DNA of 64,000 bases. Source: a bacterium. GTDB lineage: Bacteria > Zhuqueibacterota > Zhuqueibacteria > Residuimicrobiales > Krinioviventaceae. Position numbers and translations under genes: made by a program. How positions within the stretch are numbered: position 1 is the stretch's first letter; each line of letters opens with the position of its first letter. Shown piece by piece: positions 1 through 64,000 of the stretch. Under the pieces are notes generated by a model. It saw only the letters and a program-made list of their open reading frames with translations, was not told the DNA's origin and ran no database searches. The DNA is taken from NCBI GenBank assembly GCA_963693055.1, contig OY843751.1, forward strand, positions 1,248,001 through 1,312,000, in the 5' to 3' direction.

Positions 1-1
1 T

Positions 2-646
2 TTGGCAGATATGCCGGTAACAACTGAATATCATCCCTTTGGGAATGGTGAATATTTCGGATACAATGATATGGTGACCGGCCTTTCCGGTTCTTTGAAA
101 ATGACCGATAAATTTTCATTTGGTATTACCTTGAAATATGTACGGGAAACGCTTGACGATCTGGTAATGGATGGCTTTATGGTCGATTTTGGTACTTATT
201 ACTGGACTGGATTTAAATCTTTACGGGTTGCTGCTGCAATGCGTAACTTTGGTCCTGAAATGAAACCCGGTGGTACCTATATGCAAACAGAAACATCTGG
301 TAGTGTGTCTGAAACAGATTACCAGGGTTTTTCACCACCAATTGTATTCAGTCTGGGAACCGCCATGGATGTGTATGAATATGCTGAAAATGTATTCACG
401 CTTTCCATACAAATGGACCATCCTATGGATGATCAGGAAATATATGTTGCCGGTCTTGAATATGATTTTAACAATATCCTGCAATTGCGTTCAGGATACA
501 AGGCCAATTTTGAGGAAAATCACTGGAGTTTTGGTGGTGGTTTGAGCGTTCCCATGTGGGGAAATGCATTGCAAATCGATTACTCTTATGCTGAATTTAC
601 AAACCTGTCAATGACACAGCAATTTACTATAGGATTCAAGTTTTAA
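2..646 (+). CDS. PorV/PorQ-family outer-membrane beta-barrel protein (5' partial)
   Basis: Amphipathic beta-strands, motifs 'DFGTYYWTGF', 'GLEY..LQLRSGY', 'IDYSY', terminal Phe; ORF runs off the left edge. Confidence 0.75.
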   Translation: MADMPVTTEYHPFGNGEYFGYNDMVTGLSGSLKMTDKFSFGITLKYVRETLDDLVMDGFMVDFGTYYWTGFKSLRVAAAMRNFGPEMKPGGTYMQTETSGSVSETDYQGFSPPIVFSLGTAMDVYEYAENVFTLSIQMDHPMDDQEIYVAGLEYDFNNILQLRSGYKANFEENHWSFGGGLSVPMWGNALQIDYSYAEFTNLSMTQQFTIGFKF

Positions 647-1878
647 TGATGAAAAGAATACATTATATTATAATTGCAATACTATTGGTTTTGATGGCAG
701 CATCTTGCGAGTATTCCAAGATGCCTTTACCTGTTGCGAATAGTTCCAGTTCCGGATTTGGAGCAAATGATACCAGTTATGTGGAATTGAATCCGGTATG
801 GGATGCTGCATTTTTAGGTAATACACTTTCGCATCCCACTGATATCACTATTGGGCCTGATGGTTATATATTTATCGCTGATGAAGGTAATGACAGAATC
901 CTGGTTGTTAATCAGTCCGGTGAACAAATGACCCAGAATGGCCTGGGCAATTTGAACAATATACCTGCACCCTCGGGTATTCATATTGATGCGAAATTAA
1001 ACCTATACGCCACAAATGGTTCAAATACTGTTTATGCCTGGAACCAATATTTTAATGCAGTTTCTATTGATTCGGTGTCTGACCGCATCGTAATCAAAAA
1101 TTATACAACGGGTGATACCTTGCATGTCACCTTGGCTGAAGCCTACTCTGGTGAAGATGCTTTTCCTGGATATCAATTCCAGTCTATATTGTTTGAAGGA
1201 TATTCCGTGGACAAGCACCCTATTCGGGATGTTTATACTTTTTATGAAGATACTCAAGCCGGAACCCAGATTAACGATATAACATCCATTGGTGATGATC
1301 TTTATGCTACCGATTCAGGTAATCAACGTATTATAAAAATTGCATTGGTCCCTGCCTGGTTTGTGAAAACCTCTGAGGGATTTGTTCTGCTACACTATCG
1401 AGGAGCATTCTCTTCGAATGCTGTAACATATGGTTCAGGAGCAGGAACTGTTGATACGCCCTGGAGCTTAGTTTCTGATGATGATAATATATATTTTAGC
1501 CAATTAGCTGGTAACTTTTTGGTGCAAAAATTGAGTGCTGTAGATTTTACTTCTCAATTTACGCTTTATCAGGATGCCATAATGGACCTGAATCGTTTTG
1601 TAGAACCCAGAGCCATAGCACTGGATGAAACAGGTGATTTGTTTGTTATGGATACCGGTTCACAAAAAGTACAGAAATTCTTTAACACGGGTACCCGTGC
1701 GGGTCAGGTTGCAGATTTGGGCGAACGCGGAATTGCAGTCACTGAATTTAATGACGCCAGAGGCTTGATGGTTAGTGACCAGGTTATTTACGTGGTAGAG
1801 AGTGGTGAAAATCAAATACGAAGATTCCAGTATTCTATATCTGATGAAGATATTCCTGATGATGAAAAACAACCCTGA
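646..1878 (+). CDS. NHL-repeat beta-propeller lipoprotein
   Basis: Lipobox-like MAASC; NHL-type repeats 'PTDITIGPDGYIFIADEGNDRI', 'PRAIALDETGDLFVMDTGSQKV'; start overlaps upstream stop (TAATG). Confidence 0.8.
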   Translation: MMKRIHYIIIAILLVLMAASCEYSKMPLPVANSSSSGFGANDTSYVELNPVWDAAFLGNTLSHPTDITIGPDGYIFIADEGNDRILVVNQSGEQMTQNGLGNLNNIPAPSGIHIDAKLNLYATNGSNTVYAWNQYFNAVSIDSVSDRIVIKNYTTGDTLHVTLAEAYSGEDAFPGYQFQSILFEGYSVDKHPIRDVYTFYEDTQAGTQINDITSIGDDLYATDSGNQRIIKIALVPAWFVKTSEGFVLLHYRGAFSSNAVTYGSGAGTVDTPWSLVSDDDNIYFSQLAGNFLVQKLSAVDFTSQFTLYQDAIMDLNRFVEPRAIALDETGDLFVMDTGSQKVQKFFNTGTRAGQVADLGERGIAVTEFNDARGLMVSDQVIYVVESGENQIRRFQYSISDEDIPDDEKQP

Positions 1879-1902
1879 TAATTTTATAAAAATTATAAAT
1901 TT

Positions 1903-1942
1903 AAAAAGCCCTGGTATTGAAAACAGTATCCGGGCTTTTTTT
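1903..1942 (+). terminator. Rho-independent terminator
   Basis: AAAAAGCCC...GGGCTTTTTTT hairpin with T-tract after the NHL gene. Confidence 0.8.
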
Positions 1943-2112
1943 GTTAATAGAAGAATATTGAATTATTTAGAATCGTTATTCTGTTAATAAGTAATAAATT
2001 GAGGGAAAATACTGAAATATTAGTAACTTGATAATTATGTTGATAAAAAAGATTTCATTTTATTTATAAATTAATTATACTGTAAACTGTTACAAAATAA
2101 TAGGATATTTGC

Positions 2113-2937
2113 ATGAAAACGCTCAGCCAGATTATCAATTATGCATTACCTGCATTATACTTTTTTGTTGTGATAGTTTATTACCAGATTTTTAAATTTC
2201 AAAAACGCGATCTTGAAAAATACACAGTTCCTTTATTACTGGTTTTACTCTTTTTTGATGGATTTAGTATTGTGTCCCGCATTATTGCTCTCAATTTAAT
2301 GCCTCTGAGTACAATATTTGACGCATTTTCTCTTTTATCCTTTTGTGTTATTTTTGTGTATTTGATTATTGAAACCACTATTAAAAACAAATCCACGGGT
2401 TTGTTTCTTGTGAGTTTTGCGTTTGTATTTAAAACTATTGCTGCATTTCATTTTAAATGGAATGCAAAAAGCAGTGCGATTTTGTCTGATCCTACCTTTG
2501 CTGTACATGCATCATTAACCATTTGTGGATATACTGCTTTGACCATTTCAGCAATTTATGCGGTTTTGTATATGGTGCAGGAACACAATATGAAAAAAAA
2601 GAAGTTTGATGTTGTGTCTTTACAGTTACCACCATTGGCGTATTTGGAAAGTATGAGTATCCGTTCTGTCACTATTGGAATACTTGTTATTGGTATTGGG
2701 TTAGGATTGGGGCATATACAAGCATATAAAATGTTTGGTAAACTTTGGCTCCCTGATCCCAAAATTATTATATCAGATTTGATTTTTATCTTTTATTTTA
2801 GTGGATATATAATTAATAAATTTTTGAAATTGAATAGTAAATGGATGGCAAGGTTTTCTCTGCTGGGATATATTATATTACTTGCAAGTGCGATTTCGGT
2901 AGTAACTATATCAAATTCGTTTCATAATTTTTATTAG
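2113..2937 (+). CDS. CcsA/HemX-like cytochrome c assembly membrane protein
   Basis: About 8 hydrophobic segments, 'VHASL', 'LPPLAYLESM', 'WLPDPK', C-terminal 'SFHNF'; directly upstream of hemA. Confidence 0.8.
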   Translation: MKTLSQIINYALPALYFFVVIVYYQIFKFQKRDLEKYTVPLLLVLLFFDGFSIVSRIIALNLMPLSTIFDAFSLLSFCVIFVYLIIETTIKNKSTGLFLVSFAFVFKTIAAFHFKWNAKSSAILSDPTFAVHASLTICGYTALTISAIYAVLYMVQEHNMKKKKFDVVSLQLPPLAYLESMSIRSVTIGILVIGIGLGLGHIQAYKMFGKLWLPDPKIIISDLIFIFYFSGYIINKFLKLNSKWMARFSLLGYIILLASAISVVTISNSFHNFY

Positions 2938-2945
2938 AGTATAAT

Positions 2946-4226
2946 ATGAATTTAGAAAATGTCCCGTTTGCAATAATAGGGATTTCACATCATACAGCAC
3001 CGGTCCAGGTGCGAGGAGAAGTAGCTCTTAATGTAGAAGATCAAAAAATTACATTAGAGTATTTGAAAAAATCCGATTATACACAAGGCTGTATTGTTTT
3101 ATCAACCTGTAACCGGACTGAAATATATTTAAGCAGTGAAAATATAGAGCAATCTGTAATTGATTTTAAAGATTGGTTCAGTAATTATAAACAGTGTGAC
3201 TATTTCAATAATGCCGATTATACTTATGTTCATAGCGGAGTAAAAGCAGTTGAACATTTTTTCAAAGTTATCTCGAGTCTGGATTCGCAGATTGTAGGAG
3301 AAACCCAGATTACCGGTCAGGTTAAAGAAGCATATAATCTGGCTTTGGAAATGCATGCTACCGATTCTTTGATTAATAAAATTTTCAACTTTGGTATTCA
3401 GGCGCAAAAAGATGTGAGAAACAGTACATATTTGTGTGCCGGTGCAGTTTCAATCAGCTTTGCAGGTGTTGAACTTGCTGAAAAGATATTTAACAAACTT
3501 GAAGATAAAAAGGTTTTACTCTTTGGAGCCGGTGAGACTGCGGAGCTAGCCGCGGACCATTTTTCTAAAAAAGGGGTAAGGCAATTTCATGTGATTAACC
3601 GGACCTATGAAAAGGCGGAATCACTGGCTAAACTTTTAAATGGAAAAGCATTTTCTCTAGATCAAATGGATGATGCGTTTGAAGGTGTGGATATTGTTAT
3701 TTCTGCTACGTCAAGCACAGAGCATGTCATTACTTTTGCTTATATTAAACAATTGGGTAGAAAACGGCGAAATACTCCTTTATTTTTAATCGACCTGGCT
3801 ATTCCCCGAGATATTGATCCTGCGATTGAAAAACTGCAAGGTGTTTATCTCTATAACCTGGATGATCTGCAAGAAATTGTCAAGATCAATACCAGCAAAC
3901 GCACTAAAGAAATCCCCAAAGCTTTAAAATCAATTGATGATGTTATGCAGGACTGGGTAGAGTGGTATGGAACCTACTCTTTGTCTTCTACTATTGGTAA
4001 GCTAAAAAATTATTTTGAACAGGTTTGCACCAATGAAATCAATAGGGCTTTGAAAGCAATTCCCGAAGACTCTACGGATCCTTGTGATTTTGATGTATTG
4101 AAAACTAACCTGATCAACAAATTGGTTCGTCAGCATATTAAATTGTTGAAAAAAACAAATGGAAATCCCGATTACCAACAAACCCATATAAATCTAATAC
4201 ACGATCTGTTTGAACTGGAAAAGTAA
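2946..4226 (+). CDS. hemA: Glutamyl-tRNA reductase
   Basis: 'LSTCNRTEIY' catalytic motif, 'GETQITGQVK', GAGETA Rossmann motif, 'DLAIPRDI'. Confidence 0.97.
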   Translation: MNLENVPFAIIGISHHTAPVQVRGEVALNVEDQKITLEYLKKSDYTQGCIVLSTCNRTEIYLSSENIEQSVIDFKDWFSNYKQCDYFNNADYTYVHSGVKAVEHFFKVISSLDSQIVGETQITGQVKEAYNLALEMHATDSLINKIFNFGIQAQKDVRNSTYLCAGAVSISFAGVELAEKIFNKLEDKKVLLFGAGETAELAADHFSKKGVRQFHVINRTYEKAESLAKLLNGKAFSLDQMDDAFEGVDIVISATSSTEHVITFAYIKQLGRKRRNTPLFLIDLAIPRDIDPAIEKLQGVYLYNLDDLQEIVKINTSKRTKEIPKALKSIDDVMQDWVEWYGTYSLSSTIGKLKNYFEQVCTNEINRALKAIPEDSTDPCDFDVLKTNLINKLVRQHIKLLKKTNGNPDYQQTHINLIHDLFELEK

Positions 4227-4228
4227 AT

Positions 4229-5152
4229 ATGAGCAAGTTTATACGAATTGGAACCCGCGGCAGTCAATTGGCTTTATGGCAAGCTAATTTTGTGCAGAGT
4301 GAATTGGAAAAAAATAATCCCGATGTTTCTTTTGAGCGTGTTATCATCAAAACCACAGGTGACCGCGACCAAAAGTCGTCCCTGACTCAGATCGGTGGGC
4401 AGGGTGTTTTTACCAAAACTATTGAAGATGCCTTGTTGAATAAAGAAATTGATGTAGCAGTGCACAGTCTCAAAGATCTTCCCTCTCAAGAGACGGCGGG
4501 TCTTGTATTGGGTGCTGTACCACAACGTGGTTTTGTTGAGGATGTATTGGTTACCGAAAATGGCACAACTTTGCAGCAGCTTGCACAGGGTGCCAGAATT
4601 GCAACAGGTAGTATTCGCCGGCAATCGCAATTACTTGCTTTACGTCCGGATCTGGAAATCAAAGATCTGCGTGGTAATATTGATACACGTTTGCGTAAAT
4701 TGGCGGAAGAAGATCTGGATGCCATCATCATGGCAAAGGCAGCAATTGTTCGTTTAGAACTGGACCAGGTCAAGTACAGTGAATTTAAAGTGGATGACAT
4801 GGTGCCGAGTGTAAGCCAAGGTGCTATTGGTATTCAAATCCGACAAGGTGATGAGGAAACATTGTCAGCCGTTCATAAAATGAATCATGCGCCTACATTT
4901 CAGGCTGTAATGGCTGAACGATCATTACTACGTACGCTGGACAGTGGGTGTCAGTTCCCGGTTGGGGCTTTTGCCCAGGTTGTAAGTGACGAAGTTTTGG
5001 ATATTATTGGGTATGTGGGAAGTGTTGACGGTAAAACAATTATCAAAGAGAGACTGGCCGGCAGTCCCGAACAGGCCGAATTGTTGGGAGAGAGACTGGC
5101 TGAAATTTTAATTGATAAAGGTGCAAAGGATGTATTGAAGGAATTGTCCTGA
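4229..5152 (+). CDS. hemC: Hydroxymethylbilane synthase
   Basis: 'IGTRGSQLALWQA', 'AVHSLKDLP', 'LRGNIDTRL', 'SGCQFPVG'. Confidence 0.97.
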   Translation: MSKFIRIGTRGSQLALWQANFVQSELEKNNPDVSFERVIIKTTGDRDQKSSLTQIGGQGVFTKTIEDALLNKEIDVAVHSLKDLPSQETAGLVLGAVPQRGFVEDVLVTENGTTLQQLAQGARIATGSIRRQSQLLALRPDLEIKDLRGNIDTRLRKLAEEDLDAIIMAKAAIVRLELDQVKYSEFKVDDMVPSVSQGAIGIQIRQGDEETLSAVHKMNHAPTFQAVMAERSLLRTLDSGCQFPVGAFAQVVSDEVLDIIGYVGSVDGKTIIKERLAGSPEQAELLGERLAEILIDKGAKDVLKELS

Positions 5153-5922
5153 TGGGCGATATTCTGGCAAATAAAATTATATTAATTACACGGAATGTGA
5201 TTGAAGCTGCTGATATCATTCAGGCGGTAAAAGATAAAGGCGGCAAGACAGTTGTTTTTCCGACAATACAAATTTGCCCCCCGGATGATTGGACGAATGC
5301 AGATTTTGCAATTACATCCATGGATCAATTTGACTGGCTTGTCTTTACCAGTAAAAACAGTGTAGATGCTTTTTTGTCCCGTGTGAATGAACTTGGTTAT
5401 GAATTGGGACAGATTCAAATTGCCGCAATCGGTTCCAAAACCGCCAAACACTTGATTGAACGTGGAATGGAAATTCAGCTACAACCGGATTCCTTTACTG
5501 CAGCTGATCTGGTAAAAGCCTTTAAAAAATTGGATATGTCCGAAAAACGTGTGTTGGTACCGGTATCTGATATTGCCAGAACTGAGCTAACGGATGGATT
5601 GACAGAACAGGGCGCAATTGTAGACCGAATCGTGGTTTATAGAACCTGCAAAACCGAGCCGGAAAATCTGGACCAGGTAAAAACCATGATCAGCAAAGAT
5701 TCTATTGATTGTTTTACATTTTTTAGTCCATCAGCATTTGACAATTTTTTAAGCTTGCTGGGTGATGAAATAATTGAAGGTTTGAAAAGAAAGCAACCCC
5801 CTATGGCTATAATTGGCCCGACAACTGCAAACGCAGTGCGATCTGCAGGTTTTTTTAAAATCATTCAAGCGAAAAACAGTACATCTACTGATTTGATAAA
5901 TGCTCTACTTGCTTATTATTAA
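5152..5922 (+). CDS. hemD: Uroporphyrinogen-III synthase
   Basis: 'ILITR', 'DWLVFTSKNSV', 'AIGSKTA', 'FFSPSA', 'IGPTTA'; operon position. Confidence 0.93.
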   Translation: MGDILANKIILITRNVIEAADIIQAVKDKGGKTVVFPTIQICPPDDWTNADFAITSMDQFDWLVFTSKNSVDAFLSRVNELGYELGQIQIAAIGSKTAKHLIERGMEIQLQPDSFTAADLVKAFKKLDMSEKRVLVPVSDIARTELTDGLTEQGAIVDRIVVYRTCKTEPENLDQVKTMISKDSIDCFTFFSPSAFDNFLSLLGDEIIEGLKRKQPPMAIIGPTTANAVRSAGFFKIIQAKNSTSTDLINALLAYY

Positions 5923-5940
5923 TTTAATGGAGTTGTCTAT

Positions 5941-6984
5941 ATGTCACAATCCTTTTTATATATTGATGCAATTCAGAAAAAGCCCATAGATAGAACCCCC
6001 ATTTGGATTATGCGGCAAGCGGGAAGATATTTGCCCGAGTATATGAAGATCCGTGAAAAATATGACTTTTTGACGGTTTGTAAAACCCCTGAAATTGCCG
6101 CTGAGGTTACATTACAGCCCATTCGTCGGTTTGGATTTGATGCATCAATTTTGTTTTCTGATATTCTGGTTATTCCGGAAGCCATTGGCCAAAAGCTGGA
6201 ATTTCTGGAAAATCATGGGCCTCAGCTTTCTCCGCAAATACTGGATGAAAAAGAGTTTGAGAAATTGTCTACAAAAGAACTCGAAGGAAAACTGGATTAT
6301 GTTGCACAAGCTATCAAGGTGATCAATTCGGAATTGCCTGCGGATGTTCCTCTCATTGGTTTCAGTGGATCTCCGTTTACTCTGGCAACTTATATGATTG
6401 AAGGAAAGCCAACCCGGAATTTTAAATATATCAAGCAATTGATCTTTAGTAATCCTAATTTTGTACATCGGCTGCTTACATTGTTAACCGAAGCGGTCAC
6501 CCGTTATCTGGAAATGCAGATTCGTGCAGGTGTTAAAGCGGTACAATTGTTTGATACCTGGGGTGGCATTTTACCCGTTCATCTTTACAATTCTTTTTCC
6601 GGCAAATATATGAAAAATATTGTAAATCGATTAAAACATTTTGATGTACCTTTTGTTTTATTCAGTAAAGGCGGAGTTGAAATACTGCACCAGTTAACAG
6701 ATAGTGAAGCTGACATGTTGGGTGTAGACTGGATGACAGATCTTGCACATGCAAAAAAACTTGTTGATGGAAAATTCGCTTTGCAGGGTAATCTTGATCC
6801 TACTGCCTTGTATGGAGATAAAGAAATAATCAAGAATGAAATTCAACATATTTTAAATATTATTGGCAAAGATTCAGGTCACGTTTTTAATCTGGGACAT
6901 GGAATTTTGCCGGACATTCCGGTTGATAATGTTGCCTTTATGGTAGACCAGGTGCGTGAACAGAGTATGAAAATCAGAGCATAG
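5941..6984 (+). CDS. hemE: Uroporphyrinogen decarboxylase
   Basis: 'PIWIMRQAGRYLPEY', 'LQGNLDP', 'FNLGHGILP'. Confidence 0.97.
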   Translation: MSQSFLYIDAIQKKPIDRTPIWIMRQAGRYLPEYMKIREKYDFLTVCKTPEIAAEVTLQPIRRFGFDASILFSDILVIPEAIGQKLEFLENHGPQLSPQILDEKEFEKLSTKELEGKLDYVAQAIKVINSELPADVPLIGFSGSPFTLATYMIEGKPTRNFKYIKQLIFSNPNFVHRLLTLLTEAVTRYLEMQIRAGVKAVQLFDTWGGILPVHLYNSFSGKYMKNIVNRLKHFDVPFVLFSKGGVEILHQLTDSEADMLGVDWMTDLAHAKKLVDGKFALQGNLDPTALYGDKEIIKNEIQHILNIIGKDSGHVFNLGHGILPDIPVDNVAFMVDQVREQSMKIRA

Positions 6985-6996
6985 ACAGGCCCTCTT

Positions 6997-8388
6997 ATGA
7001 ATAATCAGAAAATTAAAGTTGATCTCGATTTAATCAAAAAATATGACCAACCGGGTCCCCGGTATACCAGTTATCCTACCGCTCCTTATTTCCATGACGG
7101 GATAACCGAAAAAGAGTATTTGCAGCATATAGATAGTGATGATATATCCTATGCTGTGCGCGATATATCTTTGTACTTTCATATCCCTTTTTGTAACAGC
7201 TTGTGTTATTTTTGCGGATGTAATTCCTTTGTAACTAAAAAGCCGGGAGTGATGGAACAGTATATAGATTATCTTGAAAAAGAGATTATAATGATTGCCG
7301 AGCGTTTGGGGCAAGACCGACATGTTGCCCAATTACACTGGGGAGGTGGTACACCTACTTATTTATCTCCGGATATGATTAAACGATTGGGTGATAGTAT
7401 TCATAAACATTTTAATTTCAAAGACGATGCAGAAGTAGGCGTTGAAATCGATCCGCGCGGACTAACCCATGATCATTTCAAGGCACTTTATGAAGCCGGA
7501 TTCAATCGCAGCAGTATGGGCGTACAGGATTTTGATCCACAGGTACAAAAAGCTGTGCATCGTATTCAGCCGGAAGAAATAACCATGCAGGCATTGCAAT
7601 GGGCCCAGGAATTTGAATTTGAAAGTATGAATGTTGATTTGATGTATGGTTTGCCGTTCCAAACCGTTGATAAATTTTCAGAAACTATTGATAAAGTCAT
7701 TAAAATGGACCCTGATCGTCTGGCGGTGTTTAATTATGCGCATTTACCGAATATTATGAAACATCAGCGCGTTATTAAAGAAGAGACGCTGCCCAAACCC
7801 GAGGTTAAATTGCAATTATTGAAAATGACTATTGAAAAATTATCAGAGGCTGGGTATGTTTATATTGGCATGGATCATTTTGCAAAACCCGATGATGAAT
7901 TGACAATTGCTATGCAAGAGGGGACACTGTATCGTAATTTTCAGGGATATTCTACGCATGCTGGTCTGGATCTGTTTGCCATGGGTATGTCGAGTATTAG
8001 TATGATGTCTGAACTGTATGTGCAGAATTACAAAACACTGGAAGAATATTATAAACCCCTTAAAGATGGTAAATTGCCAATCATGCGTGGTTATCAATTG
8101 AACCCGGATGATATATTGCGCAGAGATGTTATAACCGATTTGATGTGCAATTTTAAGCTGGAAAAACTTAAAGTCGAACAAAAGTATGACATCCGGTTCG
8201 ATGATTATTTTTCAGATGCACTGGAAGACCTGATCTCATTTGAACAGGACGAACTGGTAAAGCTGGACGCTGACAAAATTACCGTATTACCGCAGGGACG
8301 GTTGTTGATTCGAAATATTGCAATGAAATTTGATTATTATCTGAGACAAAAAACAAACGATAAACCTCAATATTCGAGAACGGTATAA
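6997..8388 (+). CDS. hemN: Oxygen-independent coproporphyrinogen III dehydrogenase (radical SAM)
   Basis: 'GPRYTSYP', 'HIPFCNSLCYFCGC', 'LYRNFQGYST' - hallmarks of true HemN. Confidence 0.96.
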   Translation: MNNQKIKVDLDLIKKYDQPGPRYTSYPTAPYFHDGITEKEYLQHIDSDDISYAVRDISLYFHIPFCNSLCYFCGCNSFVTKKPGVMEQYIDYLEKEIIMIAERLGQDRHVAQLHWGGGTPTYLSPDMIKRLGDSIHKHFNFKDDAEVGVEIDPRGLTHDHFKALYEAGFNRSSMGVQDFDPQVQKAVHRIQPEEITMQALQWAQEFEFESMNVDLMYGLPFQTVDKFSETIDKVIKMDPDRLAVFNYAHLPNIMKHQRVIKEETLPKPEVKLQLLKMTIEKLSEAGYVYIGMDHFAKPDDELTIAMQEGTLYRNFQGYSTHAGLDLFAMGMSSISMMSELYVQNYKTLEEYYKPLKDGKLPIMRGYQLNPDDILRRDVITDLMCNFKLEKLKVEQKYDIRFDDYFSDALEDLISFEQDELVKLDADKITVLPQGRLLIRNIAMKFDYYLRQKTNDKPQYSRTV

Positions 8389-8390
8389 TT

Positions 8391-9353
8391 ATGCCAACAG
8401 CAATTTTGTTATGCAACATGGGTGGCCCGGATTCTTTGGATGATGTACAGCCCTATCTTGAAAACATTTTCATGGATCCGGATATTATTGATATCCCACT
8501 TTCAGGAAAATGGAGAACCGTATTTGCCAGGTATCTCGCAAAGAAGAGGGCTCCCAAATCTACAAAAATATTTGAGCATATGGGCGGCAGCAGCCCATTG
8601 CTTGAAATTACTCAAAAACAAGCGGACAGGCTTGCCGAAAGGTTAACCGATAAAGGGAAAATATGCAAGGTGTATCCGGCTATGCGTTACTGGCATCCCT
8701 TGATACCGGAAGTTTGGCAGCAGATTGCTAAAGAAGATTTTAAAAAAATAGTTGTAATATCGCTTTTTTCTTATTATTCTACTGCTACCTCAGGATCCAT
8801 ACAACGCTTGCTTTTAGAGATCTCCGGGAAATATCCGGTAAATGCTGATGTCTATTTTATTGATCGGTTTGGAAATCATCCTGAATTTATACATGCTATG
8901 GCAAAGCAAATGAAGCATTATATTGGCGAGGAAAACAATCAGCATGATATTCATATATTGTTGAGTGCTCATAGTATTCCTCAGAGCCGGGTTGCAAAGG
9001 GTGATCCTTATCAGGATGAGATTGAAGAAGCTGTGGGGCAGTTGCGCGATGAATTGCCGGAAAATTATAAATTACATATATCTTATCAAAGCAAGATTGG
9101 TCCTGTCAGGTGGCTCGAGCCGGCAACATCTGAAAAGATTTTAGAGTTGGCAGAGCAGGGAGTACAAAAATTGTGGGTATATCCGTTGGGTTTTACAGCG
9201 GATAATTCAGAAACCATTTATGAAATTGGTTCTCTTTATCATGATCTTGCGAAAGAGCATGGTATTAAAGAGTATATCCGCATTCCGGCATTGAATGATG
9301 ATAATGGATTCATTGCCGCATTAGAGCGGATCATAATTGACCATGTTGACTAG
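8391..9353 (+). CDS. hemH: Ferrochelatase
   Basis: 'NMGGP', 'AMRYWHP', 'LSAHSIP', 'YQSKIGPVRWLEP', 'ETIYEI'. Confidence 0.95.
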   Translation: MPTAILLCNMGGPDSLDDVQPYLENIFMDPDIIDIPLSGKWRTVFARYLAKKRAPKSTKIFEHMGGSSPLLEITQKQADRLAERLTDKGKICKVYPAMRYWHPLIPEVWQQIAKEDFKKIVVISLFSYYSTATSGSIQRLLLEISGKYPVNADVYFIDRFGNHPEFIHAMAKQMKHYIGEENNQHDIHILLSAHSIPQSRVAKGDPYQDEIEEAVGQLRDELPENYKLHISYQSKIGPVRWLEPATSEKILELAEQGVQKLWVYPLGFTADNSETIYEIGSLYHDLAKEHGIKEYIRIPALNDDNGFIAALERIIIDHVD

Positions 9354-9385
9354 AATCAGGTTAAATAAAACCAGGCAGGGTTAAA

Positions 9386-10753
9386 ATGAGCAAAAGTGTA
9401 GCAGTAATTGGCGCCGGTATTTCAGGATTATGCACATCGTACTGGTTGCATAAGGACGGTTATGAGGTAACCGTTTTGGAAAAACTGGACCGTGTGGGTG
9501 GATCGATTATTTCCGAAAAAAAAGATGGTTTTGTAATCGATTTGGGCCCCAATACGGCCCTTGAAACCTCTGAAACATTAAAAGATCTGATAAAAGATCT
9601 GGGAATTGAAGATAAAAAGATTTATGGCAGTTACGAGGCAAATAACCGATACATTGTGCGCAATGGGCAATTGCATCCGCTTGCCATGTCACCGCTAAAG
9701 TTCTTAACATCAAAATTATTTTCTACCAAAGCAAAAATCCGTTTAATGCGGGAACCGTTTATCAAAAAGATAGAGGCAGAAGATATTTCCTTGTCTGATT
9801 TTGTTAAATATCGCCTGGGACAAGAGTTTCTGGATTATGCCATTAATCCCTTTGTTGCGGGTGTTTATGCCGGTGATCCCGATAATTTGAGCACCCCTGC
9901 GGGTTTTCCCAAACTTTGGGCGCTTGAACAAAAATATGGTTCGTTTATAAAAGGAGCTGTTATAGGTGCCAGAGAACGTAAAAAACGCAAAGAAGTGGCC
10001 AAAGACCGCGCCAAGATGTTTTCTTTTGAAAACGGATTGCAATTCTTTACGGATACCATGGCTGAAAAAGTAGGTGGTGTACAAACCGGTGTAGATATCC
10101 AAAAATTAGAAAAGAACGGAACCGGCTGGAACATTACCTATGTTCAAAATGGTGAGACCCAAACAAAATCGTTTGATAATGTTGTAATCTCTACTCAAAC
10201 GGATTCCATTGCACAGTTTGTTAAGGACCTTTCCTCCGAAGCATCTGAAGCATTCAAGAATATTTATTATCCACCGGTTACCCTGGTGTTTATGGGATTC
10301 AAAAAAGAACAGATTGGCAGACCGTTAGATGGATTTGGTTTTTTGGTACCCAAAATTGAAAATCGCAAGATTCTGGGCACGTTGTGGAGCTCGGTGATCT
10401 TTCCGGATCGCGCTCCTGAAGGACATGCCGCATTAACTACGTTTGTTGGCGGAACACGACAGCCTGAAATGACAGATCTGTCTGATGAAGAATTGGAAGC
10501 TGTTGTTCTACAAGAACTGGGTGATCTGATGCAGATCAGCGGTAAACCGGTTATAACCCGTATGTTGAAATGGCCGCGTGCAATTCCACAATATACTATG
10601 GGATACATGAAGATCAAAACCATGTTTGACGAGCTGGAACAAAAGAATGCAGGTCTTTATTTTGCCACTAATGCGCGTCGAGGAATCAGTGTGGGCGATA
10701 GTGTGTTGTGCGCCAGAGAGACTTTTGAAAGAATGACCGATACAAAAGCGTAA
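9386..10753 (+). CDS. hemY: FAD-dependent protoporphyrinogen oxidase (HemY type)
   Basis: GAGISG FAD motif, 'GVYAGDP', 'GFGFLVP', 'WPRAIPQY'. Confidence 0.92.
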
Positions 10754-10787
10754 AAAAGTATTTTTTATAAATGTGGAAAGGATGACC

Positions 10788-11762
10788 ATGTATACACCTT
10801 ATTATCGTCCAAGAAGATTAAGACGTAATGAAAATATCCGTAGAATGGTGCGTGAAAATTTTGTGAGTGTTGATGATTTATTATACCCGCTTTTTGTAGT
10901 AGAGGGCAAGGGGATTAAAAACGAGATCAAGTCCATGCCAGGTAATTATCAAATGTCTATTGATGAATTGGTCAAAGAAGTCAAAGAAATCCACTCTATG
11001 GGTATTCCATCCATAATGCTGTTTGGAATTCCCGCTGAAAAAGATGCTGTGGGTAGTGATGCTACCTGCGATACCGGCATCATCCAGCGCGCGGTGAGAG
11101 AAGTGAAATCCGCAGTGCCTGATATGTACCTGGTAACCGATGTATGCTTTTGCGAGTATACCGACCACGGCCATTGCGGTCCCATTGTGGATAATGATGT
11201 AGATAACGATGCGACATTGGAGCTATTGGGAAAACAGGTGATTACCCACGCCAAAGCGGGAGCGGATATGGTTGCGCCCTCGGGCATGATGGACGGTATG
11301 ATTGGTGCTATTCGCGATGCATTAGACGGAGAAGGATTCAGTCAGATTCCGGTTATGAGTTATGCTGCCAAATATGCATCCGCTTTTTATGGCCCGTTTC
11401 GGGATGCGGCTGATTCGGCACCTCAATTTGGTGACCGACGTTCGTACCAGATGGACCCCGCAAATGCGAGAGAGGCCCTGAAAGAAGTGGAACTGGATAT
11501 TGAAGAAGGCGCCGATATTGTGATGGTAAAACCGGCCTTGTCGTATCTGGATATTATCTCTGCTGTACGCGCAACCACCAATTTGCCGGTAGCCGCTTAT
11601 AATGTGAGTGGCGAGTTTTCTATGGTCAAAGCCGCAGCCGCAAATGGCTGGATAGATGAACAGCGTGTTGCAATGGAGATGTTGTTGTCTATGAAGCGCG
11701 CGGGCGCTGATATTATTTTGACCTACTTTGCCAAAGATGTTGCCAAATGGTTGAACGGGTGA
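10788..11762 (+). CDS. hemB: Porphobilinogen synthase
   Basis: 'RPRRLR', Zn site '[11 protein letters not shown]', 'MVKPAL', 'YNVSGE'; start moved to ATG 10788 after AAGGA. Confidence 0.97.
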
Positions 11763-11772
11763 TTTAGTCATA

Positions 11773-12082
11773 CCGGACTCAAGTCCTGTAATATATTCCG
11801 CAGGGTATAAATATACCCTGCGATCAGGTATATATTAAATCGAGACATCGATCGTGATGCATATCCATGCATCACGGGATATTACCCGGGATATATATCC
11901 CGAACAAAAGACTTTTACTCCTTCCGAAACTCTTGTTTCGGAAGGAACTGAAACCCAAAACTCTGTTTTGTGTCATCTAATCATGACGCATATATATGCG
12001 TCATGGGATAATGTGTGGGATATGTGTCCCGGACTTGAGTCCGGTAATATATCCCGCAGGGCATAAATATACCCTGCGATCA
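11773..12082. repeat. Cluster of REP-like palindromes between hemB and hemL, bounded by a 54-bp direct repeat
   Basis: 11773-11826 vs 12029-12082 match at 49/54; about 9 hairpins, e.g. CGCAGGGTATAAATATACCCTGCG, CGTGATGCATATCCATGCATCACG, CCTTCCGAAACTCTTGTTTCGGAAGG, CATGACGCATATATATGCGTCATG. Confidence 0.9.
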
Positions 12083-12115
12083 ATGAGGATAAGTGATAAA
12101 AAATTGGAGATACAT

Positions 12116-13396
12116 GTGAGCAAGAGTGAACAATTGTTTGAAAAATCCAGAGCTGTTATGCCGGGTGGAGTCAATTCTCCCGTACGGGCATTTAAATCTG
12201 TTGACCGGACACCGGTGTTTATTGCATCTGCCAAGGGCTGCAAGATCACGGATGTGGACGGCAAAGAATATATCGATTATGTAGGATCGTGGGGACCGCT
12301 CATTCTGGGTCATGCCCATGATGAAGTTTTAGAGGCCATCAACAGCGCGGCTGCCAACGGTACAAGCTATGGCGCACCCACTGAAATTGAAATTGAATTG
12401 GCGCAAAAAATTATAGATATGGTGCCATCGGTAGAGATGGTACGTCTGGTAAATTCAGGAACCGAAGCCACCATGAGCGCAATCCGCGCGGCAAGAGGAT
12501 TTACCGGCAGGGACAAGTTTATTAAATTTGAAGGTTGTTATCATGGCCATGGCGACAGCTTTTTGATCAAAGCCGGCTCTGGCGCGCTGACACTGGGTGA
12601 ACCCACGAGTCCCGGTGTACCGAAAAATGTTGCGCAGGATACCCTGACTGCGGATTTTAACGATATTTCATCTGTTGAAGCGCTGTTCAACGAGTACAAG
12701 GGCCAGATTGCCGGTGTAATTGTAGAACCCATTGCCGGAAACATGGGTGTTGTGCCGCCAGCGGATGGATTTTTACAGAGATTGCGAAAATTGTGTGATG
12801 AAAATAGTAGTGTTTTGATTTTTGATGAAGTGATGACCGGTTTTCGTGTAGCTCCCGGTGGTGCGCAGGAACTGTATGGCGTTACTCCGGATCTTACTAC
12901 CATGGGCAAAGTGATTGGCGGCGGTTTGCCGGTAGGTGCCTATGGCGGTAAAAAAGAGATCATGAGCAAAATTTCTCCCGATGGCCCCATTTACCAGGCG
13001 GGAACGCTTTCCGGTAATCCATTGGCGGTTTCGGCAGGACTCAAAACACTCGAGATTTTAACACGACCCGGATTCTTTGATACGCTCAATGCCAAAGCGA
13101 GAGCTTTTTTTGAATACACGCAAAAGATGATCGATGAGAAAAACTTGCCCTTGACATTGAATGCTGTCAACTCTATGGGCTGCCTCTATTTTAATCCCAA
13201 CAAGGTAATGGGATTCAAGGATGCTACCGCATCCGATACGGCTACATTCAGCCGATTCTTTGGTGAACTGCTGGACAATGGTGTATATATCGCGCCGTCA
13301 CAGTTTGAAGCCATGTTTATATCCGCCGCCCACTCGGATGATGATCTTGCCCGCACCGGAGATGTGGTTGCTGCTGCATTGGAAAAAGTGTTGTAA
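12116..13396 (+). CDS. hemL: Glutamate-1-semialdehyde 2,1-aminomutase
   Basis: 'MPGGVNSPVRAF', 'FDEVMTGFR', 'GKVIGGGLPVGAYGG'; start set to GTG 12116 after GGAGA (the track's extension reads through repeats). Confidence 0.97.
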   Translation: MSKSEQLFEKSRAVMPGGVNSPVRAFKSVDRTPVFIASAKGCKITDVDGKEYIDYVGSWGPLILGHAHDEVLEAINSAAANGTSYGAPTEIEIELAQKIIDMVPSVEMVRLVNSGTEATMSAIRAARGFTGRDKFIKFEGCYHGHGDSFLIKAGSGALTLGEPTSPGVPKNVAQDTLTADFNDISSVEALFNEYKGQIAGVIVEPIAGNMGVVPPADGFLQRLRKLCDENSSVLIFDEVMTGFRVAPGGAQELYGVTPDLTTMGKVIGGGLPVGAYGGKKEIMSKISPDGPIYQAGTLSGNPLAVSAGLKTLEILTRPGFFDTLNAKARAFFEYTQKMIDEKNLPLTLNAVNSMGCLYFNPNKVMGFKDATASDTATFSRFFGELLDNGVYIAPSQFEAMFISAAHSDDDLARTGDVVAAALEKVL

Positions 13397-13527
13397 GACT
13401 TTTGAAAGAAACCTCCCGGAGGTGGAAATTCTCCCCCGGAACTTAATTTAACAAGTTACGTTAAATAGGAACAGTCAGAAATTTTTATTTTCTGTTTATT
13501 TTTACTATTTATTTCAAGGGGTGTATT

Positions 13528-14208
13528 ATGCACAAACCAAAATTTTTATCCCGTCTCATGTTTACCGTTTTGATTGTTGCTCTTCCCGGTTTTTTGTTAG
13601 CCGAACCGGATTTGTACCTGGGGCTGACCGGAGGATTGAATCGATCGCAACTGACTACAGATTCCAATTTTTCAACATTTGGCCCTTATGATCAGGCTGC
13701 TTTGAACCTGAACGGAGGGATATCCGTATTGATGCAATTTGAACGTTGGGGAGTTGAATCCGGGATTAGTTACAGCCAGGCGGGTGCCAGAACTGAATCT
13801 ATGGTGGGCACAACTGAAAGCGGTGCCATTCAGGGAGAATTCTGGATTTCGCAGAAGCAATCTTATCTGGAAGTGCCGATTCTGGCTTCTTATTCATTTA
13901 ATACTGGCGGATTCAATCCCTATCTGTTTGCGGGACCGAATGTTCGATTTCTGTTAAATGGAGAAGAAAAAATGGATTCCGATTACGGTGAGCAGGAATG
14001 GAATCGAGAGATTGATGGGTATATGAATGATGTGAACATTGCGCTGGAAAGTGGTGCCGGTGTGCGATACGCTGTCACTCCTGTGCTGAATATGGGTGTT
14101 TCAGCCTCTTATCTGTTTGGGCTCAACAACCAATTGTCCAGCAACGCGTATGGTGAGCAAAAGGCCAGAGATTTTCGTTTCAATTTCGCTCTCTATTATC
14201 TGCTATAA
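13528..14208 (+). CDS. Outer-membrane beta-barrel protein (PorT/OmpA-TM-like)
   Basis: Signal peptide, 'YLEVPILASY', 'PYLFAGP', alternating beta-strands, aromatic C-terminus. Confidence 0.75.
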   Translation: MHKPKFLSRLMFTVLIVALPGFLLAEPDLYLGLTGGLNRSQLTTDSNFSTFGPYDQAALNLNGGISVLMQFERWGVESGISYSQAGARTESMVGTTESGAIQGEFWISQKQSYLEVPILASYSFNTGGFNPYLFAGPNVRFLLNGEEKMDSDYGEQEWNREIDGYMNDVNIALESGAGVRYAVTPVLNMGVSASYLFGLNNQLSSNAYGEQKARDFRFNFALYYLL

Positions 14209-14231
14209 GGTTTTACTAAACTCTTGATGAT

Positions 14232-14272
14232 AACCGTCCTGATGCAGTATCCTTCCACCGGGACGGTTTTTT
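14232..14272 (+). terminator. Rho-independent terminator
   Basis: AACCGTCC...GGACGGTT stem followed by T-tract. Confidence 0.7.
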
Positions 14273-14297
14273 ATTTCTTCCAATTTTAACTTTTCTC

Positions 14298-14457
14298 TGT
14301 AAAAATGACAAATCCGTGATTTTGATATGTAATTTTGACATACAGACAAATTCTTGTCTGTCAATTTTACAAAATCAGTATTTTAGATTGATATTTTATT
14401 AACTTGTTTATAATTAATTATTTACGTAAAGATTGTGGGTTTGGCATATATTTTGTA
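14298..14457 (+). promoter_or_regulatory. Candidate sigma54 promoter with three upstream enhancer-like sites
   Basis: TGGCAT-ATATT-TTGTA (-24/-12-like) at 14442-14457; imperfect palindromes TGT(A/C)A-N3-T(G/T)ACA at 14298, 14328 and 14359. Confidence 0.6.
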
Positions 14458-14537
14458 TTTCCCCAGGTAAATGAATTAGCAACACAATCATACAGATTGT
14501 GAGAGTACAGTAACTATTATATTCAGGAGGTAATGTT

Positions 14538-14972
14538 ATGGATATACGTTATATGTTGGGCGGCAATCCTTTTGAAGAGATGAATCGATTAAGAAATGAA
14601 ATGGACCATCTTTTTAATGGATTTAATACGCTGAAAAGACCGGCAGTATATCCTGCAGTTAATATCTGGAGCAATAAAGATATGGCGATATTGACGGCTG
14701 AATTGCCCGGATATGATTTGAAGGATTTTAACGCGTCGGTTGTTGATGATACCCTGGTCTTAACAGGTGAACGTGAATCCCTAAAAACCAGTGATAAAGA
14801 AGCTTTACAGCGTAATGAACGCATGACAGGAAAATTTGAGAAACAGGTTCGTCTGCCGTTTCCGGTAGACGCAAATAAAATTGAGGCAACCTATAAAGAC
14901 GGTGTACTGAATATTACAATGCCGCGAAAAGAAGAAGACAAGCCTCGTAAAATTACTATAAAAGCAAACTGA
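14538..14972 (+). CDS. Hsp20/alpha-crystallin small heat-shock protein
   Basis: 'YPAVNI', 'AELPG', 'ERMTGKF', 'ATYKDGVLNITMP', 'PRKITI'. Confidence 0.95.
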   Translation: MDIRYMLGGNPFEEMNRLRNEMDHLFNGFNTLKRPAVYPAVNIWSNKDMAILTAELPGYDLKDFNASVVDDTLVLTGERESLKTSDKEALQRNERMTGKFEKQVRLPFPVDANKIEATYKDGVLNITMPRKEEDKPRKITIKAN

Positions 14973-14989
14973 GAAAGGAGGGATGGAGA

Positions 14990-15394
14990 ATGGAAGCATT
15001 GAAAAATAAAATACAAAAACGTGACAGTGAAGCGGTTGATACCGTTGAACGTACCCGCTCGGGCAAAGTCTTTGTCCCTGCTGTAGATATACTGGACTCT
15101 GATGATCATTTGACCTTGTACGCGGACATGCCCGGATGTGAAAAAACATCCATTGATATTACTCTTGAAAATGATGTGTTGTCAATTCAGGGAAATATCT
15201 GCTGGCAGCCGCCCAAAGATTATGAACTGGTATATAACGAATATGAGGTGGGTGATTATCGCAGAGCATTTACATTGGATGAATCCATTAATCGTGAAAA
15301 GATTGAAGCGGATTATAACAACGGAGTTTTGCGATTGACCTTGCCCAAACTGGAACCGGCAAAACCGAAAAAAATTGCTGTAAAATTTTCATAA
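14990..15394 (+). CDS. Hsp20/alpha-crystallin small heat-shock protein
   Basis: 'PAVDI', 'ADMPG', 'NGVLRLTLPK', 'PKKIAV'. Confidence 0.95.
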   Translation: MEALKNKIQKRDSEAVDTVERTRSGKVFVPAVDILDSDDHLTLYADMPGCEKTSIDITLENDVLSIQGNICWQPPKDYELVYNEYEVGDYRRAFTLDESINREKIEADYNNGVLRLTLPKLEPAKPKKIAVKFS

Positions 15395-15447
15395 CCCCTT
15401 GTGGTATACCTGAAAAACTGTTTTGTTCATATCAGTAAGTCATTGAG

Positions 15448-15484
15448 AATGGGTGGCATTCAAAATTGTGCCGCCCATTTTTTT
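15448..15484 (+). terminator. Rho-independent terminator
   Basis: AATGGGTGGCA...TGCCGCCCATT stem plus T-tract between the hsp20 genes and the dnaJ-like gene. Confidence 0.75.
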
Positions 15485-15519
15485 ATCTGAAATGTAATTA
15501 AACCGTGAGGTATATGATT

Positions 15520-16221
15520 ATGGCAAAAAATTATTATCTCATTCTTGGCCTTGCTTCTGATGCATCTGATCAGGAAATAAAATCAGCATATAAACGACTC
15601 GCCAAAGAATTACATCCCGATATATCCGGAAATGACAGTGTACCTTTTCTGGAATTGCAGGAAGCTTATTCAATATTAAATGATCCTGAAAAAAGACAGC
15701 AATATGATGATCGCCGTGTTAAACGGCAGACTATATCGCGTGTACCAATAGAGCCTCTGGTGCGAAAGAGAAGTGATGTTGAACCACTCATTCCCCGCAA
15801 GCGGTCTGCTAATCCCGGCTATTCCATAAGAAATGAATTTCATACATTTATACCTTCTTTTGATGAATTGTTTGATTACCTTGATCAGAATGTTAGCCCG
15901 ATTGCCCATAGAAAAACCGATTTTGTAAAAAGCATAGCAGTGGATGTACCAGTAACCTCGATGCAGGCGTTCAGGGGTGGGCAGGTACAGATTCGAGTAC
16001 CGATACATTTTGAATGTAATGTCTGTCAGGGAGTGGGAAATGTTGGCCCCTTTGTGTGTGGGCGATGCTCCGGTGAAGGAAAGCTGGCGGGTGAGTATCC
16101 TGTTTCAATCCGTTTTCCGGGTGGTATTCGGGATGGATATACAATGGATGTGTCGTTAACAAGCCTGGGAATTCGCAATGCGTATTTATCGGTTCGTTTT
16201 TGTATTGATGGTACATTTTAA
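15520..16221 (+). CDS. J-domain (DnaJ-like) protein with two CxxCxGxG motifs
   Basis: 'NYYLILG', HPD motif, 'CNVCQGVG' and 'CGRCSGEG'; likely start ATG 15520. Confidence 0.85.
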   Translation: MAKNYYLILGLASDASDQEIKSAYKRLAKELHPDISGNDSVPFLELQEAYSILNDPEKRQQYDDRRVKRQTISRVPIEPLVRKRSDVEPLIPRKRSANPGYSIRNEFHTFIPSFDELFDYLDQNVSPIAHRKTDFVKSIAVDVPVTSMQAFRGGQVQIRVPIHFECNVCQGVGNVGPFVCGRCSGEGKLAGEYPVSIRFPGGIRDGYTMDVSLTSLGIRNAYLSVRFCIDGTF

Positions 16222-16322
16222 ATTTATAGAAAAATAGTAAATATTTTTGTATCTTGCACGGTACCTAAAAAATGATTATACTTTTATTATAACTATTCAT
16301 TTTGAATTGTTGGGGTACCGTT

Positions 16323-17408
16323 ATGAAAAAAAATGTACGAATCTTTTTGCTGTTGTTGCTGGGTGTATTGCCTGTTTTTTCTGCTACATCGCTGGAACAG
16401 GATAAACCTTTGGAACTCTTGTTTATTGGAAGCAGCTATTTTAATTTTAATGATTTGCCGCACATGTTTCAAACGCTTACGCTATTTTCCGGTCACCCTG
16501 TACATGTTTCCGAGCAGATTACCAATGGACTCTTTTTGGCAGATCACGCTGCCAGTGCCAGTACAGAAGAAAAGATAAACTCGCGACGATGGGATTATGT
16601 AATATTGCAGGGTTCAGCTTCTCGAACAGCTTATCCCGATTATTATAAAGACAAACCTGCATTTAAAGCGCTTACCTTGCTCAAAAAGAAAATTTTAAAT
16701 AATTGCGATTCCACAAAGATTATTTTCTGTATGCCCTGGGCGTTCGAAGATGGCATGACCTGGGTGAAAGGATGGACCGATGACTATACAGATATGCAAT
16801 TGGAAATTTACAAAAACACATTGATTTGGTCAAAAAAGTTAGACATTTTGATTGCGCCTGTTGGGTGGGCATGGAATACCGTGCTGGAGGAAAAGGACTT
16901 TCCTCTGCATTATTTGCACAAAAGCGACTGGAACCACCCGACTGTGCGGGGTTCATATCTGACGGCTTGTGTTATCTATTCGACAATTTTCAAAAGTCCG
17001 GTTGTATACCCCTGGTTTAGTACGCTTGATGAGGAGGATGCAAAATATTACCAGGAGGTGGCGTCCAATACGGTTTTAGAGAATCTTGTGCTTTGGAATG
17101 TTGTAGATTTTATAGATGCAATTGATGAGACCTTTCAAACGCCAACCCGGTTTCAATTGTATCAAAATTACCCCAATCCCTTTAATCACAATACTCGCAT
17201 ACATTATACTGTATCCAATCCATCACACATTAAAATCGAAATTATAAATACGTCAGGACAAAGTGTCGCAGTCTTGGCGGACAGGTTCCATGAAAAAGGA
17301 GAATATTTTAAATCCTTTAATGCAGGCGAGTTGGCTACCGGGATCTATCTGTGCCGAACCAGCGGACCGAACGTCCAGCAAACAATCCAAATGTTGTATG
17401 TAAAATAA
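16323..17408 (+). CDS. Secreted SGNH-like (DUF4886-like) protein with T9SS-type C-terminal sorting domain
   Basis: 'LFIGSSY', 'WDYVILQ', 'DWNHP..GSYL'; tail 'FQLYQNYPNPFN...LATGIYL'. Confidence 0.7.
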   Translation: MKKNVRIFLLLLLGVLPVFSATSLEQDKPLELLFIGSSYFNFNDLPHMFQTLTLFSGHPVHVSEQITNGLFLADHAASASTEEKINSRRWDYVILQGSASRTAYPDYYKDKPAFKALTLLKKKILNNCDSTKIIFCMPWAFEDGMTWVKGWTDDYTDMQLEIYKNTLIWSKKLDILIAPVGWAWNTVLEEKDFPLHYLHKSDWNHPTVRGSYLTACVIYSTIFKSPVVYPWFSTLDEEDAKYYQEVASNTVLENLVLWNVVDFIDAIDETFQTPTRFQLYQNYPNPFNHNTRIHYTVSNPSHIKIEIINTSGQSVAVLADRFHEKGEYFKSFNAGELATGIYLCRTSGPNVQQTIQMLYVK

Positions 17409-17431
17409 AACCTATAACCTGCAGGTGGATC

Positions 17432-19003
17432 ATGATGACAATAATAGATATGGATCACTATCAGCAACACCTGAAAGTAAGAGAACCGGGACGTTTGTCC
17501 CTGGTACATGAACTGTGGCTTCCCATGTTATTGTTTGCGGGAATGGGGGCCATTACCTGGGCCATACGCGGTACAGCAGGTTGGGGAGGTGTGGATGGTA
17601 CCATTTTATCCGGACTCACCTGGGGTTTGATTTGGTATTATTTGAGCAGACGCAAGGGCATTGACGCCAGCAGCATTGTATTCTGGCTGGGGATGGGCAT
17701 TGCTCTGGGTGGCGAATTGGGATACGGTCAGTATACCGGCTGGATTTTGGGTCGTTTTTCTGTGGGTGATGAGGTTCTGTCCATCTCTCCGTTCACGGGT
17801 TATTGGTGGTTCTTTCTCTGTGGTATTGGCTGGGCTGCACCCGGTGGAATCTTGTTGGGTTGGGCTCTGGGTGGACGCGTATCCACTGGTAAATGGATTA
17901 CCCGTATTCTGCTTATGATCCCCCTGCTCATCTTTTTATTCGCCTGGCCCATAGTGGATTGGTTTGCTGCGATATTTGTAAAAAACATACCGGGATTACT
18001 GTTTCCGCATGCGGATATGGGATTGTATGCGGGAGAACTTGACAAGCACCTTGGCCGGACCGTTTATACCAATTCTCAAAATTTTCTGGTGGTGGTCTGG
18101 TGGATAGCCGCATTGATCATTGCTGCTATTCATAAAGACAAAAAAACGCTGGTTTCCGGATTGATTATTGGTGGTGGATTCGGATTTGGTTTTATGCAGA
18201 GCGCAGCTTGGTGTCTGGGATACGGTTCGGCACGAGGTTACATGGACTGGTGGAAAGTGTGGGAAATCAATTCCGGTTTTAATTTAGGTGTTCTCTATGC
18301 CATTGTCTGGTACTGGTCCATTAAACAGCTTGATAAACAGCAATTGGGTAAAGATAATGCCATGTCAGATGGTCCGGTTGAGGCTATTGCGCTGAACCGA
18401 AAACGCATGGATACAATTTTGATGACCATTGCAGGATTTGTTTTGATTTATTTTGCCGGATTTGAATATTTTCCACAAACAGGCATGTTTCTCTGTTTGT
18501 TTTTTGCTGCGGCAATGCTGCTGACATTAAGGTTACGAGAAAAAAATGTTGATTTATTATCTGTTACAGAGCGTAGGAACCAGATCCTCTTGATTTTTAG
18601 TGCATTTTTACTGGTATTTCTGCTGTTTCATGGCGGATCGGAACGGGCTGGAGTGATTATGGAGCTCTACGGTCCCGATGCAGTGGACCAGTACGCCTGG
18701 CCAGTGGCTCGTATCATTCTGTTTGCACCGGTTGCGTTGATTATTACGGGTGTTGCAGTATATCGAATATGGCAGGTGTTAAAAGTGAAAAGATTTGAAC
18801 ACGTGACCGCTACGTCAACTTTATCCAATCGGATGGCAGATTTGTTTATGGTAACCGGTTTTATTGGGGCACTGTCTATCTGGCCGGCCAAGATTGGGGT
18901 GCTATACGCATTGATTATGATTTTTGTGATTTTTGCTCATACCCGCCTTGAACAGCGCTTTGCGTATATTGACGGCACATTGGGTGATGGAGGCGATTTA
19001 TAG
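17432..19003 (+). CDS. Polytopic Gly/Trp-rich membrane protein of unknown function
   Basis: Many hydrophobic segments; 'WAIRG', 'YGQY', 'DWWKVWE'; start set after AGGTGG. Confidence 0.7.
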   Translation: MMTIIDMDHYQQHLKVREPGRLSLVHELWLPMLLFAGMGAITWAIRGTAGWGGVDGTILSGLTWGLIWYYLSRRKGIDASSIVFWLGMGIALGGELGYGQYTGWILGRFSVGDEVLSISPFTGYWWFFLCGIGWAAPGGILLGWALGGRVSTGKWITRILLMIPLLIFLFAWPIVDWFAAIFVKNIPGLLFPHADMGLYAGELDKHLGRTVYTNSQNFLVVVWWIAALIIAAIHKDKKTLVSGLIIGGGFGFGFMQSAAWCLGYGSARGYMDWWKVWEINSGFNLGVLYAIVWYWSIKQLDKQQLGKDNAMSDGPVEAIALNRKRMDTILMTIAGFVLIYFAGFEYFPQTGMFLCLFFAAAMLLTLRLREKNVDLLSVTERRNQILLIFSAFLLVFLLFHGGSERAGVIMELYGPDAVDQYAWPVARIILFAPVALIITGVAVYRIWQVLKVKRFEHVTATSTLSNRMADLFMVTGFIGALSIWPAKIGVLYALIMIFVIFAHTRLEQRFAYIDGTLGDGGDL

Positions 19004-19034
19004 TTTTTTGGATCTTTTTTAACGTTACAACCCA

Positions 19035-19230
19035 GATCGCCCGGTATATTCATGCCGGGCGGGATATATTTCAGGACATTTGTCCAAAAAAATATACCGG
19101 GATGCAGGGACCTGCATCGCGATCATTTAATTCACCACAGATGAACGCAGATTAACGCAGATAGATATTTTGTTCTCCCGCCCAAGTTTCACTTGGGTGG
19201 GAAATTTGATAGGATGCTTTACTTTCCGAT
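19035..19230. repeat. Mixed palindrome cluster: GATC-ended REP doublet, 10-nt periodic repeat and CTC-type REP
   Basis: GATCGCCCGGTATATTCATGCCGGGCG...GATGCAGGGACCTGCATCGCGATC (19035-19124); CCACAGATGAACGCAGATTAACGCAGAT (19135-19162); CTCCCGCCCAAGTTTCACTTGGGTGGGA (19175-19202). Confidence 0.8.
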
Positions 19231-19372
19231 AAATTGGGTATATATCAGGTTTGAACTATTCATGTAATCTGACTGGTCTATCCTGTCCCAATATTTCTGT
19301 CCATTCGATAACTGGATGCTGGATCAGAGGAAAAACGATATGAACCAATAAATTAATATTGGAGAGATATTT

Positions 19373-20353
19373 TTGAGAAAAAATATTTTATTACTTTTAT
19401 ATTCACTTTTGATTTTATTAGAATGTCAATTTCAACCTCCTGAAGGATTTATTGAAATCATAAATAACAATATTTTCCTTTGTCGAAATAATATGATTAT
19501 TGTTTTTAAAAAAGAACCATTACAGTATTTAGGGATTATTAAAACAAAAGGGATTGCAAATTCTTTATATTGGGAGGAAAACCATTTTATATTTTGTGAT
19601 GAAACTGGATTTACAATATTGGAGATGAATGATCCCCAAAATCCTAATTTTATTTATAAAAAAGCCTTGCCTGAAAAACTTGTTATTAGTAAAAGATATG
19701 ATAAACGGCTATTTGTAGCATCTTCAAATCTGATAAGAATATTTGATTTTGTTAAAATTAATGAGCCTGTTAAAATTTTTGAAATTGATACCAAAAGTGA
19801 AAATAAAATAATTGATATAGAGTTTTATAATAATAACTTGTATGTATTATTTGACAATGGATATATTTCTTGTTTTAATTATAAAAATGATCAATTGTTA
19901 TTTGTAAACAAATTTCAACATTTGTTTGACAATAATATGGATTGTCAATATAATGATGTCTTTGTTAAAAATGATTTTTTATATGTATTAATTACTGAAC
20001 CTAAAAAAGTAATGAAAAGTATTATTGCATTCAAGGTATTCAACAATAATAGTCTTGAATATTATGATATATTTTCATTTGGAATAAATGAAAATATCAC
20101 AATTTCAGATGATAATTTAATTATTGCATACGATGGTTATCATATTAAATTTTATGATTTTCATAGAGAAATACCTCAATATATTTGTAAATCAAGTTTT
20201 TATGATTTCCGAATTATTAATTCTAATGATGATAAAGAATTATGGCTAAATAATTATGAAGAAATTGTAGGTTATAATATTTCAAATCCATGCAAACCAA
20301 CATTAATAGATAAATTACAAGGGAAAATCAAGATTCACTATTTATATGAGTAA
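19373..20353 (+). CDS. AT-rich orphan, probable LVIVD-like beta-propeller exported protein
   Basis: Hydrophobic N-terminus ending in Cys; repeats such as 'ILEMNDPQNP', 'IFDFVKINEP', 'YNISNPCKP'; much more AT-rich than its neighbours. Confidence 0.55.
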   Translation: MRKNILLLLYSLLILLECQFQPPEGFIEIINNNIFLCRNNMIIVFKKEPLQYLGIIKTKGIANSLYWEENHFIFCDETGFTILEMNDPQNPNFIYKKALPEKLVISKRYDKRLFVASSNLIRIFDFVKINEPVKIFEIDTKSENKIIDIEFYNNNLYVLFDNGYISCFNYKNDQLLFVNKFQHLFDNNMDCQYNDVFVKNDFLYVLITEPKKVMKSIIAFKVFNNNSLEYYDIFSFGINENITISDDNLIIAYDGYHIKFYDFHREIPQYICKSSFYDFRIINSNDDKELWLNNYEEIVGYNISNPCKPTLIDKLQGKIKIHYLYE

Positions 20354-20378
20354 TTGTTTTTCTCAAGTCTTAATATCA

Positions 20379-20414
20379 GCCCACCTGACGGCGGGCAATC
20401 CCATTGAAATGGGA
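20379..20414. repeat. Paired short palindromes (REP-like)
   Basis: GCCCACC-TGAC-GGCGGGC and TCCCATT-GA-AATGGGA just after the orphan gene; no T-tract. Confidence 0.5.
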
Positions 20415-20465
20415 CATACAGAATAACCAGGTAATCTATAATCTAACCAGAATCGAGATTCTAAC

Positions 20466-23400
20466 ATGGACCGTTATTTATTCGTTTTGTCAAGAAGCAC
20501 AGTCGTATTGTTTATTATTTTTGTATTTATCGTAATTCCCACATGTCTTTTTGCTTTGCCCAATGGTGTGTTTGAATTAGAGACTGAGGTGTTTATTAAA
20601 GACTGGCTCATCTGCGGTCCATTTCCCGGTGACAGTGATGCCGGAGTGGGGATAGAAACGGATTTTTTAACAGAGCATGGCGGTGAAACCGGAATCGTCC
20701 CGACTGTATCTATGCAGCATTCGAGTGCATCTGTTCCGGCCGGTAGTGTCTCCTGGAAGTACGTTAAAGCCGATGATACCGGAAAACTCGATTTTACCCA
20801 GCATTTGGAACCCAATCAAAGGCATGTTGCTTATGCGTCCGCAGTTATTCATTGTACAAAAGAGACCTATGCACTGCTCAAAACCGGCAGCAACGATGGT
20901 TTGAAAATATGGTTCAACGGGCAGCCTGTATATAACAGTCCTGCACCGAGAAGCACCGGTCCGGATGAAGACCACATTCCGGTTGTGCTGAAAAAAGGCG
21001 ACAACCTGCTGCTGGTAAAAGTTGATCAGGTGGGAGGTCGCTGGTGGTTATACGGCCGTTTTGAAGAAATGCGTTCCGTGGGAAATCGTCTCTTTTTTAC
21101 AGAGCCCTTAGTGGCTTCTGTTCCACAGAGTGAATCCCAGACCACTGTAATCGATGTTTTTTCAGTATTGGCAACCAATCCGACAAACAATCCTGTTGGT
21201 CCGGTTTATTTTGATGTCATGGCTGGCAAGGGGAGAATAGCGAACCGTGTAAATTGCGGTACGGTTGAGCCGGGTGAGAGCAAATGGCTCATTGCCGAAT
21301 CTGAAGCGGATGTGTCTGATGGCGGAAAATTCATTGATGCGGAAATTCAGATTTCTTCAGGCAAAGATAAAACCAGCGTGCGCGTAAAGCGGCAACGTCC
21401 CAATCCGCCTCAATATCCTGATCTGCAAGTGTATATTGTTCCGCACTCTCATGCAGACTTGTCTTGGCCGCATACACCGGAGGTCAGCACAAATTTGAAT
21501 GTGCAGGCTGTATCCGAATCTATAAACATCTTGAAAGCGTTGCCGGAATTTAAATTCTCTGAAGAAGATGTATTTGTGTTTGAAGAGTTTCTACGCCGGA
21601 ACCCTGATCGGTTGGAAGAGGTAAGAGACCTATTGAACAAAAATATTCTGGAATGTGGTGGATTCTATTTTGGCCCGAGCGAGCTTTTGTTGGGTGGCGA
21701 AGGCCTGGTGCGAAATATCTATTATGGCAAGCACTGGCTTTTGGATACCTTTGGTATTGATACGGATTTTGCCTGGAACCTGGATGAACCGGGACATACC
21801 CTGCAAATGCCACAGATTTTGACCAAGGCGGGAATCGATAAATTCGTGATTTGGAAAGTGTTGTTAAGACCCGAAAACAATTTGAACGTTACGGGTTATG
21901 TAGGACCGAATATCTTCCGCTGGCAGTCCCCGGATGGATCTGATGTTCTGGTTACCCATTGCCCCGAGGAATACGGTATTGGAAAAATGTTGCGTACCGA
22001 TTCATTCTTTTCGGCATCAAAGCAATTTAGTGATTTTGTACAGCGGGAGATCAAACATAATAACGAGTGGGATCTTCCGCCGGTTATCATGATGGCGGAT
22101 GGCTCGGACTGTACAATTCCTGATCCACGTGTCGGGCAAAACGCTAGGCTGTGGAACCAGATGTACCGTTTCCCGAATGTAAAAATTGGGTCTGTTGCCC
22201 AATATTTTGATGCCGTTGAAAATGCAGTTGAGCAAGGCAAGGGTACAATTCAAACCATAAACGGTGAATTCCCCTGCTGGTGGGCCGGCACTCAGTCCGT
22301 TGAAAATGATGCGTTTATGCTATCAAGACGCGCCGAAGCCATAGTGACAGCTGCCGAAAAATTCTCTACTGTCAATGATTTGCTTTTTCCGGATTACGAG
22401 TATCCCCAATATGCCATTGAGAATGTATGGAAGGGCAAGCTTTGGGTACATGAGCACAACTGGGGCGGTACAGACGGTGATATCAGCGATGCAATAAAGC
22501 TTGCCAGAAGCAGGGAAACCTATCGTCTTGCAGATGATCTGCATAAAAACACGCTCGGTACTCTGGTCTCCAATATTCGATACAAAGATCTGGGAATTCC
22601 GCTGGTAATATTTAACAGCCTGACCTGGGACCGTACAGATATTGTTGATGAGATTGTTGCAGTGGATGAAAAAGGCATCACTGAGCTCTGTTTGCTGGAT
22701 GGTTCGGGAAAAGAGGTCCCCGTGCAAACAAACGTGTTGGCTGAAAATAAAGATGGTAGTATTGCCCGAGCGCAGGTTGTATTTGAAGCGAGTGTACCAT
22801 CAATGGGTTACGCAACTTATTATCTTGCTCCGGGAGCAAACCATAGCAGGTCAGAGCTCATTGCGAATGAAACGATTTTGGAGAATGGATATTTCCAAGT
22901 CAGCATTGATCCCGAATCTGGTGGAATTTCCAGTATTTATGATAAGCAAAATGAGACTGAAATTCTCGACACATCCGTATACAAGGGCAATGAACTCATT
23001 GCGCTGGAGAATTTTGGTGTGGATGAAGGTGAAGAATTCAGCGACAACTGGTGGAGAATGAGCGAGGATCCGGTAACGGTGACGCTGGTCGAGTCCGGCC
23101 CCATCCGGGCAACATTACGCATTGCCGGTAAAATTTTAAATTCCAGTTGGGAACAGGACATTTCTCTGTATGCCGGCTTACCCAAGATTGATATAAAAAC
23201 AATATTGGACTGGGACGGGCAAAAAGAAATTCAGATCAATTCCACATTCCCGTTTAGCCTTGAAAATCCCAGGCTCACTTATGAAGTCCCATTTAGTCAG
23301 GTTGAATATGGCGATGAGAGTCCTGCGGCAATGGCGAGCCATCCCACAGTGAGGGCCACCAATAACTGGATCAATTTATCAAATACGGATATGGGAATAA

Positions 23401-24050
23401 CCCTTGCTACTGAAGTAACCCCATTTGATTGTAAAGATCGAAGGGATCCGCGTTTTCATGATGCCAGAGTGATCAAGGGAGAATGGGAAAAAAGTCGTTT
23501 TTCAATATACAACGGGGAAGACTATACTGTACACAAGCGGATTGCACTGCAAGATCCTGTGTTATTGGAAACGGATTTTGTAATCCAGCCTATTCTTTTG
23601 CGAAGCGTGTTTAGTTGTGGTGATCCTAATCTCTTTTTTACCCAGGAAGGCAAACATGATTATCGGTTTGCAATTACGACACATAATGGCTCCTTGATCT
23701 CGCATGATGCAGTGCGGTTTGGTTGGGAACACAATACCCCGTTTTGGGTAGAGCGTGGCAAAGCATCAGCAGGTAACCTGTCAGATTCAGATACTTTTAT
23801 AAATATTTCTTCACCGAATGTTTTAGTGTCCATAATCAAGAAAGCGGAGGATGGCAATGGTTATGTTTTACGATGTTATGAGACAGACGGAAAAGATACG
23901 AATGTTACGTTGACGTTTAACACATTATTAAAATCAGCAGAACATACCAATATTATTGAACAGCATGGAGAACCCGTCAGGATTAAAGATGGCAAACTGG
24001 ATTTCCATATAGGGCATCACGCTATTGAAACATTTAGATTGTTTTTTTGA
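20466..24050 (+). CDS. GH38-family (alpha-mannosidase-like) glycoside hydrolase with N-terminal PA14-like domain
   Basis: 'PHSHADLSW' Zn motif, 'AWNLDEPGH' nucleophile region, 'FRWQSPDGS', 'KKAEDGNG..LRCYE'; N-terminal 'GSNDGLKIWFNG'. Confidence 0.85.
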   Translation: MDRYLFVLSRSTVVLFIIFVFIVIPTCLFALPNGVFELETEVFIKDWLICGPFPGDSDAGVGIETDFLTEHGGETGIVPTVSMQHSSASVPAGSVSWKYVKADDTGKLDFTQHLEPNQRHVAYASAVIHCTKETYALLKTGSNDGLKIWFNGQPVYNSPAPRSTGPDEDHIPVVLKKGDNLLLVKVDQVGGRWWLYGRFEEMRSVGNRLFFTEPLVASVPQSESQTTVIDVFSVLATNPTNNPVGPVYFDVMAGKGRIANRVNCGTVEPGESKWLIAESEADVSDGGKFIDAEIQISSGKDKTSVRVKRQRPNPPQYPDLQVYIVPHSHADLSWPHTPEVSTNLNVQAVSESINILKALPEFKFSEEDVFVFEEFLRRNPDRLEEVRDLLNKNILECGGFYFGPSELLLGGEGLVRNIYYGKHWLLDTFGIDTDFAWNLDEPGHTLQMPQILTKAGIDKFVIWKVLLRPENNLNVTGYVGPNIFRWQSPDGSDVLVTHCPEEYGIGKMLRTDSFFSASKQFSDFVQREIKHNNEWDLPPVIMMADGSDCTIPDPRVGQNARLWNQMYRFPNVKIGSVAQYFDAVENAVEQGKGTIQTINGEFPCWWAGTQSVENDAFMLSRRAEAIVTAAEKFSTVNDLLFPDYEYPQYAIENVWKGKLWVHEHNWGGTDGDISDAIKLARSRETYRLADDLHKNTLGTLVSNIRYKDLGIPLVIFNSLTWDRTDIVDEIVAVDEKGITELCLLDGSGKEVPVQTNVLAENKDGSIARAQVVFEASVPSMGYATYYLAPGANHSRSELIANETILENGYFQVSIDPESGGISSIYDKQNETEILDTSVYKGNELIALENFGVDEGEEFSDNWWRMSEDPVTVTLVESGPIRATLRIAGKILNSSWEQDISLYAGLPKIDIKTILDWDGQKEIQINSTFPFSLENPRLTYEVPFSQVEYGDESPAAMASHPTVRATNNWINLSNTDMGITLATEVTPFDCKDRRDPRFHDARVIKGEWEKSRFSIYNGEDYTVHKRIALQDPVLLETDFVIQPILLRSVFSCGDPNLFFTQEGKHDYRFAITTHNGSLISHDAVRFGWEHNTPFWVERGKASAGNLSDSDTFINISSPNVLVSIIKKAEDGNGYVLRCYETDGKDTNVTLTFNTLLKSAEHTNIIEQHGEPVRIKDGKLDFHIGHHAIETFRLFF

Positions 24051-24147
24051 TGTGAATTGATAATTGTAAATAATGATTTCATATTTTGAAATTATGTCAG
24101 CAAATAAAAATACTCAAAATCGAACAAAAAACACGAGGAAAGCGGAA

Positions 24148-26319
24148 ATGAAAAGAATGAGTATAGTTGTGACACTGTTGTTGGTATTATTGTTTCAAAT
24201 GACACTGGCGAAAGATAAAGCTGATTATCCGATTGGAAAGCCCGGAACCAGTTTGAAATATACTTTGAAAGCAGATGGAATACAAACGTCGAATGTAAAG
24301 AATGTTGAATTAACTGCTGGTGATGTAATTGAAAAGCAGGGTGCAAAAGTACAATGGCTTCAATTGCGTGCTCAAAAAGTGAATCATGAGACATTTTCAG
24401 TATACTTGCTTGCCAAATCTTATCCTTCTGCATCTTTGGAACAAGCGGAAACAGAGGTTGTGAGATATATTGTTTCCATTCCCGGCAAAGATGCCATTGA
24501 ATTTTTGGATCAGAATAGTGGAGCTGCCATTCTGCCCAATACCGGTGCGTGGAAATTTCTTTTCCCCGGTCTTGTGAACAATGTGAATCCTTTTGAAGGC
24601 AAGGTTAAAAAAATAAAATACCTGGGACTCGAGTATGTACTTGATAGTAAAAAGAAGACAGACATACCGTCAATTCCTGAATCATGTAAGAAAATAGAGC
24701 TGACTCCCGATCTGCTTATTGGAGTTCCTCATAATAAAAAAGTAAAAAATGAAACCCGACGGTATGATGAATCCGATTACGAGTATATAGAACTCACAAA
24801 GGACAATTATTTTGAAATGATTGATCATGGCATGAATGTGTTTAATGTGAATGCAGAGCAGGTTAAATGGATAGAGAATGAAAATGTCTATTATTGGGGA
24901 ATAGGTGGTAAAGATATTGATTATCCCGAACATCTTTACAAGAGCAACTATGTAGGACCTGCTATTTTCTTTGATGAGCCCATGGTGCATGTACGTGATT
25001 ATATCATTAAACCCAAATTCAGAGAGAATCCTGAATTACGCAAAAGCATTACACCTGAATACTATTTTCAGGAATTTAAACAAGAATACCATGAAGCAAA
25101 ATATGAACGCTCAACCGTGTATTTGATAAAAGGATTAAAAGACCGTAATGATATAGACCTGGGTGATATGGATTTTTTACAGCAGAATGTCTATTCCTGG
25201 GAAACCATGATCAGTTCTGCCATATATCAATTGACTGAAGGGGACCCGACAACTCCCGCCGCAATTGTATTTGAACCTCCCGGTCGTCTTGGTGCAAGAC
25301 GTGTATTGCCTGAGCTGAACATGTGTTTTGACTGCCAGATACCTACGGATGATCCCAAGAATATGATTGGTATGATCAAGGGATTTGCCCGGGGTGCTGC
25401 CAGAGTTGCCGACAAAGAATGGGGAATTAGTATCTATGGACAGGTAATTCGTTCGGAAGCCTATTGGTACATGACGCATGCGTATGATCAGGGCGCCACC
25501 CGCTTCTTTTACTGGGATTCTTATCAACTCGCTGCTGTTCCGTATAGTGAGTATTTGTCGCTTTCCAAAAACCTGAGAGAATATGCGAAGAACTTTCCTC
25601 GCAAGGATGTGGAAAAGCTTAGATATGATGCAGAGGTCGCCATAGTAATACCAACAGGATACAATCTGGGGCATGTCAAGATGGGTATTGGGAATTTTAG
25701 TGGTATGGGCGAAATGAACATGGAACGCAAAAATGAATTTGGCATAAAATACCGTGATGTGATGAATAATTTTTATACCGAGGTTGAGCGCTGCATCCGG
25801 TTGGGAATTGAATATGATCTGTTTTGGGGAATAGACGGACTCGAGTTGGAGGGATACCGCGAAATTGTAACCATACGTAAAGACGGTAAAGTTGAAATCG
25901 TTCAAAATGGAAATTCTCATATATTGGATTCTGCCAGAACACCTGAACGACCTGCCGGTGATGCACCGGAACTGGTTGTTGATATCGATCAGACGGGTAC
26001 CAGTGCGCCTGGTACTATAACGGCACGAGCAAATGTAAAACAAGGCTCTGCACCTGTGTATTATACCCAGGGTGCAAATAAAGAAGGGATTTACAGAAAT
26101 ACCTATGTTTTGTGGGAACTGTATGGTCCGGGTGAAGAAGATTATACGGATTTCTGGAATGAAAGATGGGATGTAGATGTGTCTGAAAAAGATGATGCGG
26201 CAACTGTAGAGATAAAATTTACCCTTGATAAACCGGGAAGTTATCGGCTACGCGTATCAGCTTGTGATGTGGCGGGCAGAAGTTCAGTTGTTTGGAAAAA
26301 TATAACTGTTGCAGAATAG
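24148..26319 (+). CDS. Secreted hypothetical protein, possible uncharacterised CAZyme
   Basis: Signal peptide MKRMSIVV...TLA; 'FFDEP'; C-terminal Ig-like segment; follows the GH38 gene. Confidence 0.6.
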   Translation: MKRMSIVVTLLLVLLFQMTLAKDKADYPIGKPGTSLKYTLKADGIQTSNVKNVELTAGDVIEKQGAKVQWLQLRAQKVNHETFSVYLLAKSYPSASLEQAETEVVRYIVSIPGKDAIEFLDQNSGAAILPNTGAWKFLFPGLVNNVNPFEGKVKKIKYLGLEYVLDSKKKTDIPSIPESCKKIELTPDLLIGVPHNKKVKNETRRYDESDYEYIELTKDNYFEMIDHGMNVFNVNAEQVKWIENENVYYWGIGGKDIDYPEHLYKSNYVGPAIFFDEPMVHVRDYIIKPKFRENPELRKSITPEYYFQEFKQEYHEAKYERSTVYLIKGLKDRNDIDLGDMDFLQQNVYSWETMISSAIYQLTEGDPTTPAAIVFEPPGRLGARRVLPELNMCFDCQIPTDDPKNMIGMIKGFARGAARVADKEWGISIYGQVIRSEAYWYMTHAYDQGATRFFYWDSYQLAAVPYSEYLSLSKNLREYAKNFPRKDVEKLRYDAEVAIVIPTGYNLGHVKMGIGNFSGMGEMNMERKNEFGIKYRDVMNNFYTEVERCIRLGIEYDLFWGIDGLELEGYREIVTIRKDGKVEIVQNGNSHILDSARTPERPAGDAPELVVDIDQTGTSAPGTITARANVKQGSAPVYYTQGANKEGIYRNTYVLWELYGPGEEDYTDFWNERWDVDVSEKDDAATVEIKFTLDKPGSYRLRVSACDVAGRSSVVWKNITVAE

Positions 26320-26424
26320 CAGCCATTAGATTTGAATGATAACATCTGGAATGGAATTGAAATGAAAAAAAATATATATACGAGTTGATGGAATAGATAT
26401 TATTTTTTTAAATTCGGGTTTATT

Positions 26425-27174
26425 ATGAAGCTTTCTAGTCTGGATTTGAAATCCAGGAAAAATATCGAAAAAATAGCCATGCTTACGGCATATACAACAC
26501 CGGTCGCCAAATGTTTGGAGGCGGCCGGAATTCCGGTCATTCTGGTAGGAGATACAGTTGGCATGGTTGAGATGGGATTTGGCTCTACCCAATCGGTTAC
26601 GATTGACCATATGAAATATCATGTGTCTGCTGTGCGACGAGGGGCTCCCCATACCCATATCATTGGGGATATGCCCTATAAAAGCGATACGGATCAGGAA
26701 ACTGCATTAGATAGTGCAAAGCAACTATTGGATGCAGGTGCCGACAGTGTCAAACTGGAAGGCCCCAAATATGAAATAATCGAATATTTGGTCAGTCATG
26801 AAATTCCGGTTGTTGGTCATACAGGTCTAACACCGCAAACCGCACAGAATTTCAAGCAAGTGGGGAAGAATGAACAGGAAGCATCCCGAATATTGACAGA
26901 ATCACAGGGCATTGCCAATGCAGGGGCGTTTATGATAGTCCTGGAACATATCCCAAGTGAATTGGGTGACAATGTGACCCGCCAGATATCTATTCCTACC
27001 ATAGGTATTGGAGCGGGACCTGGTTGTGATGGGCAGGTTCTGGTTATAAATGACATGATTGGGCTTGATGATACCTGGCCGCCGTTTTCAAAACAATATG
27101 CGCATGTGAGTGATATTATTCACAAAGCAGCCAGCCAGTATAAAGATGAGGTGGAAAGGAACAGTTTTCCGTAG
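26425..27174 (+). CDS. panB: 3-methyl-2-oxobutanoate hydroxymethyltransferase
   Basis: 'MLTAY', 'ILVGD', 'VKLEG', 'GHTGLTPQ', 'IGIGAG.CDGQVLV'. Confidence 0.95.
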   Translation: MKLSSLDLKSRKNIEKIAMLTAYTTPVAKCLEAAGIPVILVGDTVGMVEMGFGSTQSVTIDHMKYHVSAVRRGAPHTHIIGDMPYKSDTDQETALDSAKQLLDAGADSVKLEGPKYEIIEYLVSHEIPVVGHTGLTPQTAQNFKQVGKNEQEASRILTESQGIANAGAFMIVLEHIPSELGDNVTRQISIPTIGIGAGPGCDGQVLVINDMIGLDDTWPPFSKQYAHVSDIIHKAASQYKDEVERNSFP

Positions 27175-27222
27175 CGTCTTGGTGTTGTGAAAAACGATTG
27201 ACAAGCAAAGTCAGTTAATAAA

Positions 27223-27258
27223 ATCCTTCTCCTTCGTCAACAGGCGAAGGAAAAGGAT
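27223..27258. other. Hairpin after panB (terminator or REP-like)
   Basis: ATCCTTCTCCTTCG...CGAAGGAAAAGGAT inverted repeat with a poor T-tract. Confidence 0.45.
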
Positions 27259-27333
27259 CTTAATCTCGGGGTAAACCATTCGTTGGATTTTGAATAAATT
27301 CTGAGTAGATGTGTACAAAAATAGGGGTGTACA

Positions 27334-28032
27334 ATGAAGCAGAATATCGATGTGGTATTGGAAAATCATTCGTTGAAATCAATGTTTAAATCAATGGGGC
27401 TTGATCTTGCCGTTGTTTTTGATGAAATTCCGGATGATCTTGAGCGTGAAAATGTAATGCTGCAGTATTTGTTGTCATGGGTAAACGTATATCAGGAATG
27501 TAAGAACCGAAAAGAGATGGAAGTGAAGGGATTCATTTTTCCACCAATTTCCTCTGGTTTAGATTTTGAAAATGATTGGTACCGGTTTGAGTGTTGGATT
27601 GAAAATAAAAAATTAACATTTACAATTCGTGAACGATTGTTGGATTTTAATTATATAACCAAAAATGTTGAGGAATTGTCGTATGATGATTTGATACATG
27701 AATTAAATTTATTGTACGAGTTGCTGAAATTTTCAAATATAGTTGTTGACAATACTAATGATGTTCCTCCTCAACTTGTTTATCAATATATATTGTCAAG
27801 TTTTGATGATGAATTTGATGTAATTGTTGATGGGTATTGGCATCTTGATGGGTGCAGCGGTTTTTGTCCGGGGTGTTTTCAACGTCCATGGTGTGAGCTA
27901 GGTATATGTTCGTGTTGGCGGGAGGATGAAGAACAGGGTGATATGGTGATTGAAAAGCTGGCAAGAAAATTTGTGAGCCCAAGCCCAATTTCTTTGGAAT
28001 TATTACAAAAAAGTCAGGCACAAAAAGAGTAG
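27334..28032 (+). CDS. Hypothetical acidic protein with C-terminal Cys cluster
   Basis: 232-aa ORF with RBS; 'GCSGFCPGCFQRPWCELGICSC'. Confidence 0.65.
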   Translation: MKQNIDVVLENHSLKSMFKSMGLDLAVVFDEIPDDLERENVMLQYLLSWVNVYQECKNRKEMEVKGFIFPPISSGLDFENDWYRFECWIENKKLTFTIRERLLDFNYITKNVEELSYDDLIHELNLLYELLKFSNIVVDNTNDVPPQLVYQYILSSFDDEFDVIVDGYWHLDGCSGFCPGCFQRPWCELGICSCWREDEEQGDMVIEKLARKFVSPSPISLELLQKSQAQKE

Positions 28033-28115
28033 GAAATAGAAGCCTTTTTGAATGATCGTAATGATTCAATGGAGCCCTGTTTTTAAATTAAAAGAAGTGA
28101 AAAAAAATAAAGGTT

Positions 28116-28496
28116 ATGATGGTGAGAAAGAGAAAGATTAACAGCGCGCATGTTTTGGCTGCCTTTATAGTCATTGCTTTGGGCATAGTATTTATCCAGT
28201 TTAAAAGTGATGTAATTGTAATCAGCCATATTAAAGGTTCATACACCGGGGACCAATTCAAGATTCGGTTTACGGCAAAAAACAATTCAAACAAAACCGT
28301 TTATTGTACCTTTTTACTCAAAGCAGTTGAAGCTTCAACAAATTATGATAAGCAACATTCAATTTTAGGAAACAAGATAATAACTGTACATTTTTATCCC
28401 AATGAAACACTCGAGATCAAAGAAAGTTTTGAAATTGTATCAACATATAAAAGAAAAAGTGCACAGGTTTTTATACAAAAAATAAGCTATGATTAG
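28116..28496 (+). CDS. Hypothetical single-TM protein
   Basis: N-terminal TM helix then beta-rich domain; AT-rich. Confidence 0.5.
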   Translation: MMVRKRKINSAHVLAAFIVIALGIVFIQFKSDVIVISHIKGSYTGDQFKIRFTAKNNSNKTVYCTFLLKAVEASTNYDKQHSILGNKIITVHFYPNETLEIKESFEIVSTYKRKSAQVFIQKISYD

Positions 28497-28616
28497 CTAT
28501 AGGGGGATCAACAATCACCAATTGCTTGTTTTGGAACATTTTTTTTATATATTAGTTGTATTCAGTTACTTGTGTAATATCTGTAAACCTTTCAGGTTAA
28601 AAATATCCGGGTGGTT

Positions 28617-30014
28617 ATGAATCCAATTGTATTAAAATTTCATATCCGTGCGATCCGTAATTATATCCGTTCCCGACTGGACTGGATAACCGTAATAGAA
28701 ATCTTGTTGTTTGGCGGATTTCTCGTCTATTATGTACTGGGCTCTTTGCATGCTCAGTTTGAGAATGTACTACTCAAACAGGGAGTAGGGGCTGCATGGA
28801 ACGCTTTTTATCGCAATCAGGCAATAGCGTTGTTGATATTTCTACCCAGTGGAATGGCCTTTGCCCGCAAACAACTAGCCAGTCCCGGCCATCAGGTTCT
28901 TTTAGTTATGCCAATGACCATGTATCGGGCTTGCTCTACAATTGTTGACCAGATTTTGTTCAGTTGGGCACTTTTATTACCGATATGGATTGGATTTCTA
29001 TTCAGTTTTATATTTCAGGTACAAACGGATACTGTCGAGTTTATAACCATAATTGTTTACCATACGCTGATTTTTTTGAGTCCTGTGTTGCTGGGGATGT
29101 TTATCTGGACTGCCTGGAAATCCACAAGATTAAAACACGGAGTGCTGCGCTGGTTCAATACCCTTGTTTTGATCTCGGTGCTAACAGCGATTGTATTGTT
29201 GAGTGCCTACAATCACAAAATGCACCATTGGATAGTGCATACACTGATCACATTGGGCTTGTTGGTACTGTCGCGTTCACTGATCATTCATCAACTCGTG
29301 AATTTATATACTGAAATCCCGGACAAGCTCATATCTCAAAAATGGAATATTTATTGGCCCTTTATGTTCTGGATACGCGTATACATGTTTTTTACACCAA
29401 AAGGCATTCGTCCGTTTGTGCGCAAAGACACGTTATACATACTTCGACGATACAAAGTTTATGCATTGATGGTCCCGGCATTTATGATAGCAATTGTTGC
29501 TGGCATCTTTCATGTAAAAACCTTTGATGAAGCCATGCAATGGATGCTGTCCATATCCATCGCATCCGGGTATGTATTTGCAAATATGGCTTTCCGGTTC
29601 AGCGACCAGGGCTGCGAGTTGTTATTTGTTGTGCGTTCACAGCCTGTTTCCATGAAACGATACTGGTTTGCCAAGTTTTGGGATGCTTTGCTGCCAGTTA
29701 TCTGGATCACCGGGGTGGGAAGTATTGCGATGTTCTTGATACCCGATTTTAATCTGGTTATTTATTTACGAATACTATTAGCAGCAGTTTTTATTAATGT
29801 TACGTTGGTTTTTGTTCAAACCAACTTTGCGCTATATTCTTATCCCTATACCCGTTACGCCAGTATGTGGTATAATTTGTATCTGATAATGGGAGTTTTG
29901 TTTTTTACTATACTGTTGTTTCCACCGCTTTCAATAGCCTTTTGGCTATTTGGTTATTTTGCAATTTTTAGAGTGCTTAAACAGCTCAAACAAACGGATG
30001 TGCTTTATGATTAA
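28617..30014 (+). CDS. Putative ABC exporter permease
   Basis: Many TM helices, 'FVRKD..YILR', 'VRSQPVSMKRYWFAK'; overlaps the ATPase start. Confidence 0.7.
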   Translation: MNPIVLKFHIRAIRNYIRSRLDWITVIEILLFGGFLVYYVLGSLHAQFENVLLKQGVGAAWNAFYRNQAIALLIFLPSGMAFARKQLASPGHQVLLVMPMTMYRACSTIVDQILFSWALLLPIWIGFLFSFIFQVQTDTVEFITIIVYHTLIFLSPVLLGMFIWTAWKSTRLKHGVLRWFNTLVLISVLTAIVLLSAYNHKMHHWIVHTLITLGLLVLSRSLIIHQLVNLYTEIPDKLISQKWNIYWPFMFWIRVYMFFTPKGIRPFVRKDTLYILRRYKVYALMVPAFMIAIVAGIFHVKTFDEAMQWMLSISIASGYVFANMAFRFSDQGCELLFVVRSQPVSMKRYWFAKFWDALLPVIWITGVGSIAMFLIPDFNLVIYLRILLAAVFINVTLVFVQTNFALYSYPYTRYASMWYNLYLIMGVLFFTILLFPPLSIAFWLFGYFAIFRVLKQLKQTDVLYD

Positions 30015-30732
30015 AATTCAAAATCTGTCAAAAAAATATGATCGTACCCAGGCTTTGGATGATTTTTCATTGTCCATTGGCAGGGGAGAGTTTTGGGGAC
30101 TCATTGGTCCCAATGGAGCAGGTAAAACGACGTTGTACAAGAGTTTGTTGGGATTATTAACCATTGACAACGGAACCATTATTATTGACGGAAAAAAAGT
30201 TGATAAACATCCCGAGCATGTAAAAAAAATAATAGGATATGCAGCCGAACCACCGGTATTGTACGAATATCTTACCGGACCAGAGTTTCTCGAGTTTACC
30301 GGAACGTTGAATGGTATTGAAAAGAATGAATTGATACCAAAAATCAACCATTTATTAAAAGATTTTGACCTGGAATTCAAGAGCAAAGATCCGATTGCTG
30401 ATTATTCTCATGGTATGCGTAAAAAAATATCATTGGCTGCTGCCTTTCTCAAGGAACCCTCAATATTGTTGTTGGACGAGCCAACAAACGGTTTGGACGC
30501 TGAAAGCATTTACAATTTAAAGAACCATTTGTTGTCTTTTCGGGATAAAGGTGTTACATTGCTCTTGTCGTCTCATATCATTGATACAGTTGAAAAATTG
30601 TGCAGCCATGTTGCTATAATCAACAAGGGACGAATCATTTATAAAGATACAATTGATAATATTTATAACGCGCTGGGTCCCGGTGAGACACTGGAGACTT
30701 TATTAATTCGTATATTAAAAGAATTCGAATAA
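30007..30732 (+). CDS. ABC transporter ATP-binding protein
   Basis: Walker A GPNGAGKTT, signature YSHGM, Walker B LLLDEPTNGLD. Confidence 0.95.
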   Translation: MIKIQNLSKKYDRTQALDDFSLSIGRGEFWGLIGPNGAGKTTLYKSLLGLLTIDNGTIIIDGKKVDKHPEHVKKIIGYAAEPPVLYEYLTGPEFLEFTGTLNGIEKNELIPKINHLLKDFDLEFKSKDPIADYSHGMRKKISLAAAFLKEPSILLLDEPTNGLDAESIYNLKNHLLSFRDKGVTLLLSSHIIDTVEKLCSHVAIINKGRIIYKDTIDNIYNALGPGETLETLLIRILKEFE

Positions 30733-30762
30733 ATTACGGTATGATATTTTACAGGAAGTTTT

Positions 30763-32589
30763 ATGAGAAAAGAGATTAAAGGAATTCTGGTTGTCCTGGT
30801 TTTAATTTTTATCAGTATTTCTTACAGTTTTTCTGCAACAATCACGGTTGTGTATCCGCGTGAAGGGACAACTTTAAGTGCCGCTCCGAACGATTCCATG
30901 TTTGTATTCGGGCAGGTAACTCCATTTTCCGCGTCTTTGACCATTAATAATGAAAAGGTCAGAGTTTATGAGAACGGAACGTTTCTGGCTTATGTACCTG
31001 TAACTGAAGGTGATTTTGTGTTCCATTGTGCCGTAGCAGCAGGTAGTGACAGCAGCTTTGTTGACCGTCATGTAACCGTTCGTCCTGTTGCAAAAACTGT
31101 GAATTCGGATTCTTTGCTGATACTGCAAAATACATTGTCTCCATCTGTTGATTATGAACTAATGGCGGGGGATTTGTACCGGGTCTCTTTTCAGGGAGTG
31201 CCCGGCTGTAAAGCGTATTTCGAGATTGCTGGCATTACCGGTCCCGTTCCCATGCAGGAATTGCCGCCAGAACAGGATACCTATTGGGGAGAAGTGATTT
31301 TTGGCGAGGCAAAACAAACGTCTCAAATACCAGTAAAAGGCAGATACGCGGGCAGTTATCTGATCCAATCAGGCGATTATGGTTATATGCGTCCGACGAA
31401 TGTTTATCTTGTTGATGATAATGGAGATACTCTAAGCTTAACATTACCGGGTAAATTGTCAGTAATGGACAGCCGGTTTCCCTATATGGTGGAGACTGTG
31501 GAGCGTGAAAATGTTTTGCGCACTGCACAGGGATGCGGATATTACTATTTCGTACCCCAGGGAGTGAATTTATGGATTACCGGGCGAAAGGGGGAATATT
31601 TACGGGTACGGTTATCGAATGTGGAAGAGGCCTGGGTACCCCGTTATTTTACCCGTCCCTTGCCGCAGGGCTCAGTTCCGCCACAGACTATAGTTCATAC
31701 TGTTAGAACCCAACTCTTTCCTGATAAAAGCCGGGTGCGCGTCTTTACGGGTACACGACTGCCGTATAGAATAGAGCAGGACCCCAAATCACATACAATT
31801 ACCATATTCATGTACGGTGTGTTATCTGATACGGATTGGATCCGTCAGGAATTTGGAGATTCCAATATTCGTGATATTCGCTGGAGTCAGGATGCACCCG
31901 GCAGTTATCGGTTGATCATAGAGCTGGCTCATCAAAATCAGTGGGGTTATAATGCAGGTTACGATGAGCAGGACCATTTTTACATAGACATCAAACGTCC
32001 ACCCGCAATAGAGTCCGGATGGTTGACATCTCCGTTAAAAAATAGATTTATCGCGCTTGATCCCGGTCATGGCCCGGATCTGGGAGCTGTTGGACCTACC
32101 GGTTACGCTGAAAAAGATGCCAATCTTGCCCTGGCAGAAGAACTGGGTCGCCAATTGCAGGATAAGGGTGCACATGTCTTTTTTACCCGTGAAGGCAATG
32201 AAGGTATCTCTTTACGGGGCAGAAAACGCATGGTTGAGGTACTGGCGCCGGATGTAATGTTGAGCTTGCACCATAACGCAATACCGGATGGCGTAAACCC
32301 GTATAAAAGCCGGGGAACCAGTACATATTATTATCAACCGCAGAGTTTTGATCTTGCGGTATTGGTACAGAAACATTTGCTTAATGAATTGAAATTGAAT
32401 AATTTTGGGTTGTTCTATGATAATCTTGCCATGTGCAGGCCCACGCAAATGCCTTCGATATTGATTGAACCGGCATTTATGATGCATCCGGAAGAAGAGA
32501 TGATGATATTGTCTAAAGACTATCGGAAAAAATGTGCAAAGGCGATTGTTAAAGCACTGGAAGAATTTTTTGAAACAACAAGAGAATAA
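30763..32589 (+). CDS. N-acetylmuramoyl-L-alanine amidase (Amidase_3) with N-terminal accessory domains
   Basis: 'IALDPGHG', 'EKDANL', 'SLHHNA', 'PSILIEPAFM'; signal peptide. Confidence 0.92.
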   Translation: MRKEIKGILVVLVLIFISISYSFSATITVVYPREGTTLSAAPNDSMFVFGQVTPFSASLTINNEKVRVYENGTFLAYVPVTEGDFVFHCAVAAGSDSSFVDRHVTVRPVAKTVNSDSLLILQNTLSPSVDYELMAGDLYRVSFQGVPGCKAYFEIAGITGPVPMQELPPEQDTYWGEVIFGEAKQTSQIPVKGRYAGSYLIQSGDYGYMRPTNVYLVDDNGDTLSLTLPGKLSVMDSRFPYMVETVERENVLRTAQGCGYYYFVPQGVNLWITGRKGEYLRVRLSNVEEAWVPRYFTRPLPQGSVPPQTIVHTVRTQLFPDKSRVRVFTGTRLPYRIEQDPKSHTITIFMYGVLSDTDWIRQEFGDSNIRDIRWSQDAPGSYRLIIELAHQNQWGYNAGYDEQDHFYIDIKRPPAIESGWLTSPLKNRFIALDPGHGPDLGAVGPTGYAEKDANLALAEELGRQLQDKGAHVFFTREGNEGISLRGRKRMVEVLAPDVMLSLHHNAIPDGVNPYKSRGTSTYYYQPQSFDLAVLVQKHLLNELKLNNFGLFYDNLAMCRPTQMPSILIEPAFMMHPEEEMMILSKDYRKKCAKAIVKALEEFFETTRE

Positions 32590-32600
32590 ACGGAGGATAT

Positions 32601-33095
32601 TTGGATTTTAAGGTGTGTCCGCTCTGCGGATCAACATTGCATAAAACCTTCACAGAAGGTCGCGACCGTATGGTGTGTGATCAATGTGGATATATACAGT
32701 ACCAGAACCCGTTGCCCGCTTCTGCAGTAATTGTAATCGAAGATGAGGCAATACTGATGGTGAAACGAAAATTTGAGCCCCAGGCAGGGAAATGGGGACT
32801 GCCCGCAGGTTTTGTTGAACTGGATGAATCGCCGGAAGAGGCAGCAGTGCGCGAGGCACTTGAAGAAACCGGTATAAATGTACGAATTGATAAATTGTTC
32901 ACAGTGACTGGTGCCTGTGAAGGTCACAAGAGTGATACTGTTTTGATTATTTATATTGCGGAAAAAATTGATGGTGTTTTAACAGCCGGAGATGATGCAG
33001 AAGAAGCCGCTTTTTTTCCAATTCATGAGCTGCCGGAAAATATTGCCTTTTCGAGTCATAAACAGGCAATACTGGAATATATTAATCATCGATAA
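32601..33095 (+). CDS. NUDIX hydrolase with N-terminal zinc ribbon
   Basis: CPLCG...CDQCG; Nudix box 'GFVELDESPEEAAVREALEETG'. Confidence 0.93.
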   Translation: MDFKVCPLCGSTLHKTFTEGRDRMVCDQCGYIQYQNPLPASAVIVIEDEAILMVKRKFEPQAGKWGLPAGFVELDESPEEAAVREALEETGINVRIDKLFTVTGACEGHKSDTVLIIYIAEKIDGVLTAGDDAEEAAFFPIHELPENIAFSSHKQAILEYINHR

Positions 33096-33178
33096 TTTGC
33101 TCCTGGTGAAATTCTTTTATTTTATCAGGGGTTATTAATATTATGAAACCTATGAGATTTTGAAAAAAGGACTGAGAA

Positions 33179-33667
33179 ATGGACAAGGTTTTGCAAAATT
33201 CTCTGTTAGCCAGGGGATTTTCGGACGCGGAGTTGAATGATTTATTAACAGTTGCAAATGAACAGACTTTTTATAAAAACCAGTTGATCTTTAAAGAAAA
33301 TGATCCTGCGGATAGTCTATTTATCCTGATTTCTGGCAAGGTATTTATTGAACGTCAATTGTCACACCCCAATATACCGATTTCGACACAGGTCATGACT
33401 GTAAAGAAAGGGCAGATTTTTGGAGAAATGGGACTTGTTGAGGATGTAACACGAACCGCAACGGCACGTGCAGCAAGTCAGATTCGGACGATTGTTTTAG
33501 AATATCAGGCGTTGAGAACATTGTTTGAAAGTGATAACAAGCTGGGATACCGGTTTATGAACAATTTGGCCGTTATTTTGGGAACTCGTCTGAGGAATAT
33601 GAATAAACAATGGAATAATTCAAATATAAGAACACATAATTCTTTTGAATTTGAATATTACGGTTGA
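33179..33667 (+). CDS. Stand-alone cyclic-nucleotide-binding domain protein
   Basis: 'IFKENDPADSLFILISG', 'GQIFGEMGL...RTATARA'; no HTH. Confidence 0.88.
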   Translation: MDKVLQNSLLARGFSDAELNDLLTVANEQTFYKNQLIFKENDPADSLFILISGKVFIERQLSHPNIPISTQVMTVKKGQIFGEMGLVEDVTRTATARAASQIRTIVLEYQALRTLFESDNKLGYRFMNNLAVILGTRLRNMNKQWNNSNIRTHNSFEFEYYG

Positions 33668-33713
33668 TCCATAATACCTTATTCCTGCTTTATAATAAAG
33701 AGGAGTAATTATT

Positions 33714-34442
33714 ATGCGGATCTTTTACATTTTACTCGTTTTATTTTGTACGCACTGGAGCGCTTGTATGGATACCAAGAATCAGCAAAATCGATCCATT
33801 GGGGATGAATATTCCATCAAACGCCTGCAAATGGTTGAACAGCAGATCAAAAACCGGGGTATTCAAGATCCCCGTGTTTTGCGTGCCATGATGCATGTAC
33901 CACGCCATCACTTTGTAAACGAACAATCTCTTCCCCATGCTTATGAAGACACTCCATTGACCATTGGTTATGAACAAACCATATCTCAGCCTTATATAGT
34001 AGCATATATGACAGAAGCCCTCGAGTTAGCCGGGGTGGAAAAGGTGCTGGAAATTGGCACAGGTTCAGGCTATCAGGCTGCGGTTTTATGTGAACTTGCA
34101 GAACAGGTTTTTAGTGTCGAAATCGTTGAACCGCTTTGCATAAAAGCAAAGCAGATACTAGAGTCAGAAGGATATACCAATTTTTACGGTCGATGTGGTG
34201 ATGGCTATGCCGGCTGGCCGGAAAAAGCTCCTTTTGATGCAATCATTGTAACTGCAGCCCCTCCATACATCCCCAAACCTTTATTGGAACAGCTCAAACC
34301 AGGCGGGCACATGATCATCCCTGTTGGTAATACCTTTCAAAAGCTGGTGAGGATTATCAGAAAGGCGGATGGCTCTTTTGATCGCCAAGACCTTATACCT
34401 GTAAGGTTTGTCCCCATGACCGGCCGCATTGACAGTATGTGA
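33714..34442 (+). CDS. pcm: Protein-L-isoaspartate O-methyltransferase
   Basis: 'QTISQPYIVA', 'VLEIGTGSGYQAA', 'APFDAIIVTAA', 'VRFVPM'. Confidence 0.95.
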   Translation: MRIFYILLVLFCTHWSACMDTKNQQNRSIGDEYSIKRLQMVEQQIKNRGIQDPRVLRAMMHVPRHHFVNEQSLPHAYEDTPLTIGYEQTISQPYIVAYMTEALELAGVEKVLEIGTGSGYQAAVLCELAEQVFSVEIVEPLCIKAKQILESEGYTNFYGRCGDGYAGWPEKAPFDAIIVTAAPPYIPKPLLEQLKPGGHMIIPVGNTFQKLVRIIRKADGSFDRQDLIPVRFVPMTGRIDSM

Positions 34443-34515
34443 TTTTTTAACTTTTGAAACAATTGCTTGTTTATCTCCGTATTTCAAAGAAAGGTTTGAG
34501 ATAAAGGAGAGCAAA

Positions 34516-35205
34516 ATGGCAGAACAAAAAAGATTGTACCGTTCAGGTAAAGATCACATTCTGGGTGGCGTTTGCGCTGGATTAGCCGAGTATTTAAATA
34601 TAGATACCGTACTGGTGCGGGTTTTATGGCTTGTCTCGGTAATGTTTAATGGTATTGGATTGCTGGCATATTTATTATGTTTATTCTTTATCCCCATGAA
34701 CCCGGAACATGCTGCGTTACCCGAATCTGAAAGAAAGAAAAGCGGACAGACAGGATTGTTTGTGGGTATTGCTTTTGTGGTATTTGGTTTTATGTTTCTA
34801 TTTTTCAATATTGCAGGACATCATTTTTTCTGGTTTGATTGGTGCTGGTTTGGCTTCTGGCCTTTTCGGTGGAATTATATCTGGCCTTTATTTATTATTG
34901 GGTTTGGTGTTTGGTATATTATTTATTCTCTTCGAAAAGACAAGGAACAAAATGGTGAAAATCAAACCATTCTGGGGACAATGCGGTTTTTCCGTAAAAA
35001 AGAGAATCGGATGATCTCTGGTGTATGCAGTGGATTGGCAGAATATTGGAACATTGATGTCACTCTTGTAAGAATTGGTTTTGTTATTTTGACATTGGTT
35101 ACTCATGTTTTTATGGGTATTGCCTTGTATGTTGCATTGGTGTTTATTATTCCTGAAAAAGAACAACTCCATTCTAATATGAATATTAGCCAGGATCCAT
35201 CCTGA
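34516..35205 (+). CDS. Membrane protein with two PspC domains
   Basis: 'LYRS..D.ILGGVCAGLAEYLNID..LVR' and 'RMISGVCSGLAEYWNIDVTLVR'; start ATG 34516 after AAGGAG. Confidence 0.88.
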   Translation: MAEQKRLYRSGKDHILGGVCAGLAEYLNIDTVLVRVLWLVSVMFNGIGLLAYLLCLFFIPMNPEHAALPESERKKSGQTGLFVGIAFVVFGFMFLFFNIAGHHFFWFDWCWFGFWPFRWNYIWPLFIIGFGVWYIIYSLRKDKEQNGENQTILGTMRFFRKKENRMISGVCSGLAEYWNIDVTLVRIGFVILTLVTHVFMGIALYVALVFIIPEKEQLHSNMNISQDPS

Positions 35206-35219
35206 TGTGAGGAGAAAGT

Positions 35220-35726
35220 TTGATGAACGGAAAATTATCTTCAGTTTTGATTGGGGTTTTGTTTATTGTATTTGGAGCAATTATACTTTTAAATAAAATG
35301 GATGTTTTCAATTTTAGTTGGGATGAGGGTGTCCCACTTTTTATGATTGCTTTGAGTGTATTGTCTTTTATCAGTGTTTATCAGGGAAACAAGGGAAATG
35401 CGTTCTGGGGAACGGTTTTAGGCTTGTTGGGGGTGTTTTTTTTCTTGCGAAATTACGGAATTTTTGGTTACTTTTGGTTTGATGAAATATGGCCGGTTAT
35501 TCTGATTGCGCTGGGTTTGGGATTTATAGTAACTTTTTTCTTTAATCCCAGAGACTGGGGTGTTTTGATTCCAGGTGGAATATTGACCTTTTTAGGGACT
35601 GTGTTTCTAATGGAAACCTTGCATGTATCACATCACACCCGTAAACTGGTGCATGATTTCTGGCCGCTTATTCTTGTATTAATTGGAGTGGGACTCATCA
35701 GTAATTCTATTTCAAAAAGAAAGTAA
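35220..35726 (+). CDS. LiaI/LiaF-like (DUF5668-like) membrane protein
   Basis: Repeated TM hairpins with 'WPVILIALG' and 'WPLILVLIG'; follows the pspC-like gene. Confidence 0.7.
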   Translation: MMNGKLSSVLIGVLFIVFGAIILLNKMDVFNFSWDEGVPLFMIALSVLSFISVYQGNKGNAFWGTVLGLLGVFFFLRNYGIFGYFWFDEIWPVILIALGLGFIVTFFFNPRDWGVLIPGGILTFLGTVFLMETLHVSHHTRKLVHDFWPLILVLIGVGLISNSISKRK

Positions 35727-35747
35727 ATACAAACCAATCCGGCGGGA

Positions 35748-36869
35748 GTGTACATGGACGCGGTAATTCATTTTATTAACGAGTACTTTTCAATTTTTGG
35801 ACTCAAGGGGACGAATCTTGTTCTGGGGGTTTTAATTCTGATCTTTTTTCTATTGTTGCGCAAAGCCTTTGGCGCCTGGGCGCTTTATCGTCTTAAAAAG
35901 TGGACTAAAAAAACAGAAACCACCATTGATGATGCTCTGCTGGAAATTTTAAATCCTCCGTTAAGCTTTTTAATATTGCTGATAGGCATTTGGGTAGCCC
36001 GTGTTGTCATTAATTTTCCGGAGCGGATAGATGCTACACTGGTGAATTGGATCCATCTGGGTTTTGTGGTTGTGCTCTGTTGGTTGATTTATCGCAGTGC
36101 TGATGTTTTTACTGATTTTCTTGAAAAGTTTGCAAGACGCACTGAAACTGAACTGGATGATATACTGGTTCCTTATTTGAACAAGGTTGTCAAAGTTGTC
36201 GCCATACTGATGGTAATATTGAAATTTGCCGAAGTTGTACTGGGCATGAGTGCCGCGGCACTTTTGGGTTTGCTTGGAGGTATGGGACTGACTTTGGGAT
36301 TGGTGTTTAAAGATATTATTGCAAACTGGTTCGGTTGCGGTGTGATTTATATTGATAATTTATTTCGTGAGGGGGATTGGGTACAGCTCGATTCCGGTAA
36401 TTTAGTTGATGCGGATGTTGAAGAGATTGGTCTGCGCAGTACCCGCTTCCGAAATTTTGATAAAACGGTATCCATTGTTCCCAATGCTACAATAGCCAAC
36501 GCTGTTGTTAAAAACTGGTCACGCATGTATAAGCGCAGGGTAAAATTTAATCTGACCATTGATGGTATTGATGCACAGATCGTGGAAAAGTTACTTGAAG
36601 GAATTCGTAATATTTTGTCTAATGATGAAGGTGTGCAGCAGGAATTCCATATGGTAAATTTTCGTGAATTTGATGGTAATTCACGGGTGATTAGACTTTA
36701 TTATTTTACAACAACCACTGTCTGGAAAGAGCATGAACAGGTCCGTGAAAATGTCAATATGAAAGTTTTAAAGCTTTTTGAAGAAAATGGAATTGACAAG
36801 CTGGCTTATACAATTGTGGATTTGAGTGACGATCGTCCTCGTGATTTTGAAAAGCGTATAGAATCCTGA
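35748..36869 (+). CDS. Small-conductance mechanosensitive channel (MscS family)
   Basis: 'FREGDWVQL', 'VEEIGLRSTRFR', 'VPNATIAN'. Confidence 0.92.
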   Translation: MYMDAVIHFINEYFSIFGLKGTNLVLGVLILIFFLLLRKAFGAWALYRLKKWTKKTETTIDDALLEILNPPLSFLILLIGIWVARVVINFPERIDATLVNWIHLGFVVVLCWLIYRSADVFTDFLEKFARRTETELDDILVPYLNKVVKVVAILMVILKFAEVVLGMSAAALLGLLGGMGLTLGLVFKDIIANWFGCGVIYIDNLFREGDWVQLDSGNLVDADVEEIGLRSTRFRNFDKTVSIVPNATIANAVVKNWSRMYKRRVKFNLTIDGIDAQIVEKLLEGIRNILSNDEGVQQEFHMVNFREFDGNSRVIRLYYFTTTTVWKEHEQVRENVNMKVLKLFEENGIDKLAYTIVDLSDDRPRDFEKRIES

Positions 36870-36972
36870 ATATAAACCTATAAAGGCGTTTTATTTACAC
36901 CATTGTGATTTTGTTTAAAAAAGGGTACATTGGTGTACCTGAAACGTCTTTTTTTTTATACCAGAGGAAATT

Positions 36973-37962
36973 ATGAAAGTATTATTTATTGGCGGTACCG
37001 GAGTAATCAGTTCGGCCTGTGCAGCGCTCGCTGTTGAACAGGGATTGGAATTATATTTGTTAAATCGTGGTGTTACCTCGCGGCCGGTTCCTGATGGTGC
37101 TGTTCAATTGATTGGAGATATTCGCAATCCTGAGCAGGTAAAAGCAGTCCTTCAGGATTATAAATTTGATGCTGTTGTGGACTGGATTGCTTTTGGACCG
37201 GAGCATATACAAACGGATATTGAATTATTTAGCGGTAAAACGGACCAGTTTGTATTCATCAGCTCTGCATCTGTTTACCAAACACCACCATCAAGACTGC
37301 CCGTGACAGAAGACACACCGCTTGATAATCCATTCTGGCAGTATTCACAGGATAAAATAGCCTGTGAGAAATTGCTGATGAGCGAATATAAAAAGTCCGG
37401 GTTCCCCATTACAATAGTTAGACCTTCTCATACGTATGATAAAACCATGTTGCCGAATCGTGGCAAATTCACGGATATTGACCGGATGCTCAAGGGTAAA
37501 CCGGTTGTATTGCAGGGTGATGGAACGTCCATATGGACACTTACACACCATAAAGATTTTGCTGTGGGCTTTAACGGATTATTGGGCAATTCAAAAGCAA
37601 TTGGTGAAGCGTATCATATTACTTCTGACGAATGGCTGACTTGGGACCAGATTATGCATATTCTTGCGGATACGGTTAACGCCAAAGCTGATATTGTACA
37701 TATTCCTTCAGATTTACTTGCAGCCTATTTCCCGGATATGGGTCCCGGTCTGTTGGGCGATAAATCTCACAGTATGATTTTTGATAATAGCAAAATTAGA
37801 GAACTGGTTCCCGCTTTTAATCCCAGGATATCCTTTCGGGAAGGAGCTAAAGAGATTATTCAATGGTTTAATGAGGTTTCCGAAAGACGTGCTTTAAACC
37901 AGGATTATAATGAAAAAATGGATCGGTTGATTGGTATTTACAAATCAATCTGGCCGAAATAA
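36973..37962 (+). CDS. NAD-dependent epimerase/dehydratase (extended SDR)
   Basis: GGTGVIS, 'FISSASVY', YxxxK 'YSQDK'. Confidence 0.9.
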   Translation: MKVLFIGGTGVISSACAALAVEQGLELYLLNRGVTSRPVPDGAVQLIGDIRNPEQVKAVLQDYKFDAVVDWIAFGPEHIQTDIELFSGKTDQFVFISSASVYQTPPSRLPVTEDTPLDNPFWQYSQDKIACEKLLMSEYKKSGFPITIVRPSHTYDKTMLPNRGKFTDIDRMLKGKPVVLQGDGTSIWTLTHHKDFAVGFNGLLGNSKAIGEAYHITSDEWLTWDQIMHILADTVNAKADIVHIPSDLLAAYFPDMGPGLLGDKSHSMIFDNSKIRELVPAFNPRISFREGAKEIIQWFNEVSERRALNQDYNEKMDRLIGIYKSIWPK

Positions 37963-37973
37963 GGAGCAAATAA

Positions 37974-38807
37974 ATGAGTGCAACACCATTAAAAGATTAT
38001 AGCAGATTATGTATACATACCATAACCACAAAACCATGGTCTATTGAGACCGCTATTGATAAATATGCCGCTGCCGGTGTAAAAGGTATTACGGTTTGGC
38101 GTCAGTGGCTTGAGGGAAAAGACTATTCTAAAGTTGGAAAACAGATACAAGATGCCGGACTAACAGCGGTATCTCTATGCCGTGGAGGATTTTTCCCTTC
38201 TATTGATGCTTCCGCAAGGCAGGCCGCTATTGATGAAAATCGCAGAGCAATTGATGAAGCGGCAGCTATTGGTGCCCCCTTGGTGGTGCTGGTTTGTGGT
38301 GCGGACCCCAAACAATCACTTACAGAATCCCGAAAAAATATTACAGACGGAATTTCTGCCGTGTTAGACCATGCGCAAGCCAACAATGTAAAGCTGGGAA
38401 TTGAACCTTTACATCCCATGTATGCGGATACGCGCTCTGCTGTTAATACCTTGAAACAAGCCAATGATATGTGTGACGAGTTGGACCATTCTCATGTTGG
38501 AGTAGCCGTGGATGTCTATCATCTGTGGTGGGACCCTGATCTGCAGCAACAAGTCAAACGTTGTGGTAAAGACGGCAATTTACTGGCATTTCATATTTGC
38601 GATTGGCATTACCCGCCAGAAGATATGCTCAATGATCGTGGGTTGATGGGTGAAGGATGCATTAATGTTAGAGAAATTCGCGGTTGGGTTGAAGAGACCG
38701 GGTTTAACGGATTTATTGAAGTAGAAGTTTTTTCAAATCGCTGGTGGGCGCAAGATCAGGATGAATTTCTGGCAGAGATTCAGAGAGCCTATTTGGAATG
38801 TTCTTGA
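37974..38807 (+). CDS. Sugar phosphate isomerase/epimerase (xylose-isomerase-like TIM barrel)
   Basis: 'IEPLHP', 'DVYHLWWD', 'FHICDW', 'DRGLMGEG', 'EVEVFS'. Confidence 0.9.
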   Translation: MSATPLKDYSRLCIHTITTKPWSIETAIDKYAAAGVKGITVWRQWLEGKDYSKVGKQIQDAGLTAVSLCRGGFFPSIDASARQAAIDENRRAIDEAAAIGAPLVVLVCGADPKQSLTESRKNITDGISAVLDHAQANNVKLGIEPLHPMYADTRSAVNTLKQANDMCDELDHSHVGVAVDVYHLWWDPDLQQQVKRCGKDGNLLAFHICDWHYPPEDMLNDRGLMGEGCINVREIRGWVEETGFNGFIEVEVFSNRWWAQDQDEFLAEIQRAYLECS

Positions 38808-38830
38808 GGGAATTATATGGGTCTTGAAAT

Positions 38831-38876
38831 AAATAAAGCCTGCTGTGAAAATTAAGATTCGCAACAGGCTTTATTT
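38831..38876. terminator. Bidirectional terminator
   Basis: AAATAAAGCCTG...CAGGCTTTATTT between convergent genes. Confidence 0.75.
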
Positions 38877-38886
38877 TATATACCCA

Positions 38887-40467
38887 CTAGTTGTTCAATA
38901 ATGCATAAAGGCCCATCATGGATCTGCCGGTAACCATGGCACAATTTAACCATCCGGTTTCAGAACGACGATAAGTATATTCCAGATATGTGGGATACTG
39001 TCCGGTATCAGCGTTTTGGAATGCTATAATTGAATTTGCCATGGATTTGGCTTTTTCAAGGTACAGGGGTTCTTTGGTAACCTCGTACATTTTTTGAAAC
39101 GTGATGAGCAGTTTGGCTACGCTGGCATCAATAGGCACATAATAATGATATTGCTCTAATGCGCACGGGGTATGCCATACTTCAACAGGACGTGTATTAT
39201 AGCGGGTTTGGGGCATGGGTTTTTCCCATACTACAAACTGGTCTTCGGCAAAGCGTGTGATTTCTCTGGCAATTTTCAGGTATTCGGGATTTTCAGGATC
39301 ACGATCCATCAAATAGATTGCAAATGAGCAAGGCAAATGCTTGCTGAGATTTTTATACAATTGAGAAGGCGGCACATCTTCAAATTGTCCTTCCCAATTG
39401 AATGTTTTTACCGGGTTCTCCATAATCCAGTTAAACGCACGTTCAAGGCTGCCACGGTATTTGTCAACACCGTACTGTCGTTCAAGGCGATCAAAAAACT
39501 GGATCATGTCAACCGGAATACAAAAGTTGGGAGTAACCGGTTTTCCATTGGCCAGCATTTTCAGGTTCCAGGTGCCCTCGGGTAATTGCAGTTTTACCAG
39601 AGTATCTGCAATGCGTAGCGCCGCGTCAAGATATTTTTTATTCTGGTTCATGTCATAGAGGTCGAGATAGTCCATTGCCGCTTCGGCAGGATAAATCAGC
39701 ATAAACTGACCTTTGTATTCCTTTGATGTATGATAATCCCATCGATAGGTCGGGGGAAAATAAGCAAGGGCAGAGCTGGCGGGTTCACTGATATCGATCA
39801 GGTAATCTGCAGCTTTTTCTGCAATAAGCAGGGCATCTTTTGAATGCTCTGGAACCAGCGAAGCATAAAGAGACATCCCCGAAACGACTGAGCCAATTAT
39901 CTTTGCAGGGTATGTATATAAATCGTACCCGGCAGTGTCCGGCAGCCCGGTTGTTTTCCAGTTCTGTATATAGGTTTGATTGTAAATAAAGTCCAGCGCT
40001 TTTGTTGCACTCTCTTTGTATGTTATAGAAGGTTCATGATAACCACCCTTGTAAACAGCAGCGCGATAAAAAGACCGCTCGCCGGCAATACCCAAAGAAT
40101 TTCCGTTATGATCAAATGCGGTTACTTTTAAATGGATTGTTCCTACTGGTAAATCCTGCCATATTGGGGATAACAATGCCCATGGAGTATTTGCTTTAAA
40201 TGAATATGTGTTGCTGTCTGCTGCTAATGCAGTAAACTCGTATGTTTCTGCATTTTCAATTTTATTGAAATTGAAAGAAGGTACATAAATAAAGCGTTGC
40301 GCGTTGACGTTCCAGAATGATGTTCCGGGTGGATTCCCCGGTCTAATAGGGACCATAGAATCCTGAATTGCTAGTTTTTTAATCTCTGCAGAATCAGGAT
40401 ACTGGGAAGAATTACAGCCCCCAATTACCAATAGTACTACAAACAACAGATGTTTAAGAGATTGCAT
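38887..40467 (-). CDS. Lipoprotein, probable alpha/alpha-toroid carbohydrate-active enzyme
   Basis: Lipobox IGGC; helical repeats 'KYLDAALRIADTL..Q..GTW', 'LYLEKAKSMANSI..Q..GQY'; 'EGQFED'. Confidence 0.6.
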   Translation of the reverse strand: MQSLKHLLFVVLLVIGGCNSSQYPDSAEIKKLAIQDSMVPIRPGNPPGTSFWNVNAQRFIYVPSFNFNKIENAETYEFTALAADSNTYSFKANTPWALLSPIWQDLPVGTIHLKVTAFDHNGNSLGIAGERSFYRAAVYKGGYHEPSITYKESATKALDFIYNQTYIQNWKTTGLPDTAGYDLYTYPAKIIGSVVSGMSLYASLVPEHSKDALLIAEKAADYLIDISEPASSALAYFPPTYRWDYHTSKEYKGQFMLIYPAEAAMDYLDLYDMNQNKKYLDAALRIADTLVKLQLPEGTWNLKMLANGKPVTPNFCIPVDMIQFFDRLERQYGVDKYRGSLERAFNWIMENPVKTFNWEGQFEDVPPSQLYKNLSKHLPCSFAIYLMDRDPENPEYLKIAREITRFAEDQFVVWEKPMPQTRYNTRPVEVWHTPCALEQYHYYVPIDASVAKLLITFQKMYEVTKEPLYLEKAKSMANSIIAFQNADTGQYPTYLEYTYRRSETGWLNCAMVTGRSMMGLYALLNN

Positions 40468-40621
40468 GTTTGTTTTTTCCTTATTATCGGGTAGAATGTT
40501 TATGAGACAACTTTGAAAATTTGCTGAATCTTGTGGATGATAATATTGATAGTCTAAAGCCCGGAAGTATTAAATTGATTGCTAAATATTTATACCGGAT
40601 AAATGGGTTTGCATCTGGAAT

Positions 40622-40654
40622 ATCTCATTCCCCTAATAACAAGGGGAATGAGAT
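40622..40654 (-). terminator. Probable terminator hairpin
   Basis: ATCTCATTCCCCT...AGGGGAATGAGAT perfect 13-bp stem downstream of the DUF1080 gene. Confidence 0.6.
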
Positions 40655-40679
40655 TTAAATTTTGAAACGAAATGTAAAG

Positions 40680-41426
40680 CTATTTTAGTTCTTTAACAAG
40701 TAGATTTTTCCAAAGGATGGTTCCCTGTTTGCCCACGTGAACCTGTAATCCGAAAAATCCTTCCTTGTATGTATCGTCAACCCAATTTGCAGCAGGAATT
40801 CCGTTAACCCATGTTTTAATTGTGTTGCCTTTTGCCAACACTGTTATACGGTTCCATTCGTTTTCTTTCATGGCGGTTCTGATTTTTGCATGGTCCTCCA
40901 GCCATAATGGATAATACCAGCCACCACAGCTTTGACCATAAATACCTCCCGACCAATACCTTTGGCGTGCAAAATCTTCAACTTCGACCTGGGGGCCATA
41001 AACCACTATTTCATCTGTACCTTTGGTCTTTGCTCTTACCATGATGCCGGTGTTACCATCTACCTCTATTTTCATGTCACAGGTAAAGATAAAGTCTGTA
41101 TAGTCGTCTTTGTCTGTGCAGAGATAAGTGCTGGGGGAGCCGGGTACATTGGTGCCGACAATCATTCCGTCTTTAACCTCAAACTTGCAGTTACCTTCAA
41201 TGACTCTCCAATTGGTCAGGTTAATTCCGTTGAACAAGGGTACAAATCCTTCTGTCAGGTCAGGTTCAGGATCTGTATTGAGCAGCATATCAGCCGGGTC
41301 AGGAGCGTTTTCCTGTACTTTGTATTTTTCGTACCACTTTTGTTGACTCTTGTCAAGTTTTCCGGCAAATGCAATACATGATGAAAGTGCCAGCAAGCTG
41401 CAAATAAGTAATAATTTGTTTTTCAA
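40680..41426 (-). CDS. DUF1080 (3-keto-disaccharide hydrolase-like) protein
   Basis: 'LFNGINLTNW', 'GNTGI', 'GPQVEV', 'EWNRI', 'GFFGLQVH'. Confidence 0.9.
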   Translation of the reverse strand: MKNKLLLICSLLALSSCIAFAGKLDKSQQKWYEKYKVQENAPDPADMLLNTDPEPDLTEGFVPLFNGINLTNWRVIEGNCKFEVKDGMIVGTNVPGSPSTYLCTDKDDYTDFIFTCDMKIEVDGNTGIMVRAKTKGTDEIVVYGPQVEVEDFARQRYWSGGIYGQSCGGWYYPLWLEDHAKIRTAMKENEWNRITVLAKGNTIKTWVNGIPAANWVDDTYKEGFFGLQVHVGKQGTILWKNLLVKELK

Positions 41427-41480
41427 TGTTGACTCCTTGATTAAAATTCTAGATATAATTCAAAAATTGATTGTAAATTT

Positions 41481-42620
41481 TTATAAAAAAATCACACAAA
41501 CTGGTTGAGGTATTTCTATATTGTTAACCGGTTCCAGTTTACCATCTTTTTTAATTGAAAAGATAGTGATATTGCTGGTTTTCTGGTTTGCCGCAAATAA
41601 ATATTTACCCGATGGGGTAATATTGAAATGGCGAGGCCAGTTGCCTCCTGTGGGTTCGTGTCCTATTGCGGTGAGTTTACCTGTTTGCTGATTGATTGCA
41701 TATATTACAATGCTGTTATGAACCCGGTTTGATCCGTACAGAAATTTGCCGTTAGGGTGGACAACAACATGCGCGCACCAGTTTTCACCATTATAATCTT
41801 TGGGCAAGGTGGTTACGGTTTCGATCTCGGTCAGTGAACCGTCATTACTGTTATAACTGAATGCGGTCATGGTAGAATTGAGTTCACTGATCACATAGGC
41901 CCATTTTCCGTTGGGGTGAAAGGTGATGATTCTTGGGCCAGCGCCGGGTGTCACGGCAGCATAGGGTGGATTTGCAGATTCCAGCTTGCCATTCTCTTTA
42001 TCGATTTTATAGATCATGATTTTATCGATACCCAGATCAGGAACATAGGCATATTTTTCGTCAGGTGAAGGGACGATAGAGTGCGGATGCGGTTGACTTT
42101 GACGGTCAGCATCTGGTCCCGATCCTTTATGCTGCATAAGGCTCGAAACCTCTTGCAAAGCTCCATCATTATTGAGTGGATAGAGAATTGCACTCCCACC
42201 GCGATAATTGTTAACCAATGCATAACCGTCAACCAGGCTGACGAAACAAGGATGCCCACCAATGCTGATCTGCTCGTTCAGGGGAGTGAGGTCATGGGTT
42301 TCCGGATCAATGTGAAATGAAGAGACAATTCCCGTATGTGTTTCCGGATCTGTGACTTCGTTAATTGAATACAAGGTGTTGGTTTCGATATTGATGGTCA
42401 TATACGAAGGGTCAGTTACTCCGGTTGTGAAACCCTGTAAAGTGTACTCTGCGGTTGCTTCGTCAAATGTATAGCGATAAATGCCTTTACCACTACCATC
42501 ATCCCTTGTTGTGTAGGTACCCACGTAAACTGTGAGTGAATCTTTTTCTGGTTTAGCACAATTGAAAAAAACGGTAGCGATGACAAACATTAAAAGTAAT
42601 GTGATTTTTGAATTTTTCAT
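41481..42620 (-). CDS. pgl: 6-phosphogluconolactonase (cycloisomerase-2 family) lipoprotein
   Basis: 'VYVGTYT', 'RQSQPHPH', 'DLGIDKI', 'GAGPR', 'SNRVHNSI', 'WPRHF'. Confidence 0.88.
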   Translation of the reverse strand: MKNSKITLLLMFVIATVFFNCAKPEKDSLTVYVGTYTTRDDGSGKGIYRYTFDEATAEYTLQGFTTGVTDPSYMTINIETNTLYSINEVTDPETHTGIVSSFHIDPETHDLTPLNEQISIGGHPCFVSLVDGYALVNNYRGGSAILYPLNNDGALQEVSSLMQHKGSGPDADRQSQPHPHSIVPSPDEKYAYVPDLGIDKIMIYKIDKENGKLESANPPYAAVTPGAGPRIITFHPNGKWAYVISELNSTMTAFSYNSNDGSLTEIETVTTLPKDYNGENWCAHVVVHPNGKFLYGSNRVHNSIVIYAINQQTGKLTAIGHEPTGGNWPRHFNITPSGKYLFAANQKTSNITIFSIKKDGKLEPVNNIEIPQPVCVIFL

Positions 42621-42730
42621 GATTTGTCCTGTTTTTTTGATCTAAGAGTGAGGTATACTGCTATCACTAAAATTAAAAAAATGACTCCTGACATTAAAAT
42701 GCCATTCAAAAAATCAGCCATCAAGATTCC

Positions 42731-43966
42731 TTAAAATTTAATTTTATAAATATAAACTTGTCTGCTGCCGGTATCCACAGAATTAAAGCCAATCATGTCA
42801 CCATTGGGACTCCATCGGGGATGCAAATCGCAAGCGGCATCTTTGCCGTTTTTGCGGAATTCTACAGGATTAATAAATCTGCCCAGTGGCAGCACTGCTT
42901 CGGTCTCCATATCCATAAGATAAATACACTGTTCCTGCAGTTTGTTTTTAGGATAGGTATCGGTAATCATCCACTTGCCGTCAGGAGAAAAGGCACCATG
43001 ACCGTCGTAATCAAGAATTCCATTTCCCAGTCGTTTATAATTATCCTTTCCAACAGTAAATAGTACATGCCCGTAGGCCTGTGCGTCATAAGCTGCTGTT
43101 ATCATCAGATTGTCGCCATCCAACCAGTCAAAATGTGAACCGCCCCAGCCATCAGGAAAACACCGAACCAGACCCGAACCATCACGATTGATCACAAAAG
43201 ATGTGGTGTTTCTTGGGTTGGGCTGAGAACGTGCCAGCCAGAAAATCTTGCTGCCGTCTCGGCTGAACAAGGTATGGTTAAAGTACTCTATCTGTTCGGG
43301 ATTTAATTCCGGAACCTGTTCTTTTATGTCTATAATTGATATGAGTAATTTTGCATTACCCGTTTCAAGATCAACCAGATAAAGTCCATCGTCCTCGGGG
43401 AATTGGGTGTCACCGCGATTATCCTGACCGTCTCCGTCATAACCATAAGCTGTACGGGTGATGCGGAGTCGCGAAAAATTGATGCTAATTGCTTCCTTGC
43501 CATTTGGAGACACCGCACTGACCGCGTAGGGAATAGTTTTGATTATTTCTCTAGTATGCACATTCATAATAATGGATACATATTTACCCTCTTGCAGGTC
43601 ATTGAAAATAATCAACGAATCGGGAGCGGTGCTGAGCCAATGTGCCATACAGCCCTGTTGAAAGTTCCATGCACGAGTTTCTGCAAGGGGGGTAAATTTA
43701 TAGGTTTCCATATCAACCAGTCCCAAAACAGCAGGATCAACTTTGGTTGGTAGTGTATATTTAATGGGAGTTTGTAGAACCGTTGCGTATTTTTGGTTCT
43801 TGCTCCAGGAATTGATACCGTAATAGCTGGCAAATAGATGCTCTTGTGGCCCTTTGGTAATGGCAATAGGTTCCGAGACCTGAGGGAAATGTACGGTTTG
43901 AGTTGTTTCTGTTGATTGGCACGCTAAAAAGAAAAGCAGGGAAAAGGCAATCCATAATTTTTGCAT
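42731..43966 (-). CDS. Beta-propeller lipoprotein (oligogalacturonate lyase/TolB-like)
   Basis: Lipobox FLAC; 'AWNFQQG', 'DGHGAFSPDG..ITDTYP', 'CDLHPRWSPNG'. Confidence 0.7.
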   Translation of the reverse strand: MQKLWIAFSLLFFLACQSTETTQTVHFPQVSEPIAITKGPQEHLFASYYGINSWSKNQKYATVLQTPIKYTLPTKVDPAVLGLVDMETYKFTPLAETRAWNFQQGCMAHWLSTAPDSLIIFNDLQEGKYVSIIMNVHTREIIKTIPYAVSAVSPNGKEAISINFSRLRITRTAYGYDGDGQDNRGDTQFPEDDGLYLVDLETGNAKLLISIIDIKEQVPELNPEQIEYFNHTLFSRDGSKIFWLARSQPNPRNTTSFVINRDGSGLVRCFPDGWGGSHFDWLDGDNLMITAAYDAQAYGHVLFTVGKDNYKRLGNGILDYDGHGAFSPDGKWMITDTYPKNKLQEQCIYLMDMETEAVLPLGRFINPVEFRKNGKDAACDLHPRWSPNGDMIGFNSVDTGSRQVYIYKIKF

Positions 43967-43968
43967 TT

Positions 43969-44481
43969 TCACCTCGATTGGTTATCGTAAAGCGATTGGA
44001 TTTGGCGAGTATGGCGTTGACTGTGTAATATATTGAACCATAACCACTCTCCTCTGGTGAGTTCTCCAAACTTTGGATGGTGGAACAATTTTACTTTATG
44101 TTCCAGTTTGTGATTTTCGAGTATTTGGAGCTGTAGATTGCGTAAAGTTTGAAATGTATCCAACTGCTCACCAGGATTTTTCTCATCATTTGAGGGTTGA
44201 ATGGGTTCGCCAGCTGTTAATTTAAGATCATCATCAGTGAATAATGCGCGTACAGTGAGGATCTTTTCATCAGGTTCCCGGTCATTACATGGAGTACCTT
44301 GACTATCCAACAGTTTTGTGATAAACCCTTCAGAGATGATCACATGGTCCAGAATTTGAGCAGCAGACCAGCGGCCCTTTTCCGGAGATATATTCCATGA
44401 TTCAACCGGAAAGCGATTTACAATATCAATTAATTGATCTGTCGAGTGCTGTAATTCTATCTTTGTGCTTTTTTTATCCAT
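43969..44481 (-). CDS. DinB-family protein
   Basis: 'WSAAQILDHV', 'HPKFGEL', 'HSQRH' His triad; start ATG 44481 after GGAG. Confidence 0.88.
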   Translation of the reverse strand: MDKKSTKIELQHSTDQLIDIVNRFPVESWNISPEKGRWSAAQILDHVIISEGFITKLLDSQGTPCNDREPDEKILTVRALFTDDDLKLTAGEPIQPSNDEKNPGEQLDTFQTLRNLQLQILENHKLEHKVKLFHHPKFGELTRGEWLWFNILHSQRHTRQIQSLYDNQSR

Positions 44482-44584
44482 GATACTATTTCTCCAATAA
44501 TAATACACAGGACAATAGGATAATAATGTTTTTTATGAAAAGAATCAATGGGAATTAAGGGATTAAGAAATTTGTGGTTGGTAT

Positions 44585-44796
44585 AAAAAAATACAGCGGG
44601 AATCCTTCCACAAATTCCCGCTGTTCACATGGACCGGTTGTATTTACCTGATCCATTGAAATTTAAATATAGTAATTGCATACAATGACATATGTATTGT
44701 GTGCAAAATACTCGAGTTAAATTTAAAATAGTGATCAGTTAAATATTATTTTCTTTCTGTCCCTTGTCCATCATATTATGATGTCGCCCCGCCCAT
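44585..44796 (-). ncRNA. Candidate small RNA (~210 nt)
   Basis: TTGACA(44830-25)-N16-TATATT(44808-03) promoter, internal hairpins, terminator ACAGCGGGAAT...ATTCCCGCTGT plus T7 at 44585-44624, no substantial ORF. Confidence 0.45.
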
Positions 44797-44850
44797 GATT
44801 TAAATATAACCCAATAATTTATAATGTCAAGAAAAGAATTGACAATATTG

Positions 44851-45981
44851 TTATTTTAATTTATCCTTTTCCGGAAAATCGGGAAAATATTTTTCTCTGC
44901 AATCAGGACAGATACCATGACTGAATTCAGCGTCAGTATGCTTTGCAATATATGCTTCGACCTGGTTCCAGTAACCTTTATCGTCTCGAATTTGTTTACA
45001 ATAAGAGCAAATAGGAACAATTCCGTTTAGCGTTTCAATTCTGGTTTTATATTTATTAATGGTTAATCTTACGAGTAAAAGTACGACAAGGGTAATGATT
45101 GCACATACCAATAAATTGATAACGAGTGTGGTGAAAATATGTTTGGTCGCTTGTCCTTGTTCCTGCTCTACTACAAGAAACCATTCGAATTCACGTATAT
45201 AACGTACATTGGTGTGAAAAGTCTTTTTGTTGCGTTTACTTTTAAAAGATTTGGCTGAACTGGAACTGAGTTGATCCTTGAACAAATCAGGGATACCGGA
45301 GGCCATCTGTTCTGCATTTTTTCTATTGAAATTTAAAGCAGCAAGTTTGATTATACCTTTTTTATCTACAAAATAGATGTTACGATTATATTTTTGTTGA
45401 TAAGATTCTATCAATTCTTTTACAGCATTAACCGTCAGCCCTACACCGGTTGCGCCTATATAGTTACCATTATAATCATAAACCTTGTAATTGATAAAGA
45501 TTGTCATTGAATCGTTATTTGCCATATCAATGTCAACGTTTATTTCATACTCGTCTTTCATCTCTTTGACTCTGAAATACCAAATGTCCCGTTCTTCAGT
45601 CGGAGAGACTGTTTTTAAAAGACCATTTGAATGATAATATTTATAGGTTTTTTCGGAAACAAAGAAACTGGTAAACGTATTAAATTGCTTTTGAATATCT
45701 TTGAGATATTTGGTAACCTGATCAGTATCCTTTTCGCCGCTTATTACCCAATCTCTAAGAAACGTATCTGTTGCCATGAGAGAAGAGATCAGAATGGGGC
45801 TCAAAAGGTCACGTTGAATTTCGGAATAAATATTGTCACTTGTCAGGGGGAGTTCGTTTAACAGAATTTCAGAGTGTAATGAACCTCGTGAAACAATAAA
45901 GCTTGCAAGGCTTGTGATTAAAAAACCGGCAATCAGTAAAATACTGAGTATGGGTAATAACTGTTTGCTTTTTCTCGACAC
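44851..45981 (-). CDS. Membrane sensor: TM-Cache-TM plus C-terminal Cys/His (putative Zn) domain
   Basis: 'DIWYFRV', 'IFINYKV..GATGVG'; tail 'PICSYCKQIRDDKGYWNQVEAY...FSHGICPDC'. Confidence 0.8.
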   Translation of the reverse strand: MSRKSKQLLPILSILLIAGFLITSLASFIVSRGSLHSEILLNELPLTSDNIYSEIQRDLLSPILISSLMATDTFLRDWVISGEKDTDQVTKYLKDIQKQFNTFTSFFVSEKTYKYYHSNGLLKTVSPTEERDIWYFRVKEMKDEYEINVDIDMANNDSMTIFINYKVYDYNGNYIGATGVGLTVNAVKELIESYQQKYNRNIYFVDKKGIIKLAALNFNRKNAEQMASGIPDLFKDQLSSSSAKSFKSKRNKKTFHTNVRYIREFEWFLVVEQEQGQATKHIFTTLVINLLVCAIITLVVLLLVRLTINKYKTRIETLNGIVPICSYCKQIRDDKGYWNQVEAYIAKHTDAEFSHGICPDCREKYFPDFPEKDKLK

Positions 45982-46093
45982 GGATACTCCTTACAAGGGT
46001 TTCTTTATATGCTATTCAACTTTTTAAACAAGTTAGTATTTATTAAGATAACTTTCAATGGAAACTAGAGTGTAATTTAGGTATTGTTTGATT

Positions 46094-47107
46094 TTATGAG
46101 TAATTGCATAACAATTCGAGATTTTCAATATTGGTATTCATGGTAAGAGTACAACCAGAGCTGAGAATGAACCGATTCTGTTTGTGTTTGGTTATTATGC
46201 TTTTAATATGATTCAGCTCTTTTAAAAGCTCGTCTTTATTTTGGTATTCAAGCGAATCTACAGGATTCAGGTTGCCCCATAATGCTATTTTATTTCCAGC
46301 AATAGCACAGGCCTTATCCAGATCAACCAGAGAGTCTATTTCTAGCACATCTGCACCAGAATTAACCATATCAGGCAGAATGTCTGTTGTATTACCGCAG
46401 ATATGTAGTGATAATATAGCATCAGTCTTTTTCAATGCAGAAAACACTTTTTGTTCAGCCGGTAATGCAACGAGTTTATATAAATCACGACCGATTAATG
46501 CTGCCGGACTGTCGCCGGTACTTAGCATATCCGCACCTGTAGAGGCCATTGCTTTACCGTATTCAATACAGCAAGCTGTACATTTGACCAAAAGATCTTC
46601 TATGAATACAGGGTCAGTCATTAATTTTACCATAGCATTGCCAATTCCCATCAGGGCGCAAACCAATGACCAGGGAGACTGGTCAAAGCAGCCTACAATA
46701 AATACTTTATTACCAATTTCTTTAACTACCCGGGATAGAGCTTCAAGCATGTTGGGGATACGGCCCCTTTCAATGATTTGTTTTGTGGGCAGCTTTTCCA
46801 TGTCTTTGTGATCTTTTACCAATGGTTTACCGAATCCACCGAGTGGCTGGCTTTCATTCGGAAACGCAACACTGGCTCCCATTGCTTCAGCGGTTATCCA
46901 GGTGTCTGCGGATACCCAGACTGCATCTGGTTTAAAGCGTTCATAGTATTGCAGAATTGCGTCAGCCATGATTTGAGGTTCAAGAGTATAATCTTTAATG
47001 CTTACATTGGCTATTTTTGAGCAAAAATGTACTGCAAGCGGTCCATTGGGGATTCGCGGAATATCTTTTCCCGCGAGAGCGTTGTATACGAGTTGTTTCG
47101 AGTTCAA
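46094..47107 (-). CDS. UroD/MtaA-CmuA-family protein
   Basis: 'LHICGNT' Zn motif, 'GNLNP', 'FILSSGC'; lacks the HemE 'MRQAGR' motif. Confidence 0.85.
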   Translation of the reverse strand: MNSKQLVYNALAGKDIPRIPNGPLAVHFCSKIANVSIKDYTLEPQIMADAILQYYERFKPDAVWVSADTWITAEAMGASVAFPNESQPLGGFGKPLVKDHKDMEKLPTKQIIERGRIPNMLEALSRVVKEIGNKVFIVGCFDQSPWSLVCALMGIGNAMVKLMTDPVFIEDLLVKCTACCIEYGKAMASTGADMLSTGDSPAALIGRDLYKLVALPAEQKVFSALKKTDAILSLHICGNTTDILPDMVNSGADVLEIDSLVDLDKACAIAGNKIALWGNLNPVDSLEYQNKDELLKELNHIKSIITKHKQNRFILSSGCTLTMNTNIENLELLCNYS

Positions 47108-47133
47108 TGTTTGCTCCGGTGAATGAGTTTGGG

Positions 47134-48285
47134 TTAGCCTGTTGTTTTGTTGTTTATTTGTAAATGCTCAATTATTTTGTTTAAAACAGGTTCAGAGATC
47201 ATGTGCTGCTGATGGGTGTCATCGAGATAAAGATCGTAATTACCGTATTTTAGATCATTTACTCGGGCAACAACAATGTCTTTATAGGTTTCCCATTTGA
47301 TTCCCGCAAAACAGCAGGCATCGTACTGATTGATGATTTGTAACTGACTGCGACCATGACCGCTGGCCCCTAAAATATAGAGCTCTAAATAGTTTGCTGT
47401 GCGGTATAGCTCGGGTATGGATTGCTCATAGTCACCCCAATCCCGTTGAGAGTCTGACCTTAAATATAACGGATATGAGCCGGCAACCGGATAACTGTTT
47501 TTTATACGTGTATCTACTGCTGCAGCCAAGGTAGTAGTCCAGCCGCCACCTGAAATGCCAGCCATTGCTACGCTGGTGCAATTGAACTGTTTTTGTAGAT
47601 GATTTATAGCAACTACAATCGGTTCAATAAAATATTTTACAGGATGTCCGTTTTCAGTATTCAATAATTTAATATGATCATGACGGGTGAGCTTGAAAAT
47701 ACCAAATCTTTCCAGATTGACTACCGGCTGATTATTCATACCCAGCAACGGCATGGAAAACGCAATGACTGTATAACCATTATCCAGAAATGCTTTGATT
47801 TGTGATTTACTTTTGTAAAAATCACCTCGATGCCCCTGATGATATATCAACATACTTCCGTTTGGGCTTTTGGGATTAAAGATGTAAGGATATGAATCAA
47901 TACCAAATTCCATGGAAATGAAGAGTTTGTCAATGGACTTTAATGAGGAAATGTCTGAATATCGATCATCGTTGTGATTTTGCATTACAGATTTGGGCAA
48001 AGCTTGCGGAAGCCCGGGAGAACCAAAGATAAAATTGATCAATTCATTGCGGAGCTGATCAACATCGTTATCATTCTTTATGGATATCAAGGAATTGACG
48101 TCAGTTTCCAGATAGCTGTCTGGTGTTTCGATAAAGTCTTGCGGAATTGTCTCTTTTTCAAATGACGATAAAGTCTTTTCAATTATTCCGGATGGATACA
48201 TATTATAATAGTTGAGTATCATTCCCAAAATTAAAGCTACGATCAAAAGAATAGTGATGGCTGCAATTTTAAATATTTTGACCAT
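47134..48285 (-). CDS. Alpha/beta-hydrolase-fold membrane-anchored protein
   Basis: 'YHQGH', nucleophile 'GISGGG', 'YDACCF', late His. Confidence 0.7.
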   Translation of the reverse strand: MVKIFKIAAITILLIVALILGMILNYYNMYPSGIIEKTLSSFEKETIPQDFIETPDSYLETDVNSLISIKNDNDVDQLRNELINFIFGSPGLPQALPKSVMQNHNDDRYSDISSLKSIDKLFISMEFGIDSYPYIFNPKSPNGSMLIYHQGHRGDFYKSKSQIKAFLDNGYTVIAFSMPLLGMNNQPVVNLERFGIFKLTRHDHIKLLNTENGHPVKYFIEPIVVAINHLQKQFNCTSVAMAGISGGGWTTTLAAAVDTRIKNSYPVAGSYPLYLRSDSQRDWGDYEQSIPELYRTANYLELYILGASGHGRSQLQIINQYDACCFAGIKWETYKDIVVARVNDLKYGNYDLYLDDTHQQHMISEPVLNKIIEHLQINNKTTG

Positions 48286-48308
48286 TTTGTTCTCCTTTAA
48301 AACGATTA

Positions 48309-49232
48309 TTAATCGTGACCGGAAAATTTTTCACCCGCTGTAATTTCTACATCCAATCTGTTCTGATCAGGAGGCAGGGGGCAGGTTGCATATGGCGTGA
48401 AAACACACGGGGGATTATAGGCTTTGTTAAAATCGATATGGGTATTGCCATCTTTATCTGGTGCATTGACAACCAGAAAACGACCGCCACCATAGGTTTG
48501 TTTTCCAGTAGTTTCATCCGCAAAGATAATGAAAAATGAATCATCACCGGGTTCAGCAATAGGATCAAGACGGTAGGTTTTATTATTGATCTGAAACACC
48601 AATGCCCCCGGACAGTTTTCCTTATTTATGTTGCCGAGCACATTGGGTACAGTGATTTTTTTGGGTGGATCATAGGGTTCAAACTGTGCGGCGATATTCC
48701 AACGGGGATCGATATCATATCTATCGATCCCTTTGAAATTTTTGAAATTCTCACTCTCGCTGTCCTTTAAGCGAATACCGTACCTATCACCTCGTTTGAT
48801 CAGATACCAACTGAGACTTTTATATGTCAGGATACTGGGATCACCATCCATGTCGCTGACAAGAGACATGGATGTCACGGGTTTCTCGTTACATAAAACT
48901 GTAACGTTTTGAGCGATTTTAACGGAAACCTGATTATTATCCAGGATGAATGTTCCGATAAAAGCAGGAGAATTTTCTTTGGGAAAAATTAAATCATTTA
49001 CTTTATCAGCTCCAAAGGTGTTTTCTCCTGGCTTTAACCAAAACAATCCGGCAAGACTCAACCAGCCATCTTTATTCTGCAGTGTTTTGATGCGTTCCTG
49101 TTGCCATGCTTGAACAGATTCAACATACGCTTTATCTTTTGCAGATAATGGTTTTGCCTTTTGGCAGCTCAAAGCTGACATCAATATTAAAAACAAAATG
49201 CATTTAATGATACCGGATTTTAAATACTGCAT
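48309..49232 (-). CDS. DUF1684-family lipoprotein
   Basis: 'GWLSLAGLFWL', 'TYGGGRFL', 'DFNKAYNPPCVFTPYATCPLPP..N.L..ITAGEK'. Confidence 0.92.
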   Translation of the reverse strand: MQYLKSGIIKCILFLILMSALSCQKAKPLSAKDKAYVESVQAWQQERIKTLQNKDGWLSLAGLFWLKPGENTFGADKVNDLIFPKENSPAFIGTFILDNNQVSVKIAQNVTVLCNEKPVTSMSLVSDMDGDPSILTYKSLSWYLIKRGDRYGIRLKDSESENFKNFKGIDRYDIDPRWNIAAQFEPYDPPKKITVPNVLGNINKENCPGALVFQINNKTYRLDPIAEPGDDSFFIIFADETTGKQTYGGGRFLVVNAPDKDGNTHIDFNKAYNPPCVFTPYATCPLPPDQNRLDVEITAGEKFSGHD

Positions 49233-49256
49233 AATATCTCCGTTCGTCCAGACATT

Positions 49257-52193
49257 CTATTTTGTATGAAAAAGAGCCGAAGCCGGGATTTCCTGTTTAG
49301 GAATTCCCGGGCCTTGCCAGCTTACCTGGTTTGAAAAACCTCCAGCCATTTGAAAATATTGCTGAGAAATTTTATAGTTGCCCTTTTTGAGCGCAACAGT
49401 TCTTGATACTTCGTAAGCCGGATGGCCGCCATCGGTGTTGATGAATTCTTTGTCATCCATATAAAGTATGCTGCCATCGTTGGTTTTGTTATATATCGTA
49501 TAAATACCGTCTTTGGGTATTGCAAGATAGCCTGTATATATATAACCAAAATTCTCATCTCTGCGGCGATTTTTAATGTTAAAGTTTCTGGTGATACCGG
49601 CTTTGATGGGTTTAGCTTTTAACAGTTCTTTGGCAAACATGACCTCGGCTTCAATATATTGATACTCTAATCCGGGTTTTAAATCTTTACCTGTATAGCT
49701 TGTAAAAGGTTCATAGTCGAGTTTTGTTATAGTCTCTGCTACCGACATGCTGTTCAAAAGTCCTTGTTTTGCGGCCATGAAACGAACGGTACTGGTTTTA
49801 TTGATTTTAAAAGGACCTTTGTACAGGGTTGATTGAGCTGTTGGTTCTGAACCATCAAGGGTGTAATAGATTTTTGCATTTTCTGTATCGCAAAATAATT
49901 TAATTTCCGATGTTTCCAGAAAATAGCGTTTATCTGTACGTAAATAGGGTACTGCTGTAGCAGGAAGGAATTCCTGAGAGAGGGGACGGTCCAGTTTTGA
50001 GGTGCCCCAGCTCTTGTTGGGTTTTGCACCCATTTGGAAAACAAATTGTCCACCATTGGCGATTACACTGTGGTTAAACCATGATTTTGTAAAAGATTCA
50101 CCATTCAAGGCAACTGACTGGATGTATTTATTTTCTGAGGATATATTTTCAGCACGTACAATAAAATCTTTGCCGTTTTCAAGATGTACTGTTACCTGTT
50201 CAAACAGCGGACTACCAATGATATAGGTCGCATCTCCTGGGTTTACAGAATAGAATCCCATTGCGCTAAGTATATACCATGCCGACATTTGACCGCAGTC
50301 TTCGTTTCCTTCCATACCATAGGGTTGGTCGTCGTACATGGTATCCAGAATCTCACGTACAATTGCCTGGGTTTTATAGGCGGCACCCGCATAGTTGTAT
50401 AGATAAGCCATGTGGTGGCTGGGTTCGTTACCATGCGCGTATTGTCCAATGAGCCCTGTTGCGTCAACGGCATGTTCATCGTGCTTGGATGTTGTTGTAA
50501 ACATAGTATCCATCCATTTGATGAATGCTTTATCTCCGCCAATCAGTTTGATCAGTCCATTTACATCATGGGGTGCAAATAAAGAGTATTGATAAGAATT
50601 GCCCTCTACAAAGTGTTCAGTGCCCTCAGTAGGATCAAAAGGTGTAACCCAGGACCTGTCTGTGTTTTTGGGTGCCATGAAACCAATTTCCTGATTAAAC
50701 TGGTTTTTATAAAACTGTGCACGCTGCTGGTAGAGCAGAAAATCCTGTTTTTTTCCCAGTAATCTTGCCATTTCAGCCAGACACCAGTCGTTATAAGCAT
50801 ATTCCATAACTTTGGATACAGAACCGCCTTCTTTGTCAGCGGGTATAAATCCATATGTTGTATAATTGCCCAGGTCAGCCACCTCATTTTTCATAGCCTT
50901 GTATGCCAGTTCTACATCATAATCCCGAATGCCTTTTTGGTAAGCATCGAGAATCATGGGCAGGGAGTGGTGGCCAATCATGGAGCCAGAGTAATTTCCC
51001 CAAATCTCCCAACGGGCCAGCCGGTTACGTTTTTTGTACATTTCCAGTGAAGTTTTGATAAAGTCGTTCATGCGGGAAGGTTCCAGAATGGTGTAAAGCG
51101 GCATATTGGCTCGGAAAACATCCCATAGCGAATAGACGGTATAGCGGGTAAAATCTTTAGCTTTATGGACTTTAAGGTCAACTCCGCGATATTGTCCGTC
51201 AACATCCATAAATAAATTGGGGGCCAAAGCCGAGTGATACAATGCAGTATAAAAGATGCGTTTTTGTTTTTCAGTACCACCCTGTACATCGATTTTTGCG
51301 AGATGCTGTTTCCATGCATCTTTAGCATTTTTACGAATGTTTTCAAAATCCCATTTTTTGTTTTCTTTTGTAAGGTTCTTTTTTGCACCCTCTATGCTAA
51401 CCGCAGAAATACCTACTTTGGCAAGAATTTGTTCATTGTTGTCTGTGGTATAACTGATAAAAGCTTTAATGTTTTCACCCTCGGCTTTTTTGATGTTGGG
51501 AACCAGAGAGTCATTTACAGCAATACCAAAGGATTTAAAAGGTTTGGAGAATTTAGCATAAAAATATACGTGCTGATCTTCAACCCAGCGGATAGATCTG
51601 CGCATTCCGGCAATTTCTGTATCGCTGATGATCTGAATTGATGATGCAATTACACGATCACGATTTTTGAGATCAATAATGATATTTGCACTATCCGATT
51701 GGGGAAAGGTATAACGATGCAAGCCTGTTCTTTTTGTTGCAGTGAGTTCTGCAAAAATATTATAATCATCCAGTTTTACACTGTAATATCCGGGGGAAGC
51801 GGTTTCATTGTCATGGCTGAATGCAGAACGGTAACCGGTTTTGCTGTTTTCTTCATCACCCACCAGAACGTTTACTTTACCGATTGTGGGCATGAATAAC
51901 ACATCACAATATTCAGGTGCACCGGTTCCGCTGAGATGGGTGTGACTGAAACCCATGATTGTACTGTCTGAATAGTGGTAACCGGAGGAGCCATCCCAGT
52001 TTTCCATGCGGGTATCGGGTGAAAGCTGTACCATACCAAAGGGAACCACCGCACCGGGATAAGTGTGGCCGTGTCCGCCAGTACCGATAAAGGGATCAAC
52101 ATACCCTGTATAATCAACAGTGTTTTTTTGATTCGAGCTGCATGCTAAAAATAGTGTCGTGAGCAGAAAAAGCATTCCGATTGATCTTTTCAT
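49257..52193 (-). CDS. GH92 alpha-mannosidase lipoprotein with Fn3-like and PA14 C-terminal domains
   Basis: 'VDPFIGTGGHGHTYPGA', 'GFSHTHLSGTG', 'HGNEPSHH', 'GNEDCGQMSAW', 'IYYTLDGSEP', 'NDGSILY'. Confidence 0.95.
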   Translation of the reverse strand: MKRSIGMLFLLTTLFLACSSNQKNTVDYTGYVDPFIGTGGHGHTYPGAVVPFGMVQLSPDTRMENWDGSSGYHYSDSTIMGFSHTHLSGTGAPEYCDVLFMPTIGKVNVLVGDEENSKTGYRSAFSHDNETASPGYYSVKLDDYNIFAELTATKRTGLHRYTFPQSDSANIIIDLKNRDRVIASSIQIISDTEIAGMRRSIRWVEDQHVYFYAKFSKPFKSFGIAVNDSLVPNIKKAEGENIKAFISYTTDNNEQILAKVGISAVSIEGAKKNLTKENKKWDFENIRKNAKDAWKQHLAKIDVQGGTEKQKRIFYTALYHSALAPNLFMDVDGQYRGVDLKVHKAKDFTRYTVYSLWDVFRANMPLYTILEPSRMNDFIKTSLEMYKKRNRLARWEIWGNYSGSMIGHHSLPMILDAYQKGIRDYDVELAYKAMKNEVADLGNYTTYGFIPADKEGGSVSKVMEYAYNDWCLAEMARLLGKKQDFLLYQQRAQFYKNQFNQEIGFMAPKNTDRSWVTPFDPTEGTEHFVEGNSYQYSLFAPHDVNGLIKLIGGDKAFIKWMDTMFTTTSKHDEHAVDATGLIGQYAHGNEPSHHMAYLYNYAGAAYKTQAIVREILDTMYDDQPYGMEGNEDCGQMSAWYILSAMGFYSVNPGDATYIIGSPLFEQVTVHLENGKDFIVRAENISSENKYIQSVALNGESFTKSWFNHSVIANGGQFVFQMGAKPNKSWGTSKLDRPLSQEFLPATAVPYLRTDKRYFLETSEIKLFCDTENAKIYYTLDGSEPTAQSTLYKGPFKINKTSTVRFMAAKQGLLNSMSVAETITKLDYEPFTSYTGKDLKPGLEYQYIEAEVMFAKELLKAKPIKAGITRNFNIKNRRRDENFGYIYTGYLAIPKDGIYTIYNKTNDGSILYMDDKEFINTDGGHPAYEVSRTVALKKGNYKISQQYFQMAGGFSNQVSWQGPGIPKQEIPASALFHTK

Positions 52194-52265
52194 AAAGCTG
52201 GATTCCTAAAGTTTTGGTGAATTTGCCGGCACATAATTAGGGGATATTTGAAAACTAGAAAATTA

Positions 52266-52294
52266 AATATAATATTGTTTTTATACAATGTCAA
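52266..52294 (-). promoter_or_regulatory. Sigma70-type promoter for the GH92 gene
   Basis: TTGACA-N17-TATATT on the minus strand. Confidence 0.6.
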
Positions 52295-52349
52295 TGTTTT
52301 TGAAATATGGGTAAAATTGACGTGAGAGCAATTTTTGTATACTAGAACG

Positions 52350-52613
52350 CTAGAGATGGAAAAGAATGATTAGTGCCGTGGTACACAATACTGCTGTTGA
52401 CCAATACCAGGGAGTGCAGATCTTTTTGTCTTTGTATTTGTTCAATAGAGATTCATAGACAGCCGCAATAAAGGGGGGAAATGCCAGTACCAGGTTGTGC
52501 ATGGGTTCTGCCAGTATACGTTTGGATACCCAGGCTAAAACGATAATACTAATACCTGTTGCCAGTGCGATCTGGATGTGGGGTGAAAGAAAAAAATCTT
52601 TAATTTGTGACAT
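52350..52613 (-). CDS. Small hypothetical membrane protein
   Basis: About 3 hydrophobic segments; start uncertain. Confidence 0.5.
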   Translation of the reverse strand: MSQIKDFFLSPHIQIALATGISIIVLAWVSKRILAEPMHNLVLAFPPFIAAVYESLLNKYKDKKICTPWYWSTAVLCTTALIILFHL

Positions 52614-52678
52614 GATAAAGCTCATTCCGGTTTTATAAATCACCCAGGGTGGATTATATCACCCTGGGTTTTTATGTT

Positions 52679-54043
52679 TTATGGTAATTCCAGTTTCAAT
52701 GCATCATCATAGATGATTAAGAGCCAGTCGTTTCCTCTGCCGTTTGTGGGGGGCGTAAACGACTGAATGCCTTTGGTATCGGGTCTGTGTACTTGAGCAA
52801 AGGTACCGTAACGCGGGTCCCACCAGACTTCGTGGTTGCGATCTCCGCTGATCCGGCTCTTGTCTACGGTAAATTTTTCTCCATAAGGAGAATAGATCAA
52901 TGCTATGGAGCCGTCTGCTGCAACTGCCGCTCTGATCTTTGCACCGCCATAGGTGGGGCCATCAAGAATAAAGTCTTGTGCTGGTACCAGTGTTTCAAAA
53001 GGGATAGAGTTATACAGTTTTGCCAGATAACCCATCTGAAACGAACCGGGATGATGAATAGCTTCATTCCATGGCACATTGGGAAAAATGGCGCCTTCAC
53101 GGTCTTTTGTCCACATTTGCCAGATGTTATTGTTGCCATATGTATGGCCGCAGGCACCTGCCAGCAGTGACCAGTAAGCAGCCTGACGGCTGTCAAAGTC
53201 GTCAATACGATCGTTGGGGTCCATATTTTTAAAATAAAAACCGGTAGGCATGGTTTCGTAGCGAGGTTCACCATCCAGTGTGGGTTTGGGGGGCGTTAAT
53301 GCATAGTCATGCTCGGCAAACAAGCCGTTGTCATGATCGTGCGCGCCGTGTGATGATTGTACCATGTTGAAATCGAGCCAGTCTGCATTGTGGAAATAGT
53401 CTGATGACAAGCCGGGGCCGCGGGGATGAAACGTGATTAAATGCGCACCGCCGTCACCTTTTTGTAATCCCAATGCCATAGATTCAATAATATCCAACTC
53501 GGTTTGAGTATGGGGATTGGTATCTCCACCCAATATCCAGATGATGGGTTTGTCTTTGTAGCGTTTACCCAAATACTGGCCAAAGGAATAGGCATTATCT
53601 TTATCAAAGATTTTACTGTCGCCGCTTTCGGTCCAGTAACTACCCCATGTGGGCAGCATCCCGATAAAAAGTCCCAACTCTTCAGCCTTGTTGACGATAT
53701 AATCCACATGCTTGAAATAACCTTCCAGAGGCTGGTTGGGGTTCTGGTCTTTTAATGGAAAGTCTCCATAGGCGTTGGGTTCTTTCATGCCATTTACTTG
53801 TGACAACACTACAGCCTGTATGACGGTAAAGCCCTTGTTGGCACGATCGGTCAGGTAAAGGTCTGCTTCTTTACGATTTAAGCGATGGAACAGCTCCCAG
53901 GCCGTATCACCGAGGTAAAAGAACGGGGTGCCGTCCGAATATTGCAGATACCGGCCATTTTCGCTAACTTTGAGCGTTTTGGATATGCTGGTTGAAGAAA
54001 TGAAAAGAATTGAAATCAGTAGGAAATAAAGAAAACGTTTCAT
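52679..54043 (-). CDS. DUF4038/GH140 (apiosidase-like) glycoside hydrolase
   Basis: 'PFFYLGDTAWE', 'GFTVIQ', 'WILGGD', 'TFHP', 'DGEPRYE', 'GHTYG'; start ATG 54043. Confidence 0.9.
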   Translation of the reverse strand: MKRFLYFLLISILFISSTSISKTLKVSENGRYLQYSDGTPFFYLGDTAWELFHRLNRKEADLYLTDRANKGFTVIQAVVLSQVNGMKEPNAYGDFPLKDQNPNQPLEGYFKHVDYIVNKAEELGLFIGMLPTWGSYWTESGDSKIFDKDNAYSFGQYLGKRYKDKPIIWILGGDTNPHTQTELDIIESMALGLQKGDGGAHLITFHPRGPGLSSDYFHNADWLDFNMVQSSHGAHDHDNGLFAEHDYALTPPKPTLDGEPRYETMPTGFYFKNMDPNDRIDDFDSRQAAYWSLLAGACGHTYGNNNIWQMWTKDREGAIFPNVPWNEAIHHPGSFQMGYLAKLYNSIPFETLVPAQDFILDGPTYGGAKIRAAVAADGSIALIYSPYGEKFTVDKSRISGDRNHEVWWDPRYGTFAQVHRPDTKGIQSFTPPTNGRGNDWLLIIYDDALKLELP

Positions 54044-54125
54044 TTGATCACCCTCTGTTATTATGAATCTTATAATAACACAAATCAGGATGAAATAATC
54101 AATAGAAATATAAGACTGGAAAGAG

Positions 54126-54157
54126 AAAAAAATGATGCGCAAACGCGCACCATTTTT
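54126..54157 (-). terminator. Terminator after the USP gene
   Basis: AAAATGATGCGC-AAAC-GCGCACCATTTT hairpin with flanking A/T tracts. Confidence 0.6.
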
Positions 54158-54167
54158 AAAAATAAGA

Positions 54168-54584
54168 TCAGTCGATAGTTACTACAAGGATGGGGCAGGA
54201 AACCAGGTCTGAAACGCGTTCGTCAACCGAGTCTGTAATGACTGCTTTGATCTGGCTTTTGGATTTATGGCCAATAATCAGCATATCGTATCCTTTTGCT
54301 GCATCGGCTATAGAGTTTGCATATTCATCACTTTCAACGATGCTGATTGCAATGTTTTTTGCCAATTCGGGTTGACCTGCTTTTTCGATCAGTTCACGCA
54401 GGTCTTTTTCTTCAACCAGTGGTAGTCCGTCCATCATCATATGGGCTTTGCCGGCAGCAGGATCGTTGATATGGAATGCAGATAATTCTGAGCCCAGTGC
54501 ATCTGCCAGTTTTACGGCTTCATTAACAATAGCGGTTTCTTTTTCAATACCTTCCAGAGCTATTAAAATCTTTTTATAAGGCAT
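54168..54584 (-). CDS. Universal stress protein (UspA family)
   Basis: 'YKKILIAL', 'DMLIIG', 'SVDERV...CPILVV'. Confidence 0.9.
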   Translation of the reverse strand: MPYKKILIALEGIEKETAIVNEAVKLADALGSELSAFHINDPAAGKAHMMMDGLPLVEEKDLRELIEKAGQPELAKNIAISIVESDEYANSIADAAKGYDMLIIGHKSKSQIKAVITDSVDERVSDLVSCPILVVTID

Positions 54585-54879
54585 TTGGGGTCCTCCAAGT
54601 CAGAGTTTTTGTATCATATTTTAATCATACCCTCCTGGTTGTTTGATTTTCTGATCAGGCGGGTAATGTATATATTTTCAATGTAGACAAGTTAGTCAGA
54701 TTATTTTTAAATTACAAGTGATTTGATTGGGGGGATGTTGTCTGAATTGGGATTTTGAGGATGAATGGATTTGGGTTCAAGTTTTTTGGGAAATGGAGTA
54801 ACTGTAAATTAAATTTGGTGCAAGATGTACAATTTGATATTGGAATATGTAGGATGAAATGTTGTTATGAATATTAATC

Positions 54880-54908
54880 TTGACTTTTTAAGACCTGGGA
54901 TGTAATTT
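54880..54908 (+). promoter_or_regulatory. Sigma70-like promoter of TA module 1
   Basis: TTGACT-N17-TAATTT. Confidence 0.5.
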
Positions 54909-54965
54909 AAAATGAGATGCAATTTTTAACGGTAAGGAGAGATATTCAAAATCCAAACGATTTCA

Positions 54966-55217
54966 ATGTTTTTTGGTATTATTGTTCGTATGTATTGCGC
55001 ACCTGGAGAACATAATCCGCCCCATTTTCATGCGTATTATCAGGATTATAAAGTCGTTGTCGATATAAATCATTGTGAGATTACTGACGGAGATTTTCCA
55101 CCCAAACAAGCAAAGCTGGTTGTAGCCTGGGCAGAATTGCGTAAAGAGGAATTCCTAGCGGATTGGGAATTGGCATCAAAGGGTGAATTGCCTTTCAAGA
55201 TTGATCCTTTAAAGTGA
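54966..55217 (+). CDS. DUF4160-family TA component (possibly degenerate)
   Basis: 'MFFGIIVRMY...EHNPPHFHAYY...LVVAWAEL...W...PFKIDPLK'; the expected MPTIS start reads ATC CAA ACG ATT TCA at 54951. Confidence 0.85.
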   Translation: MFFGIIVRMYCAPGEHNPPHFHAYYQDYKVVVDINHCEITDGDFPPKQAKLVVAWAELRKEEFLADWELASKGELPFKIDPLK

Positions 55218-55231
55218 TATTTGAGGTTTTT

Positions 55232-55477
55232 ATGTATTTGTCCGTTGTTAAAGTTAAACCATTAAAAGATTTCAAGCTGCTATTAACATTCGAAAATGAT
55301 GAGAATCGCATTTTTGATGTATCTCCCTATCTGGAGATTGGCAGGTATGCCGAATTAAAAAATGTATCTTTGTTTAATTCTGTAAGGAAAAGTTTTGATT
55401 CAATCCAATGGCCCAATGAACTTGATTTTGATCCTGAATTTTTATATGAGAAAAGTGAGTTAGTAGAGGATGTCTAG
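55232..55477 (+). CDS. DUF2442-family TA partner
   Basis: 'VKPLKDFKLLLTFENDE.RIFDV..L', 'IQWPNELDFDPEFLY'; start ATG 55232 after GAGG. Confidence 0.88.
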   Translation: MYLSVVKVKPLKDFKLLLTFENDENRIFDVSPYLEIGRYAELKNVSLFNSVRKSFDSIQWPNELDFDPEFLYEKSELVEDV

Positions 55478-55600
55478 TATAGAGGTTTCAAGATTTATTG
55501 AATTTATAGATTGCAAGTTTGAATTTGATGGTTATTTGTTCCTAATCCCGAAAATCTTTAAATCCTTTCATCATAATTCTGACGGTGAAGGTTTGTGATA

Positions 55601-55697
55601 GTAGATCACATTTTAATTACTCACCACAAGGTGAGCTATGAGACCGCTTTCAGCGGACAAACGAAATGAATTTCGTTCTACAGGGGATTGTATGAAT
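55601..55697. repeat. Composite repeat copy 1 (GTAG...CTAC REP-like element plus start of hairpin arm)
   Basis: GTAGATCACA...CCGCTTTCAGCGGACAAACGAAATGAATTTCGTTCTACAGGGGATTGTATGAAT. Confidence 0.9.
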
Positions 55698-55721
55698 TTG
55701 ATAGATAGGATTTTAATAATC

Positions 55722-55750
55722 TTGACTTTTTAATGACAAGAAAGTACCTT
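55722..55750 (+). promoter_or_regulatory. Sigma70-like promoter of hicAB
   Basis: TTGACT-N17-TACCTT; 17-mer TAATCTTGACTTTTTAA is identical to 54875-54891. Confidence 0.5.
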
Positions 55751-55812
55751 ATATAAATTATGTCTGTTGGAAAGCCGTTGTTTGAGATTTATTAAATCTA
55801 TCGAAGGACTAT

Positions 55813-56070
55813 ATGGGCAAATACGAAAAACTGTATATTCAAATTATGACGAGAATGTCAGATGCGAATATTCCGTTTGATTCGATGGTTATATTATTAA
55901 AGAAACTTGGTTTCAAAGAACGTATTAAAGGGGATCACCACATTTTAACCATGGATGGTGTAGAAGAGATAATCAACCTGCAGGCAAAGGAAGGAAAAGC
56001 AAAGCCTTATCAGGTTAAGCAGGTGCGCGAAGTGATTCTGCGATATAATCTCAAATTAGGAGTAAAATGA
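55813..56070 (+). CDS. hicA: HicA-family toxin
   Basis: 'ANIPF..LLKKLGF.ERIKGDHH...INLQ...KAKPYQVKQVR'. Confidence 0.9.
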   Translation: MGKYEKLYIQIMTRMSDANIPFDSMVILLKKLGFKERIKGDHHILTMDGVEEIINLQAKEGKAKPYQVKQVREVILRYNLKLGVK

Positions 56071-56282
56071 TGGTTTCAAAATATGAAATAATAATTTATT
56101 GGAGCGATGAAGACAGCGCATATATAGCGGAAGTGCCTGAATTGTCGGGTTGTATGGCGGATGGCGCTACATATCAGGAAGCACTGGCAAATGTGGAACA
56201 GATCATTCAAGAGTGGATTGATACCGCAAAAGAACTGGGACGAGAAATTCCAACACCAAGGGGAAGATTGGCATACGCATAA
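56067..56282 (+). CDS. hicB: HicB-family antitoxin (short, no HTH)
   Basis: 'YEIIIYWSDED.AYIAEVPELSGCMADGATYQEAL...GREIPTP'; ATGA overlap with hicA. Confidence 0.92.
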   Translation: MMVSKYEIIIYWSDEDSAYIAEVPELSGCMADGATYQEALANVEQIIQEWIDTAKELGREIPTPRGRLAYA

Positions 56283-56306
56283 GCCGGTGCTAGCTCAATT
56301 GATTTA

Positions 56307-56622
56307 TTGTCTGTATCAGGATTTATAGGTTTCAGTGAGGCCAGGATTTGTGCTTTTTAAAACTCAGCTGCTTTCAAATAATCTTTTAAATCCCGCACAT
56401 TCTGATTCTGAAGGTGATTGTTTGTAGATCACAATTTAGTGGGATTTACCGCCGCAAAACGGGCTAAGAGTCCGCTTTCAGCAGACAAACGAAATGAATT
56501 TCGTTCTACAGGGGATTGTCTGAATTAAGATTTTTGGGATTTATAGGATGATAAGATTAGGTTTGATGCTTGCTGTTACCCAATCCCATAAATCGTTAAT
56601 CCTTTTATCCTAATTTAGACAG
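56307..56622. repeat. Composite repeat copy 2 (long hairpin 56307-56414, REP-like element 56424-56509, long hairpin 56516-56622)
   Basis: TTGTCTGTATCAGGATT...TCTGATTCTGAAGG; GTAGATCACA...AACGAAATGAATTTCGTTCTAC; TTGTCTGAATTAAGATT...ATCCTAATTTAGACAG. Confidence 0.9.
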
Positions 56623-56765
56623 TGAAATAAGGATTCTTGGGTAAAGTTCAAAATTGAATATCCAATTATTATCAGTTTTTAAGAAAATATCAAACAAAAA
56701 TATCTTGATTTATAATTTATTGCACTATAAATTTAAGAAAATTCATTTAATAATTGAGAATTGAA

Positions 56766-56981
56766 ATGACATTTAATGAAATAGAGCAAAAATCACTTGA
56801 ATTAACAGCAAATGATAGAATACGTCTTGTTGAAAAATTGATAGCAAGTTTGGATAAACCTGATCCAGAGATCGAGGCGGCATGGATCAAAGAATCTGAG
56901 GCTCGTTTGGCTGCGTATGAAAAAGGAGAATTGAAAACAGTACCTTTGGAAAAAGTACTTGGGGAATTGAAACGTAAATGA
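56766..56981 (+). CDS. Addiction-module antitoxin (TIGR02574/Unstab_antitox-like)
   Basis: 'LTANDRIRLVEKLIASL...IEAAWIKESEARL.AY..G'. Confidence 0.9.
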   Translation: MTFNEIEQKSLELTANDRIRLVEKLIASLDKPDPEIEAAWIKESEARLAAYEKGELKTVPLEKVLGELKRK

Positions 56982-57266
56982 AATTATTTTTTTCTGAACT
57001 TGCTCAAAACGAATTACAGGATGCAGTTACTTATTATGATGAAATTTCGTCTTTATTGGGGGATGCTTTAATAAAAGAAGTCAAACAGGCTGAAAAGTTG
57101 ATTACTGTTTTTCCTTTCGCATGGACCAGTGTTGGTAATCATCAGAGAAAATATATTTTAAAAAAGATTTCCATATATGATGATCTATAAGATTTATGGA
57201 GACCGGATCATTGTTTCTGCATTTGCTCACCAATATCGTAATCTGGAATATTTTATTGATAGATAG
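56978..57266 (+). pseudogene. RelE/ParE-family toxin with a one-base frameshift
   Basis: N-terminus 'FSELAQNELQDAVTYY'; after the A-run near 57160 the next frame reads 'RFPYMMIYKIYGDRIIVSAFAHQYRNLEYFIDR*', ending at 57266. Confidence 0.85.
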
Positions 57267-57290
57267 CAAAATACCCTGAACTGTCCGTGG

Positions 57291-57521
57291 ATAGATCACA
57301 CTTTGGGATTGCTCACCGCATGGTAGGTTATGAGCCCGCTTTCAGCGGACAAACGAAATGAATTTCGTTCTACAGTGGATTGTCTGAATCAGGATTAGCT
57401 GGATTTGAGTTTTTTTTACATTGATATGTCCTTTATTAAATCCCGATATATATAATCTTATAATCTTGTAAATCCTACGCATCCTGATTCAGACGGTAAA
57501 ATCCTGTGCCAGAGGCACAGG
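57291..57521. repeat. Composite repeat copy 3 (REP-like element 57291-57373, long hairpin 57380-57496, palindrome 57503-57521)
   Basis: ATAGATCACA...AACGAAATGAATTTCGTTCTAC; perfect 14-bp arms GTCTGAATCAGGAT/ATCCTGATTCAGAC; CCTGTGCC-AGA-GGCACAGG. Confidence 0.9.
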
Positions 57522-57536
57522 CTAGGGACTTGAGAG

Positions 57537-58190
57537 CTAATAAAGTGTATCTAATAAATATTTTAATGTTTTTTCTTCAATATAAAGTGATTTCAAATCA
57601 TATATTTTTATTGTGGTTATTGTATCCCTGCAAGAAGTTATATTTAAAATATTGCGTTTACCATCCAATTCCAGTTCAGCATATTGACACCTGTAAATGA
57701 AATCAAGGTTTCTCACAAGTTTTATGTTTGTGTTATATTGATATTCCTGTTCGATTGTAATAAAATATGGATCAAATGCCATTGGCTTATTTCTATATAT
57801 ATTGATTTTATTGTTATTATATAGAATGGAATCCAACAATTCATATGATTTATTTGTAGTATCGCCATAAAATAAAGTTTTGGGGATTGAATATATTTCA
57901 AATAAAAATGTAATTGTGATTATTGATACCATAGGTATGCTTGAAATTATTGTGATAATCCTTAACAGATTTTTTTTAAATTGAAATGCCGAGATTAACA
58001 ATAAAATAGATAAAGGAGATAGTAAAAATATTAAATAGCGGGATAGATAAATACCTTTATATGAAATATTTATCTCTGGCCTATATAAAAAATAACACCA
58101 GTAAATGATTATATATAGTATAATAAAAATACCAAATAAAAAATATTGATTTAGTGGTCTTTTTTTAAATTTGAACATATTTATACTCAC
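57537..58190 (-). CDS. AT-rich orphan membrane protein
   Basis: Three N-terminal TM segments then a soluble domain; strongly AT-rich. Confidence 0.55.
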   Translation of the reverse strand: MSINMFKFKKRPLNQYFLFGIFIILYIIIYWCYFLYRPEINISYKGIYLSRYLIFLLSPLSILLLISAFQFKKNLLRIITIISSIPMVSIITITFLFEIYSIPKTLFYGDTTNKSYELLDSILYNNNKINIYRNKPMAFDPYFITIEQEYQYNTNIKLVRNLDFIYRCQYAELELDGKRNILNITSCRDTITTIKIYDLKSLYIEEKTLKYLLDTLY

Positions 58191-58358
58191 TTTTTTATTA
58201 TACTGGGCAGTTAATTTAATCTTTTAATCAAGTAAGACCGTAAAAACGATTTTATAAATATCTGTAAAGTATAAAGGATCCCCTGAATATTCAATTTATA
58301 ATATTGTTAATTAAGAATATTTATTTTAATTAATCAAGACAAAATATCAAGTGCTGAT

Positions 58359-58398
58359 AAAAAAATCCCCCACAACCCAAATGCGATTGTGGGGGATT
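58359..58398 (-). terminator. Terminator of rex-serC-serA
   Basis: AATCCCCCACAA...TTGTGGGGGATT with T-tract on the minus strand. Confidence 0.85.
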
Positions 58399-58421
58399 AG
58401 AGTCATTAAATATTTATCTGA

Positions 58422-59600
58422 TTAATCATTACCGCATTTGAGCGCGCGTACCATAATTACACCGTCAATGTCGTTGAGGCGGGTGAGGTCTTCTTCAATC
58501 ACTTCTTCTTCAACATCGATGATGTTATAGGCAAAGTCGCCCTTGTTGCGGTTGAGCATGTTGGTGATGTTTATGTCCTTATCCGCGAGAACACCGGTGA
58601 TCTGTCCCACCATTTTGGGGATGTTGCGGTTGATCACAATCAGACGTGTATGTCCGGAAAAGGGCAGCTCGCAATTGGGGAAATTGACACAGTTGACCAG
58701 GTTACCGCATTCCAGATAATTGCGTAGTTGTTCCGCGGCCATGGCAGCACAGTTGTCTTCAGATTCCGGGGTAGATGCACCAAGATGGGGAATGCCAATA
58801 ACATTTTCCATTTTCAGCAACTCTTCATCTGGGAAATCGCTAACATATGCGGAGACAATGCCGGCTTCCAGAGCGTCTTTGAGGTCCTTGTTGTTCACCA
58901 AGCCGCCGCGGGCAAAGTTGAGTATGCGGATACCTTTTTTCATAATCTTGAATTTTTCCGCATTGATCATGCCCTTGGTTTCATCTGTCAATGGTGCATG
59001 GATGGTGATGTAATCGGATTCTGCCAGTAACTGATCAAGCGATGCCGCTTTTTTGATCTCACGGTCCAGATCCCATGCATGGTCAACTGACAAAAAGGGG
59101 TCGAAGCCCATTACTGTCATACCCAGGGAGCGAGCGTCGTTTGCAACCATAACACCAATGGCACCCAGGCCAATAACGCCCAGACGTTTACCTTTGATCT
59201 CGGGGCCGGCAAACTGGGACTTGCCTTTTTCGATCAGTTTTGGCACTTCATCGCCTTTACCAATCAACGTTTTTGCCCATTCAATACCGGGCAGAATTTT
59301 ACGGGAAGATAACAACATTCCCGTAAGTACCATTTCTTTAACGCCATTGGCATTTGCGCCGGGTGTGTTGAATACAACAATACCTTTTTCAGCACATTTT
59401 TCCAATGGAATGTTGTTAACGCCGGCGCCGGCACGGGCAACTGCCAAAAGTGTTGAAGGCAGTTCCATTTCATGCATGCTAAAACTTCGTACAATAATGG
59501 CATCCGGTTCATTAATTTCTGACGATACTTCGTAACAACTTCTCGGTAAAAGCTCAAGGCCTACCGGTGAGATTTTATTCAAGGTTTTGACTTTGAACAT
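58422..59600 (-). CDS. serA: D-3-phosphoglycerate dehydrogenase with C-terminal ACT domain
   Basis: 'ARAGAGVNNI', 'FNTPGANAN', GLGAIG, 'NFARGG', 'PHLGAST'; downstream of serC. Confidence 0.92.
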   Translation of the reverse strand: MFKVKTLNKISPVGLELLPRSCYEVSSEINEPDAIIVRSFSMHEMELPSTLLAVARAGAGVNNIPLEKCAEKGIVVFNTPGANANGVKEMVLTGMLLSSRKILPGIEWAKTLIGKGDEVPKLIEKGKSQFAGPEIKGKRLGVIGLGAIGVMVANDARSLGMTVMGFDPFLSVDHAWDLDREIKKAASLDQLLAESDYITIHAPLTDETKGMINAEKFKIMKKGIRILNFARGGLVNNKDLKDALEAGIVSAYVSDFPDEELLKMENVIGIPHLGASTPESEDNCAAMAAEQLRNYLECGNLVNCVNFPNCELPFSGHTRLIVINRNIPKMVGQITGVLADKDINITNMLNRNKGDFAYNIIDVEEEVIEEDLTRLNDIDGVIMVRALKCGND

Positions 59601-59611
59601 GTCCCGTCCTT

Positions 59612-60697
59612 TTATTTATTCTCAGATTCAAATTTTTTCATATAGTCCACCAATTTCTTGACACCCTCCACCGGCATGGCGTTATAGATGCTGGCACGCA
59701 TACCACCAACTGAGCGGTGGCCTTTGAGTGTCATTAAACCTTCCGCAGCTGCTCCTTTGATAAAGGCAGCGTCCAACTCTTCGGAAGGAGATACAAAGGG
59801 TACGTTCATCAATGAACGGTCCTCTTTGCCTACCGTACCTTTAAAGAAAGCGGACTCGTCAAGATAATCATACAAAAGGGCTGCTTTTTCGCGGTTAACT
59901 TTTTCAACGGCTTCAATTCCGCCTTGTTCTTTGACCCATTCAAAAACCAGTTTACAGATATAGATACTGTAACAGGGTGGGGTGTTGAACAGGGATTTTG
60001 CATCAACATGGGTTTTGTAATTCAGCATAGTGGGGGTAATGCTCTCGTCCGCGTGGCCTACCAGATCGTCACGAATGATGGTAATTGCAACACCGGAAGG
60101 ACCTGCATTTTTTTGCGCGCCGGCAAAGATGAGACCGAAATCATTTACATTGTAAACCTGAGACAAAAAGTTTGAAGACATGTCTGCAACCAGGGGAACG
60201 TCACCGGTTTTAGGCAATTCGGAAAAGAGTGTTCCGTAAATAGTATTGTTGGTGACCATGTAAAAGTAATCCGCGTCATTGGTAAAAGTTGCGGGATCCA
60301 GTTTGGGGATATAGTTGAATGTTTTGTCTTCAGAGGAGGCAACAATGTTTACCTCTCCAAAACGTTTGGCTTCGGGAATTGCTTTTTTAGACCATTGGCC
60401 GGTGTTGACATAATCTGCTTTTTTGCTATTGCGGAACAAGTTTAGTGGAACCATAGCAAACTGGGTAGACGCACCACCCTGTAAAAACAATACATGATAA
60501 TTATCTGGAATGTTCATGATCTCACGTAAAACAGTTTCTGCTCCAACAATTATATCATTATACGCACCTGAGCGATGGCTCATCTCCATAACGGACATGC
60601 CAGTGCCCTGGTAATCCAACATTTCTTCTGCTGCTTTTTTAAGAACCGGTTCGGGGAGAGTCGCCGGTCCTGCCGAAAAATTATAAACACGGCCCAT
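59612..60697 (-). CDS. serC: Phosphoserine aminotransferase
   Basis: 'NFSAGPATLP', 'EMSHRS', 'LQGGASTQF', 'GAQKNAGP', 'GHRSVGGMRASIYNA'. Confidence 0.97.
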   Translation of the reverse strand: MGRVYNFSAGPATLPEPVLKKAAEEMLDYQGTGMSVMEMSHRSGAYNDIIVGAETVLREIMNIPDNYHVLFLQGGASTQFAMVPLNLFRNSKKADYVNTGQWSKKAIPEAKRFGEVNIVASSEDKTFNYIPKLDPATFTNDADYFYMVTNNTIYGTLFSELPKTGDVPLVADMSSNFLSQVYNVNDFGLIFAGAQKNAGPSGVAITIIRDDLVGHADESITPTMLNYKTHVDAKSLFNTPPCYSIYICKLVFEWVKEQGGIEAVEKVNREKAALLYDYLDESAFFKGTVGKEDRSLMNVPFVSPSEELDAAFIKGAAAEGLMTLKGHRSVGGMRASIYNAMPVEGVKKLVDYMKKFESENK

Positions 60698-60742
60698 AAT
60701 AGTCTCCTATCTATTGATCTGTTTATGAAATAAAAAAAGGAA

Positions 60743-61366
60743 TTATCGGTTTAATGTACTCAGTGCAATCAATTCATCGAATGCACCTACCACATCAATA
60801 TTGCTGACGTAAACCGGATAGTCGTATACCTTGAGGTATCCCGGTGTGAAATTGACGATTCCCTGAATACCGCCCTGCAAGAGTTTATCGGTCACTTCTT
60901 GTGCCGAAGCCACAGGTACGGTTAAAACGGCAAGTTCAATATTTTTCTGTTTTACAATATCTTCAATGGCATGCGAGGGGTAAACATCAATATCGGTTTT
61001 AATAGTTTCCAGAACATTGATATTGGAATCAAACCCTGCAACAATTCTATATCCATTTACGATGAAATTGTCAAAGTTCATTATGGCGCTGCCCAGGCGT
61101 CCTAATCCTACTACGCAGGCATGTCGTTCATGGTCAAAACCCAGATGGGAAGAAATATGGTCTTTTAACCGTTTAACATCATATCCGGAACCCGTGTTGC
61201 CAATTTCTCCAAGATAGCCGATATCTTTACGTATATTGTGAGAACCGAGTCCCAACTGTGCGGCTATTTTTGATGAAGAAATCGACTGGATTCCTTGTTT
61301 TTCCAACTCTTCTAAAAACCGGTACAACATGGAAAGACGTGCAACGGCTGGTTTAGGTACTTTCAT
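60743..61366 (-). CDS. rex: Redox-sensing transcriptional repressor Rex
   Basis: 'RLSMLYR', 'ISS', 'IRKDIGYLGEIG..GSGYDV', GLGRLG, 'IVNFTP'. Confidence 0.93.
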   Translation of the reverse strand: MKVPKPAVARLSMLYRFLEELEKQGIQSISSSKIAAQLGLGSHNIRKDIGYLGEIGNTGSGYDVKRLKDHISSHLGFDHERHACVVGLGRLGSAIMNFDNFIVNGYRIVAGFDSNINVLETIKTDIDVYPSHAIEDIVKQKNIELAVLTVPVASAQEVTDKLLQGGIQGIVNFTPGYLKVYDYPVYVSNIDVVGAFDELIALSTLNR

Positions 61367-61379
61367 AACACTACTATTT

Positions 61380-61428
61380 TTGTGATTTTTTTCACAGAAA
61401 ATATAATTATTATTATAATTGTAGTCAA
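61380..61428 (-). promoter_or_regulatory. rex promoter with Rex operator at the transcription start
   Basis: TTGACT-N17-TATATT (61428-61400) followed by CTGTGAAAAAAATCACAA (61397-61380). Confidence 0.8.
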
Positions 61429-61472
61429 TGCTTTTTTGGTCTCATTCAAAAATAGATGCCAAAATTTCTTTT

Positions 61473-61490
61473 CTGTGAAATTATTCACAG
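61473..61490. promoter_or_regulatory. Second Rex operator
   Basis: CTGTGAA-ATTA-TTCACAG, matching the Rex consensus TTGTGAA-N4-TTCACAA. Confidence 0.8.
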
Positions 61491-61638
61491 TTCGTTCGGT
61501 TTATTTGTAGCGTTCTACGAAAAGTGTATTTTGTTGAATTAAAAAAGTATTTAGATCGTTGTAAATCCCGGTTGCATGGTTGTATAATTTTGTTTAAATT
61601 ACATTTTAACAATGCATTAAAAAGAACAGGTTTCCCAA

Positions 61639-64000
61639 ATGGCAAAAGCGAACAGTACTCCCCGTATGTTTCTTATCGATGGTATGGCAATGGCATACCG
61701 AACCTATTTTGCGTTTATTCGCAATCCTTTGATCAACACAAGAGGGGAGAATGTTAGCGCTGTTTTTGGATTTACAAACATTCTTTTAAATATTTTAGAT
61801 ACTGAAAAACCTGATTATTTTGCTGTTGTGTTTGATACCAAAGAGCCTACCTTTCGGCACAAGCTTTATCCCGAATATAAAGCACAGCGCGCAGAAATGC
61901 CGCAGGATATGATAGACCAGTTGCCACGTTTGCATGAAGTTTTGGATGTACTCAATATCCCTTCAATTTCTATGGATGGATACGAAGCGGATGATATTAT
62001 TGCCACATTGGCTAAAAGGGCTGAAAAGAAAAAGATCCAATCTGTATTGGTTACAGGTGATAAGGATTTTATGCAGCTTGTTACGCCGTTAACTACCATT
62101 TTAAATCCCAGGCGTTCGGGACAGGAGCCCGAGTGGCTGGATGCCAAAGCCGTGGAAAAAAAGATTGGACTGCCCCCGGAACGGATTGTTGATTATTTAT
62201 CTCTTATTGGAGACACATCAGATAATGTGCCGGGCGTTTCAGGTATTGGCCCCAAGACTGCAGTAAGCCTGCTGCAGGAATTTGGTTCGCTTGATAATTT
62301 ATTAAAAAATATTGAAAATATATCCAGTAAACGTGCCCGCACAAGCCTTGAAGGCAATGAAGACAAGGCAGAGTTGGCCCGCAAGTTGATCACAATCGAT
62401 ACTAATGTTCCGGTTGATACCAATCCTGAAGATCTGCTTGTAAAAGAAGCAGATTCGAATAAAGCGGTCGAGTTTTTTACCCGCATGGAATTTAAAACAC
62501 TGACTAACCGATTTGCCGAAGAGACAAAAAAAGTAGAGCAGGAATACCGGATTGTGGATACATCCGAATTGCTCGATAATCTGGTTGTGGATTTGAATGC
62601 CTGTAAAGATTTTGCTTTTGATACTGAAACAACTGACGTGGATCCCATTCGTGCAGAGCTGGTGGGTATATCTATCTCTATGGAGCCGGGAATTGCGTAT
62701 TACATCCCTGTTATGGGACCCAATGATCTGGCCAGTCAAGACAAGGTACTGGAACTTGCAGATGTAAGGAAAAAACTAACACCTGCTTTTGAGGATGAAA
62801 AGAAATCCAAATGTGCGCATAATGCAAAATATGATCTGTTGGTGCTTGAACGGCATGGTTTTAGCATACATGGATTTGTGTTTGATACAATGGTGGCCAG
62901 TTACCTGTTAGACCCGTCATTGCGTCAGCATAATTTAGACGCTCTCAGTCTAACGCATTTGAATATTAAAAAGATTCCTACTACTGATATTATTGGTTCC
63001 GGTAAATCGCAAACTACAATGGACAAGGTACCGGTTGCAACGGTTGGACATTACGCTTGTGAAGACGCGGATGTAACCCTGCGTTTGAAAAATCTATTTG
63101 AAAAGCAACTGGTTGAACATAATCTGATGGACCTTTTTCGCGATTTGGAAATGCCGTTATTATATGTATTAAAGACTGTTGAAAGCAACGGTGTAGCGTT
63201 AGATAAGCAATATCTAAACCGGATGTCGCTGGAGCTTGAAAAAGAGTTGGCAAGTCTTGAACAAAAAATTTATGAAATAGCTGGAAGCCCTTTTAATATT
63301 CAATCTCCGAAGCAGTTGGGTGTGGTGTTGTTTGAAAAATTAAAATTACCACCATCACGCAAGACCAAAACCGGTTACTCTACGGATGTTTCTGTGCTGG
63401 AAACCCTTGCGGTACAGCATGAACTGCCCAAATTGATTCTGGATTTCAGACAGTTGGCTAAGCTAAAATCCACTTATGTGGATGCACTGCCCAAGCTGAT
63501 CCACCCGAAAACCAAAAGGGTGCATACATCGTACAATCAGACTGTTGCAGCCACGGGACGCTTATCGTCAAGTGACCCGAATCTTCAAAATATACCCATT
63601 CGGACCGAGATTGGCAGAAAGATACGCAGGGCGTTTGTAACGCGTGATGATGATCATGTATTGTTGGATGCGGATTATTCACAAATTGAACTTCGGGTCA
63701 TGGCGCATTTGTCCGGAGATGAAACTTTGAAATCTTCATTTCTAAATGATGAAGATGTGCACCGACGTACTGCCTCGCTGGTATTTCATGTTGAACCGGA
63801 AAAAGTTACTGATGATCAGCGCCGCAAAGCCAAAGAAGTCAATTTTGGAATCATGTATGGTATGGGAATATATGGTTTGTCGCAGCGTTTGAATATTAGT
63901 ACTGAAGAAGCAGACCAGTTTATAAAAACCTATTTTGCCAGCTATCCCGGTGTTCAGGATTTTACAATGAACATTATTGATAAAGCCCGTAAAGATGGAT
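61639..64000 (+). CDS. polA: DNA polymerase I (3' partial; missing from the ORF track)
   Basis: Reads MAKANSTPRMFLIDG..., 'YEADD', 'GDTSDNVPG', exonuclease 'FDTET', 'TGRLSSSDPNLQNIP', 'DYSQIELR', 'NFGIMYG'; open to the window end. Confidence 0.97.
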   Translation, partial: MAKANSTPRMFLIDGMAMAYRTYFAFIRNPLINTRGENVSAVFGFTNILLNILDTEKPDYFAVVFDTKEPTFRHKLYPEYKAQRAEMPQDMIDQLPRLHEVLDVLNIPSISMDGYEADDIIATLAKRAEKKKIQSVLVTGDKDFMQLVTPLTTILNPRRSGQEPEWLDAKAVEKKIGLPPERIVDYLSLIGDTSDNVPGVSGIGPKTAVSLLQEFGSLDNLLKNIENISSKRARTSLEGNEDKAELARKLITIDTNVPVDTNPEDLLVKEADSNKAVEFFTRMEFKTLTNRFAEETKKVEQEYRIVDTSELLDNLVVDLNACKDFAFDTETTDVDPIRAELVGISISMEPGIAYYIPVMGPNDLASQDKVLELADVRKKLTPAFEDEKKSKCAHNAKYDLLVLERHGFSIHGFVFDTMVASYLLDPSLRQHNLDALSLTHLNIKKIPTTDIIGSGKSQTTMDKVPVATVGHYACEDADVTLRLKNLFEKQLVEHNLMDLFRDLEMPLLYVLKTVESNGVALDKQYLNRMSLELEKELASLEQKIYEIAGSPFNIQSPKQLGVVLFEKLKLPPSRKTKTGYSTDVSVLETLAVQHELPKLILDFRQLAKLKSTYVDALPKLIHPKTKRVHTSYNQTVAATGRLSSSDPNLQNIPIRTEIGRKIRRAFVTRDDDHVLLDADYSQIELRVMAHLSGDETLKSSFLNDEDVHRRTASLVFHVEPEKVTDDQRRKAKEVNFGIMYGMGIYGLSQRLNISTEEADQFIKTYFASYPGVQDFTMNIIDKARKDG

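Follow-up and report, generated by a model that had tools for sequence, protein, structure and literature searches.

The repeats between positions 54738 and 57496 of the window (the whole 64,000-nucleotide stretch of DNA analysed here) appear, from sequence comparison, to be copies, without a gene, of inverted ends; in many other bacteria such ends enclose genes of one branch of the GxxExxY protein family. The complete unit is a cassette of 450-630 bp, made up of an arm, a GxxExxY nuclease gene and an inverted arm, with each arm consisting of a GTCTGAA outer end and a row of direct GGAT words. The explanation we favour, with moderate confidence, is that the window repeats are left-over ends of a cassette whose nuclease likely recognises the arms and cuts at their outer end. 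The cassette is likely a selfish DNA element, of which we found no description in the literature searched. The features of the region are as follows (TA, toxin-antitoxin).

54738-54772, plus strand: left arm with GTCTGAA end and GGAT words; the sister genome G001 has it at the orthologous site too
54966-55217, plus strand: DUF4160 gene, DhiT-like toxin, under the NCBIfam cut-off; TA pair 1
55214-55477, plus strand: DUF2442 gene; TA pair 1
55481-55543, plus strand: decayed left half of a former hairpin, given no score by the arm model
55544-55585, minus strand: right arm (arm model), facing the 54738 arm across TA pair 1
55601-55681, unstranded: GTAG-tagged REP-like module, copy 1, a separate repeat family
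55688-55713, plus strand: weak decayed left arm, seen in the sequence and not among hits of at least 11 bits
55813-56070, plus strand: HicA-like toxin, under the Pfam cut-off; TA pair 2
56067-56282, plus strand: HicB-like antitoxin; TA pair 2
56306-56414, unstranded: gene-less two-arm copy, drifted, folding no better than shuffles
56424-56509, unstranded: GTAG-tagged REP-like module, copy 2
56516-56623, unstranded: gene-less two-arm copy, hairpin z about -5
56754-56981, plus strand: TIGR02574 addiction-module antitoxin; TA pair 3
56978-57266, plus strand: probable toxin, which we take to be RelE/ParE-type, frameshifted near 57160, with no profile hit
57291-57373, unstranded: GTAG-tagged REP-like module, copy 3
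57379-57496, unstranded: the best-preserved of the two-arm copies without a gene, with z -5.4 to -6.3
57503-57521, unstranded: short palindrome, unrelated; in G001 the hairpin is followed by a related stretch
19135-19162, plus strand: single arm from another family of periodic words (CAGAT type), which resembles the sequence flanking another GxxExxY gene

The initial annotation had described a hairpin element with 9-nt periodic words, and arm sequences were found in the window at all of its positions; the repeat is real, but its tail, folding and phasing needed correction. An arm model built from 14 arms of this genome alone (the window's last six scored arms among them), with hits listed at 11 bits or more, scored the 54738 arm at 13.7 bits, the right arm ending at 55585 at 22.6 bits, and both arms of 56306-56414, 56516-56623 and 57379-57496 at 20.7-35.7 bits. 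The second lone arm, at 55688, and the left half of the degenerate copy at 55481-55585 are not among these hits. The repeat exceeds chance, since an exact 24-nt arm pattern matched 24 times in this genome and 0 times when read backwards. Periodic words are indeed kept, but at a spacing of 8 or 9 nt in 101/128 intervals and of 10 nt in one; words at 8-9 nt are not a helical repeat, and the proposed phasing in that sense was therefore wrong. A GGT(G/A)AA tail, taken as a general terminus, proved to be GGT(G/A)A(A/T) and specific to this locus, an A run being the commonest outer flank of arms genome-wide. The lone arms had also been placed just before TA promoters; a consensus scan does not support such promoters (11 sites against 13 expected), the promoter and terminator scan as a whole stayed at chance level, and the first two TA pairs have a common 20-nt upstream stretch. 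A separate GTAG-tagged REP-like module of 83-86 bp, previously overlooked, stands before three of the arms, and is a family distinct from the arm repeat.

The arm type follows one GxxExxY clade. Among 80 metagenome genes of the clade, picked by protein alone, 72 have an arm within 400 bp and 41 an inward-facing arm pair, against 1/131 of the more distant flanks taken as control. At the phylum level, 7/15 clade genes have an arm (two were first found via the arm) compared with 0/32 loci of other clades, whose GxxExxY genes are flanked by other periodic words; all five GxxExxY genes of the present genome have such other periodic inverted words. A quick tree, from which three rows with stop codons were dropped and five other metagenome loci left out, supports the clade with an SH-aLRT of 99, and the end motif occurs in 73/84 rows inside it versus 2/21 outside. 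Across genomes, the arm pattern is found in 8/14 clade-bearing genomes versus 13/153 others (kin are not independent here), and the clade gene was recovered in 5/5 arm-bearing GTDB genomes tested, three of them chosen without a known neighbour. The two most arm-rich genomes of the phylum (27 and 32 matches) are without the clade gene, which is missing at E 1e-30 in 13/21 arm-bearing genomes, and a GxxExxY gene lies within the fetched flank at 3/129 GTDB arm loci, a flank of only about 300 bp for 49 of them. At the arm loci compared, GxxExxY is the only gene repeatedly enclosed by arms. At the threshold used in the search, neither this genome nor G001 has the clade gene, and the window copies are therefore orphans, which look inactive; tblastn and a nucleotide profile revealed no relic of it in this genome. 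These results fit one suggestion of the initial annotation, i.e. protein-binding sites or an element end of an unnamed family, with the arms as the conserved borders of a cassette that carries a GxxExxY gene.

The gene in the cassette belongs to the GxxExxY/PDDEXK_3 family (TIGR04256, PF13366; 139.9 bits, cut-off 35), described as of unknown function and subject to multiple horizontal transfers (Steczkiewicz 2012, PMC3424549); the passage of that paper on the family mentions neither flanking repeats nor a mobility role. According to a predicted structure with a pLDDT of 94 (39 for a single-sequence prediction), the protein is modelled as a RecB/Cas4-type PD-(D/E)XK nuclease fold with its active-site residues intact. 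The best Foldseek hit was Cas4 SSO0001 (E 1.7e-4), followed by lambda-type exonucleases, and the VIA comparison (Z 7.5, rmsd 3.5, 101 aligned) was tied with other PD-(D/E)XK proteins; a sequence search returned no solved structural relative, and the protein atlas GxxExxY clusters only. E27, D66, E76, Q90 and Y94 occur in 84/84 clade rows and K78 in 83/84, and we take the motifs of the protein to be those named E, D, ExK and QxxxY. Six further positions (Q26, R32, R47, E48, R63 and R64) are near-invariant in the clade and different outside it, and are candidate specificity residues.

Within cassettes the GTCTGAA/TTCAGAC ends are 84-99% matched, i.e. terminal inverted repeats are present. Target-site duplications of 3-9 bp were found at 0/32 simple cassettes, those of 2 bp at 3 versus 2.6 expected, and none was seen at the window copies, so that a known IS or MITE end with target-site duplication, an identity considered in the initial annotation, is not what these repeats present. 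The ATG of a long open reading frame lies 1-2 nt past the right end in 18/55 cases, and the TGA of the arm supplies the upstream stop in 9/48. The trpG-trpD junction is filled in 4/28 readable loci, plus one gene-less pair, and in 6/21 loci of closer relatives (the query is counted in both sets). At a hisG site of Bacteroidota, 21 loci comprise 2 intact cassettes, 3 with a broken gene, 1 with both ends and no gene, 6 with arm remnants or stubs, 8 without and 1 truncated; these intact, broken, gene-less and empty states among relatives therefore explain both hairpins and lone arms. Because no near-identical empty site was found, the inferred cut can be placed only to within 1-3 nt. Excision junctions were not seen in the assembled contigs of the one sample covered, which agree with the assembly.

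We infer that the nuclease moves the cassette. The likely targets of the enzyme are its own GGAT words, one protein unit presumably binding per 8-9-nt word, and the outer GTCTGAA end is the likely place of cutting; we know of no obvious strand-joining activity in a 125-residue nuclease, and joining of the cassette into gene junctions, with no target duplication, would fall to host repair. The series observed leads from an intact gene by way of a broken one to an empty arm pair and then a stub. The window arms would now be passive. The arms together with the REP-like module would form a repeated unit at which host recombination likely gained the three TA pairs, or at which G001 lost them.

Several other explanations bear on the same evidence. 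PD-(D/E)XK homing nucleases exist, and a free-standing homing endonuclease would cut the empty junction on a sister chromosome and be copied in by gene conversion, with the arms as operators or as protection of the occupied allele. The lack of target duplication, the scattered filling of the trpG-trpD and hisG junctions, and a decay series like a homing cycle all agree with this, but proteins that share 80-90% identity occupy many different junctions, and neither the dozens of gene-less copies at unrelated sites nor the clade-specific words on both sides are accounted for, which makes homing rather unlikely. Decidedly unlikely is the proposal that restriction-modification (RM) loci use GxxExxY as an accessory defence nuclease, with arms that are autoregulatory operators spread only as passengers (of MITEs, duplications or horizontal transfer). 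Of the cassette neighbours tested, 34/59 are RM genes, passenger spread does occur (in Desulfamplus and in duplicated units here), and the arm-richest genomes are without the gene; the neighbour set is, however, skewed towards relatives of a query that itself lies among RM genes, the cassette is found in trp and his operons too, and an inverted downstream copy with a fixed outer end is not expected of an operator. Chromosomal integrons with TA cassettes are arrays of small TA pairs separated by hairpin repeats, and the window has three co-oriented small TA pairs at about 830-860 bp spacing that are absent from G001, which would suit hairpins acting as attC-like sites. This reading is largely refuted and very improbable: no integrase exceeded its cut-off in the complete genome (best TIGR02249 score 80.9, cut-off 265), the attC-like pattern RYYYAAC ... 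GTTRRRY occurred 0 times in four spacers on both strands, and arms were found at 0/6 HicAB homologue loci elsewhere; unlike such integrons, the window has neither IntI nor an attC consensus.

A role in RNA, which we judge unlikely, would have the two ends pair in an operon mRNA so that the gene is looped out, a toxic nuclease is translated less and the neighbouring genes stay coupled, the cassette moving by other means. Cassette ends do abut stop and start codons, and two of the four supposed hairpin copies (56515-56624 and 57379-57498) fold better than shuffles with z from -4.7 to -6.3, but the other two do not (56306-56416, z 0.1 to 0.8; 55481-55587, z -0.7 to 1.6). Across 33 cassettes, an arm agrees with its own partner at 70% and with the partner of another at 58%, a difference inflated by subtype kinship, but spacer columns pair in 30-57% only. 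The covariation check called for in the initial annotation gave no compensatory change across the stem of this genome's seven hairpins (54% to their own partner versus 55% to another's, p 0.69), where spacer columns are mostly A/A or T/T mismatches, and a structured RNA as the nature of the repeats is therefore unlikely. Lone arms make up 58/101 GTDB and viral loci, the 46 arms of this genome are mostly unpaired, and Rfam returned no family, the only hit being a chance CRISPR-DR50 match outside the arms (E 0.26); the earlier idea of a structured RNA or regularly bulged stem is correspondingly weak. A rule that orphan arms sit on stop or start codons was rejected, as 82 arms showed no peak there.

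Returning to the reading of the repeats as cassette ends, G001 has retained the 54738 arm, a single REP-like module and, behind it, one two-arm copy like 56516-56623, without any of the TA genes, and its homology to the window stops at 54772, inside the first arm. Each of the three window TA pairs lies between inward-facing arms, where cassettes have the nuclease gene; the pairs were likely acquired horizontally, gained at the repeat unit or else lost from G001. The link is local: a TA-type neighbour was found at 4/80 GTDB arm loci (130/162 small open reading frames scanned), no other arm of this genome or G001 stands beside an obvious TA gene by eye, and a general arm-TA association was rejected on these counts and on the HicAB loci. 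Arms lie within intact synteny in 4/51 cases in G001, compared with 15/27 control intergenic points, and synteny breaks coincide with other repeat families too. Several arms here were copied within duplicated rhs-like or paralogue units, and in Desulfamplus a hairpin spread as passenger of an ordinary MITE with 6-bp duplications, so that the nuclease need not be what sets the number of copies. A tyrosine recombinase fragment near arrays at 2.23 Mb of G000 was discarded as a partner, the arrays being rhs-like toxin/immunity duplications (labelled by eye) with one passively carried arm, as was RAYT, since the palindromes around both Y1 hits of this genome are different ones. Arm records come from Bacteroidota, Desulfobacterota, Poribacteria, Chloroflexota and Nitrospirota, and viral contigs hold 21 arm stretches.

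The closest likeness is to REP/REPIN sequences and their RAYT (TnpA-REP) transposase, whose gene lies between repeats of its own type (Bertels and Rainey 2011, PMC3116915). The arms likewise flank a cognate gene and are dispersed as inverted doublets and singlets; the two share many inverted doublets without a gene, single copies left by decay, tandem clusters and a repeat type that follows the protein clade. RAYT is, however, an HUH tyrosine transposase and the partner here a predicted RecB/Cas4-type PD-(D/E)XK nuclease, REPs are GTAG/CGTC-tagged self-folding palindromes rather than direct 8-9-nt words, and lone arms outnumber doublets here. As described by Delihas 2011 (PMC3184786), MITEs are similarly non-coding, below 200 bp, with foldable inverted ends, and arise by internal deletion of a gene-bearing element; the cassettes differ in lacking target duplications (0/32), a conserved core and, going by the arm loci compared, probably a DDE transposase with the same ends, and the Desulfamplus hairpin rides inside a true MITE. 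Mycobacterial MIRUs, as treated in the same paper, also lie within operons with ends overlapping adjacent genes, but have 4-nt direct repeats at filled sites, no cognate nuclease gene and no periodic words. The GGGAATC heptamers of Xanthomonas and Nostoc (Rehm 2015, PMC4692102) are also word arrays, preferably of about four units, in gaps between co-oriented genes; they differ in a period of 7 and in forming G-quadruplexes, and the abstract reports neither a fixed terminal motif nor a partner gene.

A large family of unknown function thereby gains a candidate DNA substrate and a clade-by-clade word code, and with candidate specificity residues in hand, binding and cutting are therefore open to direct test. 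If the nuclease moves the cassette, this would be a counterpart of REP/RAYT with an unrelated enzyme at its core, and a compact (about 125 aa) tool for scarless insertion or cutting. It would also account for common unannotated intergenic repeats from Bacteroidota to Nitrospirota, and for hot spots of accessory-gene turnover. A wider reading is possible, and we offer it tentatively: GxxExxY proteins may be the mobilising enzymes of widespread selfish DNA, with clade-specific 8-10-nt words, clean junction insertion and foreign cargo, e.g. the window TA pairs. The periodic analogue that the initial annotation had pointed out at 19135-19162 is present, and its words resemble those around another GxxExxY gene of this genome (L002).

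The locus is bordered by a universal stress protein gene on one side and an orphan ORF adjoining serA on the other, and between them lie three TA pairs, all in the same orientation, together with a REP-like module (window coordinates):

TA pair 1: DUF4160/DUF2442
TA pair 2: HicA/HicB-like
TA pair 3: TIGR02574 antitoxin with a frameshifted partner, the toxin at 56978-57266, frameshift within an A run
55601-55681, 56424-56509, 57291-57373: GTAG-tagged REP-like module, 83-86 bp, each copy 5' of an arm (three arms)

No indel was found at the frameshift of the third toxin in the sample's contigs. A 20-nt stretch, 95% identical, lies 5' of two unrelated TA pairs (54872-54891 and 55714-55733).

Each arm runs from a GTCTGAA end through four variable bases into GAT/GGAT words, and two inverted arms make a hairpin. 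On checking the sequence, we located the repeats where the initial annotation had placed them, between 54738 and 57496; their period was put at about 9 nt, and of 128 intervals between words, 101 measure 8 or 9 nt. Folding as hairpins held for two of the four window hairpins, which lie far below shuffles (z -4.7 to -6.3), and not for the other two, while the proposed GGTGAA-type tail is common to the right arms of this locus but confined to them, and its sharing suggests local duplication. The idea of a structured RNA was not borne out, as own-partner match in seven hairpins of the genome did not exceed match to another's partner (p 0.69), and Rfam was negative. Inward-facing arms bracket each TA pair, as they do the nuclease gene in cassettes (arm, GxxExxY nuclease gene, inverted arm); because arms alternate densely in the window, this placement may be chance.

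In the sister genome G001, where the flanks are 93-94% identical, the orthologous site passes from the 54738 arm through one REP-like module and one hairpin to a different orphan gene. All three TA pairs are absent from this site, and a DNA search of G001 found neither pair 1 nor pair 2; HicAB homologues occur in six distant genomes, at loci without arms. Since the TA genes are foreign to the family, gain in the window genome (G000) is likelier than loss from G001, as far as two genomes can be compared. The break between the two falls within the 54738 arm, and a short stretch there resembles the terminus of the 55585 arm. Genome-wide, synteny is intact around 4 of 51 G001 arms vs 15 of 27 control points, with other repeats co-occupying such sites. 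At 52614-52677 of the window, a 2.1 kb stretch of G001 (L206) is missing from G000.

A profile trained on the 14 arms of the seven G000 hairpins (cut-off 16 bits) recovers 46 arms in that genome, the 14 included, and most of the remainder have no recognised partner. Only 2 of the 46 lie in long ORFs, and the exact arm pattern has 24 matches as against none when reversed. The arms share clusters with repeats of other types: the right hairpin of the REP-like module, with 22 genomic copies, lies no more than 300 bp from a GGAT arm in 10 of them. Some arms were copied within rhs-like or paralogue duplications. A cognate RAYT of the REP-like module was not found, and the palindromes at L006 and L007 are of other kinds. 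By GC-skew replichores, 32 arms are oriented with the leading and 14 with the lagging strand (copies not independent), and the outer flank is T-rich in 24 of 46 vs 16% of intergenic points, a partly circular comparison of non-independent copies. Rhs-like C-terminal toxin/immunity arrays (L008 7300-12000, L009 4500-13800) repeat a unit of terminator-like hairpin, one arm and REP-like copy, and related units occupy other sites in G001 (L223, L227, L232).

Beyond this genome, the GGAT arms are tied to one clade of GxxExxY genes. Inverted periodic words of other types bracket all five GxxExxY genes of G000, and in the relatives G034 and G006 the gene is enclosed by GGAT arms themselves. Among 80 metagenome loci chosen by protein alone, the best 80 of 554 confirmed and therefore close to the query, the profile matched within 400 bp of the gene in 72, with an inward pair in 41, vs 1 of 131 flanks farther from the clade genes. 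Within the phylum it scored at 7 of 15 clade loci vs 0 of 32 other-clade loci, with related words at most remaining clade loci, and in a quick tree (clade SH-aLRT 99) 73 of the 84 rows within the clade carry the end motif, compared with 2 of the 21 beyond it. The arm pattern occurred in 8 of 14 clade-bearing genomes vs 13 of 153 without the clade (167 genomes; kin not independent). Across GTDB it recurs in many phyla, with at least 129 stretches, 3 of them adjoined by a GxxExxY gene, and a clade gene was present in all five tested GTDB genomes bearing it. Counting against the tie, the richest arm genomes, G000 and G001, have no clade gene, and a search of G000 for its relic found none. Two of the five G000 GxxExxY genes (L002, L005) carry an in-frame stop. 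Among the other word families, the CACAGAT, CACGAA and CACAAAG types each match 12-17 scattered doublets.

Simple cassettes (454-632 bp) fit operons closely: in 18 of 55 the right end is followed within 1-2 nt by the ATG of a long ORF, and the upstream stop is the arm's own TGA in 9 of 48, a codon fit absent from orphan arms. No target duplication of 3-9 bp was found in 32 simple cassettes. Restriction-modification genes made up 34 of 59 neighbours scanned (69 in all), at varied junctions. Of 28 readable loci at family level, 4 are filled at the trpG-trpD junction, as are 6 of 21 from closer relatives, and a further locus has a gene-less pair; elsewhere (L253-L282, L450-L470) it carries unrelated periodic or palindromic families, e.g. 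7-8-nt words and CCCCT...AGGGG palindromes. It is thus a general hot spot, several unrelated repeat families occupying it in different relatives. Five filled alleles probably trace to a single event; joined by eye, their flanks would read as a normal Lys-stop that overlaps the start of trpD. This suggests clean insertion, although the pattern does not hold in three further alleles. Among 21 loci at the hisG leader, the gene is intact in 2 and broken in 3, one locus keeps both ends but lacks the gene, 6 show remnants or stubs, 8 are without any and 1 is truncated. At this site hisG takes its start codon from the right arm; as native hisG starts resemble that sequence, the stubs are uncertain. 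The series from intact through broken and gene-less to stub accounts for the complete hairpins and lone arms of the initial annotation.

The clade protein was modelled confidently (pLDDT 94). The top Foldseek hit was Cas4 SSO0001 (E 1.7e-4), followed by lambda-type exonucleases, and the VIA-align match (Z 7.5, rmsd 3.5, 101 aligned) ties with other PD-(D/E)XK proteins, below the level that would single out a relative. Residues E27, D66, E76, K78 and Q90/Y94 are conserved and catalytic, Q26, R32, R47, E48, R63 and R64 clade-typical; function does not follow from the fold that the model appears to share.

On balance we lean towards a putative activity in which the clade nuclease would bind the word rows and cut at the arm's outer end, and host repair would paste the unit in; the gene would then decay, leaving arm pairs and single arms that may persist, multiply passively and seed recombination. 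Homing and RNA looping are rival accounts, as is a defence role with passive arm spread, and such spread is real: Desulfamplus magnetovallimortis (L049-L125) has, by eye, about 28 copies of a MITE of about 170-180 bp, which has CTCAAAATCGACA at its ends, shows 6-bp duplications and harbours the GGAT hairpin as a passenger. An integron, also as origin of the window array, is opposed by negative IntI and attC tests.

The system differs from integrons in their defining tests, and likewise from MITEs as treated in the accessible part of PMC3184786; judged against the accessible part of PMC3116915, it seems to work like REP/RAYT but differs in the defining tests. The literature searched, subscription journals not covered, held no account of repeats around GxxExxY. 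In the portions available, PMC3424549 lists the family's function as unknown, 10.1101/2021.01.26.428298 names GxxExxY in an unrelated context, and the term also occurs in PMC12085832. Our contributions are the clade-specific tie to GGAT words, the one-site decay series, the absent target duplication and the sister-genome comparison.

Just past an arm at L015 2644-5823 lies a defence-like cluster of TIR, patatin/SLOG and ThsB-like genes. Head-to-tail arrays of two-arm units with a period of 88-93 bp occur at G013 contig ends (L032, L039, L045), and single arms form an array of 44 bp period at L106, both without unique spacers; such head-to-tail arrays could be mistaken for CRISPR arrays.
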